64,000 bases of DNA, taken from positions 9,323 through 73,322 of the forward strand of contig DATIID010000001.1 of assembly GCA_035480035.1 (NCBI GenBank). Reading direction: 5' to 3'. Position numbers and translations under genes: made by a program. The stretch is from Candidatus Saccharimonadales bacterium. GTDB taxonomy: Bacteria; Patescibacteriota; Saccharimonadia; Saccharimonadales; OMJO01. Position 1 is the stretch's first letter; the number at the start of each line of letters is the position of its first letter. Of the stretch, positions 1 to 64,000 are shown one piece after another. The notes under the pieces were generated by a model. It was not told the DNA's origin. It was given only the letters and a program-made list of their open reading frames with translations, and did not search any database.

Positions 1-25
1 AGCAGTAAACTGATTGTGACTCTTG

Positions 26-562
26 CTATGCCATTTTTTGGAGGATGCGGCGGATGGTTTGGATAGTACGGCTGGTAATTTCTTTACCAAATTGTCGCTC
101 TAGCCAAACCATATAATCTGGAGTTTTGCCGGTACTAATGTCGACTACACCGCTGACGGAGTTGTCTAACTGTTCGAGTAACTCATAAGGTTTTTCCGGT
201 ACACGGTATGGGAGTATAAAGTTTAACTTAGGCTTGTTTTTAAAGAATGTAACCAATAGATAAGACTTATGGTTATGATCCAAGCCTTTAAACGAATCTG
301 CAGCCAGCAGTTTTTTCAGCTCTGCTTGGCTCCGAATAAAAGTAGTGCTATTGAACCCCAGCTTTTTGGGCCATGCCGTTTCTAGTTCTGTCTCCATGAC
401 TTTTATATCACTACGGTCAGTCTCAAAAAGCACGTTACCGCTAGAAATAAACGAGCGGACATTTTGGAAACCCTGATCTTCAAGTACGCCCACCAACTTT
501 GAGCCGTGCATGTTTGGGTTGCTAGGACCAATACCTCTCAAAAACGCAACGTATTTAGTCAT
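26..562 (-). CDS. DUF1697 family protein
   Basis: 178-aa ORF. The N-terminus MTKYVAFLRGIGPSNPNM...GFQNVRSFISSGNVLF matches the characteristic DUF1697 opening (xYIALLRGINVGG...V.TYI.SGNVVF) as I recall it. Confidence 0.7.
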   Translation of the reverse strand: MTKYVAFLRGIGPSNPNMHGSKLVGVLEDQGFQNVRSFISSGNVLFETDRSDIKVMETELETAWPKKLGFNSTTFIRSQAELKKLLAADSFKGLDHNHKSYLLVTFFKNKPKLNFILPYRVPEKPYELLEQLDNSVSGVVDISTGKTPDYMVWLERQFGKEITSRTIQTIRRILQKMA

Positions 563-626
563 GTTTTGATTATACGCCCGCCGAATGATATTGAAATTAG
601 AGGGCTATTATTTTATAATAATCCAA

Positions 627-1073
627 ATGTCAATTGTTTTAGGAAGCAGTGATTTTGATCTTCTATCTAATCATTCTAGCGGGACGTCTCTTAAATGGTT
701 ATTTAAAGACCCTGAAAAATATCGTTTGGCACTAAACGAGACCCCATATCCGGACCCCGAAGCTGTATTTCAGCACGAGACTGCGCACCTAGAAACCGCT
801 AAAGCAGTCGGTATACTAGCAGCCTCTTATTGCATTGAATTTTTTCCAAGCGGGTATATGCGTCGTGCGGCAATGAATCTAGGCTACTTTAGAGGAGTTC
901 CAAGAATTGCTCTGGCTGCTGTAGCTATTGCGCCAGCAAATCCATCGGACAGCGATTTAGAAGTTGTTGAAGGTCTAGGCTACAAAGGCATTGACGAAAT
1001 TGGCGAAAAAATTGAGCTGTGGAACGACAGACAAGTCCTCCAAATTCCAAAACCGCTATCATTAGAGTCGTAG
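627..1073 (+). CDS. hypothetical small protein with HExxH motif
   Basis: ORF-track ORF 585..1073. I prefer the internal ATG at 627 because a TTGAAA-N17-TATAAT promoter (591-619) lies downstream of the 585 ATG. Contains QHETAHLE (HExxH). No family recognised. Confidence 0.45.
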   Translation: MSIVLGSSDFDLLSNHSSGTSLKWLFKDPEKYRLALNETPYPDPEAVFQHETAHLETAKAVGILAASYCIEFFPSGYMRRAAMNLGYFRGVPRIALAAVAIAPANPSDSDLEVVEGLGYKGIDEIGEKIELWNDRQVLQIPKPLSLES

Positions 1074-1080
1074 CAGGTTG

Positions 1081-2997
1081 TTAGAGCTTTGGCTTGCTTG
1101 GGAAGAGGGAGCCCTTTAACAGACCGATAAGAGCCAATAGGGCAATTATCAAGCCCACCCAAAGGAACCATCTGTAACTGTGACCGTTGACTACTTTGGG
1201 ATCAGCGATAGTAGCTATGTCAGTACCGGCAGTTGTGGTTACAAGTTGATCTATAGGTGTTGTTTTGGCAGTGGGGACTGTCGTGGCGTCGCTACTTGAG
1301 TCTGTGGAGCTAGTTTGATTATAAGTTGGAGTAGCTATTGGTTCGGCGTTCTTTGGGGCTGTGCCGGTAGTCAAAATTTCTACTATGCCCCCGTCGGTAC
1401 CAAAATCATTTGTAAAGCTGAACTGCAGATCGTACCGAGTGCCAGGCGTTAGGCCACCAACCGTGACATCATTAGCAAAACGCACATCATCCAGGTCAAC
1501 GATGTGCCAACTATTCTTGCCATGGACACTCCAGCGGACTTCCCAAGTTGCAGTGCCCCAGCCCAGCGGAGCAACCACGCAACCCTCAGAGATAGTAGTG
1601 TTGGTAGAGTTCGGCGCCTCGCAAAGCAAATAAGGGTCAATCATTGGTGCGAAACTGGGGTAAGTATTGAAGTTGGTGCGCCAGTGAGTGACATCAAAGG
1701 TCCAACCATTAAAGACTGGTCCGCCACTGTTATCGATAAATTCTGCTGAATTGGCGATAGATGTACCAAAGGAGCTGCTGATAAGGCCGGTAATGTTTGG
1801 GTCAAAGTAGAGATGAGAGGCGTGGGCACCGATGTCTATTGGGTTGAAGCCGCTAAAGCCGGCTACTAGGGCATCACCGATAACGGCATTTGAAAGATCG
1901 ATAGCATTGACTGCAAAAAGATGATCGAGAGTACCATTACTAAAATTGCCAAAAAGCCCACCAACAATGTCATTACCAGTAATCGAACCAGCTGCGTAGC
2001 CAAAGCTAACGTGGTCAAAGCTTCCATTGCCAGCCAGACCACCAACGTAAGTGCCAGTTGAGACGATCGACCCGTAGTAGTAAACATTATCCATACTAAG
2101 ACTAAAACCGTTTGCGCTGCCGACTAAACCACCAACATTATCAACGCCATAAACATTAGCCGTACTATAGCTGAGCGATATGCTGCCGATATTTGACATC
2201 TGAGCCACGAGTCCACCAACGTTATTAGTGCCAGTTACGGTGCCATTAGAAAAGACTTTGTTTAGGATTAGACCTTGCGATGGTCCGGCAATACCACCAA
2301 CTAATATTCCAGTACCATAGACACTACCAGAATAATAACTATTCGTTAAAGTTAATGTGTGGCCGGGTCCTACGCAATCTACCTTGCCGAACAAACCACC
2401 CAACTTAATATCACCAAAAACATTAGCATCACTGTGGCTATCTGATACTGCTATGTGACCTTGTACAAAGCCAGCAAAACTACCACAGAAGGAGCTGCAA
2501 TTAAGTGATCCGTGCGTAGTAACGTTTATAATTTGGGCATTGCCACTAAGACCACCGCTCAATATACCCGAATTCTGATCAAGGGCTGTGACATTAGCCG
2601 TGAGTGTAAGGTTTTTCACAACTCCATTAGATGTTATGAATGCAAATAAGCCGACTAGATTAGGTGAAATTGGCCTATTAATAGTCAGGTTGGTAATGCT
2701 GTGATTCTGACCATCCAGCGAGCCAGTAAAACCAACAATCGGAAGCCAACCATCGCCACCATTAAAACTTGCCGAACCGGAGCAGTTGATATTATTAGCT
2801 AGTTCGTAGTAAGCCGTAACGTCGTCGCCGATCGACTGCAACTGCGCGCAGTTAGTAATTTGAAATGGATTGCCGCTTGAGCCGTCACCACTACCGCTAA
2901 AGGCCAGGGCTTTGCCGCTACCAAGAGCGATCAAGCTTATAGCCAATATGCCGCCAAAGAACGATAATTTTGTTTGCCAGTTTGCCAGTTTTTTCAT
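1081..2997 (-). CDS. GLUG-repeat cell-surface protein (signal peptide, FN3-like domain, C-terminal TM anchor)
   Basis: ORF 1081..3036. The likely start is MKKLANWQ at 2997, which gives a signal peptide ending ...GSGKALA. There are many tandem v-GGL-v/f-G segments (NVGGLVAQ, NVGGLVGS, YVGGLAGN, IVGGLFGN) typical of the GLUG motif. The FN3-like segment is WEVRWS...GLTPGTRYDLQFSFTND. A Thr/Ser-rich stalk leads to a terminal hydrophobic helix, WFLWVGLIIALLALIGLL. Confidence 0.75.
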   Translation of the reverse strand: MKKLANWQTKLSFFGGILAISLIALGSGKALAFSGSGDGSSGNPFQITNCAQLQSIGDDVTAYYELANNINCSGSASFNGGDGWLPIVGFTGSLDGQNHSITNLTINRPISPNLVGLFAFITSNGVVKNLTLTANVTALDQNSGILSGGLSGNAQIINVTTHGSLNCSSFCGSFAGFVQGHIAVSDSHSDANVFGDIKLGGLFGKVDCVGPGHTLTLTNSYYSGSVYGTGILVGGIAGPSQGLILNKVFSNGTVTGTNNVGGLVAQMSNIGSISLSYSTANVYGVDNVGGLVGSANGFSLSMDNVYYYGSIVSTGTYVGGLAGNGSFDHVSFGYAAGSITGNDIVGGLFGNFSNGTLDHLFAVNAIDLSNAVIGDALVAGFSGFNPIDIGAHASHLYFDPNITGLISSSFGTSIANSAEFIDNSGGPVFNGWTFDVTHWRTNFNTYPSFAPMIDPYLLCEAPNSTNTTISEGCVVAPLGWGTATWEVRWSVHGKNSWHIVDLDDVRFANDVTVGGLTPGTRYDLQFSFTNDFGTDGGIVEILTTGTAPKNAEPIATPTYNQTSSTDSSSDATTVPTAKTTPIDQLVTTTAGTDIATIADPKVVNGHSYRWFLWVGLIIALLALIGLLKGSLFPSKPKL

Positions 2998-3088
2998 TTT
3001 GGTATTACTACTTATGGTTAAGTATAATCCAGGCACATCCTAGAGGCAATCATTTACCAGTCGAAAAGGTGATTTGCTCGTGGTTTGG

Positions 3089-3337
3089 TTAATTAAAGTC
3101 GATAACTTCAATAACTTCATCGACTGGTACACCAGCCTCATCATGAGCCATGGTGATTAAATCGGCGCTATCGGCCTCCGTTAAACAAAAGGCCTTGCCC
3201 TGTTCTGGGCTCATGTGGCAGTGCTTAGCACTCATACCCAACTTGGCACAAGCTGACTTATAGGCTTCCCAACTACCTTGCATTTTATCCTCGGCCATAG
3301 CGACGCCCATATTGTGAATTCCTAAATAAATAGCCAT
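3089..3337 (-). CDS. hypothetical protein (82 aa, Cys-containing)
   Basis: ORF only; no recognised family. The start is uncertain because there are several in-frame Met codons. Confidence 0.35.
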   Translation of the reverse strand: MAIYLGIHNMGVAMAEDKMQGSWEAYKSACAKLGMSAKHCHMSPEQGKAFCLTEADSADLITMAHDEAGVPVDEVIEVIDFN

Positions 3338-3405
3338 AAAACCTCCTACTTTTTAATACAAAGTAATTATACCTTTCGCAGCCGAGAGTAAAAAACTATT
3401 TTTGC

Positions 3406-3972
3406 TTACAGCTCAACTTGTCCAACGCCGTCGATAGTCAATCCTAAAACATTTTGGCCTAAAGTAACTGATGTCGGCATAGGACTGGTAAGTTCACTAA
3501 TGACAGGACCCATACTGTCTCTATCTTGAACCGTGCCTAACTCGACGCAAAGGTGAAGAGGATGAAACTCGATATTCGTTCTCATAACTGAGTTGACTAA
3601 ATAAATCACCGCTCGTCTTTCTTCGGTCAGCCGATCATCTTCGACCAAGTTTACCAATATTCGGCTAGGTTTGTGGATGGTTACTTTGTCGGTTAGTATC
3701 GTCAATTCATCTGGAAATTGGTTGGTTCGGAGATCATACAACCCATCTTCAATTTTGGAACTATCTTCGATTGAGAGTTTCGGTATATGATCCTGCTCGA
3801 AACCAGTTAACAAATTTACTCTGAGTGACCCAGGATCTTTCATTTTAGTAACCCGTCTGAACTGTGATGAGGCTTTATCGAACATAGCTTCACCCCAATT
3901 TTCTTCAATAACCGGTCTAGCTATGTAGTCAACTGTGGCATGGGGTGGAGAATGATGCTTATTACGTGACAT
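3406..3972 (-). CDS. hypothetical protein
   Basis: 188-aa ORF with no competing ORF. No recognised motif. Confidence 0.5.
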   Translation of the reverse strand: MSRNKHHSPPHATVDYIARPVIEENWGEAMFDKASSQFRRVTKMKDPGSLRVNLLTGFEQDHIPKLSIEDSSKIEDGLYDLRTNQFPDELTILTDKVTIHKPSRILVNLVEDDRLTEERRAVIYLVNSVMRTNIEFHPLHLCVELGTVQDRDSMGPVISELTSPMPTSVTLGQNVLGLTIDGVGQVEL

Positions 3973-4084
3973 CTTGCCAACAGATTAAGCTGGGTATTAT
4001 TTTTTTGCAAGCATAACTATTTATTAATTTTGTGATGATTATTTGACGGTTTGCCTAAAATACTTTATTTGTTAGTATTACTTC

Positions 4085-4501
4085 GTGAACATGGCGGAAA
4101 ATCCCAAACTCCTCGACTTTAATATTGAGAGGATAACTGACGGTCATATTATTACTGTACCAATGGCTTCGCGGACCAGCCCAGGCGGTGACTTTAGCTA
4201 CGTGACCGAGTTAGAAATTATTGTTAAGGGTATCGAGCCAATTGTTAAAATCTTGGCAACTGAGGAAGGCGAGACAGAAGGTCCATCAATGCGCTTTTTG
4301 GGCAGTATCGCAACACAGGAACTTCTCGAAGAAAAACCAGAGCAAGTTGTGACTGGACATATCATTGGCACCTATCGGTTGGTGGTCGAGAATCGTGATG
4401 AACCAAAGGGAAGGACCACTCTATCTGGTACGGTTGGTAATGAAGCCGAGCCAAGAATTACTCGTCGAAGCCGGCGTCGGCCCGACCCTGAAGACTATTA
4501 A
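4085..4501 (+). CDS. hypothetical protein with Arg-rich C-terminus
   Basis: 138-aa ORF starting at GTG 4085 or ATG 4091. The C-terminal tail is RITRRSRRRPDPEDY. No family recognised. Confidence 0.45.
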   Translation: MNMAENPKLLDFNIERITDGHIITVPMASRTSPGGDFSYVTELEIIVKGIEPIVKILATEEGETEGPSMRFLGSIATQELLEEKPEQVVTGHIIGTYRLVVENRDEPKGRTTLSGTVGNEAEPRITRRSRRRPDPEDY

Positions 4502-4508
4502 TTGAGTT

Positions 4509-4988
4509 CTACTGATGGCGGGCTTGCCACTCAGCTGTGGCTTTCGGCAAGTCGCAACCAGCAGCAAACAGGAAAATAACCGTCGTGCCTTTACCTAAGA
4601 AAGCGAAACGCTTACTGACTTGCTCGCGCATCATATCCTCACCACCGGCCTTATCAAGTGAGTCTAAATACTTGGCAAACGAACCATGCTCACTGGCTAG
4701 ATCTTGCATGGTTTTGGCGTTTGCCACAATTGCTCTAATTTTAGCTAGGTTACGAATAACATCCGGATTCATCATTAGCTCTTCAATTTCCGGTTCCTGA
4801 AATTTAGCGATTTTGTTCACGTCAAAGCCAGAGAAGGCTTTTTTAATACCCGGCCACTTATTTTCAATCACTCGCCAGTTTAACCCGGAGGCTAAAATCA
4901 CCCGTGACATCCGCTCCAAATACTCATTATCATTTTGGGGCTTTACAATTTTATGGTGTTTCATTGCCCACGCATCTGGCTTTGGCAT
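4509..4988 (-). CDS. DNA-3-methyladenine glycosylase I (Tag)-like protein
   Basis: The core ASGLNWRVIENKWPGIKKAFSGFDVNKIAKFQEPEIEELMMNPDVIRNLAKIRAIVANAK parallels the E. coli Tag core (QAGLSWITVLKKRENYRACFHQFDPVKVA...IIRHRGKIQAIIGNAR) as I recall it. The N-terminal Zn-binding CxxW...YHDxEWG segment is absent. Confidence 0.6.
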   Translation of the reverse strand: MPKPDAWAMKHHKIVKPQNDNEYLERMSRVILASGLNWRVIENKWPGIKKAFSGFDVNKIAKFQEPEIEELMMNPDVIRNLAKIRAIVANAKTMQDLASEHGSFAKYLDSLDKAGGEDMMREQVSKRFAFLGKGTTVIFLFAAGCDLPKATAEWQARHQ

Positions 4989-5000
4989 ATCGACTCCTAG

Positions 5001-5396
5001 TTATTGTTTGGCCTCAAGGATACTGACGCGGTTTCCTTCAGAATCCTCGAATGAAGCCCATAAACCAATACCCGGAATCTCGGTTGGTTCACGCAACATT
5101 TTGCCACCGGATGACTCAATATCTTTCACCGTAGCCTTGAGATCGGGCACCGATATAACTACCGACGGTACTGGCGAGGCATCTTTTAAGCTTTGGTTAT
5201 AAAAACCACCGTTAATAGTGCCTGGGGTTTTGACCATGCGGTTTTCATCGGTTTCAGCAGTTACCGCTACCACATACTGGCCCATTTCTTCACCCATTTG
5301 TTGCATACCCCAGCCAAAAGCCTTCTGATAAAACTCGGCTACTCGTTTAGCGTCTTTGTATGGCATTTCAAAATGTACAACTGGATTTTTACTCAT
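5001..5396 (-). CDS. VOC (glyoxalase/bleomycin-resistance fold) family protein
   Basis: 131 aa. The NPVVHFEMPYKDAKRVAEFYQKAFGW opening and the C-terminal GIGLWASFEDSEGNRVSILE are typical of small VOC proteins. Confidence 0.75.
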   Translation of the reverse strand: MSKNPVVHFEMPYKDAKRVAEFYQKAFGWGMQQMGEEMGQYVVAVTAETDENRMVKTPGTINGGFYNQSLKDASPVPSVVISVPDLKATVKDIESSGGKMLREPTEIPGIGLWASFEDSEGNRVSILEAKQ

Positions 5397-5436
5397 AAAT
5401 ATCTCCTTATTAACACTCTTATTATAACTCGGGACT

Positions 5437-5847
5437 TTAGGATTTGTAAGTTAGGAGCAGGGCACCAATAAAGGTAAAGGCAACACCCAGGCTTTTTATG
5501 ACATCAAAGTGTTCCTTTAGAACCAGCCATGACAACACAACCACTACAGCTACATAAGTCGCTGCCAGAACTGAGGCGACACTGGCTGAAAGCCGATTTA
5601 GAGCTAGGACGTACAAAATTGATCCGGCGGCCATCATAATGCCGATAGTCAGACCAACAGGGATTTCCTTAGCCGGCAATTTAAAGGATTTTTGGGCAAT
5701 CAACAAAGCTGGAATGCCAGTTATTAGCATGCCAATGCCCATTAAAAAATTTAACTGGTAAGGTGTTAAAACCTTCAAATTAACCTTCATTAAAAACGTC
5801 GCCAAACCGACTAACAACACATAGCCCAGTACAAACAAATAACCCAT
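5437..5847 (-). CDS. small DMT/EamA-like membrane protein (4-5 TM)
   Basis: 136 aa and entirely hydrophobic helices. Resembles a single EamA domain (…LYVLALNRLSASVASVL…). Confidence 0.55.
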   Translation of the reverse strand: MGYLFVLGYVLLVGLATFLMKVNLKVLTPYQLNFLMGIGMLITGIPALLIAQKSFKLPAKEIPVGLTIGIMMAAGSILYVLALNRLSASVASVLAATYVAVVVVLSWLVLKEHFDVIKSLGVAFTFIGALLLTYKS

Positions 5848-5919
5848 AGCTAAATCATAGCAGATTGCCGAAAGTTCTAAGTAGTTGATTGTGGCTGTAT
5901 AATCAAGGCAGGAGGACTT

Positions 5920-6126
5920 ATGTTAAAAGGTAAAAATAAATCGGACAAGATGATGATGGGTAAAGGTCCAACGGGCTTTGTCTTTTTTTGGGCATGGGTT
6001 GGCGCGCTAGTCTATTTTGTCCAAGTCGCCCAAGATGACTTTTGGAACGTTATATTGGCGCTATTAAAGTCAATCGTTTGGCCAGCTTACGTAGTTCACG
6101 CAGTACTCAAATTACTACACATTTAG
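5920..6126 (+). CDS. small membrane protein
   Basis: 68 aa with two hydrophobic helices. A good SD (GGAGGA) lies 5 nt upstream of the ATG. Confidence 0.45.
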   Translation: MLKGKNKSDKMMMGKGPTGFVFFWAWVGALVYFVQVAQDDFWNVILALLKSIVWPAYVVHAVLKLLHI

Positions 6127-6156
6127 TCACAAATAAAGCTAGTACAATACGGCTAG

Positions 6157-6387
6157 TTACTTCTTAGAATTGGGCTTTTCCGGGACCCAATTATTTTGTT
6201 TGAAAACTAACCAAATGGCCATCGAGTGGCCATGGCCAACATCGAAATTATCCTTCATGAACTTGATGAATTCGCTGGCCTTCATGTCGTAAAGCGTAAT
6301 GCCAGCTTCTTCGACGGCCTTTTTGAAATCCTCAGGTGTTTTACCGGTTTTGGCTTTGATATTGTCTAGATAAGCTTGAAATGACAT
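6157..6387 (-). CDS. DUF4287 domain protein
   Basis: MSFQAYLDNIKAKTGKTPEDF...FDVGHGHSMAIW matches the DUF4287 pattern as I recall it. Confidence 0.65.
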   Translation of the reverse strand: MSFQAYLDNIKAKTGKTPEDFKKAVEEAGITLYDMKASEFIKFMKDNFDVGHGHSMAIWLVFKQNNWVPEKPNSKK

Positions 6388-6390
6388 AGT

Positions 6391-6762
6391 CTAACCTCTC
6401 ATTTTATTTAAATTACGCTTAACGGCGGCTTGGATAATTTTGCGAATTAAATCCAAGGGCAGGGGTTGATTAATTGGAAATCGAACCGTACCTTTGGCAG
6501 TTTCATAAGGCCTAAGCTCTTTTTGGAATTCAGCTATCGGAGCCGCACCCGGATAAAAACCAATGTGGCGATTATAAGCTGAAAAATGCACCAGATTACC
6601 ATGAAACGTAAATGTCGGAATACCATAAGCGATTTTTTCCTTAACTTCCGGCACCTCATCATGAATGACTTGACGTAACTCTTGAAGGATAGTCTGAACG
6701 TCCCTGGGGTAGGTGTTAATAAATGTATCAATGTCTTTGGCTGGGGCATCCATTTTTCGCAT
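6391..6762 (-). CDS. DUF1801 (YdhG-like) domain protein
   Basis: DIDTFINTYPRDVQTILQELRQVIHDEVPEVKEKIAYGIPTFTFHGNLVHFSAYNRHIGFYP is the typical DUF1801 layout. Confidence 0.7.
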   Translation of the reverse strand: MRKMDAPAKDIDTFINTYPRDVQTILQELRQVIHDEVPEVKEKIAYGIPTFTFHGNLVHFSAYNRHIGFYPGAAPIAEFQKELRPYETAKGTVRFPINQPLPLDLIRKIIQAAVKRNLNKMRG

Positions 6763-6867
6763 AGTTAAAATTATACCTCGAAGTTATACACAGTTTACAT
6801 TCTTAAGCGTTGACAAAGAGAGGCATTATAGCCATGCTATATATTAAGTATAAGAGGGATAAAATCA

Positions 6868-9800
6868 GTGAAAACATCAAAAAGAGACGTGCTGAATTAT
6901 TTAACTAGGCATAATGTCATCGCCATTTTGGCGGTGCTTTTATTTTCGGCCATCGGTACCAGCTTATTACTCCAATCTCACGCCTCACCGGCACCATCAC
7001 CCAATGGCTATTATCAAAATATTCCAGCTGGCACGGCTTTAGCAGCTTTAAAGAGTGGATCGACCTGTGCTCAAGAAGTAATAGGGCGCAATAGTCCCTG
7101 GGAACCTAAACCGGAAAACAAAACAGCCAACCAAACTGTGCCAACCGCAGCCCAACTAGCATCTTTCCACACGGCTGAAAACAATGCTTACTTTACTCGG
7201 GTTGATGGTCTATTTAGCGGTACGACCGACCAGATTATCCAATGGGCCTCTTGTAAATGGGGCTTTGAAGACAACATCTTCCGCGCTGAAGGGGTTATCG
7301 AATCTAATTGGCTCCAATCAGCTCATGGCGATGTAACAACCATTGCTTCACATTGTCCAGCCGATGCTGATAAAACAACGACCGGTTGTTACCAAAGCTA
7401 CGGATTCTTACAAAACAAATGGATTTACAACCAAGCCGCTTATCCGATGTACCGTTATATGACGGCGTTTGAAATCGACTATGCTTTGGCTCAAGACCGT
7501 CAATGTTATGACCAACACGGTGGTGACTACAAGGGTTGTTTGGCTGAGTGGTTCACTGGTAACTTTGCGGCCAACGGTACTGGCAGCAGCTACGTCGGTG
7601 ACTGGCAAACTGCTTATACTGCCAAGCCATGGCTGACCTGGGCTGATCTAAGCACCCCAACCAATACCACGCCTTCAGATACTCAGTCACCAACCGTCAG
7701 CTTGCCTGAGCCAGATCCTAGCATCGGCAATACTGTATCCGGCCAAACGACAATAACCGCAACGGCCGGCGACAATGTTGGGGTAACCAAAGTTGAGCTA
7801 TACGCTAATGACCAACTGGTCGACACTGTTACCGCTAGCCCATATGTATTTAACTGGGATACAACGCAATATCCGAACAATGATTACTCATTAGTGGCTA
7901 AGGCCTACGATGCCGCCGGCAATCCACCCGGCGTATCCAACGAAGTAGTTTACACAGTAGCAAATAACGATACGACTCAGCCGACGGCTCCAAAAGGCGT
8001 AACAGCCGTAGCTCAACCAGATGGTAGCATTCAAGTTGACTGGCAAGCCGCTGTCGACAATAGTGATGTAGTTAGCTATAACATTTGGCGTAATTCGGCA
8101 GACGACCCAGATGACGAAATTGCCTCAGTTGATGCAGTTGACGCTGCTAGTGGTTACAATGATACATTTGTTACTCCGGGTGTAACTTACGAATATCAAA
8201 TTGAAGCTGTCGACAGCGTTGGCAATGTATCAACTAAATCGGCCGTCGTAACCGTTACTGCTCCAAGCGACACGTCAACTGATGTAACTCCACCAGACGT
8301 TAGCTTAACCCAGCCCAGTGACGGCGATACGGTTAGTGGCATAGTTAATATCAGTGCGACTGCCTCAGATGATGTTGCCGTTACCAAAGTCGAATTTTAT
8401 GTTGATGGCGTGTTAATAGATACTTCCAACGGTTTACCTGGTACTTCATACAGTGCCAGTTTTGACAGCAAACAATACACTAACGAAGCGCATGACATTA
8501 CGGCAATCGCCTATGACGCAGCTGACAATGTTAGCCAATCAGACATCTTTGTGAATGTCGATAACAGTGTTAATAACGTTCAACTAACACCGCCATCATC
8601 GGTCGAGGCTCAAGCTAATGCCTCGGACACGGCTATATTGGTGACCTGGAATCCCTCAACCGTACCCGGTACAGGTTACTACATTGAAAGAATTGCAGAC
8701 GGTTCAATACCAGAGACGATTGACCAAGTACCAGCTAGTTCACATAGCTTTAACGATACAACGGTGGTGGCTGACGGTACCACGTACAGTTATCAAATTG
8801 TCGCCTTCGATGATACTGGTAACACGTCTGAGCCTTCGGCGGAATCTAACGGTGTAACCCTACAGCCACCCGTAGTAAGTACTGGCGGGGTACTAATTAA
8901 TGCTGGCGGCGGTACTTACAATGAGGTTGGCACAGGCGGCACTGGTAGTTCTGGAACTCGACTTTGGTCGGGCGACAAATACTTTACCGGCGGGACAGTC
9001 GACGATCTAGGTGCGGGTGTAGATATTTCTGGTACTGATATTGGCCCCATCTACCAAGACGAACGAACTGGCCCAATGTCCTACAGTGTGCCAGTTGCCG
9101 ACGGCAAATACGCGGTCCGACTGCATTTTGCCGAAATTTCACCAGATTGTCAGCAATCCGGTTGCCGCGTCTTCAGCGTCAGCGTTAATGGCGACACTTT
9201 CTTAAATGACTTTGATATCTATGACTTAGTTGGTGGTTATGCCGCAGATGTTGAACAAACTATCGTTGACGTCACGAACGGCAAGGTTGACATTGATTTC
9301 ACACCGATTACTGGTGATCCACAGATTGCCGGCATTGAGATAGTGCCAGCCGATTCCAGTGCACCAACTATGCCAACCAATCTAGCGGCCAAAGCCGTAA
9401 GCGCCTCACAAATTAATCTGTCTTGGGACGTCGATCCGATTAATGCTGGAGTCGTAGCTTACCGCATTTTCCGTAACGGTAGTACTGACTATGAAGAGGT
9501 TCCATCGGTTCCAGATGCTAACGGTCAGATGACCTGGGGCGACACCGGGTTAACGCCTAACACCACCTATACTTATGTTGTCCAAGCCGTCGATGGCTCG
9601 GGTAACGTTAGTCCAGTATCTGATTCGGCTTCAGCCACCACACTGAAGACATCGACCAGAGTCGGTAATATTACCGGTACAGTAACAGTCACCAATCCAA
9701 TTAACCCGTATAAGTGTCCAACCGATCCTCAATTAACGGTTTCGGCTACTGTCCCAGCTAAAGGCTCGACCCGTTACATCTGTACTCAAAAAGCTCAATT

Positions 9801-10176
9801 CTTCCTGAACTTCTACATCAATGCTGGTCTAAAAGTTAACGGCGTTTACAATAGCGCTGTCTGCCCAGCGGTTAATCGTTACAAGAAGCGAGTTGGGTTG
9901 AAACCAGATTGTATCTTTGGCAAGGGTTCGTGGGCCTATCTAGAGACCTATGGCAAACAAATTGCACCGGGCTTTGGCGCTAAAATAACCTACTTCACTG
10001 GTACAACCAAGCATGTGGTCACAGCTAACAAGAATGGCAACTACACCATTATGGGCTTGCCGTCCGGTGCTAGAAACTTTACTTACGCTTTGCCTAATTA
10101 CACCAGTCAGACAATCAGTGTCACTATCCCGATCAACCAGACAATTACTAAAAACGTAAACTTGAGGCATCCATAA
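6868..10176 (+). CDS. membrane-anchored multidomain surface protein
   Basis: GTG start and an N-terminal signal anchor (VIAILAVLLFSAIGTSLLL). Residues ~120-215 carry ES...GFLQ...Y motifs reminiscent of SLT/lysozyme-like folds (tentative). There are two homologous Ig-like modules (aa ~275-365 and ~475-565, each with TVSG..I.ATA.D.V.VTKVE.Y). The FN3 modules include YEYQIEAVDSVGN, YSYQIVAFDDTGN and YTYVVQAVDGSGN. The malectin-like block is aa ~672-827 (INAGG...WSGDKYFTGG...YAVRLHFAEI...RVFSVSVNG). A PG_binding_1-like segment (LKVNGVYNSAVCPAVNRYKKRVGLKPDCIFGKGSW) sits inside a carboxypeptidase-regulatory-like terminal domain. Confidence 0.8.
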   Translation: MKTSKRDVLNYLTRHNVIAILAVLLFSAIGTSLLLQSHASPAPSPNGYYQNIPAGTALAALKSGSTCAQEVIGRNSPWEPKPENKTANQTVPTAAQLASFHTAENNAYFTRVDGLFSGTTDQIIQWASCKWGFEDNIFRAEGVIESNWLQSAHGDVTTIASHCPADADKTTTGCYQSYGFLQNKWIYNQAAYPMYRYMTAFEIDYALAQDRQCYDQHGGDYKGCLAEWFTGNFAANGTGSSYVGDWQTAYTAKPWLTWADLSTPTNTTPSDTQSPTVSLPEPDPSIGNTVSGQTTITATAGDNVGVTKVELYANDQLVDTVTASPYVFNWDTTQYPNNDYSLVAKAYDAAGNPPGVSNEVVYTVANNDTTQPTAPKGVTAVAQPDGSIQVDWQAAVDNSDVVSYNIWRNSADDPDDEIASVDAVDAASGYNDTFVTPGVTYEYQIEAVDSVGNVSTKSAVVTVTAPSDTSTDVTPPDVSLTQPSDGDTVSGIVNISATASDDVAVTKVEFYVDGVLIDTSNGLPGTSYSASFDSKQYTNEAHDITAIAYDAADNVSQSDIFVNVDNSVNNVQLTPPSSVEAQANASDTAILVTWNPSTVPGTGYYIERIADGSIPETIDQVPASSHSFNDTTVVADGTTYSYQIVAFDDTGNTSEPSAESNGVTLQPPVVSTGGVLINAGGGTYNEVGTGGTGSSGTRLWSGDKYFTGGTVDDLGAGVDISGTDIGPIYQDERTGPMSYSVPVADGKYAVRLHFAEISPDCQQSGCRVFSVSVNGDTFLNDFDIYDLVGGYAADVEQTIVDVTNGKVDIDFTPITGDPQIAGIEIVPADSSAPTMPTNLAAKAVSASQINLSWDVDPINAGVVAYRIFRNGSTDYEEVPSVPDANGQMTWGDTGLTPNTTYTYVVQAVDGSGNVSPVSDSASATTLKTSTRVGNITGTVTVTNPINPYKCPTDPQLTVSATVPAKGSTRYICTQKAQFFLNFYINAGLKVNGVYNSAVCPAVNRYKKRVGLKPDCIFGKGSWAYLETYGKQIAPGFGAKITYFTGTTKHVVTANKNGNYTIMGLPSGARNFTYALPNYTSQTISVTIPINQTITKNVNLRHP

Positions 10177-10187
10177 GGGGGTAGCAC

Positions 10188-10670
10188 ATGAACAACGAAC
10201 AAAACCAACCAATGACTTCGCCAACAGCTGCTTCACCAGCACCACCAACTTCGTCTATGGCGGCCAACTCTAAAAAAATGATGGTCTATGTGGCCGCTCT
10301 AATTGGTATCGCTATTTTTGCATCAGTCGTCGCTGTAATCTATCAGAATCAGACCAAAAAACCAGCCACCACTAACACTAACGCTGTTCTACCGGCGCCA
10401 GCCGCCATAAGTATTACTTCAACTGGTTTTGTACCAGCTAGTATTCAGGTTAAGTCTGGCACGACTATTATTTGGACCAACACCGACAAAAAACCACATC
10501 GGGTGGCCACTGATCCTTTCCCGACCAACAACGGTTTACTGGGCTTTGATAGTAAACAAGATCTGAAGACCAAAGAAACCTATAGTTTTACCTTTGATAC
10601 TGCGGGGACTTTCACATACCATGACGACTTAAACCCCTACAAAATCAAGGGTACCATCGTCGTTAAGTAA
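10188..10670 (+). CDS. membrane-anchored cupredoxin-fold protein (no Cys copper ligand visible)
   Basis: N-terminal TM (VYVAALIGIAIFASVVAVIY) followed by ISITSTGFVPASIQVKSGTTIIWTNTDKKPHRVATD...GTFTYHDDLNPYKIKGTIVV. The plastocyanin-like YxCxxH is replaced by YHDDLNP. Confidence 0.6.
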   Translation: MNNEQNQPMTSPTAASPAPPTSSMAANSKKMMVYVAALIGIAIFASVVAVIYQNQTKKPATTNTNAVLPAPAAISITSTGFVPASIQVKSGTTIIWTNTDKKPHRVATDPFPTNNGLLGFDSKQDLKTKETYSFTFDTAGTFTYHDDLNPYKIKGTIVVK

Positions 10671-10686
10671 TTAATCAGATTGCCAC

Positions 10687-11193
10687 TTAAGTAATTGCTA
10701 AACGGCCTAATTGGTCAATTGTTTCAGCCAGGGCGTAAACCAGATGATATTCGCTTCCATCAAAACTGGCGTGTCTTAGTGTTACTAATTCATCTGGATC
10801 TTCAACATAGGCTAGTTGATTGCCAATTATATATGGCTCGGTTTGCTCAAACACGTAGCCGGCAGTTTTAATGCCATCAGTCAACAACACATCAGCTTCA
10901 CCAGTAGTTTGACCTTTAGGTAAGTCAATTACCGGATCCCAATCGTCCCTAATCAAATCGCCAGTTTGATAGTGAAATGGAGCTGGTCGAAAACCGTAAA
11001 ACCGGTTGTATTTAATAGAATTAACGCTAACTTCAACCAGAGATTCATTAATGCCATCCAAGGCAAATAAGGGCAGTGGATATTGCCCGTCCCAAGCCAT
11101 GTCAATACCGCCAGCTAGCAATAGCCTCTCAATATTAACCTGTTCGATAAACGAATTTGGTCGATTACCGTGAGCCACGCTTACTTCGGTCAT
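10687..11193 (-). CDS. hypothetical protein
   Basis: 168-aa ORF; no motif recognised. Confidence 0.45.
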   Translation of the reverse strand: MTEVSVAHGNRPNSFIEQVNIERLLLAGGIDMAWDGQYPLPLFALDGINESLVEVSVNSIKYNRFYGFRPAPFHYQTGDLIRDDWDPVIDLPKGQTTGEADVLLTDGIKTAGYVFEQTEPYIIGNQLAYVEDPDELVTLRHASFDGSEYHLVYALAETIDQLGRLAIT

Positions 11194-11325
11194 GTCGATA
11201 CTTTACCACAATTCGTTAAGTTAAACACAAGCGTTATTAACAAGGGTAAAATGGCTACTTTATATCTATTAACTACTATTTTTAACTATTTACAAATTTA
11301 AAAAGATTTTGTAAGATTTAGCTTT

Positions 11326-12093
11326 ATGGCTGAATTTAGTTTTGATCATCTAGCCGAGATAGTACCTGAACGAATAAATTCTTGGGTCTTAGATGAGTAT
11401 CGCAAAAATGGGGAAATGGCCGCCGGTATTGACCCAACCGCAATGTTTAATTACCAAGTCGAAAAAATTGGTGCAGTACGTGAAATTGGGGCCAGATGCA
11501 CGATTGGCGCAGCTGTTATACTTGGCGATGGTGTTGAACTGGGTGAGGAAGTTCATATTGGCGATCACACGGTACTGGATAAAAGAGTGATCGTAACCGA
11601 CGAATTTAGTTTTGACCAAGGTATGGTTTATTTTGATGAAGACGCATCTGTTGACCCAGTTGAAAACGGTCGTCGACCACATCCATTTGCCAGACGCATT
11701 CAAGAAAATATCATTGTTGGACCGCATGTAGCTCTGCCAAGTGAGGTACAATTGGGCAGTGATGCCATTATCCCAACCCAAGCTACAATCAGACAAATTG
11801 GCCGGTTTGGTACCTCCAAACGAATGGTAACTCTTTATGGATCAGATGAAGGTCCGATGGCGAGTGTGGCTTGCCAATCAGGTATTGATTTAGACACTTT
11901 AAGACACCGCATAGTTAATAGTGTTGATACTGATCCCAAAAGTGCCAAAGACTATAAGTTACACTGGCGAGAAATTAACTCTGGTGCTAACCAAGTTCAA
12001 CGTGCATACGACAGAGAAAGTCAACTGGTTGATGAATTGATATCTAAAGGCCGATCAGCATTTCGTCAAGTTGGCTACGAGTTCGTATACTGA
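11326..12093 (+). CDS. hypothetical protein with short left-handed beta-helix-like hexapeptide run
   Basis: 255-aa ORF. IGARCTIGAAVILGDGVELGEEVHIGDHTVLDKRVIV looks like hexapeptide repeats. The rest is unrecognised. Confidence 0.45.
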   Translation: MAEFSFDHLAEIVPERINSWVLDEYRKNGEMAAGIDPTAMFNYQVEKIGAVREIGARCTIGAAVILGDGVELGEEVHIGDHTVLDKRVIVTDEFSFDQGMVYFDEDASVDPVENGRRPHPFARRIQENIIVGPHVALPSEVQLGSDAIIPTQATIRQIGRFGTSKRMVTLYGSDEGPMASVACQSGIDLDTLRHRIVNSVDTDPKSAKDYKLHWREINSGANQVQRAYDRESQLVDELISKGRSAFRQVGYEFVY

Positions 12094-12103
12094 TTAATCT
12101 TTA

Positions 12104-12132
12104 TTGACATTAGCGAGTTACGGTGCTATTAT
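12104..12132 (+). promoter_or_regulatory. sigma70-type promoter TTGACA-N17-TATTAT
   Basis: -35 at 12104-12109 and -10 at 12127-12132 with an exact 17-nt spacer, in the intergenic region upstream of the KGG-repeat gene. Confidence 0.5.
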
Positions 12133-12228
12133 AAGCATAACTTCGAAAGAAGTAACAAAAAGAGGGTTCTATCAATCAAATGACAGGACCTTTTTTGTTT
12201 CTCATAATAGTAAAGGGAGGCTATATTA

Positions 12229-12426
12229 ATGGCTGGAACTAAAGCTGGTGGCCGCGCTGCAGCCGCTACCAACAAAGCAAAATACGGCTCTGATTTTTAC
12301 GCAAAAATCGGTGCTAAGGGTGGTAAACTTGGTCGCACAGGTGGCTTTTTCGCCAACCGTGAGCTAGCTCGTTTAGCTGGCGCCAAGGGTGGACGAATTT
12401 CTCGTCGCACCAAAAAGTCTGTTTAA
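12229..12426 (+). CDS. KGG-repeat general stress protein (GsiB/YciG-like)
   Basis: 65 aa with repeated AKGGK/AKGGR and GG-rich basic repeats (IGAKGGKLGRTGGFF, LAGAKGGRISRR). A strong SD (AAAGGGAGG) is present. Confidence 0.7.
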   Translation: MAGTKAGGRAAAATNKAKYGSDFYAKIGAKGGKLGRTGGFFANRELARLAGAKGGRISRRTKKSV

Positions 12427-12445
12427 CTTTCATAATAACAGATTG

Positions 12446-12482
12446 AAAAGCAGTGGAACTTAGGTTCGACTGCTTTTTTTAT
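12446..12482. terminator. bidirectional intrinsic terminator between convergent genes
   Basis: AAAAGCAGT-(14 nt loop)-ACTGCTTTTTTT. The GCAGT/ACTGC stem (12450-12454 / 12469-12473) is flanked by an A-run and a T-run. It lies directly after both stop codons. Confidence 0.55.
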
Positions 12483-12979
12483 TTGAATATAGTCTGAACT
12501 TTAGTCTTGGTTTTAGTCTTAGTCGGTTTACTAAGGCGGTAAGGCCGGCAAAAGCGTGAACTAGTAACTTTCCATGTGCAACTGCAATTAGGGCATTGAT
12601 AACTAAAGCTGGAGGTTTGTAGGCTAACCAGCCCACAGCGTGGGCAAGTGCTGCGTTGGTGCAACCAATCTCGATAAGTATCCAAGCAATCTTGAATATG
12701 ATCCTCGTCAATTTTTAGATTCAGATTTTGGGCTAACTCTTTAGCTTTTTCCCAAGCAGCCACTTCCATGAGAAGTAGATCGATATCGGATTCATAGTTT
12801 TGATGACCTAGTGTGGCATGTCCAGTTTCGTGGAGCAGAGACCAGGTAGCTAGTTTGTCGCCACTGCTTTGCTTGTTATAGGTAATAGTCCGATTAGCTG
12901 GCGACCACAAGAAGTTATCACCGACAATAAAGTCCACGCCTGGCACCAGCTTAGCTAATTTTTTTATAATCTCACTCAC
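12479..12979 (-). CDS. putative zinc metalloprotease (HExxH) with C-terminal zinc-ribbon
   Basis: GTG start abutting the ROK stop codon. Contains LLHETGHATLGH (HExxH..H) and CPRCG...CPNCSC. The tail is Lys/Thr-rich. Confidence 0.55.
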   Translation of the reverse strand: MSEIIKKLAKLVPGVDFIVGDNFLWSPANRTITYNKQSSGDKLATWSLLHETGHATLGHQNYESDIDLLLMEVAAWEKAKELAQNLNLKIDEDHIQDCLDTYRDWLHQRSTCPRCGLVSLQTSSFSYQCPNCSCTWKVTSSRFCRPYRLSKPTKTKTKTKVQTIFK

Positions 12980-13786
12980 TTAAGTCCTCGCCATTTCATA
13001 GCAGCCGTAAATAACGGCTTCTTCCGGTCGATTAGCCTGCTTAATTGGGGGAATCGGCACAAGAGGCGTTTCATATTTTTTCAAGTCAGCCTTTAGATAG
13101 TCGATGTATTTCTTAAAATTAGTATTAACACCGCCGCCCATCACAATAACTTCTGGTTGGATAACCGATATCAAGTCAATAATTCCTAAACTCAGATCAC
13201 GGGCAATTTCTTTCCAAGTCACTTTATCATTAATGTCCGTAGCTTTTTTACCAAACCGCTCAACAATCGCCCGACCAGATACAATATCTTCCCATTGTTT
13301 CATTTGGCCACGATAGTCGACTAGAATTTGGCCACCCTCACTATCTTTCAAATCTGGATCAATCTTACCATTTGTGATAAGTGCACAGCTGATTCCAGTG
13401 CCAATAGTTACATAAAGTACTTTTTTATAACTTTTTATGATATTATTAGCTTCATATAAGCCTGCTAATTTGGCATCGTTTTCAATTACTACTGGACAAT
13501 TTACAAATTTCTCAATATCACTGGCGATATTTTCTTCAGTCCATTTAAGGGTGCCATAGCCAAGAGCCACACCATTTTCACGATCTAATCGCCCGGGTAC
13601 GGCTACCACAAATTTTCTGAAATCTTTTGTTGATAATTTATCAACAGTATCAGCCAAGTTAGTTAAAAACTCAGCATAATTTTGAGAGGTTTCAAAGCGG
13701 ATTGACTTCTTAATTTTACCTTTATCACTAAATAGTGCTACTAAGGTCTTGGTGCCCCCAATATCAACCGCCCCAATCATGTACAT
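12980..13786 (-). CDS. ROK family sugar kinase
   Basis: N-terminal IGAVDIGGTKTLVALF ATPase motif, then VIENDAKLAGLYE, TIGTGISCALI and VIVMGGGV. Typical ROK/glucokinase layout. Confidence 0.8.
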   Translation of the reverse strand: MYMIGAVDIGGTKTLVALFSDKGKIKKSIRFETSQNYAEFLTNLADTVDKLSTKDFRKFVVAVPGRLDRENGVALGYGTLKWTEENIASDIEKFVNCPVVIENDAKLAGLYEANNIIKSYKKVLYVTIGTGISCALITNGKIDPDLKDSEGGQILVDYRGQMKQWEDIVSGRAIVERFGKKATDINDKVTWKEIARDLSLGIIDLISVIQPEVIVMGGGVNTNFKKYIDYLKADLKKYETPLVPIPPIKQANRPEEAVIYGCYEMART

Positions 13787-13816
13787 AAGTTTATCACAGA
13801 GTTGGTTGTTAAGGCT

Positions 13817-13845
13817 TTGACTAACAGATAAATAACAGATATAAT
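13817..13845 (+). promoter_or_regulatory. sigma70-type promoter TTGACT-N17-TATAAT
   Basis: -35 at 13817-13822 and -10 at 13840-13845, upstream of rpsA. Confidence 0.5.
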
Positions 13846-13908
13846 GTAATTAAGTCTGGCGGGGAAACGGTCTACGGGCTGCCGCAGAAACAAGGAGGCA
13901 TTTTTAAT

Positions 13909-14994
13909 ATGCCAAAATCAAGTACTGTCACTATGGATGACCTGTTAGCTGGAAGTGACATTAAACAATTAAATTCCGGCGACGTCATCGAGGGCATCGT
14001 TTATGATGTCCGTAAACACGAAGTTTGGGTTGACCTTGGCGCCAACGGAATTGGCGTGATTATGCGCCGCGAAGTCGCTGGTGGTTCGCCCTTAGAAGTT
14101 GGTCAACCGGTTGTTACCAGCGTGGTGGACCCGGAAATGGACGAGGGTCATGCCTTATTGAGTATGCGCCGAGCTGCTAAAGACCGAGGCTGGGATGAGC
14201 TGCAACGAGTCTTTGACGACCAAGAGATTATTGATATTTCACCTTATGACGCCAACCGAGGTGGACTACTAGTGGAACTGGAAGGCATTCGCGGCTTTTT
14301 ACCGGTGTCACAATTGGCGGCTGGTCATTACCCAAGGGTATCCGGTGCTGACAAAGATGAGATATTACAAAAACTCAATCAGCTAACTAATAAAACCCTC
14401 CGAGTTCGCATTCTGGACCTCAGCCGTAAGGACAATAAGCTAATTTTCTCCGAGAAAGAAGCTGTTAAAGACGACATGCAGGCTCGCTTTAGCGAACTTA
14501 AGGTTGGTGATGCTGTTGAAGGGGTTGTGACTGGCGTAATTGATTTTGGCGCCTTTGTTAATGTCGATGGTATTGAAGGTTTGATTCATATCTCCGAAAT
14601 ATCTTGGGAGCGAGTTGAAAATCCACGCGACTACGTTAAAACTGGCGAAACCATCAAAGCTAAGATTATTGCTATCGACAAAGACCGTTTAAGTTTGAGC
14701 CTAAAGCAAATGACTGAAGATCCATGGCTTCACGAAGTTAAAGCCTTTAACAAAGATGATATTGTTGAGGGGAAAGTGACTCGCATTACGCCTTTTGGAG
14801 CCTTTGTCCAGCTTAGCCCAGCCGTTGAAGCGCTAGTTCATGTGTCAGAAATGGGCGACCAGGATAGCATTGACCCAGAAAAGATTTTCCAACTTAACGA
14901 GAAGAAGAAATTTAAAGTTTTGGATATCGACACTGAAGGTCGCAAGATAGCGCTTACCTTAAAAGAAGCTAAACCCAAAAAGAGCACGAAATAA
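13909..14994 (+). CDS. rpsA: 30S ribosomal protein S1 (short, 4 S1 domains)
   Basis: Repeated S1 OB-fold modules (G.V.EG.V..V..FGAFV...GIEGLIHISE). SD is AAGGAGG. Confidence 0.85.
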   Translation: MPKSSTVTMDDLLAGSDIKQLNSGDVIEGIVYDVRKHEVWVDLGANGIGVIMRREVAGGSPLEVGQPVVTSVVDPEMDEGHALLSMRRAAKDRGWDELQRVFDDQEIIDISPYDANRGGLLVELEGIRGFLPVSQLAAGHYPRVSGADKDEILQKLNQLTNKTLRVRILDLSRKDNKLIFSEKEAVKDDMQARFSELKVGDAVEGVVTGVIDFGAFVNVDGIEGLIHISEISWERVENPRDYVKTGETIKAKIIAIDKDRLSLSLKQMTEDPWLHEVKAFNKDDIVEGKVTRITPFGAFVQLSPAVEALVHVSEMGDQDSIDPEKIFQLNEKKKFKVLDIDTEGRKIALTLKEAKPKKSTK

Positions 14995-15034
14995 GATGTA
15001 ACGACATTGATCTGTCAGAAAGGAGACCACGGTC

Positions 15035-16792
15035 ATGAGCAACACCATCGAAATCGAAGACAGTATCACCGTGGGAAACCTAGCGGAACAGCTGTCGATA
15101 CCAGTGACTAAACTGATTACCGAGTTGATGAAAAACGGGGTGTTGGCAACTGTTAATGAGAAGATTGATTTTGATACAGCCCAGATTATTGTCGGTGAAC
15201 TTGATCTGGACACCACAGTAACTAAAAAAGAGGCCGAAGCCACGCCAGCCCGTCAAAAACGTGTCGCCAGCGACAAAGCCGAGCCGCGTCCACCGGTAGT
15301 GGCAGTTATGGGTCATGTCGATCATGGTAAAACCAGTTTGCTAGACGCTATCCGCGGTGCCGCGGTGGTCAAGGGTGAAGCCGGTGGTATTACCCAACAT
15401 ATCTCGGCTTATCAGGTTGAACATGGTGGACGCTTGATTACTTTTCTTGATACACCTGGCCATGAAGCCTTCGCTGCCCTAAGGGAACACGGTGCCCAGT
15501 TAACTGACTTAGTAATTATTGTTGTAGCGGCCGATGACAGCGTTAAACCCCAGACAATTGAAGCAATTAGATTTGCCCGACAAGCTGGTGTCAAGATGGT
15601 AGTAGCCATTAATAAGATTGATAAAGAAGGCGCTGACATTAATCGGGTTAAACAAGAGTTGTCAGATCAAAACTTGTTAATTGAAGAGTGGGGTGGTGAC
15701 ACTGTAGTAGTCGAGGTTTCAGCTAAAACCAATAAAGGTATCACGGAATTGCTTGATATGGTACTCCTAGTAGCTGATGTCGAGGACTTACGGGCTGATG
15801 TCGATGTGCCGGCTAGCGGTTTAGTTATCGAATCCCATATGGAACAGGGACGCGGTCCGGTGGCCATCGCACTTGTTGAAGCCGGCCAGTTAAAAACTGG
15901 TGATTTTATCGTGGCTGGCGGTACTTACGCGCGGGTTCGTAATCTGGAATCAACAGATGGCAAAGTTCTAAAGGTAGCACCGCCATCAACCCCGGCCGTT
16001 ATTACTGGCTTCAAGTCACTACCAGCCTTTGGTGATGAATTCTACGCTGTTAGCAACGAAAAAACTGCTCGATTAGAAGCCGCTAAAGTTAGTACGGCTC
16101 GTCAAGGTGATGGCAATAAACTAGATATTAACAGTGGTGAGCTAATCCGAATGATTAATCGTTCCAATCGATTAACTGAACTTAACGTTATCATTAAAGC
16201 TGACGTACAGGGCTCGCTGACCTCCGTTGTCGACAGTCTAAAAACGCTTGATACCGAAGAAGTGGCGGTGCGTATTGTGGGTTCTGGTATCGGTGCAATT
16301 ACTGAGAATGATGCTCATCTGGCCAGCACCAGTGACGCAATCATCTATGGTTTTAACATCAGCTTGCCAAGTAATATTAAACAGCTCGCCAATCGCGACA
16401 AACTCAAAATTCGTCTGTTTAAGGTCATCTATGAGCTACTTGACGATGCTAAAGCGGAACTTACCAAACTGTTAGCACCAGAAGTGGTTGAAACCGAACT
16501 CGGTCGCTTGCTTGTCAAAGGTATTTTCAATACCACTAAAACAGAGGTTATTTGTGGTGGTGAGGTCACCAAGGGCAAACTTAGCCTACCAGCTTTAGCT
16601 AAAGTGATGCGCGGCAATGACCAAATAGCCGAAGTCGAGGTGACTGGGCTGAAGCGTGGTCCTCAAGAGACAAAAGAAGTGGTGGAGGGTGAAATGTGCG
16701 GATTATCGTTTAAGTCATCTAGCCGAGTTGATCTACAGATTGACGACCGTCTGGAGTTGTTCCGACGCCAATTAGTTGAACGAACCCTATAA
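15035..16792 (+). CDS. infB: translation initiation factor IF-2 (short N-terminus)
   Basis: G-domain motifs [19 protein letters not shown] and NKID. The C-terminal domains are typical of IF-2. Confidence 0.95.
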
Positions 16793-16814
16793 TTATGATA
16801 TAAATTGCTTAGTC

Positions 16815-17378
16815 ATGCCTGAGCAAGCACCCCATTTAAATGAGATTGGAGAGCCAGATAATCAGTCAATTAGTGGCGAGTTAATGGTGCCGCACGAATA
16901 CGATCAGATTAATGATGACAAACGGCGTCTAGAGAAGTGGCAATTCCGCAAATCATGGGCTAAATTGTTCGGCGGAATCGCTAACAAAGAAGAGGTTGGC
17001 GATCTTAGTTGGTATACAAAGGCCAAAGCGGCTGAATCTGATGACATGCATTTACCTAATGAGGCCGAGTTAGTTAGTGAACCAATTGAAAAATTATATG
17101 AACTCAGACAAGAAGTTAAGGATAAGCCACCAGTCAATTTGCCTGAGACTAAGTCTGCCACCCCCGTTGGCAAGGTGATGGCAGAAGCAATTTCTAAACG
17201 CCAAGCGAACCTGCCAAGCGATCTGTCGACTAGTGAGAGCCTCCATCGAACCATTCAACAACAACGTACAGCCAGTACTCAAATCAGCTCGCTATACAAG
17301 CAAGCTGTCATCTACGGTTTAGTCGGCGCAACTGTACTGCTAGGCCTAATGACGCTGTTTGCTATCTTAAAGCGTTAG
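16815..17378 (+). CDS. hypothetical tail-anchored membrane protein
   Basis: ORF 16776..17378 overlaps the end of infB, so the ATG at 16815 is preferred. There is a single C-terminal TM (VIYGLVGATVLLGLMTLFAIL). Confidence 0.45.
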   Translation: MPEQAPHLNEIGEPDNQSISGELMVPHEYDQINDDKRRLEKWQFRKSWAKLFGGIANKEEVGDLSWYTKAKAAESDDMHLPNEAELVSEPIEKLYELRQEVKDKPPVNLPETKSATPVGKVMAEAISKRQANLPSDLSTSESLHRTIQQQRTASTQISSLYKQAVIYGLVGATVLLGLMTLFAILKR

Positions 17379-17390
17379 AATTCTCATATC

Positions 17391-17419
17391 TTGAATTAAA
17401 GTGTTATATATGATATTAT
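17391..17419 (+). promoter_or_regulatory. sigma70-type promoter TTGAAT-N17-TATTAT
   Basis: -35 at 17391-17396 and -10 at 17414-17419, in the intergenic region upstream of the 440-aa ORF. Confidence 0.45.
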
Positions 17420-17454
17420 ATGGATAACCTAGCGGTGGAGTTTTAACTAAAGTT

Positions 17455-18777
17455 ATGATTAGCGAACGATTAGCCTGCCAAGTTGATGAAACCTACGCTT
17501 CAAGACCAATTGATGAGTTGGTTTCAGCTAGTTCAATTACCGATGATAGAACCGAACAAATCCGATTGGAAGCGGCTATTAACCAACGAATGATCGAACA
17601 TGCCATCAGAGTGGCTGATAGTCATCGTCTATCGCTTTTAAATAGTGTAGTTGAGCTGGATGAAGCCCGTGAAGCATATCACCGAGCTCGGCTACGAACT
17701 GATGAAAAACTATCTCATAGTCAAGTTGATGGTAATAAAACAACAGATAATGTTATTTTCTTACCAGTTCAACCTCTAAATGAAGCTGAATCGATTGATG
17801 ATAAACCTGAGCCAACGGCTATTTTATTCGACCAAGAAGCGCCAGAACTTGGTGAGCCCGAGCGACTTTCACCCCTAAAACGAGCTGTTTTAAAATCTAG
17901 AAGTGCCGTCAAAGATTGGCTCGATAAACCCGGCTTCGAAGTGTCCATACCAGTCAGAACTAACGCACCACTAACAATACCGGTGCCAGCTAAAACCAAG
18001 CCAGGTTTTGAATTACCGGTTCCGACCGTAAGTTTTAATTGGCAAAAGTTTCAACTGCAACCGGATCCAATTGCAACCGAAACAGTTCCATCCAACTCCG
18101 AGCCGAATGTCACTACATTGCCGGAGCGCACATCACCTTGGCAAGGTATAAAAGACGCCACCAAAGACGTTGTTATCAAAGCGCCCCAGTCTTTTAGGCG
18201 GGCCAGCGCTTGGGCTGGCCAGAAACTGGTTATTGGGAAGGATGCAGTAAAAGACAGATTAAATGGGATACGAGATTATATAGCCGGTATCGAAACTGAT
18301 CACGAGAAATTTGCTCGCGTGGCTATTGGGGTTGGGGCAGTGGCCATGGCTGGCGCCTCGGTTTACGCGCTTAATAAGGGTCTTCATCTTGATCATTACT
18401 TAGGGCGCATACTAGATAGCGGTGCCAAACCTTTCTCTGAATTGAAACCAAAAGCTATCCACCCGGGCATCGTCGAACATGTTAAGCCGAAAACTACTAA
18501 ATTACCGAATATACCGAAATATATAAACCCGCTTCATCCGGTTCGCCCCCCAGTAGTTAAGCCACCCACGGCCATCATAGCTAAACAATATCAGTACCCG
18601 TGGGATTGGGCTGAGGCAGCCGGCGGTCGAGGCCACGGCTCACAGCTACTCACAGATTTAGGGCACAAGGCCCAACTAGCTGGTCATAATGTGACTTGGC
18701 ACGGTCAGTGGCTAGAGGTTGACGGCAAATCTGACACTACCAGCGTTATCAAAGTTCTTGGCCGATTTAATCATTAA
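17455..18777 (+). CDS. hypothetical bitopic membrane protein
   Basis: 440 aa with an N-terminal helical region, a Pro-rich linker, one TM (VAIGVGAVAMAGASVYAL) and a C-terminal ~60-aa domain (YPWDWAEAAG...VTWHGQWLEVDG). No family recognised. Confidence 0.5.
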   Translation: MISERLACQVDETYASRPIDELVSASSITDDRTEQIRLEAAINQRMIEHAIRVADSHRLSLLNSVVELDEAREAYHRARLRTDEKLSHSQVDGNKTTDNVIFLPVQPLNEAESIDDKPEPTAILFDQEAPELGEPERLSPLKRAVLKSRSAVKDWLDKPGFEVSIPVRTNAPLTIPVPAKTKPGFELPVPTVSFNWQKFQLQPDPIATETVPSNSEPNVTTLPERTSPWQGIKDATKDVVIKAPQSFRRASAWAGQKLVIGKDAVKDRLNGIRDYIAGIETDHEKFARVAIGVGAVAMAGASVYALNKGLHLDHYLGRILDSGAKPFSELKPKAIHPGIVEHVKPKTTKLPNIPKYINPLHPVRPPVVKPPTAIIAKQYQYPWDWAEAAGGRGHGSQLLTDLGHKAQLAGHNVTWHGQWLEVDGKSDTTSVIKVLGRFNH

Positions 18778-18821
18778 TTTTTTAAGCTAAAGTGCTAAAA
18801 TAGAGCTCACTAGGGATTAAG

Positions 18822-19154
18822 ATGTTTAAACTGGACAACAATTTATTAGAAGAACTGGGGCTTGGTGCCTTACCGCCGGAAGAGAAGAATAAGATGCTTA
18901 GCCATATCTATGAGACGCTGGAGATGCGAGTCGGCATGAAACTAGCCGAACAGATGACTAATGAGCAACTTGATGAGTTCGAGAGCTATATTGATAAGAA
19001 TGATGAGCCCGGCGCTTTGAAGTGGCTAGAAACTAACTTCCCAGGCTATAAACAAGTCGTCGCCGATGAATTAGAACGGTTAAAAACCGAAATCAAAGCT
19101 ACCGCTCCACAAATTATGGCAGCTACCCTTGGCCAGCCACCAGCGGCCGCTTAA
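18822..19154 (+). CDS. small conserved protein, DUF5663-like (tentative)
   Basis: MFKLDNNLLEELGLGALPPEEKNKMLSHIYETLEMRVGMKLAEQMTNEQLDEFE resembles a small protein family I recall from Saccharibacteria/CPR genomes. Confidence 0.5.
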   Translation: MFKLDNNLLEELGLGALPPEEKNKMLSHIYETLEMRVGMKLAEQMTNEQLDEFESYIDKNDEPGALKWLETNFPGYKQVVADELERLKTEIKATAPQIMAATLGQPPAAA

Positions 19155-20059
19155 AGTTGCCGGCTATAACCGGCTAGAAAGGCTTTGGCGGGCATTTCGT
19201 TTTTGCCAGCTGGTTTGAGACGTTCGATAACCAATAAGCCATCACCGGTTTGAACAGCTAAGAGTTTATTATCGGTGATAATTTGACCCGGTTGACTCTC
19301 TGAACTTTGGTTTGAACTCCTGGCTTTAGTAATAATTACTTCTTTGCCACCTAGAGAAGTGTAGCTCTTTGGCCATTGTTTGAAAGCCTTAACTTGGCGC
19401 TCCAGCTCAACTGCCGGTTTGGTCCAATCAATCAAACCATCTTCTTTGGTGAGCTTGCGCGAGTAAGTCACTCGATCGGGGTGAGGCTGATTGTGTGGTT
19501 TGACCTGGCCACTGATATAACGGGGTAAATAATCTTTCAGCAACTGATCGCTTAGCTCAATTAATCGTTTGGTCAAACTATCGATGTCATCATCAGGCTG
19601 GATGTGGAGTACTTTTTGAGTAATCAATTGGCCAGTATCCAAATTTTCATCAATTAACATCAAACTAACACCGGTTTTCGACTGGCCACTCAATAGAGCA
19701 AAGGTGATTGGATCAGCCCCGCGCCACTGGGGAAGCAGTGAAAAGTGGCTATTTACGATACCAAGTGGGAAATAGTCGATCAAATCCTTAGGCACAATCA
19801 CACCATAATCAATCACCACGCCAATTTGACTCTTAACTGGCTTGGTTTTAAACAAATCTGACAACTGTTGCTTATTTTGGGCAATTAATACCTTAAACTT
19901 TTTAGCTTTAGCCAGTTTTAACACCGGAAATTCTTCTTTATGGTGCTCCGGTTGGGGCTTTGTCACCACCGCCTCGATGGTAAAATTTTGGCTAAGTGAT
20001 TCAAGAGCTGTAGCGGCTACCGGACCGCTACCAAAAAACACGATTGAAATCATGGCCAA
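19151..20059 (-). CDS. fmt: methionyl-tRNA formyltransferase
   Basis: IVFFGSG..., NSHFSLLPQWRGADPI (the SLLP..RG motif) and a C-terminal tRNA-binding domain. Forms a def-fmt operon. Confidence 0.9.
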   Translation of the reverse strand: MAMISIVFFGSGPVAATALESLSQNFTIEAVVTKPQPEHHKEEFPVLKLAKAKKFKVLIAQNKQQLSDLFKTKPVKSQIGVVIDYGVIVPKDLIDYFPLGIVNSHFSLLPQWRGADPITFALLSGQSKTGVSLMLIDENLDTGQLITQKVLHIQPDDDIDSLTKRLIELSDQLLKDYLPRYISGQVKPHNQPHPDRVTYSRKLTKEDGLIDWTKPAVELERQVKAFKQWPKSYTSLGGKEVIITKARSSNQSSESQPGQIITDNKLLAVQTGDGLLVIERLKPAGKNEMPAKAFLAGYSRQL

Positions 20060-20622
20060 AGTACCTTATTGTCTTTGACGTCTTTGTCGTAATCCAGTTT
20101 TTCCAGATTACCATCAGCATTCAAGATGTAAAAGGCTTCCGGGTCGTCTTTGATATGGTCAATGAATAATATGCCATTAGTGTGGTCCGCCTCATGCTGA
20201 ATTATCCGAGCTAGCTCGCCCTTAACTTTCATGGTGAACGTTTTGCCATCAAGGTCTTGGGCTTTAATGCGGATCGCGTCGCGCCTCGGTACCATGCCGT
20301 AAATATCCTGTACGCTCAGACAACCTTCGTACTCGCTGGTGATTTTACCTTCGTACTTGGTAATTTCTGGATTGATAAACGCAATGAATGTAGCTTTCGA
20401 TTGATTAGTCGTATCACGGACAATAAAAATGCGCAGCAACTGATTAATCTGAATGGCCGCCAGACCGACGGTAATTTCGTGCTTGCGCGAATCTTCCCAA
20501 TCCAAGGTGGCGGCTTTCATATTCTCAACCAACTTCTTAATCTCAGGTGTAATCAAACCAACCCGACGGGATCGTTGCCGCAAATTGGCATTCGGCAAAG
20601 TGATAATATCTTCTTTTTTCAT
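20050..20622 (-). CDS. def: peptide deformylase
   Basis: Motifs GLAAIQIN, EGCLSV and QHEADH. Start chosen at MKKEDII (20622). The longer ORF-track start (20646) would include a TATAAT-like box. Confidence 0.9.
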   Translation of the reverse strand: MKKEDIITLPNANLRQRSRRVGLITPEIKKLVENMKAATLDWEDSRKHEITVGLAAIQINQLLRIFIVRDTTNQSKATFIAFINPEITKYEGKITSEYEGCLSVQDIYGMVPRRDAIRIKAQDLDGKTFTMKVKGELARIIQHEADHTNGILFIDHIKDDPEAFYILNADGNLEKLDYDKDVKDNKVLWP

Positions 20623-20666
20623 AACAGTTAACAAGATTATAACCAATAAACCCTTTAGCTAAAACC

Positions 20667-22598
20667 TTAGAGCAGGTGAATTGGATCAATGTCGTAACTC
20701 AGATTAGTCGGTAGATTAGTAATTATGGCTGTCAAATGATGGCGACGAGAAGTTTTAACAATTAACTGCCAAGTATAGCGGCCACGAGCTTTTTCGCTGA
20801 AAGCCGGGCTGGGACCGATAATCTCGACACTTTTGTTTGTCGATAAACTATCAAGCAAATCTTGGATAGCCGTTTTAGCTCGAGTTTGAGTTGACCGGCT
20901 GGCGCTGATTTTTAAAAGGTAGCAAAACGGCGGAAAGTTAAATAATTGGCGTTCTTTGATCTGATCAGCGTAAAACGCTTGATAATTTTTAGTCAAAGCT
21001 TGGCCAATTAAAGCCGAGTTTGGATGGTAGGTTTGGACAATGATATTAGCCCCGCGGTGGCCACGACCGACCCGGCCGATCACCTGATTTAACATTTGAT
21101 AGGTCCGTTCGGCGGCCGTGTAATCCGGAAAATTCAGGCTGGTGTCCGCTAGCACCACACCTACCACTGATAGTTTTGGTAGGTCAAGGCCCTTGCCAAG
21201 CATTTGCGTGCCGACCAAAATATCGACCTCGCCGTCGATAACCGATTGATAATTAGTTTCCAATCGCTCACTCTTTTTCAAATCACTATCAAAACGTTTA
21301 ACTCGGGCCTTTGGGAATAAGCGCTTCAGCTCATCAACTATGGTCTTGGTTCCGGCTTGTTTAAAGACAATGTCGGTCGAATTACAGACTGGACAATTTG
21401 ATAGGGTTGGTTCGGTGTGGCCGCAGGTATGGCAAATCATTTGATGGCTATCACCGTGGTAAGTTAGTGGCAGGTCACAACGCGGGCAAAGGGCTTGCCA
21501 ACCGCATTGACTACATAAAACCACCCGAGCAGTGCCACGGCGATTCAGAAATAAAAGAACTTGTTCACCTTGTTTCAAAGCTGTTTGCGTCGTTTCTAAC
21601 AACTGGTCGCTTAGCCACTGACTACGGCTAAACTGGTCTCGCTGCTTAAGGTCGACTATTTGTACTAATTGCTTATGATCAGTCTTGATAGCTAATTCAG
21701 TCATGGTAATAATCGGCAATTGGTTTTGCTTAAAGATGAAATAATCGGCAATTGGCGGTGTAGCGCTGCCGAGTATCAGCTTAGCTTGATGAAGCTCAGC
21801 CAGTTTACCAGCTACTCGAGAAGTCAAATAATAGGGTGCTTGTTCCTGTTTGTAAGCATTATCATGGAACTCATCAACTACGATTAGGCCAATTTGGTTT
21901 AATGGCGAGAAAAGAGCTGAGCGGGGCCCAATCACTACCGCCGGCTGGTCTAGGCTAGCTAACTTAAGCCAAATTTGCTGTCGTTGCTTAGACGACAAAC
22001 CAGAATGTAAAATATAAACCCGATTGCTAAATACCTCTTTAAAACTATTGGCTAGTTGTGACGTTAGGCCGATTTCTGGAGTTAGCATGATAACCGATTG
22101 GTTGGACGCCAAGCTTTTCTTAGCCAATTCTAAATAGATTCGAGTTTTACCAACGCCAGTATCACCATGAAGTAGCACACTTCGCTTCGGGCTACTAGCA
22201 ATAACTTTGAGAGCACTAGTCTGATCTGGAGTCAGTTTCGGCAGTTTTACGCTAGCTGGCTCTTGAGCCATCAATAATTCATCCGATTTAGACTTGGTTT
22301 GCAGGTATGATGGCGCAAACAAACTAGTTATCAAGCCAGACGGTGAAGGGTAGTATTGATTCAGCCAACCAATTAGGTTAATGCTTGGAGAGTTAATAGC
22401 GCCTACGCAGATTATTCGACTAATTGGCTTGGTTCTAAACTTTGGCTGCGCCGTCGATTTTAATATAATTCCAAGCGTCAATTTTTTTTGCAATTCAACT
22501 TCAACAACCGTGCCAACTGTGAGCTTTTCGGCTGAAGAATAGGTCAATGGTTCAGCCTTATGGTACTGCTGAGATGCTATCAAAACCTCATAAAACAT
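20667..22598 (-). CDS. priA: primosomal protein N' (replication restart helicase)
   Basis: Walker A (GDTGVGKT), DEFH box, and the Cys-rich Zn module CSQCGWQALCPRCDLPLTYH...CHTCGH...CPVC. Confidence 0.9.
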   Translation of the reverse strand: MFYEVLIASQQYHKAEPLTYSSAEKLTVGTVVEVELQKKLTLGIILKSTAQPKFRTKPISRIICVGAINSPSINLIGWLNQYYPSPSGLITSLFAPSYLQTKSKSDELLMAQEPASVKLPKLTPDQTSALKVIASSPKRSVLLHGDTGVGKTRIYLELAKKSLASNQSVIMLTPEIGLTSQLANSFKEVFSNRVYILHSGLSSKQRQQIWLKLASLDQPAVVIGPRSALFSPLNQIGLIVVDEFHDNAYKQEQAPYYLTSRVAGKLAELHQAKLILGSATPPIADYFIFKQNQLPIITMTELAIKTDHKQLVQIVDLKQRDQFSRSQWLSDQLLETTQTALKQGEQVLLFLNRRGTARVVLCSQCGWQALCPRCDLPLTYHGDSHQMICHTCGHTEPTLSNCPVCNSTDIVFKQAGTKTIVDELKRLFPKARVKRFDSDLKKSERLETNYQSVIDGEVDILVGTQMLGKGLDLPKLSVVGVVLADTSLNFPDYTAAERTYQMLNQVIGRVGRGHRGANIIVQTYHPNSALIGQALTKNYQAFYADQIKERQLFNFPPFCYLLKISASRSTQTRAKTAIQDLLDSLSTNKSVEIIGPSPAFSEKARGRYTWQLIVKTSRRHHLTAIITNLPTNLSYDIDPIHLL

Positions 22599-22629
22599 AA
22601 GTCTATTATAGGTTTATTTACAAAATGTG

Positions 22630-22658
22630 TTGATTAGTTTTTAAGCGTCCCGTATACT
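22630..22658 (+). promoter_or_regulatory. sigma70-type promoter TTGATT-N17-TATACT
   Basis: -35 at 22630-22635 and -10 at 22653-22658, in the priA/HTH divergent intergenic region. Confidence 0.4.
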
Positions 22659-22689
22659 TTACGTTGTTCTAATAACAATAAAGTAGCTT

Positions 22690-22992
22690 ATGTTAGATGT
22701 ATTTATCACTTCCCGAGTCCGACGCAAAATCATTGTAGTCTATGCAAAGTATCCGGATTTCAAAACTCACGTCCGTGGTTTAGCTAAGCTTATTAAAGAG
22801 GACGCTGGCAATATTCAACGTGAACTTAAGCGACTTGAAAAGATTGGTTTCTTGATTTCTGAACGCCAAGGCAACACTAAGATTTACCATACCAATAAAC
22901 ACTTCGCCATCTTTAAAGAACTGCAAAGTATAGTGTTGAAATCACAACGTATTACGCAAAAACGCCAAACCCCAACCTCAAATTCGCTTTAG
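22690..22992 (+). CDS. winged-helix transcriptional regulator
   Basis: 100 aa. HVRGLAKLIKEDAGNIQRELKRLEKIGFLISERQGNTKIY is an HTH plus wing pattern. Confidence 0.55.
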   Translation: MLDVFITSRVRRKIIVVYAKYPDFKTHVRGLAKLIKEDAGNIQRELKRLEKIGFLISERQGNTKIYHTNKHFAIFKELQSIVLKSQRITQKRQTPTSNSL

Positions 22993-23032
22993 AAGGTTGT
23001 GTTTTGGCCTCTGTTAAGGTAAAATTATAGTA

Positions 23033-23248
23033 ATGATACAAGTTACCCGAAAAGATTCTAAAGAATCACTTGAAAATTTACTGCGTCGATTCGGTCGCAA
23101 AGTTCAGCAATCCGGTGTTCTCAATAATGTTAAGCAAGTTCAACATTTTGAAAAACCGATTAGCAAACGTGAGCGCCGTAAAAAGGCAATCATTCGACGT
23201 GAGCGTAAGAGCATTAAGCTCAAAAAGATGAAGCTTGGCCAACAGTAG
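23033..23248 (+). CDS. rpsU: 30S ribosomal protein S21
   Basis: ESLENLLRRFGRKVQQSGVL...FEKPISKRERRKKA is the typical S21 sequence. Confidence 0.85.
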   Translation: MIQVTRKDSKESLENLLRRFGRKVQQSGVLNNVKQVQHFEKPISKRERRKKAIIRRERKSIKLKKMKLGQQ

Positions 23249-23284
23249 TATAAAAATTAATTTATCTGTTACAATTTAGCCAAG

Positions 23285-23740
23285 ATGAGTTTGAAAGAAC
23301 AGATTGAAGCTGATCTCAAAACGGCTATGCTGGCCGGTGATAAGACGCTAGTTACAACCATTAGAGGTCTTAAAAGTGCTATTTTAAATGAAGAAATTGC
23401 CAAGGACAGCCGTGAACAAGGTTTGTCCGATCCTGAAGTCATTAGCGTCTTGAATAAAGAAGCTAAAAAGCGCCAAGACAGCGCTGATATGTATAAACAA
23501 GGTGGTGCGACTGAGCGCGAACAGGCAGAATTAGCCGAAAAGATGGTCATTGAAAAATATTTGCCCCGTCCAATGAGTGATGATCAACTTAACCAATTGA
23601 TTGATAAGTCCATTGAGGCAGCTGGTGGCCTTAGCCCTCAAACAATGGGCAAAATTATCGGCAGCGTCAAACAACAGTCTGATGGTCAAGCTGATGGTGG
23701 CCGGATAGCCACTGCCATCAAAGCGAGGCTTGAGCCATGA
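23285..23740 (+). CDS. GatB/YqeY domain protein
   Basis: MSLKEQIEADLKTAMLAGDK...IRGLKSAI...EAKKRQDSADMY is the characteristic YqeY pattern. Confidence 0.8.
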   Translation: MSLKEQIEADLKTAMLAGDKTLVTTIRGLKSAILNEEIAKDSREQGLSDPEVISVLNKEAKKRQDSADMYKQGGATEREQAELAEKMVIEKYLPRPMSDDQLNQLIDKSIEAAGGLSPQTMGKIIGSVKQQSDGQADGGRIATAIKARLEP

Positions 23741-24273
23741 TCATATTTATGGGGGTGGCCGGCTCTGGTAAAAGTCTGCAAGGTAAAATGCTAGCTGATG
23801 AACACGGCCTACCTTGGTTATCGACCGGTGAGTTTTTGCGTATGTTAATTAGTGGTCGCCGCCGTAAAGAAATGCTTGAAGGCAAACTATTAGACGATCA
23901 CGAAATTATTACGTTAATCCAGAAGATTCTCGGTATCATTGATTCTCAGCAGGAATTTGTACTTGATGGTTTCCCGCGTACGCCGGCCCAAGCTGATTGG
24001 CTACTTAATCAGGTTAAGCATAAGCAATTAAAGATTACCAAAGTGGTTAATTTGCAGGCTAAACCGGAAATTGTCCGTCAGCGCCTGATAGATCGCGGCA
24101 GGCAAGACGACTACAACGAAGCGATTGATGAGCGCTTCAAAGAATATCAAGAAACAATTTTGCCAATCGTCGAAGAATTTAAAGACTATGGTATCGAAAT
24201 AGTTGACATCGACGGTGGACAGTCACTCCAAGCTGTTCACGACCAAATTGCTGAAGCCCTGGCGCTCAATTAA
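23737..24273 (+). CDS. adk: adenylate kinase family protein (short, lid-less)
   Basis: P-loop GVAGSGKS and the DGFPRTPAQA motif. Its start overlaps the upstream stop codon (ATGA). Confidence 0.7.
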   Translation: MIIFMGVAGSGKSLQGKMLADEHGLPWLSTGEFLRMLISGRRRKEMLEGKLLDDHEIITLIQKILGIIDSQQEFVLDGFPRTPAQADWLLNQVKHKQLKITKVVNLQAKPEIVRQRLIDRGRQDDYNEAIDERFKEYQETILPIVEEFKDYGIEIVDIDGGQSLQAVHDQIAEALALN

Positions 24274-24275
24274 AA

Positions 24276-25028
24276 ATGGCTATCTCGATTAAAACACCTG
24301 ATGAAATTGCCGTGATGCGTCGTAGTGGCTGGATGCTAGCAACCGTTCTGGATAAACTAGCGAGACAGACTTATCCCGGCCGTACACCCAAAGACATGGC
24401 AGAAATTGCACGACTGGAACTAAAAAAACTCGGTGGCCAGCCGGCTTTTTTAGGCTTTCATGGTTTTCCTGACGTTATCTGTATCTCGGTTAATAGCCAG
24501 GTTCAACACACTATACCGACAAATAAACCGATGAATGAGGGCGACGTTGTTAACTATGACTTCGGTGTGAAATATAAAAACATGGTTACTGATGGCGGTA
24601 TTAGCCTATGTGTTGGTAACCACCCAAGTGACGCCGCCGCCCGATTACTCGACGGTACTCGCCGGGCGCTTGACAGTGGTTTGAGTAAAGTCAAAGCTGG
24701 CAATCGGGTCGGTGATATCTCGGCTGCCATTGAAGCCACCCTTAACAAATACCGACTCGGTATTGTCCGCGAACTGGTTGGCCATGGCGTCGGGCACCAA
24801 CTTCATGAAGATCCGGAGATTCCTAATTATGGTCGAGCCGGTACCGGGCCACATCTAGAAGCCGGTATGACAATTGCTATCGAACCAATTTCTACCCTGG
24901 GGCGCGATGACATTGTCGGCGACCCTGATGGTTGGACAATTTGGACCAAAGATGGCAGTTGGTCAGCCCAGTTTGAGCATACGGTTTTAGTAACTAATGA
25001 TGGCTTTGAAATCCTAACTCAACTTTAA
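24276..25028 (+). CDS. map: type I methionine aminopeptidase
   Basis: Metal ligand pattern D..D (VNYDFG...DGG), GHGVGHQLHE, and EP...EHTVLVT. Confidence 0.9.
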   Translation: MAISIKTPDEIAVMRRSGWMLATVLDKLARQTYPGRTPKDMAEIARLELKKLGGQPAFLGFHGFPDVICISVNSQVQHTIPTNKPMNEGDVVNYDFGVKYKNMVTDGGISLCVGNHPSDAAARLLDGTRRALDSGLSKVKAGNRVGDISAAIEATLNKYRLGIVRELVGHGVGHQLHEDPEIPNYGRAGTGPHLEAGMTIAIEPISTLGRDDIVGDPDGWTIWTKDGSWSAQFEHTVLVTNDGFEILTQL

Positions 25029-25100
25029 AGCCTACTTAAAAGATTTGCTTTATACCCACAAAACTTGCGAGCTATCTAGGATAAGCGCTATACTGCGTCC

Positions 25101-26333
25101 ATGCGCGAACAATCGCAAAGCCACTACTTTGGCCTAGATATTGGTACCTCAACTGTCCGTTGCGTTATTGGATCATCTAGTAACGAAATTGGCGGGAATT
25201 TATCAATTATCGGACACGGCAGTGCCCCGAACATGGGTATGCGTAAGGGTATTATTGTCCATGTTGATGATGTGGTTGAGGCGGTTGTGGCGGCCTTAAC
25301 TGAGGCTGAACGGGTATCTGGCATCCATGTGCCTAAAGCCACCGTTAACATTAATGGTTCACATATTGTTGGCATGAACTCGCGTGGCGTAATTGCCATT
25401 AGTGCGGCTAACCGCGAAATTGACAATAATGACCGACTACGGGTAGAAGAAGCTGCTACCATTATTCAAATTCCACCTAACCGCGAAATTATTCAAGTCT
25501 TTGCCAAGAATTATCGCCTCGATGGCCAAGATAACATTAAGGACCCAGTTGGCATGCATGGCGTTCGTCTAGAAGTTGATACCCATATTGTCACTGCGGC
25601 TTCGCCAAACCTAAGAAATCTTGATATGGTGTTGGAGAAATCACGAATTACACCGAATCACCACACCGTAGCCAGTCTAGCCTCGGCTGAAGCTGTACTT
25701 AATCGACAACAAAAGGAATCCGGCACATTACTACTAGATATTGGTGCTGGTACCACTAATATGGTCGTGGTCGAAGATGGTGAAATCCAGCATGTCGCTG
25801 TCATCCCAGTTGGCGGCATTAACATCACCAATGATTTAGCGATTGGCCTCAAGACTGATCTAGATATAGCCGAAATGGTTAAACTGGAGCACGCTGCCCT
25901 AGCCAGTGAAGCTAATAAAAAGGCCCGGGTCAGCGTTCAATACGACAACCGATCCCATCATTTTGACGCCTCAGAAATTGAAATGATTGTCGAAGCCCGA
26001 ATTGACGAACTACTCGAACTAGTTGACAAGGAGCTGAAGCGTATCCAACGCTCGCGCAAGCTGCCTGGTGGTATCGTCCTTGTTGGTGGCACCGCAAATT
26101 TGCCTGGCCTAGCTGAATTTACCAAAGATAAACTCCAGTTAGCGGCTCGTGTCGGTCACTTACAACCGTTGGATGGGCTAGTTGACACCGTTGAAGATCC
26201 TGCCTATACCACAGCCGTCGGTTTAATGATCTTGGACATGTTATTGATACCGTCGGCTCACTCTAGATCGATTGTTCCTAACGATTCGGTCTTTGGCATG
26301 ATTGATGGACTCTTCAAACGATTCAAACGTTGA
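25101..26333 (+). CDS. ftsA: cell division protein FtsA
   Basis: Actin-fold motifs GLDIGTSTVRCVIG, LDIGAGTTNMVV and VLVGGTANLPGL. Located immediately upstream of ftsZ. Confidence 0.9.
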   Translation: MREQSQSHYFGLDIGTSTVRCVIGSSSNEIGGNLSIIGHGSAPNMGMRKGIIVHVDDVVEAVVAALTEAERVSGIHVPKATVNINGSHIVGMNSRGVIAISAANREIDNNDRLRVEEAATIIQIPPNREIIQVFAKNYRLDGQDNIKDPVGMHGVRLEVDTHIVTAASPNLRNLDMVLEKSRITPNHHTVASLASAEAVLNRQQKESGTLLLDIGAGTTNMVVVEDGEIQHVAVIPVGGINITNDLAIGLKTDLDIAEMVKLEHAALASEANKKARVSVQYDNRSHHFDASEIEMIVEARIDELLELVDKELKRIQRSRKLPGGIVLVGGTANLPGLAEFTKDKLQLAARVGHLQPLDGLVDTVEDPAYTTAVGLMILDMLLIPSAHSRSIVPNDSVFGMIDGLFKRFKR

Positions 26334-26344
26334 CAACTAGGCAA

Positions 26345-26373
26345 TTGTGTAACACTGGTAGTTACGGTATAAT
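26345..26373 (+). promoter_or_regulatory. sigma70-type promoter TTGTGT-N17-TATAAT
   Basis: -35 at 26345-26350 and -10 at 26368-26373, between ftsA and ftsZ. Confidence 0.4.
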
Positions 26374-26410
26374 CCTGTCATGACAAAAGCTAAGGGAGAG
26401 GTTTTATAAT

Positions 26411-27736
26411 ATGCCCCAAGTCGAACCAGTCATTGAGACATTTGCTCGAATTAAAGTAATTGGTGTTGGCGGTGCCGGTGGGGCAGCCATTAACCGAATG
26501 GTTGAAGCTGGTGTGGAGGGTGTCGAATTCGTGGCCATTAACACCGACGCACAGGCCTTACATCACTCCAAAGCTCAAACCAAAGTCCATATTGGTAGTG
26601 ATACTACTCGTGGGCTAGGCGCCGGTGCTGAACCTAAAGTTGGCCAAAAAGCTGCCGAAGAGTCAATTGAAGATATTAAGAAAGCCGTTCAAGGTGCTGA
26701 CATGGCTTTTATTACCATTGGCGGTGGTGGCGGCACCGGTAGTGGGGCTGGTCACATTGTGGCTAAACTGGCCAGTGAATCTGGCTCGTTGGTAATTGGC
26801 TTTGCCACCAAGCCATTTGCTTTTGAAGGTGAGAAGCGGCGCCGCAATGCTGAAATAGCAATTGATAACCTTCGTAAAACTGTTGACACCTTGATTATCA
26901 TTCCAAATGACCGCTTACTTCAGACAATTGACCGCCAAACGCCATTACTGGAAGCTTTCAAAGTAGCTGATGATGTTCTACGTCAAGGTGTTCAGGGCAT
27001 TTCTGATCTGATCACCGTTCACGGTTTGATTAACCTTGATTTTGCTGATGTTAAGACGGTTATGAAAGATGCCGGCTCAGCATTGATGGGCATTGGCCGA
27101 GCGACTGGCGAAAATCGAGCTATTCAAGCCGCCCAGCAAGCTGTCGACTCACCGCTACTTGAAGTTTCAATAGATGGTGCCCGAGGCATTTTGTTCAACG
27201 TCATCGGTGGACACGATATGACTATGCACGAAATTAACACCGCCGCCGAAACAATTACATCAGCTGCTGACCCTGACGCTAATATTATTTTTGGGGCGAC
27301 TATCAATCCAGATCTAGAAGGCGAGTTGATAATTACCGTGGTTGCTACCGGTTTTGATGATTCATATTTTGCTAATCGCCAGAAAGTCGTCAGTCCGGCA
27401 CTTGATCTGGAAGATAGCAAGCCCGAAGACGAAACTGTCATGAAAGAGATGGACATGGAACTCAAGGACGAACAGCCCGAAGACGATTTTCATAAGGATA
27501 CTCCAATGCCCAACATCTGGACGCTAGACAATGACGACCACGAGGACAAGGACGACAAATCTGATGATGACCCTGATAGCGATAAAAAGTCTAAGTCCAA
27601 GAAAGATAGTTCCAAATCAACTTCAATTGGCGATTGGAACGACGATGATGAGTTCGAAAAACCATCTTTTTTGCGCAGATTAAAAAACCGAAAAAACAAG
27701 TCCTCTAGTGACGATGACTCTGATAACAGCGAGTAA
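26411..27736 (+). CDS. ftsZ: cell division protein FtsZ with long acidic C-terminal linker
   Basis: [17 protein letters not shown] and the tubulin signature GGGTGSGAG. The ~120-aa D/E/K/S-rich tail contains [14 protein letters not shown]. Confidence 0.95.
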
Positions 27737-27763
27737 ATAATACAGCATTATTTTACTTGCAAA

Positions 27764-27779
27764 ACGCTATTTATAGCGC
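27764..27779. promoter_or_regulatory. NrdR box 1 (ACGCTATTTATAGCGC)
   Basis: 16-bp palindrome. The core CTATTTATAG matches 9/10 of the published NrdR-box core CwAtATaTwG. It lies upstream of nrdR-nrdJ. Confidence 0.65.
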
Positions 27780-27796
27780 TAACATAAGATTTATAG

Positions 27797-27812
27797 ACGC
27801 TATATATAGTTT
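27797..27812. promoter_or_regulatory. NrdR box 2 (ACGCTATATATAGTTT)
   Basis: The core CTATATATAG matches the NrdR-box core 10/10. It starts 33 bp after box 1 (about 3 helical turns), the tandem arrangement expected for NrdR. Confidence 0.7.
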
Positions 27813-27905
27813 TTAATATAAGGTGTCAGTACGTTCAAATTGAACAAATATCTGGAACAATGGCGTTTTTAGATCATGGTTTCAGGTAAAAGGAAGGGGT
27901 GCACT

Positions 27906-28379
27906 ATGAAATGCAGCCGATGCAAAAGTGACGATACCAAGGTGATCGAATCACGCGATGTAACTGATGGTGATGCCATTCGTCGTCGACGTGAGTGTGT
28001 AGTCTGCCAACACCGTTTTACGACTTATGAACGAGTCGAACGGCCACAGATAATTGTTATCAAGAATAACGGCACACGAGAACTGTTTGATCGTAGCAAG
28101 CTATTAGCCGGATTATATCGGGCCAGTGAAAAGACACCGGTCACCAGCTTACAGCTAGAACGTCTGGTCGCTGATATCGAGCAAGAACTTCAAGCACAAG
28201 GTGAGTCGGAAGTTCCAAGTAAGACAATCGGTGACATGGTCATGAAGCAACTCGCCAACCTCAATGAAGTCGCCTATGTCCGGTTTGCCAGCGTTTATCG
28301 CCGGTTCAAGGACATTGCCGGTTTCGAGCGCGAATTACTCCAGATCAAAGAAAGAAAAAGCACAGCTGTCAAAGTTTAG
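27906..28379 (+). CDS. nrdR: transcriptional repressor NrdR
   Basis: MKCSRCKSDDTKVIESR...CVVCQHRFTTYE zinc ribbon plus an ATP-cone. Start taken at 27906 (SD GGAAGGGG upstream) rather than the ORF-track 27876. Confidence 0.9.
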   Translation: MKCSRCKSDDTKVIESRDVTDGDAIRRRRECVVCQHRFTTYERVERPQIIVIKNNGTRELFDRSKLLAGLYRASEKTPVTSLQLERLVADIEQELQAQGESEVPSKTIGDMVMKQLANLNEVAYVRFASVYRRFKDIAGFERELLQIKERKSTAVKV

Positions 28380-28389
28380 GGGCTTTGAC

Positions 28390-28439
28390 GGCTCCCTTAA
28401 GAACTTATATTATTAAGATATTGAGTTTTTAAGGGAGCC
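28390..28439 (+). other. perfect 11-bp stem hairpin in the nrdR-nrdJ spacer
   Basis: GGCTCCCTTAA (28390-28400) pairs with TTAAGGGAGCC (28429-28439) across a 28-nt AT-rich loop. No U-tract follows. Confidence 0.6.
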
Positions 28440-28519
28440 AGGCGGGGGTTAAGAGAGACTAAACCCTGCGACTCTAAACAAAAATCATTAACAAAATAAC
28501 AATTTAAAGTGAGGGAATT

Positions 28520-31315
28520 ATGGCACAAACAACCATATTGGGGCACAGGCGCCTATTGACGCCCAATAAGAGCAAAGGTTACGACCAACTAAAGTGGGTT
28601 AAACGTGACTCTCTAATTGTTAACCCTTTAACAAGTCAACCAGTTTTCGAGCAAAAGGATGTGGAGTTTCCCGATGACTGGTCCTTAAACGCCATTAACA
28701 TTGTGGCGCAGAAATACTTTACCGGTACACCTGGTACAGCCGAACGTGAAAAATCTCTGAAAGATTTAATTGATCGGGTCGCTGATACGATTACACGACA
28801 GGGTGTGCAAGAAGGCTACTTCGAAGACCAAGCCGAGGCTGACGACTACCGCGAGGAAATGAAGTATATCTTGGCTACCCAACGGGCGGCCTTTAATTCG
28901 CCGGTTTGGTTTAATATTGGTGCACCGGAACGATCTCAACAGGCCAGCGCTTGTTTCATTTTGGCCGTTGAGGACACCATGCCAGCGATTTTGAACTGGT
29001 ACAAAGAAGAAGGCATGATCTTTAAGGGTGGCTCCGGTTCCGGGATTAATCTGAGTACACTACGTTCATCAGTCGAACCATTAGGTAAAAGTGCCGGTAC
29101 GGCCTCTGGCCCATTAAGCTTTATGCGGGGCGCCGACGCCAGTGCTGGCGCCATTAAAAGTGGTGGCAAAACCCGGCGGGCGGCCAAAATGGTCATTTTA
29201 AATGCTGATCATCCAGATGTTGAAGATTTTATCTGGTGTAAAGCTCGCGAGGAACGCAAAGCACGAGTCCTACGCGATGCTGGCTTTGATGTTGATCTAG
29301 ACGGCCGTGATTGGTACTGCTTGCAATATCAAAACGCCAATAACTCTGTTCGTGTAACTGACGAATTCATGGAAGCTGTAGTTAACGATGACGACTGGGA
29401 AATGCGAGCTGTTAAAACCGGCAAACCAGTTAATACTGTTAAAGCCCGTGATATTTTCCGGCAAATTGCCGAAGCCGCATGGGAATGTGCCGATCCGGGT
29501 ATGCAATTCGACACCACCATCAATCACTGGCACACTACGCCAGTAGCTGGCCGAATTAACGCCTCCAACCCCTGTAGCGAGTACATGCACCTGGATAACT
29601 CTGCTTGCAACTTAGCTTCCATCAATCTGCTTAAATATTTGAAAGACGATGGCAGTTTTGATGTGGAGAGCTTCAAACACACCGTTGAGGTTATCTTTAC
29701 GGCTCAGGAAATTTTGGTTGGCTACAGTGAATATCCAACTGAGAGTATTACCAAAAACGCTAAAGCTTACCGCGAATTAGGTCTTGGCTACGCTAATCTA
29801 GGCGCTCTATTAATGGCTCAAGGTTTGCCATATGACTCCAATGAGGGTCGGGCTCAAGCCGCTGCCATTACTGCTCTAATGACTGGTCACGCTTATGCTA
29901 CAAGCGCACGGCTGGCTCGCCGAGTTGGTCCGTTTGCGGGTTTCCACAAAGATCGTGAGGGTATGCTGAAGGTGCTTAAACAACACCGTGAACAAGTGTC
30001 TAAAATCGACCCCAGTGTTGTCTCAGAAGACTTGCTTAACTCAGCGGCTACAGCTTGGGATGAAGCTGTCGAGCTCGGCGAACTTTACGGTGTTCGTAAC
30101 TCACAGGCCAGCGTCTTGGCGCCTACTGGCACCATCGGTTTAATGATGGACTGTGACACGACCGGTATTGAACCGGATCTTGGATTGGTTAAATTCAAGA
30201 AGTTAGTCGGTGGCGGTACTATGAATATTGTCAACCAAACTGTACCGCGAGCGCTTAAAGCGTTGGGCTACACCAAGCCTCAAGTTGACGCTATCGTTAA
30301 GTACATTGACACCGAGAAAACCATCGTCGGTGCGCCGAAGCTTAAGCCGGAACACTTACCAGTCTTTGCTTGCTCGATGGGCGACAACGCCATTCACTAC
30401 ATGGGTCATGTCAAAATGATGTCAGCAGTACAACCTTTTATATCAGGAGCAATCAGTAAAACTGTTAACATGCCAGAAGAAGTCACTGTTGAAGAAGTAG
30501 AGCAGTTACACATGGAGTCCTGGAAGCTCGGTCTTAAGGCAGTAGCTATCTATCGCGACAACTGTAAAGTCGCTCAGCCATTATCAATGGCTAAAAAGGG
30601 CGGCGATCAAAACAATGAGACTTTGACACCGGAAACCATTAACGACCGTATCATTGTTAAGGGTGCTGTTAGACGCGAATTGCCAAAGATGAGGCTGTCT
30701 AAAACTTTCTCGTTTAGGGTTGCCGACAGCCATGGCTACGTAACAGTTGGAGAATTTGACGATGGTACACCGGGTGAACTGTTCATCAACATCGCCAAGC
30801 AAGGCTCAACCTTACGCGGTATTATGGATGCCTTTGCTATAAGTGTTAGCCATGGTCTACAGTTTGGCGTACCACTCAAGGATTACGTCAAATCGTTCAC
30901 CAGTATGTCGTTCGCACCATCGGGTATTACTGACGACACCGAAATTCGGACTGCTTCATCACTGGTTGACTACATGTTTAGACGTTTAGCTCTGACCTAC
31001 TTGAGTTTTGACGATCGTTTAGAACTTGGTCTGGCTTCGATTGACGATATGCCAATCGAACAGACTAGTCTGTTAGACGAGCCGGCTGCTCCAACTATTC
31101 TAATGGCTCAAACTGAGCCAACCCCAACGATTACTGCAACCGTAAATGAACCAGTTGAAGAACCAATCGCTAAAGCTCAACCAGCTCAAGCTAAGAAACC
31201 GGTCGCTGTAGCCGACAACACTGCACCGCTGTGTTACAACTGTGGTAACCAAACTCAACGAGCCGGCAGTTGCTATGTCTGTAGCTCCTGCGGTTCCACC
31301 ACCGGCTGTAGCTAA
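28520..31315 (+). CDS. nrdJ: class II (adenosylcobalamin-dependent) ribonucleotide reductase
   Basis: Active-site NPCSEYMHLDNSACNLASINL, a single-chain ~930-aa architecture, and the C-terminal Cys-rich tail CYNCGN...CYVCSSCGSTTGCS typical of NrdJ. Confidence 0.9.
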   Translation: MAQTTILGHRRLLTPNKSKGYDQLKWVKRDSLIVNPLTSQPVFEQKDVEFPDDWSLNAINIVAQKYFTGTPGTAEREKSLKDLIDRVADTITRQGVQEGYFEDQAEADDYREEMKYILATQRAAFNSPVWFNIGAPERSQQASACFILAVEDTMPAILNWYKEEGMIFKGGSGSGINLSTLRSSVEPLGKSAGTASGPLSFMRGADASAGAIKSGGKTRRAAKMVILNADHPDVEDFIWCKAREERKARVLRDAGFDVDLDGRDWYCLQYQNANNSVRVTDEFMEAVVNDDDWEMRAVKTGKPVNTVKARDIFRQIAEAAWECADPGMQFDTTINHWHTTPVAGRINASNPCSEYMHLDNSACNLASINLLKYLKDDGSFDVESFKHTVEVIFTAQEILVGYSEYPTESITKNAKAYRELGLGYANLGALLMAQGLPYDSNEGRAQAAAITALMTGHAYATSARLARRVGPFAGFHKDREGMLKVLKQHREQVSKIDPSVVSEDLLNSAATAWDEAVELGELYGVRNSQASVLAPTGTIGLMMDCDTTGIEPDLGLVKFKKLVGGGTMNIVNQTVPRALKALGYTKPQVDAIVKYIDTEKTIVGAPKLKPEHLPVFACSMGDNAIHYMGHVKMMSAVQPFISGAISKTVNMPEEVTVEEVEQLHMESWKLGLKAVAIYRDNCKVAQPLSMAKKGGDQNNETLTPETINDRIIVKGAVRRELPKMRLSKTFSFRVADSHGYVTVGEFDDGTPGELFINIAKQGSTLRGIMDAFAISVSHGLQFGVPLKDYVKSFTSMSFAPSGITDDTEIRTASSLVDYMFRRLALTYLSFDDRLELGLASIDDMPIEQTSLLDEPAAPTILMAQTEPTPTITATVNEPVEEPIAKAQPAQAKKPVAVADNTAPLCYNCGNQTQRAGSCYVCSSCGSTTGCS

Positions 31316-31593
31316 TGCCAGACGGTCCAGGCCTAGCTGAATTAGAAGTTAGTTTACAGACTGAACTTGAAATAAGCGCTCATCCACCACCATTTCTAAT
31401 CGGTGAAGAAGATAAGTTAAATGCCTGGTGGCGCAGTCGAAATATTAAAGTTTTACAGCTTTGGCTTGATTACGTCAGAGCTAGAGAAGCTAGTGGCGAA
31501 AGTTATAGTTACGAACTAGGCGAGCCATTAATGGTCGGCCCAACGCCTAAATTTGACGCTGAAGAAATTGAACCAAAGTCTAGTTTTCTATAA
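31315..31593 (+). CDS. hypothetical protein translationally coupled to nrdJ
   Basis: The ATG overlaps the nrdJ stop (TAATG). 92 aa, acidic, no family recognised. Confidence 0.4.
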   Translation: MPDGPGLAELEVSLQTELEISAHPPPFLIGEEDKLNAWWRSRNIKVLQLWLDYVRAREASGESYSYELGEPLMVGPTPKFDAEEIEPKSSFL

Positions 31594-31612
31594 TTTCGTT
31601 AACCGAGGCTTA

Positions 31613-31621
31613 TGCTAAACT
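31613..31621 (+). promoter_or_regulatory. extended -10 element TGcTAAACT, 7 nt upstream of ATG 31629
   Basis: TG at 31613-14 and TAAACT at 31616-21. There is no SD before the ATG, so this is a candidate leaderless start. Confidence 0.35.
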
Positions 31622-31628
31622 GTTAGCT

Positions 31629-31889
31629 ATGAAAGCGGTTGTGCTTTACCATCCAAATTCCGACCATGCCCGAATAGTTGAAGATTACTCTATTGACTTC
31701 AAGAAAAACAAGAATCATGAGCTAAAGCCACTAAGCTTAGAGACACCAGAGGGCAGTGAAACTGCCAAGCTTTACGACATTCTCAGTTATCCGGCAATCT
31801 TAGTCACCCAAAATGACGGCCAACTGATTAAAGATTGGCAGGGCTTGCCATTGCCACTGATGGACGAAGTAGCAGCTTACGCCGCTTAG
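31629..31889 (+). CDS. small thioredoxin-fold-like protein lacking the CxxC motif (tentative)
   Basis: 86 aa. The beta-alpha-beta opening KAVVLYHPNSDHARIVEDY and the later YPAILV (cis-Pro-like) resemble the NrdH/glutaredoxin topology, but no Cys is present. Confidence 0.4.
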   Translation: MKAVVLYHPNSDHARIVEDYSIDFKKNKNHELKPLSLETPEGSETAKLYDILSYPAILVTQNDGQLIKDWQGLPLPLMDEVAAYAA

Positions 31890-31940
31890 TTGCCAATGCT
31901 CACTATCTGTTTTAAACTTAACTTTTAAGAGGTAATAAAC

Positions 31941-34889
31941 GTGAAGTTTAAGTCTGGCACCCGCCGACCAGTTGTCGAATACGAACACGACCTAGTTGAG
32001 CACTGGCAAGCCAATAAGACGTTTGAGAAATCGGTTGATTTTCGACCGAAAGATGATGCCTATGTTTTCTATGACGGACCACCGTTTATCACTGGTATAC
32101 CCCATACCGGTACACTACTATCAAGCGTAGTTAAAGATGCCGTGCCTCGATATTGGACAATGAAAGGTAAACGGGTCGAACGCGTTTGGGGCTGGGATTG
32201 CCACGGCCTGCCAGCTGAAGTTTTTACCGAGAAAAAACTCGGCATCACCGATAAGCGCGACATCGGTACCAAAATTAGCATTGAGGAGTATATCAACACT
32301 TGTCGAGCTAATATGGTCCAAACTGGCAATGAGTGGGAAGACACAATCGCCCGAATTGGCCGCTGGGTAGATTTTAAGGGTGCCTACAAAACCATGGACA
32401 AAGACTACATGGAAAGCATCTGGTGGGCCTTTAAGAGCCTGTATGACGCCGGCAAGATCTATGAAGGTGAGAAAGTGCTTATGTATTGCATTCGCGATGC
32501 TACGCCCATTTCTAAAGCCGAGGTGGCTATGGATAATAGCTATGAAGAGGACACCGACCCGTCGGTTTACGTAAAATTCAAGCTGAAAGGTGAAAATGCC
32601 TATCTCTTAGCCTGGACAACCACACCTTGGACTTTGCCATCTAACTCGGCCATTGCCGTCCATCAAGATTTGGAATATTCAGAAGTCGAAGTTGATGGTG
32701 AGCACCTAATCTTAGCAACAGAACTCCTGAAAGATGCTCTTACGGATGATAAACACCAACCAGTTAAATATAAGGTTGTTCGGAAATTTAAGGGTAAAGA
32801 ACTAGTCGGTAAATCTTATGAACCGCTGTTTGACACCTATCAAGATCTTGGCGAAAAAGCTTTTAAAGTCTGGCACGCCGACTTCATACATACCGAGGAA
32901 GGTACTGGCGTGGCTCACGAATCACCAGCCTATGGTGAAGAGGATTATGAACTAAGCCAGGCCCAAGGTTTCCCATGGGTAATCAATACCGATGAATATG
33001 GCATATACACTGAAGGACCTTACAAAGGTCAACAAGTTTGGGAGGTCAACAAGCAGATTGCTAAAGACTTGCATGAGCAGGGCAAGGTCTGGAAGATTAA
33101 ATACATCACTCACGCTTATCCGCACTGTCATCGATGTGGTACTAAGTTAATTTATCGGGCTCACCCCAGTTGGTTTATGGACATTGGCTCACAAAGACGG
33201 CGAATGCTTGAAGAAAATGGTGACATTAACTGGTTTCCAGCTCATATCAAAGAGGGTCGCTTTGCCAATACCGTTATGTCGGCACCGGATTGGAATATTA
33301 GCCGCGATCGTTTTTGGGCAACCGCCATGCCCGTCTGGGAAGGCCAAGATGCTAATGGTAAAAAACACATCAAAGTCGTTGGTAGTTACGCCGAACTCAA
33401 GGAGTTATCAGGTGTTGAATTAGAAGATTACCATCGACCATGGATAGATGATGTTACATTTACAATAGACAGTGTCAAATATAAGCGAATTGATAAGGTT
33501 ATGGACGGCTGGTTTGAGTCCGGCTCGATGCCGTTTGCTCAATTCCACTATCCGTTTGAAAACGTTGATAAATTTGAAAATAATTTTCCTGGTGACTTCA
33601 TTGCCGAGTATGTTGGTCAGGTCAGGGCCTGGTTTTATTACTTGCATGCCGTTAGTGTTGGTTTATTTGATAAAAAATCGTTCAAAAATGTGATTGTAAC
33701 TGGCACGGTGGCAGGTAATGATGGCCGCAAGATGAGTAAATCGTTTGGCAATTACACCGATCCAAACATCTTGATGGACGAGTATGGTGCCGATGCTTTG
33801 CGCTTCTTTATGTTGGCTTCACCGGTACTGAACGGCGAAGACATTGCTCTTCAAGATAAAGACGTGGCCGATATATCGCGTAAACTATCAATGGTTTGGA
33901 ATATGTTCGACTTTTTTACGCTTTACGCTGAAGTTGATGGCTGGCAGTGGAATGGCAAATTAGACGACCCGAGTGATGACTGTACTAATCCACTTGATCA
34001 GTGGATTGTATCTAGGGTCCATCAGCTTAATCAGCATGTTGACAGAGAAATGCAGAATAATAATATTCCACTAGCCATGAGTGAGATATTGCCGTTTATC
34101 GACGATGCCTCTAACTGGTATGTTCGCCGTAGCCGCAAACGTTTCTGGAAATCTGACAATGACAACGATAAACAGATGGCTTATCGGACTTTACATTATG
34201 TGCTGGTTCAATTAGCTATGGTCATGGCGCCATTTACACCGTTTATGGCCGAAGAGCTGTTTTTAAAATTGACCGATAACCAGCTAAGTGAATCGGTGCA
34301 CCTGATGGATTGGCCGGAATTTGGCCATATCAATGAAACCTTGATTACTAATATGGCTCATATTCGCCAACTAATCACCATTGGCTTAAGTTTGCGGGCC
34401 GAAAAAGCTATAAAAGTTCGCCAACCACTAGCTAAAGCTACATTGCAGTGGACTTACGGTGATTTAGCTCAAGAATTAATTGATCTCATAGGCGATGAAC
34501 TCAATGTCAAAACCGTAGAAATTGATGACCGAGAGCTTAAACCGGAAGCTAGTTTCTTGGAAAATATTAAAGAAGATAATTTTAAACAACTTTACAGGAT
34601 TGAATTAGACACTAAAATCACGCCTAAACTTAAGCGGGAAGGGCTGATGCGTGAAGTTACTCGTCAGGTCCAAAATGCCCGCAAATCGGCTAAATTAAAC
34701 GTAGACGACCGGATTCATCTGGGTTTAAAGACCGATACTGCAGAACTTAAGCAAGCGATTAACGAGTTTGATTCTGAAATTAAAGCCGAAACTCTGGCTA
34801 CCAGCCTGAAACAATCTGTTGATGGCTACCGTGAAACGGTTAAAATCGATGGCCACGAATTGGAAATCTCACTCACCAAACAGGCGTAA
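31941..34889 (+). CDS. ileS: isoleucyl-tRNA synthetase (type 2-like)
   Basis: GTG start. Contains GPPFITGIPHTGTLL (HIGH region), a CP1 editing domain, and KMSKS. The length and the lack of a C-terminal Zn-finger peptide fit type 2. Confidence 0.95.
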   Translation: MKFKSGTRRPVVEYEHDLVEHWQANKTFEKSVDFRPKDDAYVFYDGPPFITGIPHTGTLLSSVVKDAVPRYWTMKGKRVERVWGWDCHGLPAEVFTEKKLGITDKRDIGTKISIEEYINTCRANMVQTGNEWEDTIARIGRWVDFKGAYKTMDKDYMESIWWAFKSLYDAGKIYEGEKVLMYCIRDATPISKAEVAMDNSYEEDTDPSVYVKFKLKGENAYLLAWTTTPWTLPSNSAIAVHQDLEYSEVEVDGEHLILATELLKDALTDDKHQPVKYKVVRKFKGKELVGKSYEPLFDTYQDLGEKAFKVWHADFIHTEEGTGVAHESPAYGEEDYELSQAQGFPWVINTDEYGIYTEGPYKGQQVWEVNKQIAKDLHEQGKVWKIKYITHAYPHCHRCGTKLIYRAHPSWFMDIGSQRRRMLEENGDINWFPAHIKEGRFANTVMSAPDWNISRDRFWATAMPVWEGQDANGKKHIKVVGSYAELKELSGVELEDYHRPWIDDVTFTIDSVKYKRIDKVMDGWFESGSMPFAQFHYPFENVDKFENNFPGDFIAEYVGQVRAWFYYLHAVSVGLFDKKSFKNVIVTGTVAGNDGRKMSKSFGNYTDPNILMDEYGADALRFFMLASPVLNGEDIALQDKDVADISRKLSMVWNMFDFFTLYAEVDGWQWNGKLDDPSDDCTNPLDQWIVSRVHQLNQHVDREMQNNNIPLAMSEILPFIDDASNWYVRRSRKRFWKSDNDNDKQMAYRTLHYVLVQLAMVMAPFTPFMAEELFLKLTDNQLSESVHLMDWPEFGHINETLITNMAHIRQLITIGLSLRAEKAIKVRQPLAKATLQWTYGDLAQELIDLIGDELNVKTVEIDDRELKPEASFLENIKEDNFKQLYRIELDTKITPKLKREGLMREVTRQVQNARKSAKLNVDDRIHLGLKTDTAELKQAINEFDSEIKAETLATSLKQSVDGYRETVKIDGHELEISLTKQA

Positions 34890-34895
34890 GCCTTT

Positions 34896-34924
34896 TTGAC
34901 AAGATCAATCATCTCTGTTAAACT
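34896..34924 (+). promoter_or_regulatory. sigma70-type promoter TTGACA-N17-TAAACT
   Basis: -35 at 34896-34901 and -10 at 34919-34924, between ileS and rplU. Confidence 0.45.
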
Positions 34925-34944
34925 CCTTTAGTAATTATTTCAAT

Positions 34945-35256
34945 ATGATCAAAAAAGCAGTTATTACTAGTGGCGGCAAGCAGTACTTGGTTAGCGAAGG
35001 CGACCAAGTCGTAATTGAATTGGTTAAATCTGATAACAAAACCGTTGATTTTGAACCACTAATGGTTATTGACGGCGATAAAGTTCAAGTTGGTTCGCCG
35101 ACAGTTAACGGTGTTAAAGTTAGCACCACTGTCATAGAAACCGACAAAATGGCCGATAAAGTCACCTCGATTCGCTACAAGTCTAAAAAGCGGGTGCACA
35201 AAGTCCGTGGTCACCGTCAGCACCAAACCCACCTTAAAGTTACCAAGATTAGCTAA
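34945..35256 (+). CDS. rplU: 50S ribosomal protein L21
   Basis: AVITSGGKQYLVSEGD...KVTSIRYKSKKRVHKVRGHRQ is the typical L21 sequence. Confidence 0.9.
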   Translation: MIKKAVITSGGKQYLVSEGDQVVIELVKSDNKTVDFEPLMVIDGDKVQVGSPTVNGVKVSTTVIETDKMADKVTSIRYKSKKRVHKVRGHRQHQTHLKVTKIS

Positions 35257-35343
35257 ATTAAGCTTCCTTAACTTCGGCAGCAGCAGTGCTGTTTTAGCTA
35301 TTTAATGATAGACTTAAAATAATTATGCTTAAATGCTGGGGAT

Positions 35344-36183
35344 ATGTGGCGCCAATCTAACAAACTAACCAAAATTCTAAAACTAACAGCTCTATTTGGG
35401 GTGTTGGGTATAGTTGGGTTAAATATCGCTACTGTTGTGGCGGCAACAGTTTCCCAGGGTTATAAAAGTAGTACTAACTTAGCTTTAGGCACCGTTGTTA
35501 GTACCAAGACAGATGGTAGCCAAGTCGTAGAAACCACCCTGGATAACGAATCAAGGATGGTCGGTGTGATTATTGGTAGCAATCAATCAGTGATTGATGT
35601 TCAACCCGGTGGCAGTGACGTGCGAGTAGCGACCAGTGGTCAAGTGACAGTGTTAGTGTCGGATGTAAATGGCCAAATCAAAGCCGGCGATAACCTAGTA
35701 ATTTCGCCTTTGTCGGGAGTGGCTGCCAAAGATATCCCAGATAGCAGTGCAAAGAAATATATTGCTATTGCTTCCGAAGATTTTAATAGTAATTCGCCAA
35801 ATGCGAAGAAGGTTAAGATTGGCTATAATGACGGTTCATCCCACGATGTTTTAGTCGGCACGATTACAGCTAAAATGAATTTAGTTGATCGACCCAATGA
35901 CGCCACAATTAAAAAGGAAAATTTCTTCATTGCTTTAGTCAGTCGTATCATCGGTAAACAGGTTAGTCGTAACCAGCTTTTGGCAGCTACCGCAGTATTT
36001 ATAACAACATTTATTGTAACTGGTTTAATGCTTCAGGGTTCAATTCGCGGATCGTTTGTGGCGATTGGCCGTAACCCACTATCGAAGTCCACAATTTTGA
36101 GCAACCTGTTCAAAATTGTCGCAATCGGCCTGTTAATTTTGGAAGTTGGAGCCGCCTCGGCCTACATCATATTGGTGGTCTAG
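35344..36183 (+). CDS. membrane protein sharing a domain with the downstream giant protein
   Basis: N-terminal signal/TM and C-terminal TMs. aa 71-152 (MVGVIIGS...VATSGQVTVLVSDVNGQIKAGDNLVISPLSGVAAK...YIAIASEDFNSNSP) align with aa 1518-1601 of the 36306..41672 product. Confidence 0.55.
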   Translation: MWRQSNKLTKILKLTALFGVLGIVGLNIATVVAATVSQGYKSSTNLALGTVVSTKTDGSQVVETTLDNESRMVGVIIGSNQSVIDVQPGGSDVRVATSGQVTVLVSDVNGQIKAGDNLVISPLSGVAAKDIPDSSAKKYIAIASEDFNSNSPNAKKVKIGYNDGSSHDVLVGTITAKMNLVDRPNDATIKKENFFIALVSRIIGKQVSRNQLLAATAVFITTFIVTGLMLQGSIRGSFVAIGRNPLSKSTILSNLFKIVAIGLLILEVGAASAYIILVV

Positions 36184-36305
36184 AACACAATTGTAATTCA
36201 CCTGTGGAAAACTACTTGTAAAACAGTGGTCCAACAGATAGAGTTAATATAGGTATAGTGAATACAAAAATCACAAAACCAAAATAACAGATAAAAAAAC
36301 AAAAA

Positions 36306-39300
36306 ATGGACAACAATCCAATCGGCGGCGATGTCGCCGAACTTGAACTGCCGGGCTCCTCATCGCTTGAGGTTAGTACGACTATGCGCCCACTAAAGCA
36401 AGGCGGTAGTAAACGTTGGTTACTCGTCATGCTTGGCGCTGTAATTTTGCTGGTTGGTTTGATTAGTCTTATTTTTTGGCGGATTAATGCTCTTAACAAG
36501 AAAAATAATCAAGACCACAGTGCCAAAACCCAATCTATCAATTTAAGTAACTTATCATCAGTGGCCACACCATTTGAGACTGGCAATGTTGACAAGTTAG
36601 TGGTTAACGGTCAACTACAAGCCAATCAAGGTTTAGTCCTGACACCTACGACAAAACCGGATAATGCGGTACTTGGTCAAATCTATATCGATCAAGACAC
36701 AAACCAAATTCACTACTTTAGTGGTAACAATTTCGTTACCTTAGTAAACTCGCAAGACTTGGCGGCTTTGCAAGCTCAATTACAGCAAACCAGGAGTATT
36801 ACCGCGGTTACTAGTTTGCAAAATCAATCTGGAGCACTGACTCTATTGGGCGGTGGCGGACTGACGGTCGGCGTCAACGGCCACCAGCTTAGTCTTAACT
36901 TGCCGCAGAACCTGACTCAAACGGCCAGTCCAACTTTTAATGACTTGGCTTTAAGTGGAGTATTGTTCAGTAACACTTATTCGCACACTGGTAGCGGTCA
37001 CGACATTAACTTCAGTGCTGGCAATGATTCAATTACTTTTACAGCTAATGGTAAAACTTACATTTTACCTAACAGCGGTAGTGGTGTGCAGACCATTTGT
37101 ACCGATCAGGCTTTATGTCTAGTTGGCGGCGGCACAGCCGTTCTACTAGGTCCGCAAAATGCTCAGGCAGATGCGTCAACCAACTCCTCATTGTTTATTG
37201 ATAAGCAAAATTCCGGTAATCTTTTACAGTTGCAGCTAAATGGCAGCAATAAGATAGTGGTGGCTAACAGTGGTAATACAACCATTAGCGCCAATTTAAC
37301 AATTACCGGTGTGTTATCGGCCAACACAATAACACCAAGTGGTCCGCTAACTATCGGTACAACTGCTCAAACCTATAGTTTAGTTGGCGATCAAAGCTCA
37401 AGTATTGTCGCCCAAGATACCAACAACCACCGCGTAACGGTTGACTTCCAAGCTAGTGGTAGTGTCAATAATGACGTAACGTATTACTTTGATCGATCAA
37501 CTGCTGCTGGTAATTATGCGGTTTGTACCTCTGCAAACAACTGTTCAGCGGCATTAAATCAGGTAACGGCGCCAATTCAAGGAACGGCTACCTATATACC
37601 TAAGTTTACTGGCGGTCTGACTGTCGGCAACTCGGCTATTTCTGACAATGGCGCTACGGTTACCATTAACAGCGAGGATTTTAATGTAACTGGCGGCTCG
37701 ATTATTACTAATACAATTAGCTCGACTGGGGCCCTAACGATTGGTTCAACTGGTCAGGACTTTACCCTTCAAGGTAATATTGGCTCGGCCCTGACGATCG
37801 ATGATGGCGGTGGTAATACAACCGCTGTCGGTTTTGAAGCTCCAAGCGGTGCGAATACCATTACTTTTCCGGCTTTGACTGGCACAGTTTGTCTACTCGA
37901 GGCGGGTAATTGTAGCAGTAGTAGTAGCGTTTCGGCATCAGGTGGCAGTAACAACGGTTTTGTAGCTCTATTTACGTCTAACACCAATATTACGGCTTCG
38001 ATTTTAGCCCAAAGTGGTAGTGCACTTAGCACAACTGGCACGCTTTCAGTTGGCGGAGCTAGTCTAGAGGTTGGTACGGCTAGTACCACTGACGGCTCAA
38101 TTGTTCTACAAAATGCTAACAATGTCTTTACGACTTCAATTAGTGCACCAAATCAAAGCACTGGTAGCGGCACTGTATTTTTACCAGATACAGCAGGGTC
38201 AAACGACACGGTTTGTCTACTAGTTCTAGCTAACTGTAATGGCGGTGGCGGTGGGGCGGCCATAACCGGCGGCGGTAATGCTGGCACGATTGCACTATTT
38301 ACCGGCAGTGGTGCGAGTACGACGATTGGCGATTCCATATTAACGCAAAGTGGCGGGGCCTTAACAGTTGCTGGTGACACCTCTATCCAAGGCAACCTGA
38401 CATTCGGTAACGCCGATACTGTATTTACTAATAGCATTCAACAAACTGCTAATGGCCAAAACATGAGTATTAACGCTGGCGCTGATAGTTTGACCATAAC
38501 TACCGGTGCTGGTAGTCTGATATTTTCGGATGGCTCAAACAGTTTTACACTACCCACCACTGGTGGACTTAATCAAGTTATTTGTACTTCCGGTATTACT
38601 TGTGCGGCCGGTGGTGGCGTAGCCGTAACTTTGGGTCCAAACGACGGCTTTTCATCTCAAGCCCAAAGCGACCCCAGCGCTTATAATTCAATTTTTATAG
38701 ATAAGGCTAACGCTTCCGGCAATATACTGGATCTACAACGGGGTGGTACCGATGAGTTAGTAGTTGCTAATAACGGTGATACTACAATTGCTTCTACCTT
38801 AACGGTTCAATCGGCCGGCAGTCTAACTTTAGGCAACACCTCTGGCGCGGCCACTGGCTCGATTGGTTTTCGTAACGGTACCAACGGCAATGTCATAACT
38901 CTTCAAAATAGTTCAAGCGGTACCAATTATTCACTAACTCTGCCGACCGCAGTAGCTAGTGTCAATGGCGCTTGTTTAACTTCCGATACCAGCGGCAACT
39001 TGTCATTTACCGGTGCGGCTTGTGCTACTACCAGCGGTAGCGGTAGTTTCCTGGGCAAAAATATTAATGATACTTCCAGTTTTTCATTTGCTGGTAATCT
39101 CTACGGTTTTACCAACACTAATACCGGCGCCGCTGGCGTATTAAGTTTGACTAACTCCGGTACTAACAGTGCACTTAAAGTCGTCCAGGCCAGCGGTTCC
39201 AGTAATCCGGGTGGTGGCCAAGCCTTGATACTAGCCAACAACACCGCCACTACACCATCAGGTAACTTGATCGATCTGCAGGCCGGTGGCATTAGTAAAT

Positions 39301-41672
39301 TTAGCGTTGACGTCAATGGTGCGGTCACCGTCGCCAGTACTTATAACACCAACACCTTTAGCAGTTCTCAGTTAATCTTTGGTGCGGCTGGTACAGCCAG
39401 TGTTCAAAGTGCTGCCACTCGGGCCCTTAACTTGGTTGGTAATGCCACGTCAACTTTCTCGACTTCGTCTGGTGATGTAGCTTTAACGCCGGCTTCCGGA
39501 ACGGTTGACCTAACCTCAGCCACTCTAGTTAAGGCGAATGGCAATTTGACCATTAAAGCTGGTGGTACCAACACTCTTACTTTAGATACGGTTACGTCGG
39601 GCGGCGCTATCAACTTTAGTCAAAACACAACTGTAACTGGCACTAAGACCTTTACGGTAAATGGTGGTCTAACCACTCTCCAAGCTGGTTTAACCGCCAA
39701 TGGCGGCACGATTTCCCTAAACGCTAGTAGTAATAATGCCACCAACATTAATACCGGTACCAGCACCGGAGCAATCAATATTGGCAATAGTGCCAACGCT
39801 GGTGCGGTCTCAGTTCAAAGTGCCACTAGTGCCAATGTCGTAGTTGGTGCAAGTACCTACACCTTCCAAGGTGGTAGTGGCAATATTTGTACCTCAGCCA
39901 ATAACTGCAGTTATCAATCATCAGCTACTGCTTGTAACACATCGAATAACTGTAACGCCGTATTACTTAGTCCAGGTGCTGCCCAAAGCGGCTTTATTTC
40001 GATTAACAGCTCCCTAAATGCAGCATCGCTAAGTGTAAGTGGTGCAGTTGCTGGTGCTTCTCTGAGTATTAGCGGTTCGGGAACTATCAGTACCAACCTG
40101 ACAGTTAGTAATAATCTGACAGTTAATAATAACGCCACAGTTGCTAATAATCTGACCGTTGATAATATTAATGGCTCGCATCTTATATTTGTATTCCCCG
40201 CAACTTGTTTTGGTGGCTGTAATGCCTACATCTTAAATAGTGGACAAATTGCCGGAGTAGATATAGGTACCAGTACTGGTGATATTACCACGCTTACCGG
40301 TGGTACATATAACGGTGCAACTGTCGATAACACAAGCATTACCCTAAACAATGGTGTAAAGGTAATAACCCAAGGTGGATCAACAGCATCGTTACAGTGG
40401 AACAGTCATGCTGCTGAAATACGCAGTATTGGTGTGGTTCAGGTCACTACCAGCGGCGCCGTCCATCTTAAAGGCGATACCGATATCACGACTGATTCCA
40501 GTGGTGGTGGATCGGGTGCCCTAACAGCCGCTGGTACTATAACTGCTGGTGCCCGAATCGTAAGTGGCAATGGTTTAACAGCTAACGGTACTATTACCAG
40601 TGTAACCTTTGGGGCCGCATCTAATAAGGTAGCAGTTTGTCGTAACAGTGGTCAGTTAAACGCCTGTACCGGTGCACCGACATCTGACTACGCTGAGCTG
40701 TATCCGGTAGCTAGTGACGTAGTCACGGGTGATGTTGTTGAGCAAGGTGATACACAAGTACCAACTTATTTACCACACGATGATGGTTCAATCGACTGGG
40801 GCACAGTCCTGGGTACTACTAATCAAATGGTCAAATCTACCACTCCTTATAGTAGTAAATTGATTGGAGTTATGTCGGGTCCAGTCGACAAGACAGTTAC
40901 CCAGGGTTATAACATTAAGGCGGAGGACAATCCTAAACCGGTAGCTCTTAGTGGTCGTGTAGTCGTAAAGGTCACGACCGAAAATGGCTCGATTCAGCCT
41001 GGTGACTTCTTGACAGCTTCAGCAACTTTGCCAGGTTACGCCATGAAAGCTACCCATGCTGGCTATGTAATTGGCCAAGCTTTATCGTCATATAACGAGG
41101 CTTCACCGGGGTTAGTCATGGTCTTTGTTGGCACCCAGTATTATCCAGGCCCATCGGAAGGTGATCTTATTCAGAACGGTGGCGATGCCAACCTTGCTAA
41201 TCTGGCTCTGACCGGTGACCTAAACGTCTCCGGCCAAACCAAGCTGGCTAGCTTGTCAGTGACTGGTGCTACCACCTTAGCTCAGTTAACGGTTAGCGGT
41301 AGTGCTACCTTCAACGGTACACTTAGCATAAACGGCCATATTATCAGTAGTAACGTCAGTGGTACAACTACCGCAGTACTTGGTGCCGCGGCTTGTGCAT
41401 CACCGACCATCACGCTTAACGGTAATGATACCAGTGGTACAATCACCATTGTAACTGGTACCGGTTGCTCGATTAGCGGGGTACTAGCGACGGTGGACTT
41501 TGCCAACGCCTTTGGAGCTAGCCCCCGAGTGGTCTTATCGCCAGCCGAAACTAACGCCGCCAAACTTCAATACTTCAACGGTAGCGCCACTAGCTCAAGC
41601 TTTACAATCGATACTAACACCGTACCAACCGGTTCAACGACCTACAAGTACAACTACTTTGTCGTTCAATAA
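36306..41672 (+). CDS. giant (1788 aa) membrane-anchored repetitive surface protein
   Basis: N-terminal TM (WLLVMLGAVILLVGLISLIFW) followed by ~1700 aa rich in G/T/S/N/A with beta-helix-like repeats. Seven short Cys-loop motifs are present. A ~125-aa module is duplicated internally. The C-terminal domain ends KYNYFVVQ. Confidence 0.8.
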   Translation: MDNNPIGGDVAELELPGSSSLEVSTTMRPLKQGGSKRWLLVMLGAVILLVGLISLIFWRINALNKKNNQDHSAKTQSINLSNLSSVATPFETGNVDKLVVNGQLQANQGLVLTPTTKPDNAVLGQIYIDQDTNQIHYFSGNNFVTLVNSQDLAALQAQLQQTRSITAVTSLQNQSGALTLLGGGGLTVGVNGHQLSLNLPQNLTQTASPTFNDLALSGVLFSNTYSHTGSGHDINFSAGNDSITFTANGKTYILPNSGSGVQTICTDQALCLVGGGTAVLLGPQNAQADASTNSSLFIDKQNSGNLLQLQLNGSNKIVVANSGNTTISANLTITGVLSANTITPSGPLTIGTTAQTYSLVGDQSSSIVAQDTNNHRVTVDFQASGSVNNDVTYYFDRSTAAGNYAVCTSANNCSAALNQVTAPIQGTATYIPKFTGGLTVGNSAISDNGATVTINSEDFNVTGGSIITNTISSTGALTIGSTGQDFTLQGNIGSALTIDDGGGNTTAVGFEAPSGANTITFPALTGTVCLLEAGNCSSSSSVSASGGSNNGFVALFTSNTNITASILAQSGSALSTTGTLSVGGASLEVGTASTTDGSIVLQNANNVFTTSISAPNQSTGSGTVFLPDTAGSNDTVCLLVLANCNGGGGGAAITGGGNAGTIALFTGSGASTTIGDSILTQSGGALTVAGDTSIQGNLTFGNADTVFTNSIQQTANGQNMSINAGADSLTITTGAGSLIFSDGSNSFTLPTTGGLNQVICTSGITCAAGGGVAVTLGPNDGFSSQAQSDPSAYNSIFIDKANASGNILDLQRGGTDELVVANNGDTTIASTLTVQSAGSLTLGNTSGAATGSIGFRNGTNGNVITLQNSSSGTNYSLTLPTAVASVNGACLTSDTSGNLSFTGAACATTSGSGSFLGKNINDTSSFSFAGNLYGFTNTNTGAAGVLSLTNSGTNSALKVVQASGSSNPGGGQALILANNTATTPSGNLIDLQAGGISKFSVDVNGAVTVASTYNTNTFSSSQLIFGAAGTASVQSAATRALNLVGNATSTFSTSSGDVALTPASGTVDLTSATLVKANGNLTIKAGGTNTLTLDTVTSGGAINFSQNTTVTGTKTFTVNGGLTTLQAGLTANGGTISLNASSNNATNINTGTSTGAINIGNSANAGAVSVQSATSANVVVGASTYTFQGGSGNICTSANNCSYQSSATACNTSNNCNAVLLSPGAAQSGFISINSSLNAASLSVSGAVAGASLSISGSGTISTNLTVSNNLTVNNNATVANNLTVDNINGSHLIFVFPATCFGGCNAYILNSGQIAGVDIGTSTGDITTLTGGTYNGATVDNTSITLNNGVKVITQGGSTASLQWNSHAAEIRSIGVVQVTTSGAVHLKGDTDITTDSSGGGSGALTAAGTITAGARIVSGNGLTANGTITSVTFGAASNKVAVCRNSGQLNACTGAPTSDYAELYPVASDVVTGDVVEQGDTQVPTYLPHDDGSIDWGTVLGTTNQMVKSTTPYSSKLIGVMSGPVDKTVTQGYNIKAEDNPKPVALSGRVVVKVTTENGSIQPGDFLTASATLPGYAMKATHAGYVIGQALSSYNEASPGLVMVFVGTQYYPGPSEGDLIQNGGDANLANLALTGDLNVSGQTKLASLSVTGATTLAQLTVSGSATFNGTLSINGHIISSNVSGTTTAVLGAAACASPTITLNGNDTSGTITIVTGTGCSISGVLATVDFANAFGASPRVVLSPAETNAAKLQYFNGSATSSSFTIDTNTVPTGSTTYKYNYFVVQ
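36948..37310 (+). repeat. intragenic protein-level repeat, copy 1 (aa ~215-335 of giant protein)
   Basis: ...INFSAGNDSITFTANGKTYILPNSGSGVQTICTDQALCLVGGGTAVLLGPQNA...SSLFIDKQNSGNLLQLQLNGSNKIVVANSGNTTISANLTITG is collinear with copy 2. Confidence 0.6.
38388..38813 (+). repeat. intragenic protein-level repeat, copy 2 (aa ~695-836 of giant protein)
   Basis: ...MSINAGADSLTITTGAGSLIFSDGSNSFTLPTTGGLNQVICTSGITCAAGGGVAVTLGPNDG...NSIFIDKANASGNILDLQRGGTDELVVANNGDTTIASTLTVQS. Diverged at the DNA level. Confidence 0.6.
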
Positions 41673-41837
41673 AATGACAATATTCTAGTATTTTGCGACA
41701 TGGCATTTTAGTCAGTTGGCTGAAGCAACTTAGCTTTAAATCAAGTCCAAAAACACTGATTTAACTTATTGGTTAATTTACGAATGCCTGTGAAAATGTT
41801 AATCTATAGTTATAACTTAGAGGGAAAAAACGAATAC

Positions 41838-42596
41838 GTGAAACGCATTATTGCGGTACTTAACCAAAAAGGTGGGGTGGGCAAAACCACTACGGCTATC
41901 AACGTGGCGGCTTATTTATCTCGGTCCGGCCAGAATGTTCTACTGGTTGATTTTGATCCGCAGGGCAACGCCACCAGTGGGCTGGGTATCGATAAATCAA
42001 CCATCAATGCTGGCATGTACGATTTATTAGTTGGCGGCATGCCAGCTGAAAAAGCCGTGTTGGAAACCAATGTGCCAAGACTACACCTCTTACCAACTAA
42101 CGCTAAACTGGCAAATGCCGAAGTCGAACTGGTCAATCATGATCAGCGTGAAATGCAACTTGCTCGAGTTCTGCAAAACTTCACTCAGGATGTAATTATT
42201 ATTGATTGCCCACCAGCTCTTGGTTTATTAACAATCAATGCGTTAGCGGCTGCCGATTGGTTGTTGATTCCAGTTCAGGCAGAATATTATGCGCTAGAAG
42301 GTTTAGGGCAGTTACTGGAAGTATTTCAATCAGTCAAACAAAGTCTTAATCCCAGGCTTGAAATTCTGGGTGTGGTGGTAACCATGCACGACAAGCGTAC
42401 CAGCTTGGCCGGTCAAGTCAGTCAGGAACTTCATAAGTACTTTGGCGATAAAGTCTTCGCCACAGTAATCCCGCGAAACATTCGTCTGGCCGAAGCACCT
42501 AGTTTCGGCAAGCCAATTATGGAACATGATAAATGGTCAAAAGGCGCCAGAGCCTATAAAAGCTTGTCGAAGGAGTTAATGAAATGGCTCAATTAA
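41838..42596 (+). CDS. parA: chromosome partitioning ATPase ParA/Soj
   Basis: Deviant Walker A (NQKGGVGKTTTAIN), then DFDPQGNAT and IDCPP. Start set at GTG 41838 (VKRIIAVLNQKGG). ATGs at 41796 and 41769 are alternatives. Confidence 0.85.
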   Translation: MKRIIAVLNQKGGVGKTTTAINVAAYLSRSGQNVLLVDFDPQGNATSGLGIDKSTINAGMYDLLVGGMPAEKAVLETNVPRLHLLPTNAKLANAEVELVNHDQREMQLARVLQNFTQDVIIIDCPPALGLLTINALAAADWLLIPVQAEYYALEGLGQLLEVFQSVKQSLNPRLEILGVVVTMHDKRTSLAGQVSQELHKYFGDKVFATVIPRNIRLAEAPSFGKPIMEHDKWSKGARAYKSLSKELMKWLN

Positions 42597-43456
42597 ATAA
42601 GGGTTTGGGCAAAAGCTTCGGTAGTTTAATACCAACCGATTTTGATAAATCCTTATTAATGGACGCTGGTGAGCGTATACAAAACATACTCATTAGTGAC
42701 ATTAAGCCAAATCCTGATCAACCGAGACGTACATTTGAAAAAATAGCCCTGGTTGAATTATCTAGTTCAATTAAACAATTTGGTGTTCTACAACCAATAA
42801 TATTAGTACCAGTTGGCGATAATGAATACAAAATTGTTTCAGGTGAACGTCGTTGGCGAGCTGCTCAGCTGGCCGGACTTGAAAAAATACCAGCCATTGT
42901 TCGGTTGGAAGAACAGCTTCGGCAACTCGAAATTGCCTTAATTGAAAATGTTCAAAGGGTAGATTTGTCGCCTTTAGAGCAAGCGACTTCAATCGAACGC
43001 TTACATCATCAGTTTAATCTGACCTATGCCCAGATCGCCGAACGCTTAGGCAAGGCCGTTACCACGCTTAATAACATCGTGCGATTGCTCCAGTTGCCAA
43101 CTGAAGCCCGTCAGGCCCTAGAGGCTGGCCAAATTACTGAAGGTCACGCTAGAGCTATCCTAGCACTGAAGGATATGCCAGATCAGCAAGACAATTTACT
43201 CAAACTGATCAAAAGTCGTAACTGGTCGGTTCGACAAGCCGAACAGTACGTTCGCAGCCATCGTGAAGGCATTGTTAAGCCGCAAGCGGTTAGTCGTCAG
43301 ATGTCCAAGGAAACTCCCGAAACTAAAGTTTTGTCGAGTCGTCTTGAAGCGCCGGTATCGCTTTATCGTACCGCTAAAGGCGGACGTCTAGAAATTCACT
43401 TTTCCTCCGAAGAGCAACTAAAAAAACTGTTTCAAGTCTTCAAAAATCTTAAATAA
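42584..43456 (+). CDS. parB: chromosome partitioning protein ParB/Spo0J
   Basis: PNPDQPRR, VSGERRWRAAQLAGL and an HTH (YAQIAERLGKAVTTLNNIVRLL). Overlaps the end of parA by 13 nt. Confidence 0.85.
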   Translation: MAQLNKGLGKSFGSLIPTDFDKSLLMDAGERIQNILISDIKPNPDQPRRTFEKIALVELSSSIKQFGVLQPIILVPVGDNEYKIVSGERRWRAAQLAGLEKIPAIVRLEEQLRQLEIALIENVQRVDLSPLEQATSIERLHHQFNLTYAQIAERLGKAVTTLNNIVRLLQLPTEARQALEAGQITEGHARAILALKDMPDQQDNLLKLIKSRNWSVRQAEQYVRSHREGIVKPQAVSRQMSKETPETKVLSSRLEAPVSLYRTAKGGRLEIHFSSEEQLKKLFQVFKNLK

Positions 43457-43458
43457 AT

Positions 43459-44184
43459 TTAGAACGACTCAGCTTTTGACAGTGGATAGATGCGAAATGA
43501 TAATTTACCGATGATGCCACTAGCTGGCACGGTGCCGAATGCTCGTGAATCCAAGGAGTTGTCCCGGTTATCACCACAAACAAACACTTCGTTAGATTGG
43601 ACGGTGACATCAATATCATTGGCTGAGCTGGTAGTATGAATTACTGAAGCCCATTTAGAACCAACGTCTGGATTAAAGCCGTTAGGATAATCCTTGTTAT
43701 AGATGGTAATATGACCGCCGGCAACCACGACTCGATCACCAGGTACACCGATCACTCGTTTAATCAGCTGCTTGTCGCCCAGATTATAAGTGTCAGTCAG
43801 GCCTTTTTTAACGAATATAATAATGTTGCCACGATTTGGTATATAGTCACGGCCTTCAATTCGCGCCATAGTTTTGGGTAACTTGTCGACAATTAAACGG
43901 TCGTGGTCTTGCAGAGTACTCTCCATACTTGGACCATCTACTTCATAGGATTGAAAGACGAAGTTAATCAGTAGTAGGGCAACCAAAGGGGCGGCGACTA
44001 AGATCACGATTGTCGAAACAATACTTCGCCAACTCTCTTTTTGAGGATCTTTGGAATCGACGACCTTGACGTTTGAATCAGGATTATCAGCTAGTGGATC
44101 GCTAACTGACGGCACCATGGCATTGACCGGTTCAGCCGGGCTGGCAGCGTGATTATCACGCGGTGAAACATCTTGGGGCATCAT
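43459..44184 (-). CDS. lepB: signal peptidase I
   Basis: TM anchor followed by VDGPSMESTL (Ser box), KRVIGVPGD and GDNRDNSLDSR (S26 boxes). Confidence 0.85.
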   Translation of the reverse strand: MMPQDVSPRDNHAASPAEPVNAMVPSVSDPLADNPDSNVKVVDSKDPQKESWRSIVSTIVILVAAPLVALLLINFVFQSYEVDGPSMESTLQDHDRLIVDKLPKTMARIEGRDYIPNRGNIIIFVKKGLTDTYNLGDKQLIKRVIGVPGDRVVVAGGHITIYNKDYPNGFNPDVGSKWASVIHTTSSANDIDVTVQSNEVFVCGDNRDNSLDSRAFGTVPASGIIGKLSFRIYPLSKAESF

Positions 44185-44271
44185 ATTCAGGCCTTAACTA
44201 TAACTTATTTTTAGTTGGTTGCACATGGTTTACGTGCCAGTTAAAAGTCGGGTATACTAGCTATCACGCAT

Positions 44272-45924
44272 ATGGATAATTTTAGAAATAAACATAAGGC
44301 CGGCGCTAGTCGGTTTCGGACGGTCGATGGCATTATCTCTTATCGACCCGTCCAAGGCTCTAAACCTTCAGACTCTTCAAAACCACGTCACCCACAGACC
44401 CTTAATACTGACTCACCATTAGGTAATTTCCGACAAACCGAAGGCTTTCACGCCTATAAACAGGGTAATATCGGTACCCCTGTGACGCCGGGGCAACTAG
44501 CCGGTAAAGTTAGTAATCGGCCCGGTATGACAATTGATCTACCCGAAGAAGGCAAACATGCCAAAAAAGCTAAGAAAAAACGTGGCCGATGGTCAAACTG
44601 GTCGTGGCGTAAGCGTTTGATGGTATCGTCTAGCGGTATTCTGATATTGCTAGTGGCTGTCGTTGGCTTTTTGTTTGCCAAGGGCTATATCAAACTACAT
44701 AACGTCTTAAGGGGCGGTGGTGGTGCGGCAGCACTCCAGAAAAACGTCGATCCTAATCGTTTGCGTGGTGAGGGAGATGGACGAGTTAATATCCTAATGT
44801 TAGGGCGCGGTGGTGATGGCCATGCTGGCCCCGATCTTACCGACACCATTCTGGTCGCTAGTATTGATCCAGTTCAAAAAGAAGCTGCGTTGCTTAGTAT
44901 CCCGCGTGATTTGTATGTCAAAAATTCATACGGAGGTCATGTTAAAATTAACGAAATTTACGCCGATGCCAAATACGCCGTACTAAACGGTCGTAAGATT
45001 CCAAATCAAAAACAAGCGGCCGAAGATGCCGGCTTTAAAGCTATCGAATCCACTGTATCGGCGACTATGGGCATACCGATTCACTACCATGTACTTGTTG
45101 ATTTCAAAGCTTTTCGCGATGCCGTTAACACCGTTGGCGGGGTTGACTTAAACGTCACCACGTCACTATATGAAGTCCAGTGGCTTGAAGATATTCACCG
45201 CAACTATGTTTTGAATGTACCAGTTGGCCATCAGCACTTTGATGGCGTTAGGGCGCTAGCTTATGCCCGGTCACGTCACACCAGCCCACGCGGCGACTTT
45301 GACCGTACCGAGCGTCAACGTGCGCTTCTAGTCGCTTTGAAAGAGAAGGTTTTCTCGCTCGGTACTTATAGCAACCCCGTCAAAATCTCACAACTGCTCG
45401 ACGCCTTCGGCAACCACGTGGAGACTAATTTAAGCACTAAGGACGTTCAGCGCCTGTACGAGATTGGCAAGGAGTTCAACTCTAGCAAAGTTCAGTCGGT
45501 GGGACTGGCCGATCCGCCAAACAACTACGTTAAAACCGCATTCATGAATGGCCTTTCAGTAGTTATCCCAACCGCCGGCCTCGATGACTACTCTAAGATT
45601 CAAAGCTATGTTCGCAACACCTTAAAAGACAGCTTTATTAAGAATGAAAATGCCAATATAACCGTTCTAAATGGTACCAATGTGCCAGGTCTAGCGACGC
45701 AAAAAGCCAATGAGCTGAAATCCTATGGTTATAACGTTGGCACTGTTGGTGATGCGCCAACCAAAAATTACAAGAAGACCATTTTGGTTGATTTAACTAA
45801 AGGCGTTAAAAAATACACTAAACACTACCTTGAACTACGCTTCGGTGTGACAGCGGTGACCAAGTTGCCGACCTCGGCTATCAGCCCTGGCTCAGCCGAC
45901 TTTGTTATAATACTTGGGCAATAA
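44272..45924 (+). CDS. LCP (LytR-CpsA-Psr) family cell-wall glycopolymer transferase with LytR_C domain
   Basis: TM anchor, then NILMLGRGGDG...DTILVASIDP...LLSIPRD, RSRH...GDFDRTERQR, and a C-terminal ITVLNGTNVPGLA (LytR_C-like). Confidence 0.85.
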   Translation: MDNFRNKHKAGASRFRTVDGIISYRPVQGSKPSDSSKPRHPQTLNTDSPLGNFRQTEGFHAYKQGNIGTPVTPGQLAGKVSNRPGMTIDLPEEGKHAKKAKKKRGRWSNWSWRKRLMVSSSGILILLVAVVGFLFAKGYIKLHNVLRGGGGAAALQKNVDPNRLRGEGDGRVNILMLGRGGDGHAGPDLTDTILVASIDPVQKEAALLSIPRDLYVKNSYGGHVKINEIYADAKYAVLNGRKIPNQKQAAEDAGFKAIESTVSATMGIPIHYHVLVDFKAFRDAVNTVGGVDLNVTTSLYEVQWLEDIHRNYVLNVPVGHQHFDGVRALAYARSRHTSPRGDFDRTERQRALLVALKEKVFSLGTYSNPVKISQLLDAFGNHVETNLSTKDVQRLYEIGKEFNSSKVQSVGLADPPNNYVKTAFMNGLSVVIPTAGLDDYSKIQSYVRNTLKDSFIKNENANITVLNGTNVPGLATQKANELKSYGYNVGTVGDAPTKNYKKTILVDLTKGVKKYTKHYLELRFGVTAVTKLPTSAISPGSADFVIILGQ

Positions 45925-46694
45925 TGAAGGTCGTTCCAACCAAATTCAAACCGGCGTCGGGTTTTTCGCATTTTTTCCACCTGGGTTACTTATTGTTAAT
46001 CCCAGCCCTGGTTTATATTTTAATCCGTACTCAAACTGAATTTGTCTGGGTAGCTTTCGCGCTGGTTTTGCTCAGTAAGTGGCGAATGTTTGCTGTCCGA
46101 CCACGCTATTGGCCAGCTAACATTCGGGCTAATGCCATTGATATTTTAGTCAGTATATCGCTAGTTATTTTCATGATTTACACCGACTCACCTGGCTGGC
46201 AATTTATTTGGGCGGTGATGTTAGCCCTGTGGTTCGTCTTTTTAAAGCCTGGCTCCTCAACACTCAAAGTATCACTCCAAGCCTTTGTCGGCCAAAGCCT
46301 GGCTTTAATTAGCTTCTTCATGGCCTGGAAGGCGGCACCGATTGCTGGTTTGGTACTTGGTGGTTGGCTAATTTGTTATTTGGCGGCTCGTCACTTTTTA
46401 ACCAGTTTTGAGGAACCGCATGCGGCGCTCTATGCCAATTACTGGGGCTATTTTGCGGCGTCGATAATGTGGATAATGGGACACTGGCTACGATTTTACC
46501 CGAATGCGCGGGTTGGCTTGGTATCGATGCCGTCACTACTATTAACGGTCATTGGTTTTGGTATCGGCAGCCTTTATTATATGGAGGAAACTGACCAGCT
46601 GTCACTAACTGTCCGGCGCGAAGTAATTTTTATGATGATTGCCATTATCAGTGTGATATTAGTTTTCGCCGGCTGGGGTGATTTAACGACTTAA
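45924..46694 (+). CDS. polytopic membrane protein (unknown function), coupled to LCP gene
   Basis: 256 aa with ~7 hydrophobic helices. The ATG overlaps the LCP stop (TAATG). Confidence 0.5.
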   Translation: MKVVPTKFKPASGFSHFFHLGYLLLIPALVYILIRTQTEFVWVAFALVLLSKWRMFAVRPRYWPANIRANAIDILVSISLVIFMIYTDSPGWQFIWAVMLALWFVFLKPGSSTLKVSLQAFVGQSLALISFFMAWKAAPIAGLVLGGWLICYLAARHFLTSFEEPHAALYANYWGYFAASIMWIMGHWLRFYPNARVGLVSMPSLLLTVIGFGIGSLYYMEETDQLSLTVRREVIFMMIAIISVILVFAGWGDLTT

Positions 46695-46712
46695 TTTAAG
46701 CGGGGGATAGCG

Positions 46713-47918
46713 ATGGTGGAGGTCAGTCAAAACAATCCAGTGCGGCCAAATCAAACAGTCTATAAATCACTTAAAAAGTTAATTCTGACCTCAGCTATAT
46801 CGCTGTTAATCGTCAGTACCACTGCGGGGTTTTTGGGGGGTTGGTTGGCGGCTCGTAGTAGTGAGCAAAATGACTCGAATTCGATCAAGTCTAGCCAAAA
46901 AATAGTGTCTAGCGAGAGCCAACTAATTAGTCAAATCGCTAAGGATGTTGGACCTAGTGTGGTTTCAATTAACGTCACCAGCACCGCGCCTCAGACCGAT
47001 AGCGTTTTTGGTTTTACCCAACAGGTTCAGCAAGAAAGTGCTGGCACCGGCCTTATTATTAGTGAAAGCGGCATTGTTTTGACTAATCGCCATGTCGTAC
47101 CAGCCGGTACAACCGACGTGAGCGTGACACTATCCGATGGCACAGAACTAAATAACGTCGAAGTTATCGGTCGCACCAGTGCCACCGACCCGCTCGATGT
47201 GGCCTATTTAAAGATTAAAGACACTAAGGGTAAAGTTCTAAAAGCTGCCAAATTAGGCGATTCCAGTAAGGTCCAGGTTGGTGACAAAGTCATTGCTATC
47301 GGTAACGCCCTTGGTCAATTCCAAAACACGGTTACTTCTGGAATAATTTCAGGCTTTGGTCGCAACCTTCGGGCCAGTGATAGTAACGGTAACAGCAGTG
47401 AAACTTTACAAAACCTCTTCCAGACCGACGCCGCCATCAATGAAGGCAACTCGGGTGGCCCACTAGTTAATCTGAACGGTGAAGTAATCGGACTTAACAC
47501 GGCGTTAGCTGGAGCGGCTCAGAACATTGGTTTTGCACTACCAATTAACGATATCCAAGGTCTTAACAAAAGCGTGTTAGAGCAGGGCAAACTACTGCGG
47601 CCATACCTTGGCGTGCATTATATTTCGATTACTGACGATGTCGCTTACCAACTCAACTTATCGGTCAAACGTGGGGCTTATATTGCACCATCATCCGGTG
47701 GCGTGGCCTCAATTATCAGCGGCAGCCCAGCTCAAAAAGCCGGTTTGCAGGAGAAAGATATCATTACTAAAGTTGATGGCGTGGCAGTAGATCAAACCAA
47801 TAGTTTGACCTCACTTCTGGGTCAGAAATCAGTCAACGACACTGTTATTTTGACCGTCTTGCGCAGTGGTAAAACCATATCAGTTATGATTAAGCTGGAA
47901 GCCGCACCGACTGGCTAA
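46713..47918 (+). CDS. HtrA/DegP-like S1C serine protease with PDZ domain
   Basis: TM anchor, then TNRHVV (His), D-containing loop, GNSGGPLVN (Ser) and a C-terminal PDZ (GSPAQKAGLQEKDIITKVDG). Confidence 0.85.
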   Translation: MVEVSQNNPVRPNQTVYKSLKKLILTSAISLLIVSTTAGFLGGWLAARSSEQNDSNSIKSSQKIVSSESQLISQIAKDVGPSVVSINVTSTAPQTDSVFGFTQQVQQESAGTGLIISESGIVLTNRHVVPAGTTDVSVTLSDGTELNNVEVIGRTSATDPLDVAYLKIKDTKGKVLKAAKLGDSSKVQVGDKVIAIGNALGQFQNTVTSGIISGFGRNLRASDSNGNSSETLQNLFQTDAAINEGNSGGPLVNLNGEVIGLNTALAGAAQNIGFALPINDIQGLNKSVLEQGKLLRPYLGVHYISITDDVAYQLNLSVKRGAYIAPSSGGVASIISGSPAQKAGLQEKDIITKVDGVAVDQTNSLTSLLGQKSVNDTVILTVLRSGKTISVMIKLEAAPTG

Positions 47919-48712
47919 ATAGTTTTTGACAAGACTTGAATAAAATCTTCTTCCAATTTTTGAATAAAGCCATGCCGTTTAGCAATTTGAGCAAGTTTTT
48001 GATGCTGTGGTGGCAACGATTCGGTTAAAATATAACTCGGTTTTTGATGGATTTGAGCGAACATTTGTCGATAAATGTCCAACCCATCTGGTCCACCGAA
48101 AATAGCAATATTTGGCTCATGTCTGGCCGCCTGGTTGATAGTATGATTGTTTGGTACATAGGGGAGATTGGCTAAGATAATATTGACCATAGGCAAGGGT
48201 TTTAATAAATCACCCTGGTAAAACTCCACCTTAGCCTGTAAGAGTCTGGCATTTCGCTTAGCCACAACCAAGCAGTCTTTATCAATGTCACCAGCTACAA
48301 CTTTAACTTTAGGAAATTCTAATTTGACAGTAATAGCTAAAGCGCCCGAGCCAGTACCGATATCAGCAATTGTTTGGTTACCTAGCTTTAGTTTTTTAAG
48401 GAGTTCAATCATAGTTTCGCTTTCCGGTCTGGGCTCTAAAACGCGGTGATCAATACAAAATTCGCGGCCATAAAATTCAGTTTTACCTCGAATGTAGGCT
48501 AGCGGCTCATGCTTGACCCGGCGAATAATTTGTCGATTTAACTTCTTTAAGGTTGGTTCTGATAATTCAATATCACTGTGAGCTAATAGGTATGCTCGAT
48601 CTTTATCTAAGACATCCTCAAGCAGCACCAAACAATCTAACCTTGCCGTGCCAATGCCGGCTTTTTCTAATTTTTTGGTGGCTTCAGCCAGCCATGTTTC
48701 AGCTTGCATCAC
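47915..48712 (-). CDS. prmC: release factor glutamine N5-methyltransferase PrmC/HemK
   Basis: SAM motif [10 protein letters not shown] and the NLPYV (NPPY-type) motif. Overlaps the end of prfA. Confidence 0.85.
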
Positions 48713-49754
48713 TCATTAATTCATGTTCAACGGCTTGGAGTCTTTCGACCAAATCGTCGATATCGCCATTCATGGCGCCAACAATATTACTGCGGCTGTA
48801 ACCGATACGATGATCGGTAATCCGGTCCTGTGGAAAATTATAGGTCCTGATTTTTTCACTGCGATCGCCAGAACCGATTAGTTTTTTACGGGCGTCCGAT
48901 AGTTGCTTCTGTTCCTCTTCAATTTTGATTTGCAGCAGGCGAGAGCGCAAAACACTCATGGCCTTAGCTTTATTCTTGATCTGGCTTTTTTCGTCTTGTT
49001 GGGTGACAACCAAGCCAGTTGGCAAGTGAGTAATTCGCACCGCCGAATCAGTGGTATTAACGCTTTGGCCACCATGGCCACTGCTACGATAAACATCAAT
49101 TCTCAGATCTGAGGGGTTAATTTCGATGTCGGTTTCTTCGGCTTCCGGTAGCACCGCCACAGTAACTGTCGAGGTGTGGACGCGGCCTTGGCTCTCAGTG
49201 ACCGGTACACGTTGGACACGGTGCACACCAGCTTCGAATTTGAGATTTTTATATGCCTCGTTGCCGCGAACGGCAAAGACAATTTCTTTAAAACCACCAG
49301 CTTCGCTGGCATTTTCGCTAATTAATTCAATTTTATAATTATGAGTTTCCGCCCAGCGGCTGTACATTCTGAACAATTCGCCAGCAAATAAACTAGACTC
49401 ATCGCCGCCAGCGGCAGCCCGGATTTCGATAATCACATCCCGGTCATTGTTGGAATCTTGTGGCGTTAATAAATCAGTAATTAAGGGGCCAAGGGCGTCC
49501 AATTTTTGATTGACATCAGCCAACTCTGTTTGTGCCAGCTCAGCCATTTCGTCATTGCCACCACTTAGCTCTTGAGCTTCGGCTTTGTGCCGCTGCAGTT
49601 CGTCTTTTTGATCAAACAAATCGATAATTTTTTCCAGCTCTGCCTGGCGTTTGGCTAGTTTTGGATAACTTGGGGCACTAAAAATAGACGGATCTTGCAA
49701 CTTGTTTTGCAGTTCCTCATATTCTTCACGTAATTGTTTTTCCTTTTGCTCCAT
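48699..49754 (-). CDS. prfA: peptide chain release factor 1
   Basis: GGQ motif ([11 protein letters not shown]), a PVT tripeptide (RF1-type PxT) and an uninterrupted frame. Confidence 0.95.
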
Positions 49755-49827
49755 CCTTATCCTTAAATTAATTATATGTAAAAAGCCGCCAACTATCTAA
49801 TACGTGACGGTAAAACTACTAAATTAG

Positions 49828-50181
49828 CTAACGACGGCCCGGCTTGAGGCTGCCGATTTTCTGGGTTTCGTCGATTTTCGGAGCTTTGGCGCGGACCTTG
49901 GTCGCTTTTTTCTTCTGCGCATCGGCGCGGACTTTAGCGGCTTCCTGGCGAGCTTTGAATTTATCAACCCGGCCTTCAACATCAACAAGTTTTTCTTGGC
50001 CGGTAAAGAAGGGGTGAGAGGCACTAGAAATGTGAACTTTGACAATCGGATATTCATTACCGTCTTCCCATTTGGTGGTTTCTTCGGTAGCGGCGGTTGA
50101 ACGTGTCAAAAAGCGAACCCCATTATTGAGATCCTCAAACACGACTGGACGATAATTATCTGGGTGAATTCCCGTTTTCAT
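49828..50181 (-). CDS. rpmE: 50S ribosomal protein L31, type B, with Lys-rich C-terminal extension
   Basis: [17 protein letters not shown]... with no CxxC zinc motif. The extra ~35-aa K/A-rich tail makes it 117 aa in total. Confidence 0.9.
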
Positions 50182-50236
50182 GACTGGAGCAGTATATCAA
50201 TCTGTTGCTCAGAGGTCAATACGTAATTGCTCGTGC

Positions 50237-50265
50237 TTGCATAGTGCATGGTTTTAAACTATAAA
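50237..50265 (+). promoter_or_regulatory. sigma70-type promoter TTGCAT-N17-TATAAA, 8 nt upstream of ATG 50274
   Basis: -35 at 50237-50242 and -10 at 50260-50265. There is no SD, so this is a candidate leaderless start. Confidence 0.4.
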
Positions 50266-50273
50266 CTTTGCTC

Positions 50274-50990
50274 ATGAACAGCGTTAATTTTGTAATCGAT
50301 AATTTGGGTGAGACCGATCAAATGGTGGTAGCTCGTATCCCCAGCACCATGTGGCTACGCAACCATTCGAACAATAACGAATGGTTTCAACAGGTCCAAC
50401 AAGCTAAAGAAGCCAAATGTATGACTGTTGATGAACTTCTGGACAATGATGCTGAGCTTGGTTTTAATTTTGAAAAAGTTGGCAAACGTCGAAACCCCAA
50501 TAACTACCAAGATGACTTAACCTTAACATCTAGTATTGCCAGAGGGATATTTTATCTAGCAAAAGATGAAGAAACCGACGAGCGCCTCAACATAACAACC
50601 ATGGGTGAAGTGCTAGGTGATGGCATGACCAGAAGCATGCAAGTAGATTTAAAGATGCCGGACTGGGACAATGAAAAATTATCTGATAACGTGCTGTCCG
50701 GATTAGTTGCGATGGCTATGCGGCGAACAGCTAGGCAATTGAAGTATGGCGTAGTAGATAAAAGGTCGTATGTAGATAGTATGGTTTATGGCTCAGTCCG
50801 ACGTGAAAGGGGCATAACACTTGAAACTAACCCCGTCGGCTCATGCAGTCTGGATACTGATGGCTCTGAGTTTGAATCTAGTGATGAACGACTTAATCTT
50901 TATGGCCATAATTTATATAGTCATGAACAACAACTGATTTGCTTTACGGGCGCAGTGGCACTGGCCTATGCCGATAAGCTTGTAAGATAG
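50274..50990 (+). CDS. hypothetical protein
   Basis: The ORF-track start is TTG 50268; ATG 50274 is preferred. 238 aa, no family recognised. Confidence 0.45.
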   Translation: MNSVNFVIDNLGETDQMVVARIPSTMWLRNHSNNNEWFQQVQQAKEAKCMTVDELLDNDAELGFNFEKVGKRRNPNNYQDDLTLTSSIARGIFYLAKDEETDERLNITTMGEVLGDGMTRSMQVDLKMPDWDNEKLSDNVLSGLVAMAMRRTARQLKYGVVDKRSYVDSMVYGSVRRERGITLETNPVGSCSLDTDGSEFESSDERLNLYGHNLYSHEQQLICFTGAVALAYADKLVR

Positions 50991-51104
50991 AGTCTAATCT
51001 GTTAAACTGACTAAGTAACAAATTAAGCAGGTTGGGGTAGTTTCCTCTGTAGCGTCACTCATGTAGAGCCGCTGTGGTACCCAATCGAAGATAAAGGAGA
51101 ACGC

Positions 51105-51899
51105 ATGGCATCAACTGACGTTGATATTAAGAAATTATTGGAGGCCGGTGCGCATTTTGGCCACAAAACCAGTCGCTGGCACCCTAAAATGGCGCCGTAC
51201 ATTCACTCTAAGCGTGACGGCAACCACATTATCGATCTAACCAAAACTGTTGAGGAACTGGAAAAGGCCCTGGACTTTTTAGAGCAAACCGCTAGTGAAG
51301 GTAAGCAAATTTTACTAGTTGGCACTAAACGCCAGGCCAAAGACATTATCAAAGAAGTTGCTCTAGCTACTAATATGCCTTATGTCACTGAGCGTTGGCT
51401 AGGCGGCATGATGACCAATCGCAATACCATCGGCGGCCGAGTTAAATATCTCAAAGATCTAGAAAACCGTATGGAAACCGGCCAATTAGCCAACAAGTAC
51501 AACAAGCTGGAGGTTCAGCGCTACCAAGAAGAAATTGATGAAATGAATCACCTATACGGTGGCATCAAAGAAATGTCGAGCAAAGTTGGCGCGGTGTTCG
51601 TGGTTGATATTTTGCACGATGGTAATGCGGTGCGCGAAGCTATCAAACTGAAAATCCCGGTGGTGGCTTTGGTTGATACCAACACCGATCCATCAATTAT
51701 CAGATATCCGATTCCAGCTAACGATGACGCTATTAAAACCATTCAGTTGATAGCTAGTTACGTCCAAGCTGCCATAGCGGCTGGCAAAGGCAAAGCTGCT
51801 AAAAAAGTCGAAAAGTCTGCTCCCGATAAAGATGAGAAACCAGATGTCAAATCGGAAGCTAAAAAACCAGCTCAAACTGCCGGCAAGGAGGACAAATAA
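51105..51899 (+). CDS. rpsB: 30S ribosomal protein S2
   Basis: LLEAGAHFGHKTSRWHPKMAPYI is the canonical S2 N-terminus. SD is AAAGGAG. Confidence 0.95.
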   Translation: MASTDVDIKKLLEAGAHFGHKTSRWHPKMAPYIHSKRDGNHIIDLTKTVEELEKALDFLEQTASEGKQILLVGTKRQAKDIIKEVALATNMPYVTERWLGGMMTNRNTIGGRVKYLKDLENRMETGQLANKYNKLEVQRYQEEIDEMNHLYGGIKEMSSKVGAVFVVDILHDGNAVREAIKLKIPVVALVDTNTDPSIIRYPIPANDDAIKTIQLIASYVQAAIAAGKGKAAKKVEKSAPDKDEKPDVKSEAKKPAQTAGKEDK

Positions 51900-52496
51900 A
51901 TGTCTGTTAACATTGAAGAAATTAAACGCTTAAAAAACTTAACTGGTGTTGGTCTGACCGATGCTAAACATGCACTGGAAGAAGCTAAAGGCGATTTCGA
52001 CAAAGCCCTTGAAGCAATGCGCAAAAAGGGCCTGACCAAGGCCGAAAAACGTGGTGAACGCGAAGCCCGAGCTGGGTTAGTTGGCAATTATAATCATGAC
52101 GGTCGGATTGGCGTACTTGTAGAAGTCAACTGCGAAACCGACTTTGTGGCCAAAACTGATGAATTCAAAGATTTAGTGAAAGACCTAGCCATGCACATTG
52201 CTGCCAGCAATCCGCAGTACGTTAGTGTTGATGAAGTACCCAAGGCCGAACGTGACAAAGTGACTAAAGAATTTAGTGAAAAAGCCAAAGCTGAAGGCAA
52301 GCCCGCTAACATAATCAACAATATCGTTGACGGCATGCTTAAGAAACACTTCGCTGAGAAGTGTCTCATGGACCAACCGTTTGTCAAAAACCCCGATCAA
52401 ACTGTCGGTGATTTAGTTAAGGAACATATTGCCAAGCTCGGCGAAAACATTGTTGTCCGCCGCTTTAATCGCATGGCGCTTGGTGAGATTTCCTAG
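51900..52496 (+). CDS. tsf: elongation factor Ts (short form)
   Basis: IKRLKNLTGVGLTDAKHALEEAKGDFDKALEAMRKKG (UBA-like N-terminus) and VEVNCETDFVAK. Confidence 0.9.
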   Translation: MSVNIEEIKRLKNLTGVGLTDAKHALEEAKGDFDKALEAMRKKGLTKAEKRGEREARAGLVGNYNHDGRIGVLVEVNCETDFVAKTDEFKDLVKDLAMHIAASNPQYVSVDEVPKAERDKVTKEFSEKAKAEGKPANIINNIVDGMLKKHFAEKCLMDQPFVKNPDQTVGDLVKEHIAKLGENIVVRRFNRMALGEIS

Positions 52497-52508
52497 TAAA
52501 CTTAAACC

Positions 52509-53072
52509 ATGAGTCCTAGTCTGATTGCCGATCAAGCAAAGTTGAAACTTGACCAAGCGGTCGCTCATTTTCACGAAGAACTTAAAAAACTACGGACTGG
52601 TCGTGCCCATCCGAGCATGTTAGATGGCGTCATAGTCGAAGCTTATGGCACCCAAATGCCGATTAATCAAACGGCCACAATTACCGCACCCGAACCACAA
52701 CTTATTCAAATTAGTCCGTTTGACCCCAATAATCTACAAGCGATTGCGTCAGCCATTCGGGACAACCAATCACTTGGCCTGAACCCAATGGATGACGGTC
52801 GGGTAGTTCGAGTCCAAATCCCGCCACTCAACGAAGAGCGACGCAAAGAAATTACCAAGCAAGTTGGTGTTAAGCTGGAAGATTGTAAGATTGCGGCTCG
52901 GAATATACGACACGAAGCTCTCAAAGACGCTGACCAAGCCAAGCAGAGCAAGCAATTAACTGAAGATGATCTAAGCTCGATTAAGAAACAACTGGATGAG
53001 TTAATGGATAAAGCCAAAGCCGAAGTGGACGCTGCTGCTAAGACTAAAGAACAGGAAATACTTACTGTCTAG
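52509..53072 (+). CDS. frr: ribosome recycling factor
   Basis: LRTGRAHPSMLDGV...NLQAIASAIRDNQSLGLNPMDDG...IPPLNEERRKE is canonical. Confidence 0.95.
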   Translation: MSPSLIADQAKLKLDQAVAHFHEELKKLRTGRAHPSMLDGVIVEAYGTQMPINQTATITAPEPQLIQISPFDPNNLQAIASAIRDNQSLGLNPMDDGRVVRVQIPPLNEERRKEITKQVGVKLEDCKIAARNIRHEALKDADQAKQSKQLTEDDLSSIKKQLDELMDKAKAEVDAAAKTKEQEILTV

Positions 53073-53080
53073 GAGGTAAG

Positions 53081-54109
53081 ATGTCCGAAATTATGACTGG
53101 CGGTGGGCTAACACCAGAACAAGCTGCCAAGGTCTTTGTAGCTAGCGGCAGCATTAATCCAGAGCTAGCCCAGGACACAGTTGACAGTATTGGTCTTAAA
53201 CTAGGCGAAACCAATCTAGAACAATTCCCCGACGGTGAATTTCATCCGCGCTACAAAGAGTCGGTGCGCGGCAAACATGTTTTTGTGATGCAGTCGCATG
53301 GTCGTCGTAACGGCTTATCAGTAAATGATGCCATTGTTGAGCAGGAATTAATGATTGATGCCGCACTCAGAGCTTCGGCTTCTCAAATTACTGCCGTTAA
53401 CCCTTATTTTGCCTATATGCGTGGTGATAAAAAGCAAGAGGGCCGAGAACCGATACCATCGGCTTACATGATTGGGAAATTGCAGAATGCCGGAGCCAAT
53501 CGAATTGTGGCTGTGGACTTACATTCCGGTCAAAGCCAAGGACATTTCCATGGACCGTTTGACCCTTTACTCGCTCATCCAGTCATTATATCGGCGCTTA
53601 GAGATGTTATGGAACCTGGCCAGGAAGAAAACTATTTGATGGTGTCACCCGACGAAGGTCGACTTAGAGTCGCTACCATTCAGGCGGAAGAACTTGGTAT
53701 TGACGTGGCCTTTATTCCAAAAAAACGTAAATCAGGTGACTCGGTCACGCGGACCAAAACAAACTTGGAAGAAGCTGATGGACGCGATTGTTTTCTGGTT
53801 GACGATATTATTGCTACTGGCGGAACGGTTATTTCAGCAGTAGAAATGCTGAAAAAAGCTGGTGCCAAAGACGTTTATGTAGCTGCGACGCATGGAACAC
53901 TACCGGGCAATGCCTTGGAAAACCTAAGTCAATCTGAAGTCAAACAATTTATTATGACTGACACTCTACCGATGCATGAAGCCAAAGAAGCTTTGGGCGA
54001 TAGATTAAAAGTAGTGTCGATGGCACCATTAATAGGTCAGGCAATTGTTGAAATTGTCAGTGACGGCTCAGTTTCAAAGTTATTTGGTGGATTAAACAAT
54101 AGTTATTAA
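53081..54109 (+). CDS. prs: ribose-phosphate pyrophosphokinase
   Basis: DLHSGQSQGHF and the PRPP-binding loop VDDIIATGGT. Confidence 0.9.
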   Translation: MSEIMTGGGLTPEQAAKVFVASGSINPELAQDTVDSIGLKLGETNLEQFPDGEFHPRYKESVRGKHVFVMQSHGRRNGLSVNDAIVEQELMIDAALRASASQITAVNPYFAYMRGDKKQEGREPIPSAYMIGKLQNAGANRIVAVDLHSGQSQGHFHGPFDPLLAHPVIISALRDVMEPGQEENYLMVSPDEGRLRVATIQAEELGIDVAFIPKKRKSGDSVTRTKTNLEEADGRDCFLVDDIIATGGTVISAVEMLKKAGAKDVYVAATHGTLPGNALENLSQSEVKQFIMTDTLPMHEAKEALGDRLKVVSMAPLIGQAIVEIVSDGSVSKLFGGLNNSY

Positions 54110-54171
54110 TTCCGACCTCAAGGACTACTCATAAATTGACTAACTAAATATAGGGTATAATTTAAGTCTAC

Positions 54172-54861
54172 ATGACTAAAAAAAGCATTGTTCCTAGTCA
54201 CATTGGTCTAATTCTCGATGGCAATCGGCGCTGGGCCCGCTCGCATGACCTGCCAACACTAGAAGGCCATCGTCAAGGCTACGACAACCTCAAAGATATC
54301 GTTAAAGCTGCAATTAATCGTAATGTGAAATTCGTGTCGGCCTACATTTTTTCAATTGAGAATTGGAACCGTACACCGAAAGAAATTAAATATTTGATGG
54401 ACCTGGCACATAAAATGCTGACGCGTGATGTGCGTGAATTGAACAAAGAAAATATTCGAGTTTTGTGGCTTGGCAGTCGAGGAAAGGTGAGTTCAAAGCT
54501 TCAAAAAGCGATTGAAGACGCCGAAATGAGCACTCAAAATAACAGCCGCGGTACCTTAGGCTTGTGCTTTAACTATGGTGGCCAGCAAGAATTATTTGAC
54601 GCTACTCAAAAACTGATTGATAAAGGTGTTAAAAAGGTAACTCAATCTAATTTTGAAAATGCTTTGTATCAGCCTGAAATACCACCAATCGATTTACTTA
54701 TCCGTACCTCCGGCGAGCAACGGACTAGTGGCTTTATGCTTTATCGTGCAGCTTATGCTGAACTTTATTTCTTGGACAAGCATTGGCCAGATTTTGACGA
54801 ACACGATCTCGACACAGCTCTCAAAGAATACGCTTCACGACAGCGACGGTTCGGTGAGTAA
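54172..54861 (+). CDS. uppS: undecaprenyl diphosphate synthase (cis-prenyltransferase)
   Basis: HIGLILDGNRRWA, FSIENWNR, and IRTSGEQRTSGFMLYRAAYAELYF. Confidence 0.9.
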   Translation: MTKKSIVPSHIGLILDGNRRWARSHDLPTLEGHRQGYDNLKDIVKAAINRNVKFVSAYIFSIENWNRTPKEIKYLMDLAHKMLTRDVRELNKENIRVLWLGSRGKVSSKLQKAIEDAEMSTQNNSRGTLGLCFNYGGQQELFDATQKLIDKGVKKVTQSNFENALYQPEIPPIDLLIRTSGEQRTSGFMLYRAAYAELYFLDKHWPDFDEHDLDTALKEYASRQRRFGE

Positions 54862-54898
54862 ACTTCAGCTGTTAACGGCTCGTGGTAATATTAATTAG

Positions 54899-56152
54899 AT
54901 GTCAATTTTGCTATTGATCGGAGGGTTAATCCTGTTTATTGGACTAGTAGTAGTCCACGAGTGGGGGCATTTTATTATGGCTCGGCGGAGTGGTGTCGAG
55001 GTGGAAGAATTTGCAATTGGTTTTCCACCACGAGCTAAGTTGCTAAAGCGAAAGAACGGTACGATTTACACCTTGAACTGGCTACCATTGGGCGGCTACG
55101 TCAAATTAAAAGGCGAGCACGATGCTGATACTACTACTGGTAGTTTTGGGGCGACCAGTCTAGCGAACAAAGTAAAAATCATGACGGCTGGTGTACTCAT
55201 GAATGTCATTGTGGCATTCCTACTACTGACGTTTTTGGCGCTGGTGGGGATGCCTAAGCTGGTTGACAATCAATTTACGGTGGCGCGGAACACCAAAATA
55301 ATAAATAGCCGTGTTTTTATAACTGATATCGAACCAAATTCACCAGCCGCCAAAGCCGGGCTAAAGCTTAGAGATAGAATTGACGCGATTTCAAAGACAG
55401 GACTTTGTTTAGGTGATAACTCAAACAATGATCCGTTTTGTACTTTGACTGAGCCAGCTGGTTTTAAACCGTTAGATTCTGTAAAAAGCTTACAAAAAGT
55501 AACTAAATCTCTGGGTGGCCAAAACGTAGGTATTTTAGTAAGTCGAGACAATAAGCTGATGATTGTATCGTCAGGATTGAGGTCTAAATCGGAGGTCGAT
55601 AGCTATAACCAAGCTCATCATTGCAATGATCAAAATTATTCGGGTGACCGTGCTTGTGAAGGCTATTTAGGCGTGGTTCCAACTGAGTATTCGCTTCAGC
55701 GCTCAACCTGGTCAGCACCGATTGTGGCGGCCGGGCTGATGAAACAGTTTACGGTATTGACCTTCAAAGGTTTGTGGTCAGCTATCAAAGGTTTGGGTTC
55801 AATCGTTGCTGGCTTGGTTACCAACAACCATGTGGCTCGGGAAAATGGCCAAACCGTGTCATCCCAGCAAGTAGCCGGCCCGGTCGGTATTTTTGTACTA
55901 CTTAAAGACGGCAGTATCTTAGGCTATCAATTTATCCTCATGATCATTGCGGTTATATCGTTGACGTTGGCGATTATGAACATTTTGCCAATTCCGGCAC
56001 TGGACGGCGGCCGGTTGTTCGTAACTCTACTTTTTCACGCTTTTAAGAAGCCATTAAAAGCTCGAACTGAAGATTTGATTCAAGGCGTTGGCTTTGCAGT
56101 ACTGTTAGTATTACTTGTCTTAGTCACGGTTGTTGACATACATCGGAGATGA
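54899..56152 (+). CDS. rseP: site-2 (M50) intramembrane zinc metalloprotease RseP
   Basis: HEWGHFIMAR (HExxH in TM1), a PDZ-like middle (SPAAKAGLKLRDRI), and NILPIPALDGG. Confidence 0.85.
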   Translation: MSILLLIGGLILFIGLVVVHEWGHFIMARRSGVEVEEFAIGFPPRAKLLKRKNGTIYTLNWLPLGGYVKLKGEHDADTTTGSFGATSLANKVKIMTAGVLMNVIVAFLLLTFLALVGMPKLVDNQFTVARNTKIINSRVFITDIEPNSPAAKAGLKLRDRIDAISKTGLCLGDNSNNDPFCTLTEPAGFKPLDSVKSLQKVTKSLGGQNVGILVSRDNKLMIVSSGLRSKSEVDSYNQAHHCNDQNYSGDRACEGYLGVVPTEYSLQRSTWSAPIVAAGLMKQFTVLTFKGLWSAIKGLGSIVAGLVTNNHVARENGQTVSSQQVAGPVGIFVLLKDGSILGYQFILMIIAVISLTLAIMNILPIPALDGGRLFVTLLFHAFKKPLKARTEDLIQGVGFAVLLVLLVLVTVVDIHRR

Positions 56153-56940
56153 CGGTGGGCGATACCAAAATAGCGGAAGCCACAGACAAAAACTCCAAAC
56201 CAAAACTAAGCTGGGGTCCGTTAACGGCAATTTGGTTTTCGATCTTTATCTATTTTGCCGCTCAATTTGCCGGTGCGTTAATTATGCTTGGTTACACCCA
56301 TGCCCAAGGTTGGAGTAAAGGCCGAACCACAGAGTGGCTAAACCATTCATCCTACGCTCAGTTTTTCTTTGTGCTACTGGTCGAAGCCATTACGCTACTG
56401 GGTCTATGGTGGTTTCTGAAAGGTCGACACGCCAAGCCAGCTGACATCGGCCTTAAACGACCTAAGTGGATTGACATTGCTTACGCCTTAACCGGTTTTG
56501 GCGTTTATTTTTTGATATTTATAGTGTCGCTGACTGCCTTAAAACACGTCTTTATTGGTTTGAATACCAATCAAAAACAGGATTTGGGGTTTAATACATC
56601 AGCCAGTGGCTTGGCGCTGGCGACAATTTTCGTGGCGTTAGTTATTTTGCCGCCACTTGTCGAAGAAATATTAGTGCGCGGTTTCTTATATACGGGTTTG
56701 CGTAGTAAATTGCCAGTTGTCGTAGCAGCTTTGATTACATCAGTTATGTTTGCGACAGCCCATTTACAGTTTGGCAGTGGCACACCCTTGCTTTGGTCGG
56801 CCGCCATCGATACCTTCACATTATCGTTAGTTCTTGTTTATTTACGCCAAAAAACCGATCGGTTATGGGCTTCAATCATGCTCCATATGCTAAAAAACGG
56901 GGTAGCGTTTGTCGGTTTATTTATTTTGCATCTTAATTGA
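56149..56940 (+). CDS. CPBP family intramembrane glutamic endopeptidase
   Basis: EEILVRGFLY (EExxxR motif) and FATAHL, with a later H (MLHMLKN). Overlaps the rseP stop (ATGA). Confidence 0.75.
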   Translation: MTVGDTKIAEATDKNSKPKLSWGPLTAIWFSIFIYFAAQFAGALIMLGYTHAQGWSKGRTTEWLNHSSYAQFFFVLLVEAITLLGLWWFLKGRHAKPADIGLKRPKWIDIAYALTGFGVYFLIFIVSLTALKHVFIGLNTNQKQDLGFNTSASGLALATIFVALVILPPLVEEILVRGFLYTGLRSKLPVVVAALITSVMFATAHLQFGSGTPLLWSAAIDTFTLSLVLVYLRQKTDRLWASIMLHMLKNGVAFVGLFILHLN

Positions 56941-56982
56941 TGGACGCGAAACGTGTAAGATAGAAGCTAAATAGGAGAAATT

Positions 56983-58230
56983 GTGAGGCAATCCCAATTA
57001 TTTACTAAGACTCGCCGAGAAATACCAGCTGATGAAGAATCACGTAATGCCCAGCTGTTGATTCGCGCGGGCTTTGTGCACAAGGAAATGGCCGGGGTTT
57101 ATACTTTTTTGCCGTTGGGCCTGAGGGTGCTTGATAACATTGCTCAAGTAGTCAGAGAAGAGATGAATGAGCTTGGTGCTCAGGAGATTCGACTGACTAC
57201 ACTTCAGGATAAGGAATTATGGGATAAGACCGGAAGGTGGAGCGACGTGGTAATAGATGATTGGTTCAAGACTAAGTTGGCGAACCAAACTGAAGTTGGA
57301 CTGGGTCTAACCCACGAAGAACCATTAACTAATTTACTAAGCCAATATGTTAATTCCTACAAAGATTTGCCGCTGCTTATCTATCAAATCCAATCCAAAT
57401 TTCGTAATGAGCTACGAGCCAAGAGCGGTTTGCTGCGCGGCCGTGAATTTTTGATGAAAGATTTATACAGCTTTGCACGTAACCAAAAAGAACATGACCA
57501 GGTTTACAACCAGGTTGCTAAGGCTTACGATAAAATCTTTAAGCGATTAGGTCTGGGCGATCGGACTTATCGAACATTTGCCAGCGGTGGTAGTTTTGCA
57601 AAATTTAGCGATGAATTCCAGACTCTAACCGAGGCCGGGGAAGACACCATTTATCTGGACTATGACAAGAAAGTTGCAGTTAACAAAGAAGTTTATACCG
57701 ATGAGGTTCTAAAGGAATTGGGTCTGAAACGTGACCAACTTAATGAAGTTAAAGCCGCCGAAGTTGGCAATATTTTTAGTCTGGGAACTAAATATTCTAA
57801 GCCATTGGGCCTGAATTTTGTCGATGATAACGGTCACGAACAAAATGTCATTATGGGCTGTTATGGTATCGGTATAAGTCGGTTAATGGGCGTGATTGCT
57901 GAATGTTTTGCGGACGATAAAGGCTTGGTCTGGCCAGCGGTGGTGGCGCCTTTCAACGTCCATTTAGTCAGACTTGGTGACAGCCCGGCAGTTGTTAAGG
58001 CGGCCGAAGAGCTGTATACGATATTGACTAAAAATGGTGGTGGTGTACTATATGATGACCGAGATGAAAGTGCTGGCACAAAGTTTGCCGACGCCGACCT
58101 AATCGGTATACCGTATCGTCTGGTGATTAGCGACAAGACGCTTGAGTCAAAGAAGTACGAACTCAAGTCGCGCACTGGCCGGGACGCAGTCTTATTGAAC
58201 AAAGACGAGTTGTTGAAAAAATTAGCCTAA
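56983..58230 (+). CDS. proS: prolyl-tRNA synthetase, bacterial-type core without INS editing domain
   Basis: GTG start. Class II motif 2 (FRNELRAKSGLLRGREFLMKDLYSF), motif 3 (GCYGIGISRLMG) and an anticodon-binding C-terminus. Only 415 aa. Confidence 0.9.
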   Translation: MRQSQLFTKTRREIPADEESRNAQLLIRAGFVHKEMAGVYTFLPLGLRVLDNIAQVVREEMNELGAQEIRLTTLQDKELWDKTGRWSDVVIDDWFKTKLANQTEVGLGLTHEEPLTNLLSQYVNSYKDLPLLIYQIQSKFRNELRAKSGLLRGREFLMKDLYSFARNQKEHDQVYNQVAKAYDKIFKRLGLGDRTYRTFASGGSFAKFSDEFQTLTEAGEDTIYLDYDKKVAVNKEVYTDEVLKELGLKRDQLNEVKAAEVGNIFSLGTKYSKPLGLNFVDDNGHEQNVIMGCYGIGISRLMGVIAECFADDKGLVWPAVVAPFNVHLVRLGDSPAVVKAAEELYTILTKNGGGVLYDDRDESAGTKFADADLIGIPYRLVISDKTLESKKYELKSRTGRDAVLLNKDELLKKLA

Positions 58231-58312
58231 GTGTCCGAACAGATTGTTCGGGCTCTAGAAAAAACACTCGAAAAGCTTAACATTAGGGCACAGAAAGGGA
58301 TAAACTATAAGT

Positions 58313-58771
58313 ATGAAAAGCCAATTCCACCTAACCAAAGAAGGTATCGCTGAATTGAAAGCTGAAATGACCGAACTGGTCGCCCAGCGTGGCCCAGTTG
58401 CTCAGAGGATTAAAGACGCCCGTGAATTTGGTGACTTGGCCGAAAATGCTGAATATAGCACGGCCCGCCAAGAACAAGAAAAACTAGAGGGCCGCATTGC
58501 CGAAATTGAGCACATCCTGCAAAACGTCACGATTATTATCAAACCCAAAGGCGACAGCAAGGTTCAGCTGGGCTCGACCGTTAAACTGAAGTCTAATGGT
58601 ACTACCAAGGAATTTCAGGTGGTCGGCACTGTTGAAGCTGACCCATTAAACGGTAAAATTTCTGACGTTTCGCCTATTGGTAAAGCCTTGATGGGCAAAA
58701 AGCTTGGCGAAAAAGTCGAAATCAAAACCCCGGTTGAAACCGCTACTTTTAAAATTGCTCAAATTCTCTAA
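58313..58771 (+). CDS. greA: transcription elongation factor GreA
   Basis: LTKEGIAELKAE...AREFGDLAENAEYSTARQEQ is the canonical GreA coiled-coil. Confidence 0.9.
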   Translation: MKSQFHLTKEGIAELKAEMTELVAQRGPVAQRIKDAREFGDLAENAEYSTARQEQEKLEGRIAEIEHILQNVTIIIKPKGDSKVQLGSTVKLKSNGTTKEFQVVGTVEADPLNGKISDVSPIGKALMGKKLGEKVEIKTPVETATFKIAQIL

Positions 58772-58816
58772 AGCCAGTCTGTTAACGCGTCAATGATATC
58801 TGTATACTAGTGGCAT

Positions 58817-60349
58817 ATGCAGTGGTTAAATCGGATTGTCGATGAGGTTATTAAAAGACACCCCAGTGGTGAAATTTTGATTGAATCGGGCGGTTCGCCC
58901 AGCGGCACTTACCATCTTGGGCATTTACGTGAACTGGTGACATCCGATGCTATTTTAGTTGAACTTAAACGGCGCGGCCGTGAAGCGCGCCACATTTATT
59001 TCGTAGATGATTTAGACGGACTCCGAAAAATTCCGGTCAATGTGCCGACCAAATATGAAAAATACCTAGGACAATCCTTGTGTGATGTACCAGCACCGGA
59101 CAAGTCGCGCAGATCCTACGCCGATTATTTTTTACAAGACTTAGTTGATGCCTGCCAGACTCTTGGTATTGAAATTGATTTTATCCACTCGCACGAAAAA
59201 TATCGATCTGGCTTTTTTACTCCGGCGATTGAGCGGTCGTTGGAGCGCATTGATCGGGCAAAAATGGCACTGGAAACTTTGTCTGGTCGCTCGCTGGGCA
59301 AGGAATGGTCGCCGATTCAAATCAATGAAGATGGCTATCTCAAGAAACGCCAATTTGTTAGTCTAGATAAGTTTGAAAAAGAGGTCGTCTACATCGATAA
59401 AAGTGGCAAGACCCAAGCAATTTCTTATGCCAAAGGCGATGTCAAACTAGACTGGCGGCTAGATTGGCCGGGCCGTTGGTGGCTTATGAAAGTTCAAGTC
59501 GAACCATTTGGTCGGGATCATGCTACCAAGGGTGGTTCATATGATACCGGTGTTCAAATTATGAAAGACGTTTATTTTGCCGAGCCGCCACTACCGGTGC
59601 CATATGACTTTATAAATATGGTTGGCGATACTAAAAAAATGAGTGCTAGTAAGGGAACTGGGCTGGATGCCAAAGAAGGTTCAAAAATCTTACCCCCTGA
59701 AGTTATTCGCTATTTTATCTTGCGTTCCGAGCCAAAAAAGCGACTTTATTTTGACCCGATTAACGGCGTCGTGCAATTGATGGACGAATTTGCAGCTCTG
59801 GTGTCAAAACCCGACAAAACACCCGACGAAGAACAGCTGCTAACAATTTGCACCCATGGCCAAAGCCAGCAAACGGTTAGCCAAGTGCCATTCTCGCATT
59901 TAGTCGCCAGTTATCAAGCGTCCCTGCGTGATGTTGATAAAACGCTTGATGTGTTGGTGCGAACCGAGCACGGCGTGATGGCTGGCGTTGAAAATCCGAT
60001 TATTATAAACGAGCTTAAATTTATTGATAACTGGCTCGATAAACAAGCCCCAGACGATGTTAAATTCGAGTTAGCTGGCCAGGTTGATTCAGACAGCTTC
60101 AATGATCAATCTCAAAGATTTTTACTACTTCTAGCTGATAAAATTGAGCAGGCACCAACTGACGTGGACGGGGAATGGTTTCATAAAACTATTTATGGCT
60201 TAAAAGATACGGTTGGTCTGGAACCAAAACAGTTGTTCCAAATTCTGTACCAAGCTCTGATAAATAAAGATTCTGGTCCACGGGCTGGTTGGTTTTTGAG
60301 TATTTTGCCACGCGATTGGCTTGTTAAACGTTTAAGGCTCCAGGCCTAA
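58817..60349 (+). CDS. lysS: lysyl-tRNA synthetase, class I
   Basis: ESGGSPSGTYHLGHLRE (HIGH = HLGH), KMSASKG (KMSKS-type), ~510 aa. This is the class I LysRS architecture rather than the class II OB-fold type. Confidence 0.85.
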   Translation: MQWLNRIVDEVIKRHPSGEILIESGGSPSGTYHLGHLRELVTSDAILVELKRRGREARHIYFVDDLDGLRKIPVNVPTKYEKYLGQSLCDVPAPDKSRRSYADYFLQDLVDACQTLGIEIDFIHSHEKYRSGFFTPAIERSLERIDRAKMALETLSGRSLGKEWSPIQINEDGYLKKRQFVSLDKFEKEVVYIDKSGKTQAISYAKGDVKLDWRLDWPGRWWLMKVQVEPFGRDHATKGGSYDTGVQIMKDVYFAEPPLPVPYDFINMVGDTKKMSASKGTGLDAKEGSKILPPEVIRYFILRSEPKKRLYFDPINGVVQLMDEFAALVSKPDKTPDEEQLLTICTHGQSQQTVSQVPFSHLVASYQASLRDVDKTLDVLVRTEHGVMAGVENPIIINELKFIDNWLDKQAPDDVKFELAGQVDSDSFNDQSQRFLLLLADKIEQAPTDVDGEWFHKTIYGLKDTVGLEPKQLFQILYQALINKDSGPRAGWFLSILPRDWLVKRLRLQA

Positions 60350-60362
60350 CTTTATCTAAACT

Positions 60363-60391
60363 TTGACAAAATCATCATTTTGGTATATTAT
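60363..60391 (+). promoter_or_regulatory. sigma70-type promoter TTGACA-N17-TATTAT, 9 nt upstream of ATG 60401
   Basis: -35 at 60363-60368 and -10 at 60386-60391. No SD. Confidence 0.5.
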
Positions 60392-60400
60392 ATATAGATT

Positions 60401-60937
60401 ATGCCTAATGGCTCTGAACACGAAAATCCACTTGGCGGTAATATACCAGCTACTTTCCGTTTAAATGAAGTTATGAAGCTAAAATTCAGCGCTGGTATAG
60501 CTGAGCTTCAAAAACATCCTAAGCTTAAAGACGCCCAACACATAGCATTTGAACACGAAAGAATTGATTGCTCGATCGCTGGTTCAGATAGTATTTCACC
60601 TGCATCACTTTACAATTTTCCAGATACGCCCGAAGAGTATCATCCGAACTTGATGTACTTTGATGTTTTTTTATTCAAAGACGGCCAGCCGTACAAACCA
60701 TTTGGCCAGGCTAATGAGGACGCCGCCTACGTAATTGTGACGGGTGATGAAATGCCACCTAAAATGTTTCAGCAGGAGGAAGAGATTAAATTGATTGACC
60801 CAGAAATATATCCTGACATCAAACCACACATGCTAAATGAGGTAGAAGCTGAAGCCGTGATAAAAGTGTTAAATCAAGCCAAACCAGAGTCGGTCGAAAG
60901 ACATGTGGATGCTTATGGCTCAAACGATGAAACTTAA
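60401..60937 (+). CDS. hypothetical protein
   Basis: 178-aa acidic ORF; no family recognised. Confidence 0.45.
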   Translation: MPNGSEHENPLGGNIPATFRLNEVMKLKFSAGIAELQKHPKLKDAQHIAFEHERIDCSIAGSDSISPASLYNFPDTPEEYHPNLMYFDVFLFKDGQPYKPFGQANEDAAYVIVTGDEMPPKMFQQEEEIKLIDPEIYPDIKPHMLNEVEAEAVIKVLNQAKPESVERHVDAYGSNDET

Positions 60938-61470
60938 GTCTTTAACAATCCAGCTAATTTTTGGCGTAGTTTAGTTAACTTAGGATTGATAATTATTTGG
61001 CAATAAGCTTGTTCTGGATTTTTATTGAAGAAATCTTGATGGCTTTCATCGGCTGGCCAAAATTTTTCGAACTTTACAATTTCTGTAACGATCGGCTGAT
61101 CCCATAACTTTTGAGCAGCAACACGGGACTGTTCTATAACTTTTTTCTGTTCCTCATTTTGATAAAAAATAATTGAGCGATACTGTGGGCCAACATCATG
61201 GCCTTGGCGATCGCGGGTAGTCGGATCGTGGACTATCCAAAAAACTTCGAGCAAGTCGTTTAAGCTAACTTCATCCGAATGATATTCAATTTGGATAACT
61301 TCGGCATGGCCGGTTAGCTGCATGGCTACTTGAGTGTAGCTGGGATTATCAACATGACCACCGCTAAAACCAGCCGTTACTCTGTTAACCCCCCGTACTA
61401 AACGGAAGGCTGCATCAGTACACCAAAAACAACCACCACCTAAAACCAAAGTCTCAACATCATTAGCCAT
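60934..61470 (-). CDS. msrA: peptide methionine (S)-sulfoxide reductase MsrA
   Basis: LGGGCFWC active-site motif and the typical length. Confidence 0.9.
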   Translation of the reverse strand: MANDVETLVLGGGCFWCTDAAFRLVRGVNRVTAGFSGGHVDNPSYTQVAMQLTGHAEVIQIEYHSDEVSLNDLLEVFWIVHDPTTRDRQGHDVGPQYRSIIFYQNEEQKKVIEQSRVAAQKLWDQPIVTEIVKFEKFWPADESHQDFFNKNPEQAYCQIIINPKLTKLRQKLAGLLKT

Positions 61471-61471
61471 A

Positions 61472-61502
61472 TTGATATTTTAAGAGTATTTCATGGTATA
61501 GT
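61472..61502 (+). promoter_or_regulatory. candidate promoter TTGATA-N19-TATAGT, 7 nt upstream of ATG 61510
   Basis: -35 at 61472-61477 and -10 at 61497-61502. On the opposite strand, TAGACT (61505-61500)-N17-TAAAAT (61482-61477) sits 6 nt upstream of the msrA ATG. The two promoters interdigitate. Confidence 0.4.
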
Positions 61503-61509
61503 CTATGGC

Positions 61510-62289
61510 ATGAGTAAAAAAGTGGACTTTAAGGCGCAAATTAGGCGTCTGCAACAAGTTAGTGTGGTGGCTTATGTCGGACTAGCAGCCCTGGCAGTTT
61601 GGCTGATGAGCGGGGCATCTTATCAACTTAATGTTAACTATTTAGCTAAAGATGACTTAGCTAGCAAAACCAACACTGTTTTTGCGCCAGCTAGTCATCC
61701 GGTTTTTGAGGTTCGCTTAAAATGGCTGGTGGTCATCATCATGCTATTGGCGGCAGTTATTCCGTATTTGCAGTTAATGCGCTATCCCGGCAAATATCAA
61801 AAAAGCCTTAAGAATCGGGTCGAACCAATGCGTTGGATTGGTATGGGTGTAGTCTCGGCCTTGATGGTCGAAACCATCGCCTTGTTATCCGGTATAAACG
61901 ATATTATTACACTGAAAGTAATTGCCGCCTTAATGCTAATCACTTGCTGGCTAGGTTATCTGTCCGAAAAAGAAAATGCTAAAAGCCGTAAGCCAGTTTG
62001 GCCAACTTTTGCCGTTAGCGTTGTCACCGCCACTTTGCCGTGGATTTTGATTGCAGTCGCGGCAGTCATGACACCGTTTTATTCGGCCGTTCGAGCGCCA
62101 TGGTATATTTACGGCTTATACGTCACCACGCTTGCCACTTTTGTTTTCTTTGCTAAAACCCAAATGAAGAGCCATCGAAAAGTCGGACCTTGGAAAGATT
62201 ACTTGTTTGTTGAACGCAACTACCAAGTGGCTAGTATTGTTTCCAAAGTAGCCTTTGCGGCGATTTTGATTGTTGGTCTACATAAGTAG
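61510..62289 (+). CDS. heliorhodopsin-like 7-TM protein
   Basis: 259 aa with 7 predicted TM helices. Collinear by eye with heliorhodopsin 48C12 (sequence recalled from memory): KNRVEPMRWIGMGVVSALMVETIALLSGINDIITL vs KNQNIFRWVEYSLSSSVMIVLIAQICGIADIVAL; LPWILIAV vs VPWIGLLI; WKDYLFVERNYQVASIVSKVAFA vs WSNYLRGERAYIVLSLVAKSALA. The TM7 Lys is conserved (K246). Confidence 0.7.
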   Translation: MSKKVDFKAQIRRLQQVSVVAYVGLAALAVWLMSGASYQLNVNYLAKDDLASKTNTVFAPASHPVFEVRLKWLVVIIMLLAAVIPYLQLMRYPGKYQKSLKNRVEPMRWIGMGVVSALMVETIALLSGINDIITLKVIAALMLITCWLGYLSEKENAKSRKPVWPTFAVSVVTATLPWILIAVAAVMTPFYSAVRAPWYIYGLYVTTLATFVFFAKTQMKSHRKVGPWKDYLFVERNYQVASIVSKVAFAAILIVGLHK

Positions 62290-62295
62290 CAGTTA

Positions 62296-62523
62296 ATGGA
62301 ACTCAAACGTCTTTATGTCGACCCAGCGATTGAGTTGACGCACGATTTTTGGTTGCACGACGAAGCATTATTAAAGAACTTAAATGACCACTTTCAGGCT
62401 GGCCAAAAAGTCGTGCTTTACAACGATGTTCACCACGAACGCCTGTACAACATTGTCGAGCTCAAAATCGACGAGGCACATTTAGTGATGTTGACCGAAT
62501 TCATGCCGAGCGAAAAAAATTAG
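62296..62523 (+). CDS. hypothetical small protein
   Basis: 75-aa ORF starting 6 nt after the heliorhodopsin-like gene. No family recognised. Confidence 0.4.
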   Translation: MELKRLYVDPAIELTHDFWLHDEALLKNLNDHFQAGQKVVLYNDVHHERLYNIVELKIDEAHLVMLTEFMPSEKN

Positions 62524-62552
62524 ATTGGAATCGTTGCTGATACAATAGATGG

Positions 62553-63317
62553 ATGGTTTACGAGAGAAGTCCGGCCTACCAGCCCGGGCAAACAGAAGTT
62601 TATAAACTCAGCCGCAGTCGGATTGAAAATTTTGTCCGCTGTCAGCGATGTTTTTGGCTGGCTCAGCGGCTCAAAATAAACCAACCGAGCTCGCCGCCAT
62701 TTTTGATTAACAGTGCAATTGACGCTTTATTAAAAACCGAGTTTGATACTTATCGCGCTAAAGATGAGCAACACCCACTTCAGGTCGAGTTTAAAATTGA
62801 TGCTAAACCGTTTGCTCATAAAGATTTAGAACGTTGGCGTCACGTTTTCACTGGAGTTCAGAGGTTTCATGAGCCAACCAATTTACTAATATTTGGCGGT
62901 GTTGACGATGTGTGGGTCAATCCCAAGGGTGAATTAGTAGTAGTAGATTACAAAGCCACTGCCAAGGATAAAGAGATTACTGATCTTGAGGATTCCAAAT
63001 GGCACGATAGTTATCGCCGTCAAATGGAAGTTTACCAGTGGCTACTTCGCGGCGAAGGCCACAAAGTTAGTGATACCGGTTATTTTGTTTATGCCAATGG
63101 CATTTCTAAAAATGATGGTTTCTTTAATAAAGTAGAGTTTCGGACCAATGTATTTCCTTACAAGGGTAGTGATAAATGGATAGAGCCAACACTCATAGAC
63201 ATCAAAGAAGTATTGGAAGGTGATATGCCCAGAGAATCTGCCGATTGCGAATATTGTGCGTATGCCCGATCCCGTACTGAGCTGACGTTAAAACATGTCC
63301 AAAACCATAAGAAATAG
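62553..63317 (+). CDS. PD-(D/E)XK nuclease family protein with four Cys (Cas4/RecB-nuclease-like)
   Basis: N-terminal CQRCFW, a core GGVDDV...LVVVDYKAT (D...D/ExK), later QMEVYQWL (QxxxY-like), and a C-terminal CEYCAY. This resembles Fe-S Cas4/AddB-type nuclease domains. Confidence 0.65.
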   Translation: MVYERSPAYQPGQTEVYKLSRSRIENFVRCQRCFWLAQRLKINQPSSPPFLINSAIDALLKTEFDTYRAKDEQHPLQVEFKIDAKPFAHKDLERWRHVFTGVQRFHEPTNLLIFGGVDDVWVNPKGELVVVDYKATAKDKEITDLEDSKWHDSYRRQMEVYQWLLRGEGHKVSDTGYFVYANGISKNDGFFNKVEFRTNVFPYKGSDKWIEPTLIDIKEVLEGDMPRESADCEYCAYARSRTELTLKHVQNHKK

Positions 63318-63332
63318 AAGTATAATAAGCGC

Positions 63333-64000
63333 ATGCTAGATATTCAGTTTATTCGGGACAACGCCGACTTAGTCAAACAAAAGTCCAAGCAAAAACAAGA
63401 AAACGTCGATATCGATCGATTGCTAGAGCTTGATAATCAAAGACGTGGATTGTTATCACAGATCGAGGAATTAAGACAACAACGTAACGAAATTTCAGCA
63501 AGTATTTCAATTTCACCTAGTTATGCTGAAGGTGAAGAAGATCGGCCTATTATTGATGATGAACAGGTTAGAAAAGGAAGGGAAGTAAAAGAAAAACTTT
63601 CTAATCTTGAAGCAGAGTTTGAACCCGTTAGTAAAGAATTTAATCAGTTACTTCGGGCTGTACCAAACGTTGCCCTTGATGATGTGCCAGTTGGCGAAAC
63701 TGAAAACGATAATGTGGTCAGTAAAACAGTTGGCGAACCAACTAAGTTTGATTTTGAACCGCGTAGTGACGCCGAACTTGGCAACATGTTTGAATACATT
63801 GACAAAGATCGGGCGGCCAAAGTTGCCGGTGCACGCTTTGCTTATTTGAAAGGTGATGTTGTCCGCATACAGTTTGCCATTATTCAATATGTTTTAGATG
63901 TTCTGGCTAACGAGAAAATCATTGCTCAGTTAGTTAAAGATAATAATTTAGATATTTCGACTAAACCATTTACACCAGTTTTACCACCAGCCATGGTCAA
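63333..64000 (+). CDS. serS: seryl-tRNA synthetase (3' end beyond window)
   Basis: Open frame from ATG 63333 to the window end. It is absent from the ORF track because no stop codon is reached. Contains MLDIQFIRDNADLVKQK..., a coiled-coil arm, then FEPRSDAELGNMFEYIDKDRAAKVAGARFAYLKG. Confidence 0.9.
   Translation, partial: MLDIQFIRDNADLVKQKSKQKQENVDIDRLLELDNQRRGLLSQIEELRQQRNEISASISISPSYAEGEEDRPIIDDEQVRKGREVKEKLSNLEAEFEPVSKEFNQLLRAVPNVALDDVPVGETENDNVVSKTVGEPTKFDFEPRSDAELGNMFEYIDKDRAAKVAGARFAYLKGDVVRIQFAIIQYVLDVLANEKIIAQLVKDNNLDISTKPFTPVLPPAMV

Follow-up and report, generated by a model that had tools for sequence, protein, structure and literature searches.

Published surveys of the family treat two features of heliorhodopsins (HeRs) as conserved, the Glu107 counterion and the His23/His80 pair, and photocycle models have been built on both. 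In the halorhodopsin and ClR anion pumps, the protonated Schiff base owes its stability to a diffusible anion. In heliorhodopsin 48C12, the Schiff base is hydrogen-bonded to Glu107 and Ser237, Glu107 is held by Ser76 and Ser111, and a water-filled cavity extends from Glu107 to Arg104, with Asn101 closing it (PMC7049168); Asn101 and Glu230 constitute a bottleneck, with an acetate at the Asn101 amide approximately 6 Å from Glu107 (PMC10434121). When the counterion is neutralised, either at low pH or by the substitutions E107A, E107Q or E108A, the Schiff base stays protonated thanks to an anion in the cavity, chloride acting as the surrogate counterion (PMC9385722), and in low-pH TaHeR a chloride occupies the Schiff-base cavity (PDB 7u55; PMC9385722). 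Chloride also replaces the carboxylate counterion in the coral ASO-II opsins (PMC12401545).

Heliorhodopsins of Saccharimonadia have already been reported, with 80 occurrences given by Chiriac et al. 2022 (PMC9166423), a paper whose main text describes checks of topology and of the SxxxK motif, and makes no mention of counterion loss, relocation of the counterion to TM7, loss of the lysine or adjacency to msrA. The HeR that we describe here resembles those in the main text of Chiriac et al. 2022 in its host group and in belonging to the same new HeR clades; the hosts lack a retinal pathway. A search of the openly accessible literature yielded no report of natural counterion-less HeRs, of counterion relocation to TM7, or of HeRs in connection with Rh-noK.

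The gene lies in a 64-kb stretch of DNA that was analysed as a whole (the window), together with the neighbours listed below.

60934..61470, minus strand: msrA, peptide methionine sulfoxide reductase (Pfam PMSR, E=6.8e-60)
61510..62289, plus strand: HeR gene, 259 aa, NCBI HSX44555.1 (by Pfam, NCBIfam, AF2/Foldseek and exact NCBI protein match)
62296..62523, plus strand: 75-aa ORF 6 bp 3' of the HeR gene, a stand-alone N-terminal PUA-like RsmE remnant
62553..63317, plus strand: PD-(D/E)XK nuclease gene (Pfam PDDEXK_1), a conserved downstream neighbour

The initial annotation had called this 259-aa ORF heliorhodopsin-like on the strength of seven hydrophobic helices and of collinearity with 48C12 over its whole length, and had proposed a profile-HMM search, which bears the assignment out. 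In particular, the product (hereafter the query) matched the Pfam Heliorhodopsin family PF18761 (E=4.8e-37, 128 bits against a cutoff of 26.7, profile positions 16-238 of 242) and the NCBIfam HeR equivalog NF038020 (128 bits against a cutoff of 100). Note that an identical NCBI protein, HSX44555.1, carries the name "heliorhodopsin HeR [Candidatus Saccharimonadales bacterium]", and thus the assignment to the HeR family is already public; the same record agrees with the Saccharibacteria-like host that had been suspected. An AF2 model made with 30 homologues (pLDDT 87, pTM 0.83) contains the seven helices and a long AB beta-hairpin (strands 37-44 and 61-69), and Foldseek aligned this model to TaHeR (6is6) with a TMq of 0.88 and to 48C12 (6su3) with a TMq of 0.85, type-1 rhodopsins reaching 0.64 at most. 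The segments predicted to lie inside (the N-terminus and the BC, DE and FG loops) contain 20 Lys and Arg residues, whereas the AB, CD and EF loops together with the C-terminus have 5, a distribution of positive charge that fits the N-in topology of heliorhodopsins. The query is therefore like 48C12 (6su3, 6uh3) and TaHeR (6is6) in Pfam and NCBIfam family, in fold (TM 0.85-0.88), in its AB beta-hairpin and in predicted topology, whereas in sequence it is only 22-24% identical to them and has Gly in place of the Glu counterion.

Residue register was established by four methods: phmmer against PDB chains, hmmsearch with a clade profile, a MAFFT alignment of 182 sequences and the Foldseek structural match. 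The MAFFT set derives from a HMMER search of 1.84 billion cluster representatives, which returned 871 heliorhodopsin-like proteins; the best 150 of these 871 were aligned with 29 word-index matches and two PDB fragments. Because the 150 representatives are those closest to the query, frequencies in this sampled set describe the Saccharimonadia clade and not all HeRs. All four methods place R108-W109-I110-G111-M112 of the query opposite RWVEY of 48C12 and RWFEY of TaHeR, and S242-IVS-K246 opposite S237-LVA-K241 of 48C12. The R-W anchor of this register is nearly invariant in the MAFFT set, with the best 150 of 871 included (R in 173 and W in 179 of 182 sequences). The positions that matter most for what follows, all on the plus strand, are these.

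61573..61578, plus strand: Tyr22-Val23, opposite 48C12 Phe22-His23; no His (profile alignment to 6su3)
61762..61764, plus strand: Pro85, the 48C12 His80 position; Pro or Ser clade-wide
61822..61824, plus strand: Glu105 (GAA), 48C12 Asn101, at the bottleneck of the Schiff-base cavity; candidate surrogate charge
61840..61842, plus strand: Gly111 (GGT), primary counterion position, equivalent to 48C12 Glu107 and TaHeR Glu108
61852..61854, plus strand: Val115 (GTC), 48C12 Ser111, hydrogen-bond partner of the counterion; Thr in the sister and most clade members
61870..61872, plus strand: Glu121 in TM3, 48C12 Val117; clade signature
61915..61917, plus strand: Lys136 in TM4, 48C12 Leu132; clade signature and probable partner of Glu121
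62233..62235, plus strand: Ser242, the position of 48C12 Ser237 and BR Asp212; non-acidic
62245..62247, plus strand: Lys246 (AAA), TM7 Schiff-base lysine, equivalent to 48C12 Lys241

The by-eye register of the initial annotation was thus not shifted, and its three principal residue claims survive. The TM7 lysine is kept within an SxxxK motif (S242-I-V-S-K246), the lysine codon being AAA; the R-W-x-E motif of TM3 lacks a Glu or Asp counterion and reads R108-W109-I110-G111, with the GGT codon of Gly111 read directly; and both cavity histidines are missing, His80 being replaced by Pro85 and His23 lying opposite Val23 in the profile alignment, or opposite Tyr22 given a one-residue shift of TM1, neither of which is His. 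The pair is likewise absent from most of the CPR clade. Since Ser242 is non-acidic, the counterion has not been relocated to TM7 in the query. Beyond the SxxxK motif (S242 and K246), residues identical to those of 48C12 comprise R108 and W109 (48C12 R104 and W105), Y96 (Y92), M119 (M115), E153 (E149), P177 and W178 (P172 and W173), F211 (F206), Q218 (Q213), Y231 (Y226) and E235 (E230). Unlike 48C12, the query has replaced the proposed proton-accepting pair His23/His80, Ser76 (Ala81, as also in the sister), Ser111, Tyr108 (Met112) and Asn138 (Met142), and has Glu at the Asn101 gate; unlike both 48C12 and TaHeR, it has an additional Glu121/Lys136 pair in the otherwise hydrophobic outer half of the protein. 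The cavity of the query is accordingly without most of the polar lining that retains water or chloride in 48C12 and TaHeR, namely His23, His80, Ser76, Ser111 and Tyr108.

The survey of relatives that had been called for reveals that the query is far from the only sequence with an altered counterion. In the 182 sequences, which include the best 150 of 871, the counterion column contains D in 87, E in 39, G in 14, Y in 12, S in 8, A in 7 and other residues in 15, and the lysine column contains K in 142, R in 13 and other residues in about 25. Put differently, among the sampled sequences (the best 150 of 871 and others, mostly of the Saccharimonadia clade) a TM3 carboxylate is missing from approximately 30%, and the lysine is missing from approximately 20%, with R, L, Q, S, T, A or V in its place. 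Most of the aligned sequences (again the best 150 of 871 plus others) form a clade distinct from the characterised HeRs, with Asp and not Glu as the counterion, Pro or Ser at the His80 position, Lys136 in TM4 and usually Glu121 in TM3. The species-representative genomes recovered by a pattern scan were, in 19 of 19 cases, Saccharibacteria, Saccharimonadales or Patescibacteria MAGs. The ancestral counterion of the Saccharimonadia clade is Asp, and the change in the query is therefore D to G; the description of the Glu context as invariant does not stand. Lys136 is present in 143 of the 182 sequences (best 150 of 871 included) and is lacking in canonical HeRs. Glu121 is present in 93 of the same 182, accompanied by Lys136 in 92 and without it in 1.

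In the sampled set (best 150 of 871 and others), two further changes go together with loss of the TM3 carboxylate. Among sequences that have the lysine, an acid occupies position 242, equivalent to Ser237, in 17 of the 31 without a TM3 acid compared with 4 of 110 (p=3e-10), which amounts to a counterion moved to TM7, as in the DxxxK arrangement of type-1 rhodopsins. The lysine itself is lost in 23 of the 54 sequences that lack a TM3 acid compared with 15 of 125 (odds ratio 5.4, p=1.4e-5). Twelve sequences of the clade in this sampled set (best 150 of 871 and others), the query included, keep the lysine and have an acid at neither site. Three of these counterion-less sequences (P0014, P0015 and P0017) make up a subclade with the pattern G/A111, G242, K246, which is also found in P0048 and in genome locus L015; their mutual identity is 75-78%, their synonymous sites are saturated (pS at least 0.75) and pN is approximately 0.15. 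The counterion-less, lysine-containing G/A-G-K state has thus persisted for a long time under purifying selection, independently of the query, which is itself one of several natural counterion-less variants in a little-studied clade.

In a quick neighbour-joining tree, the query falls within a D-S-K subclade together with P0002 (71% identical; hereafter the sister), P0003, P0004 and P0032, and is the sole member with Gly. The sister and the query differ at four positions of TM3 and its approach as follows.

Position 105: TTG (Leu) in the sister, GAA (Glu) in the query
Position 107: CTT (Leu) in the sister, ATG (Met) in the query
Position 111: GAC (Asp) in the sister, GGT (Gly) in the query, two base differences
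Position 115: ACA (Thr) in the sister, GTC (Val) in the query

The changes D111G, T115V and L105E all map to the query branch, and Glu105 is the only Asp or Glu at its column in the 182 sequences, which include the best 150 of 871. No relative closer than the 71%-identical sister was found in a collection of 5.8 billion clusters; in JGI metagenome contigs, a codon-free DNA pattern scan gave no match and a protein-based scan recovered only the 71% sister. A comparison of the query with this Asp-type sister gave a dN/dS of approximately 0.05, a rough upper-level estimate as dS is saturated, and the ratio indicates purifying selection on the gene. In a relative-rate test that used three outgroups, 40 substitutions fell to the query and 8 to the sister (p=3e-6), an approximately fivefold difference that could reflect relaxed constraint on the query lineage. 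The corresponding counts are 14:12 for the neighbouring MsrA and 46:13 for the PD-(D/E)XK gene. The symmetry of MsrA argues against a genome-wide acceleration as the cause of the 40:8 skew, and together with the skew of the PD-(D/E)XK gene it means that the acceleration is gene-specific, yet not unique to the HeR gene. Among the 40 query-specific substitutions, none falls at the 15 retinal-contact positions (hypergeometric p=0.075) and three fall at the 11 counterion-network positions (105, 111 and 115).

The neighbourhood consists of housekeeping genes, and its synteny is strong across the clade (UppS, RseP, Rce1-like, ProRS, GreA, MsrA, HeR, RsmE, PD-(D/E)XK, SerRS and HPF), and the HeR gene is a vertically inherited resident of it. 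The msrA gene is divergent from the HeR gene, with start codons 39 bp apart, and lies directly upstream of HeR, in either orientation, at 14 of the 19 species-representative loci; the two genes are also adjacent in 6 of 7 further loci. The 75-aa ORF on the other side of the HeR gene has no Pfam match of its own and aligns to the N-terminal ~70 residues of the complete RsmE that occupies the same position in locus L008. A scan of the 64-kb window with Rfam gave no matches, and consensus scans for promoters and terminators gave fewer matches than in shuffled sequence. As had been noticed from the sequence, the window has no recognisable gene for making retinal or carotenoids: Pfam scans of its 60 ORFs of at least 75 aa detected no Blh, CrtB, CrtI, CrtY, polyprenyl synthase or second rhodopsin, the cis-prenyltransferase UppS being the only prenyl enzyme found and 14 of the 60 ORFs having no Pfam match. 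Saccharibacteria lack blh, and their type-1 rhodopsins are loaded with external retinal (PMC9296517).

Taken together, the query is best explained as a functional, vertically inherited HeR of a Saccharimonadales bacterium; its family, fold, residue register, lineage history, selection and context are established by the analyses above, while retinal binding, the protonation state and the part played by Glu105 are inferred. We see about an even chance, ahead of every rival, that it is still a pigment, formed on scavenged retinal, in which the balancing charge comes either from Glu105 and water or from an anion. Retinal binding at Lys246 is probably kept, given that Lys246, Ser242 and the pocket have not changed and that purifying selection is strong; in the literature, we found no report of retinal binding by any member of the CPR clade. 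The query lineage has exchanged its primary counterion, Asp, for Gly111, and the hydrogen-bond partner of that counterion, Thr, for Val115. In the reading that we prefer, the protein would bind scavenged all-trans retinal at Lys246, a negative charge not adjacent to the protonated Schiff base would offset the positive charge of the latter, and the carboxylate of Glu105, at the mouth of the cavity, would stabilise the protonated Schiff base through cavity water. With L105E and D111G combined, the buried network (Schiff base, R108, E153 and E235) has the same net charge as before. By the published geometry of 48C12, Glu105 would probably lie 8-10 Å from the Schiff base, too far for a direct salt bridge. 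Residue 105 sits just ahead of the TM3 helix (106-126) in the AF2 model, where its side chain may face solvent. We tentatively prefer Glu105 as the source of the balancing charge, while regarding it as somewhat less than an even prospect. Note that compensation of the Glu105 type cannot be a requirement, since position 105 is Ser, Val or Gln in other lineages without the counterion.

Two acids, E105 and E121, had been put forward as substitutes in the initial annotation. Only the former has held up, being lineage-specific and located at the Asn101 bottleneck. Glu121 was rejected, as it occurs clade-wide irrespective of the counterion, is found almost exclusively with Lys136 (92 versus 1) and lies 10 residues (~15 Å) outward on TM3. 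Relocation of the counterion to TM7 was also rejected for the query; it is real in the clade, but position 242 is Ser here. The other source of charge that we considered is a small cytoplasmic anion (chloride, acetate or bicarbonate) in the cavity. Studies of HeR mutants make an exogenous anion as surrogate counterion an experimentally supported expectation, and the query has, like 48C12 E107A and E107Q and TaHeR E108A, a small neutral residue at the counterion site and an intact lysine. Indeed, the neutral counterion site plus lysine that is typical of anion-dependent rhodopsins is present here in the form of Gly111, Ser242 and Lys246, a combination of neutral site and retained lysine shared with halorhodopsin, the ClR anion pumps and the coral ASO-II opsins (PMC12401545). 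However, those families are unrelated or distant, and the query shows no sign of anion transport and no dedicated anion-binding motif. Moreover, in contrast to the laboratory mutants, which have a full polar cavity and the His pair, the query is a natural protein with an altered lining and an acid at the bottleneck through which anions would enter. With so little polar lining left, and with a Glu at the entry that would repel anions, an anion is less attractive as a surrogate in the query, and we think it rather improbable; an anion is a more plausible surrogate in the G-G-K lineages, where position 105 is Ser.

If the query is not a pigment at all, loss of the counterion network would have left a retinal-free, light-independent protein, for example a membrane scaffold or a partner-binding regulator, in which no stable pigment forms and Lys246 is kept by inertia. 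The fivefold faster evolution of the query lineage (40 versus 8) speaks for this explanation, as does the disappearance of the counterion, its Thr partner and the equivalent of Ser76 (Ala81, as in the sister). In addition, approximately 20% of the sampled sequences (best 150 of 871 and others) lack the lysine, with enrichment among those without a counterion (23/54 versus 15/125), and thus retinal-free HeR homologues evidently survive. Unlike the Rh-noK-type retinal-free opsin homologues, however, the query keeps Lys246, and it does so with Ser242 and all 15 of 15 retinal-contact positions intact despite 40 substitutions, at a dN/dS of approximately 0.05; on the same branch it gained a unique acid in the cavity, and in an independent counterion-less subclade the lysine has survived divergence to the point of saturation. 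Nor does the acceleration point specifically to decay, because the PD-(D/E)XK neighbour is also fast (46 versus 13) and MsrA is not. Conservation of the pocket is a weak separator of homologues with and without the lysine. We regard a retinal-free role as the main rival, unlikely yet far from negligible. If retinal is bound, the Schiff base might instead be unprotonated in the dark, which would give a UV or violet pigment absorbing at about 360-400 nm. To our knowledge, there is no natural precedent among heliorhodopsins for such a dark state, which counts against it, and Glu105, Glu235 and Glu153, in or near the cavity network, would raise the pKa; we consider it distinctly improbable, even though a carboxylate is found at neither 111 nor 242, the cavity lining is more hydrophobic (Ala81, Pro85, Met112 and Val115), and 48C12 E107A and E107Q need anions for protonation at pH 7 (Singh et al. 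2019, via PMC9385722).

More mundane origins for Gly111 would be an error of sequencing or assembly, a short-lived polymorphism or a gene that is a decaying pseudogene. Asp (GAC/GAT) and Gly (GGC/GGT) codons can be one base apart, and the gene is known from a single population whose nearest relative, in the collection of 5.8 billion clusters, is 71% identical. Against this, the gene is identical in three independent Logan assemblies (SRR9179559, SRR9179561 and SRR9179563; 0 differences in 780 nt), and therefore Gly111 is not an assembly error; the NCBI MAG entry has the same protein, the GAC of the sister and the GGT of the query differ by two bases, and Gly or Ala occurs at the same site in other lineages. 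Similarly, an intact ORF with conserved start and length and a dN/dS of 0.05 argues against a pseudogene. The chance that any of these accounts for Gly111 seems to us very slight. The reading that we prefer to all of the above remains that of a pigment on scavenged retinal with a displaced charge.

A role for HeRs in the response to light-induced oxidative stress has been proposed in the main text of Chiriac et al. 2022 (PMC9166423), and the conserved linkage to msrA is consistent with that role. We found no report of a link between heliorhodopsins and methionine sulfoxide reductase in the openly accessible literature, and the linkage provides a concrete lead on what HeRs do in the cell in handling light-induced oxidative damage. 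With regard to the counterion, the Saccharimonadia HeRs may, although this is a doubtful proposition as it stands, form a natural series of counterion architectures, with the charge on a TM3 Asp or Glu, on a TM7 acid, nowhere, or, in the query, on Glu105 at the cavity mouth. If so, the query would be the first HeR with a distal, water-bridged counterion or else a natural anion-dependent HeR, and in the latter case its colour and photocycle would report cytoplasmic anions. Studies of mutants allow the expected behaviour to be predicted in part, and the natural series is useful as a resource that can be put to the test. Natural variants that have dispensed with Glu107 and the His pair, while keeping the retinal lysine under purifying selection, offer ready material for testing what the counterion and the histidines do, whether anions can gate HeRs in vivo and how easily a counterion can move within the fold, and their hosts are epibiotic CPR bacteria, which have to obtain retinal by scavenging.

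Two residues found in neither 48C12 nor TaHeR (the characterised reference heliorhodopsins) mark the CPR clade to which the query heliorhodopsin belongs:

61870-61872, plus strand, Glu121 in TM3, CPR clade signature (Val in 48C12 and TaHeR)
61915-61917, plus strand, Lys136 in TM4, CPR clade signature (Leu in 48C12 and TaHeR)

Among the 182 sequences of our alignment, 92 have Glu121 together with Lys136 and one has Glu121 alone, which suggests that the two residues form an ion pair within the membrane, on the outer side of its midplane. Both are missing from 48C12 and TaHeR, and in the known structures this outer half is fully hydrophobic. Most clade members also carry a low-complexity N-terminal (cytoplasmic) tail of 40-90 residues, rich in Lys, Thr and Ala (MATTTKKSTKAKTKTTK...; homologues P0005-P0030, columns 17-110 of alignment A1). 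The query lacks this tail, as do P0002 and P0004, which are closest to it, while the N-terminal extension of P0003 is short and unrelated to the tail.

The genes flanking the heliorhodopsin gene, and three large ORFs elsewhere in the window, are as follows:

60934-61470, minus strand, msrA, adjoining the heliorhodopsin gene (61510-62289, plus strand)
62296-62523, plus strand, 75-aa ORF just 3' of the heliorhodopsin gene, N-terminal PUA-like part of RsmE only
62553-63317, plus strand, PD-(D/E)XK nuclease gene
1081-3036, minus strand, 651-aa ORF, no Pfam match at E<=1e-4
17455-18777, plus strand, 440-aa ORF, no Pfam match at E<=1e-4
36306-41672, plus strand, 1788-aa ORF, no Pfam match at E<=1e-4

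We compared msrA adjacency in the query window and in loci L006, L008-L011 and L012-L029 of related genomes. Of 19 species-representative Saccharimonadia genomes, 14 have msrA directly upstream of the heliorhodopsin gene, as do 6 of the 7 additional loci that we inspected; the two genes are divergent in some cases and co-directional in others. (Note that the openly accessible literature searched contains no mention of heliorhodopsin together with methionine sulfoxide reductase.) In the 39 bp between the two genes (61471-61509), a 19-nt spacer separates TTGATA from TGGTATAGT, which resembles an extended -10 element and stops 7 nt short of the heliorhodopsin ATG; there is no Shine-Dalgarno-like motif. 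At the level of pattern only, this arrangement hints at a leaderless transcript and overlapping divergent promoters.

Downstream, other clade genomes have full-length RsmE, a 16S rRNA methyltransferase, at the same position (L008 3551-4234; L009 3819-4409). The methyltransferase domain is deleted in both the query and its sister P0002, yet the two stubs remain 71% identical. Like the heliorhodopsin, the nuclease is strongly accelerated in the query lineage (46 lineage-specific residues versus 13 in the sister), whereas MsrA is not (14 versus 12).

In one group of heliorhodopsins the TM3 counterion position is Tyr, Ala, Leu or Phe and the position of 48C12 Ser237 (query Ser242) is Asp or Glu, four residues ahead of the lysine, giving a type-1-like DxxxK motif. 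This combination of an acid at the Ser237 position with an altered TM3 site occurs in 17 representatives (p=3e-10; for example P0084, P0085, P0105, P0110, P0112, P0122, P0123, P0131, P0135, P0136, P0142, P0152 and P0163), most of which group together in a quick tree. The pairing of the motif with a non-acidic TM3 position suggests that the counterion of these proteins has shifted to TM7.

The Schiff-base lysine itself is missing in about 20% of cluster representatives among the aligned sequences nearest the query, with Arg at its position in 13 (lysine-less examples are P0043, P0057, P0060, P0070, P0080, P0086, P0092, P0094, P0095, P0106, P0113, P0116 and P0124, and loci L012, L022, L028 and L030). 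Some of these genes lie in the same msrA-linked locus. The lysine-less proteins appear to be retinal-free heliorhodopsin homologues.
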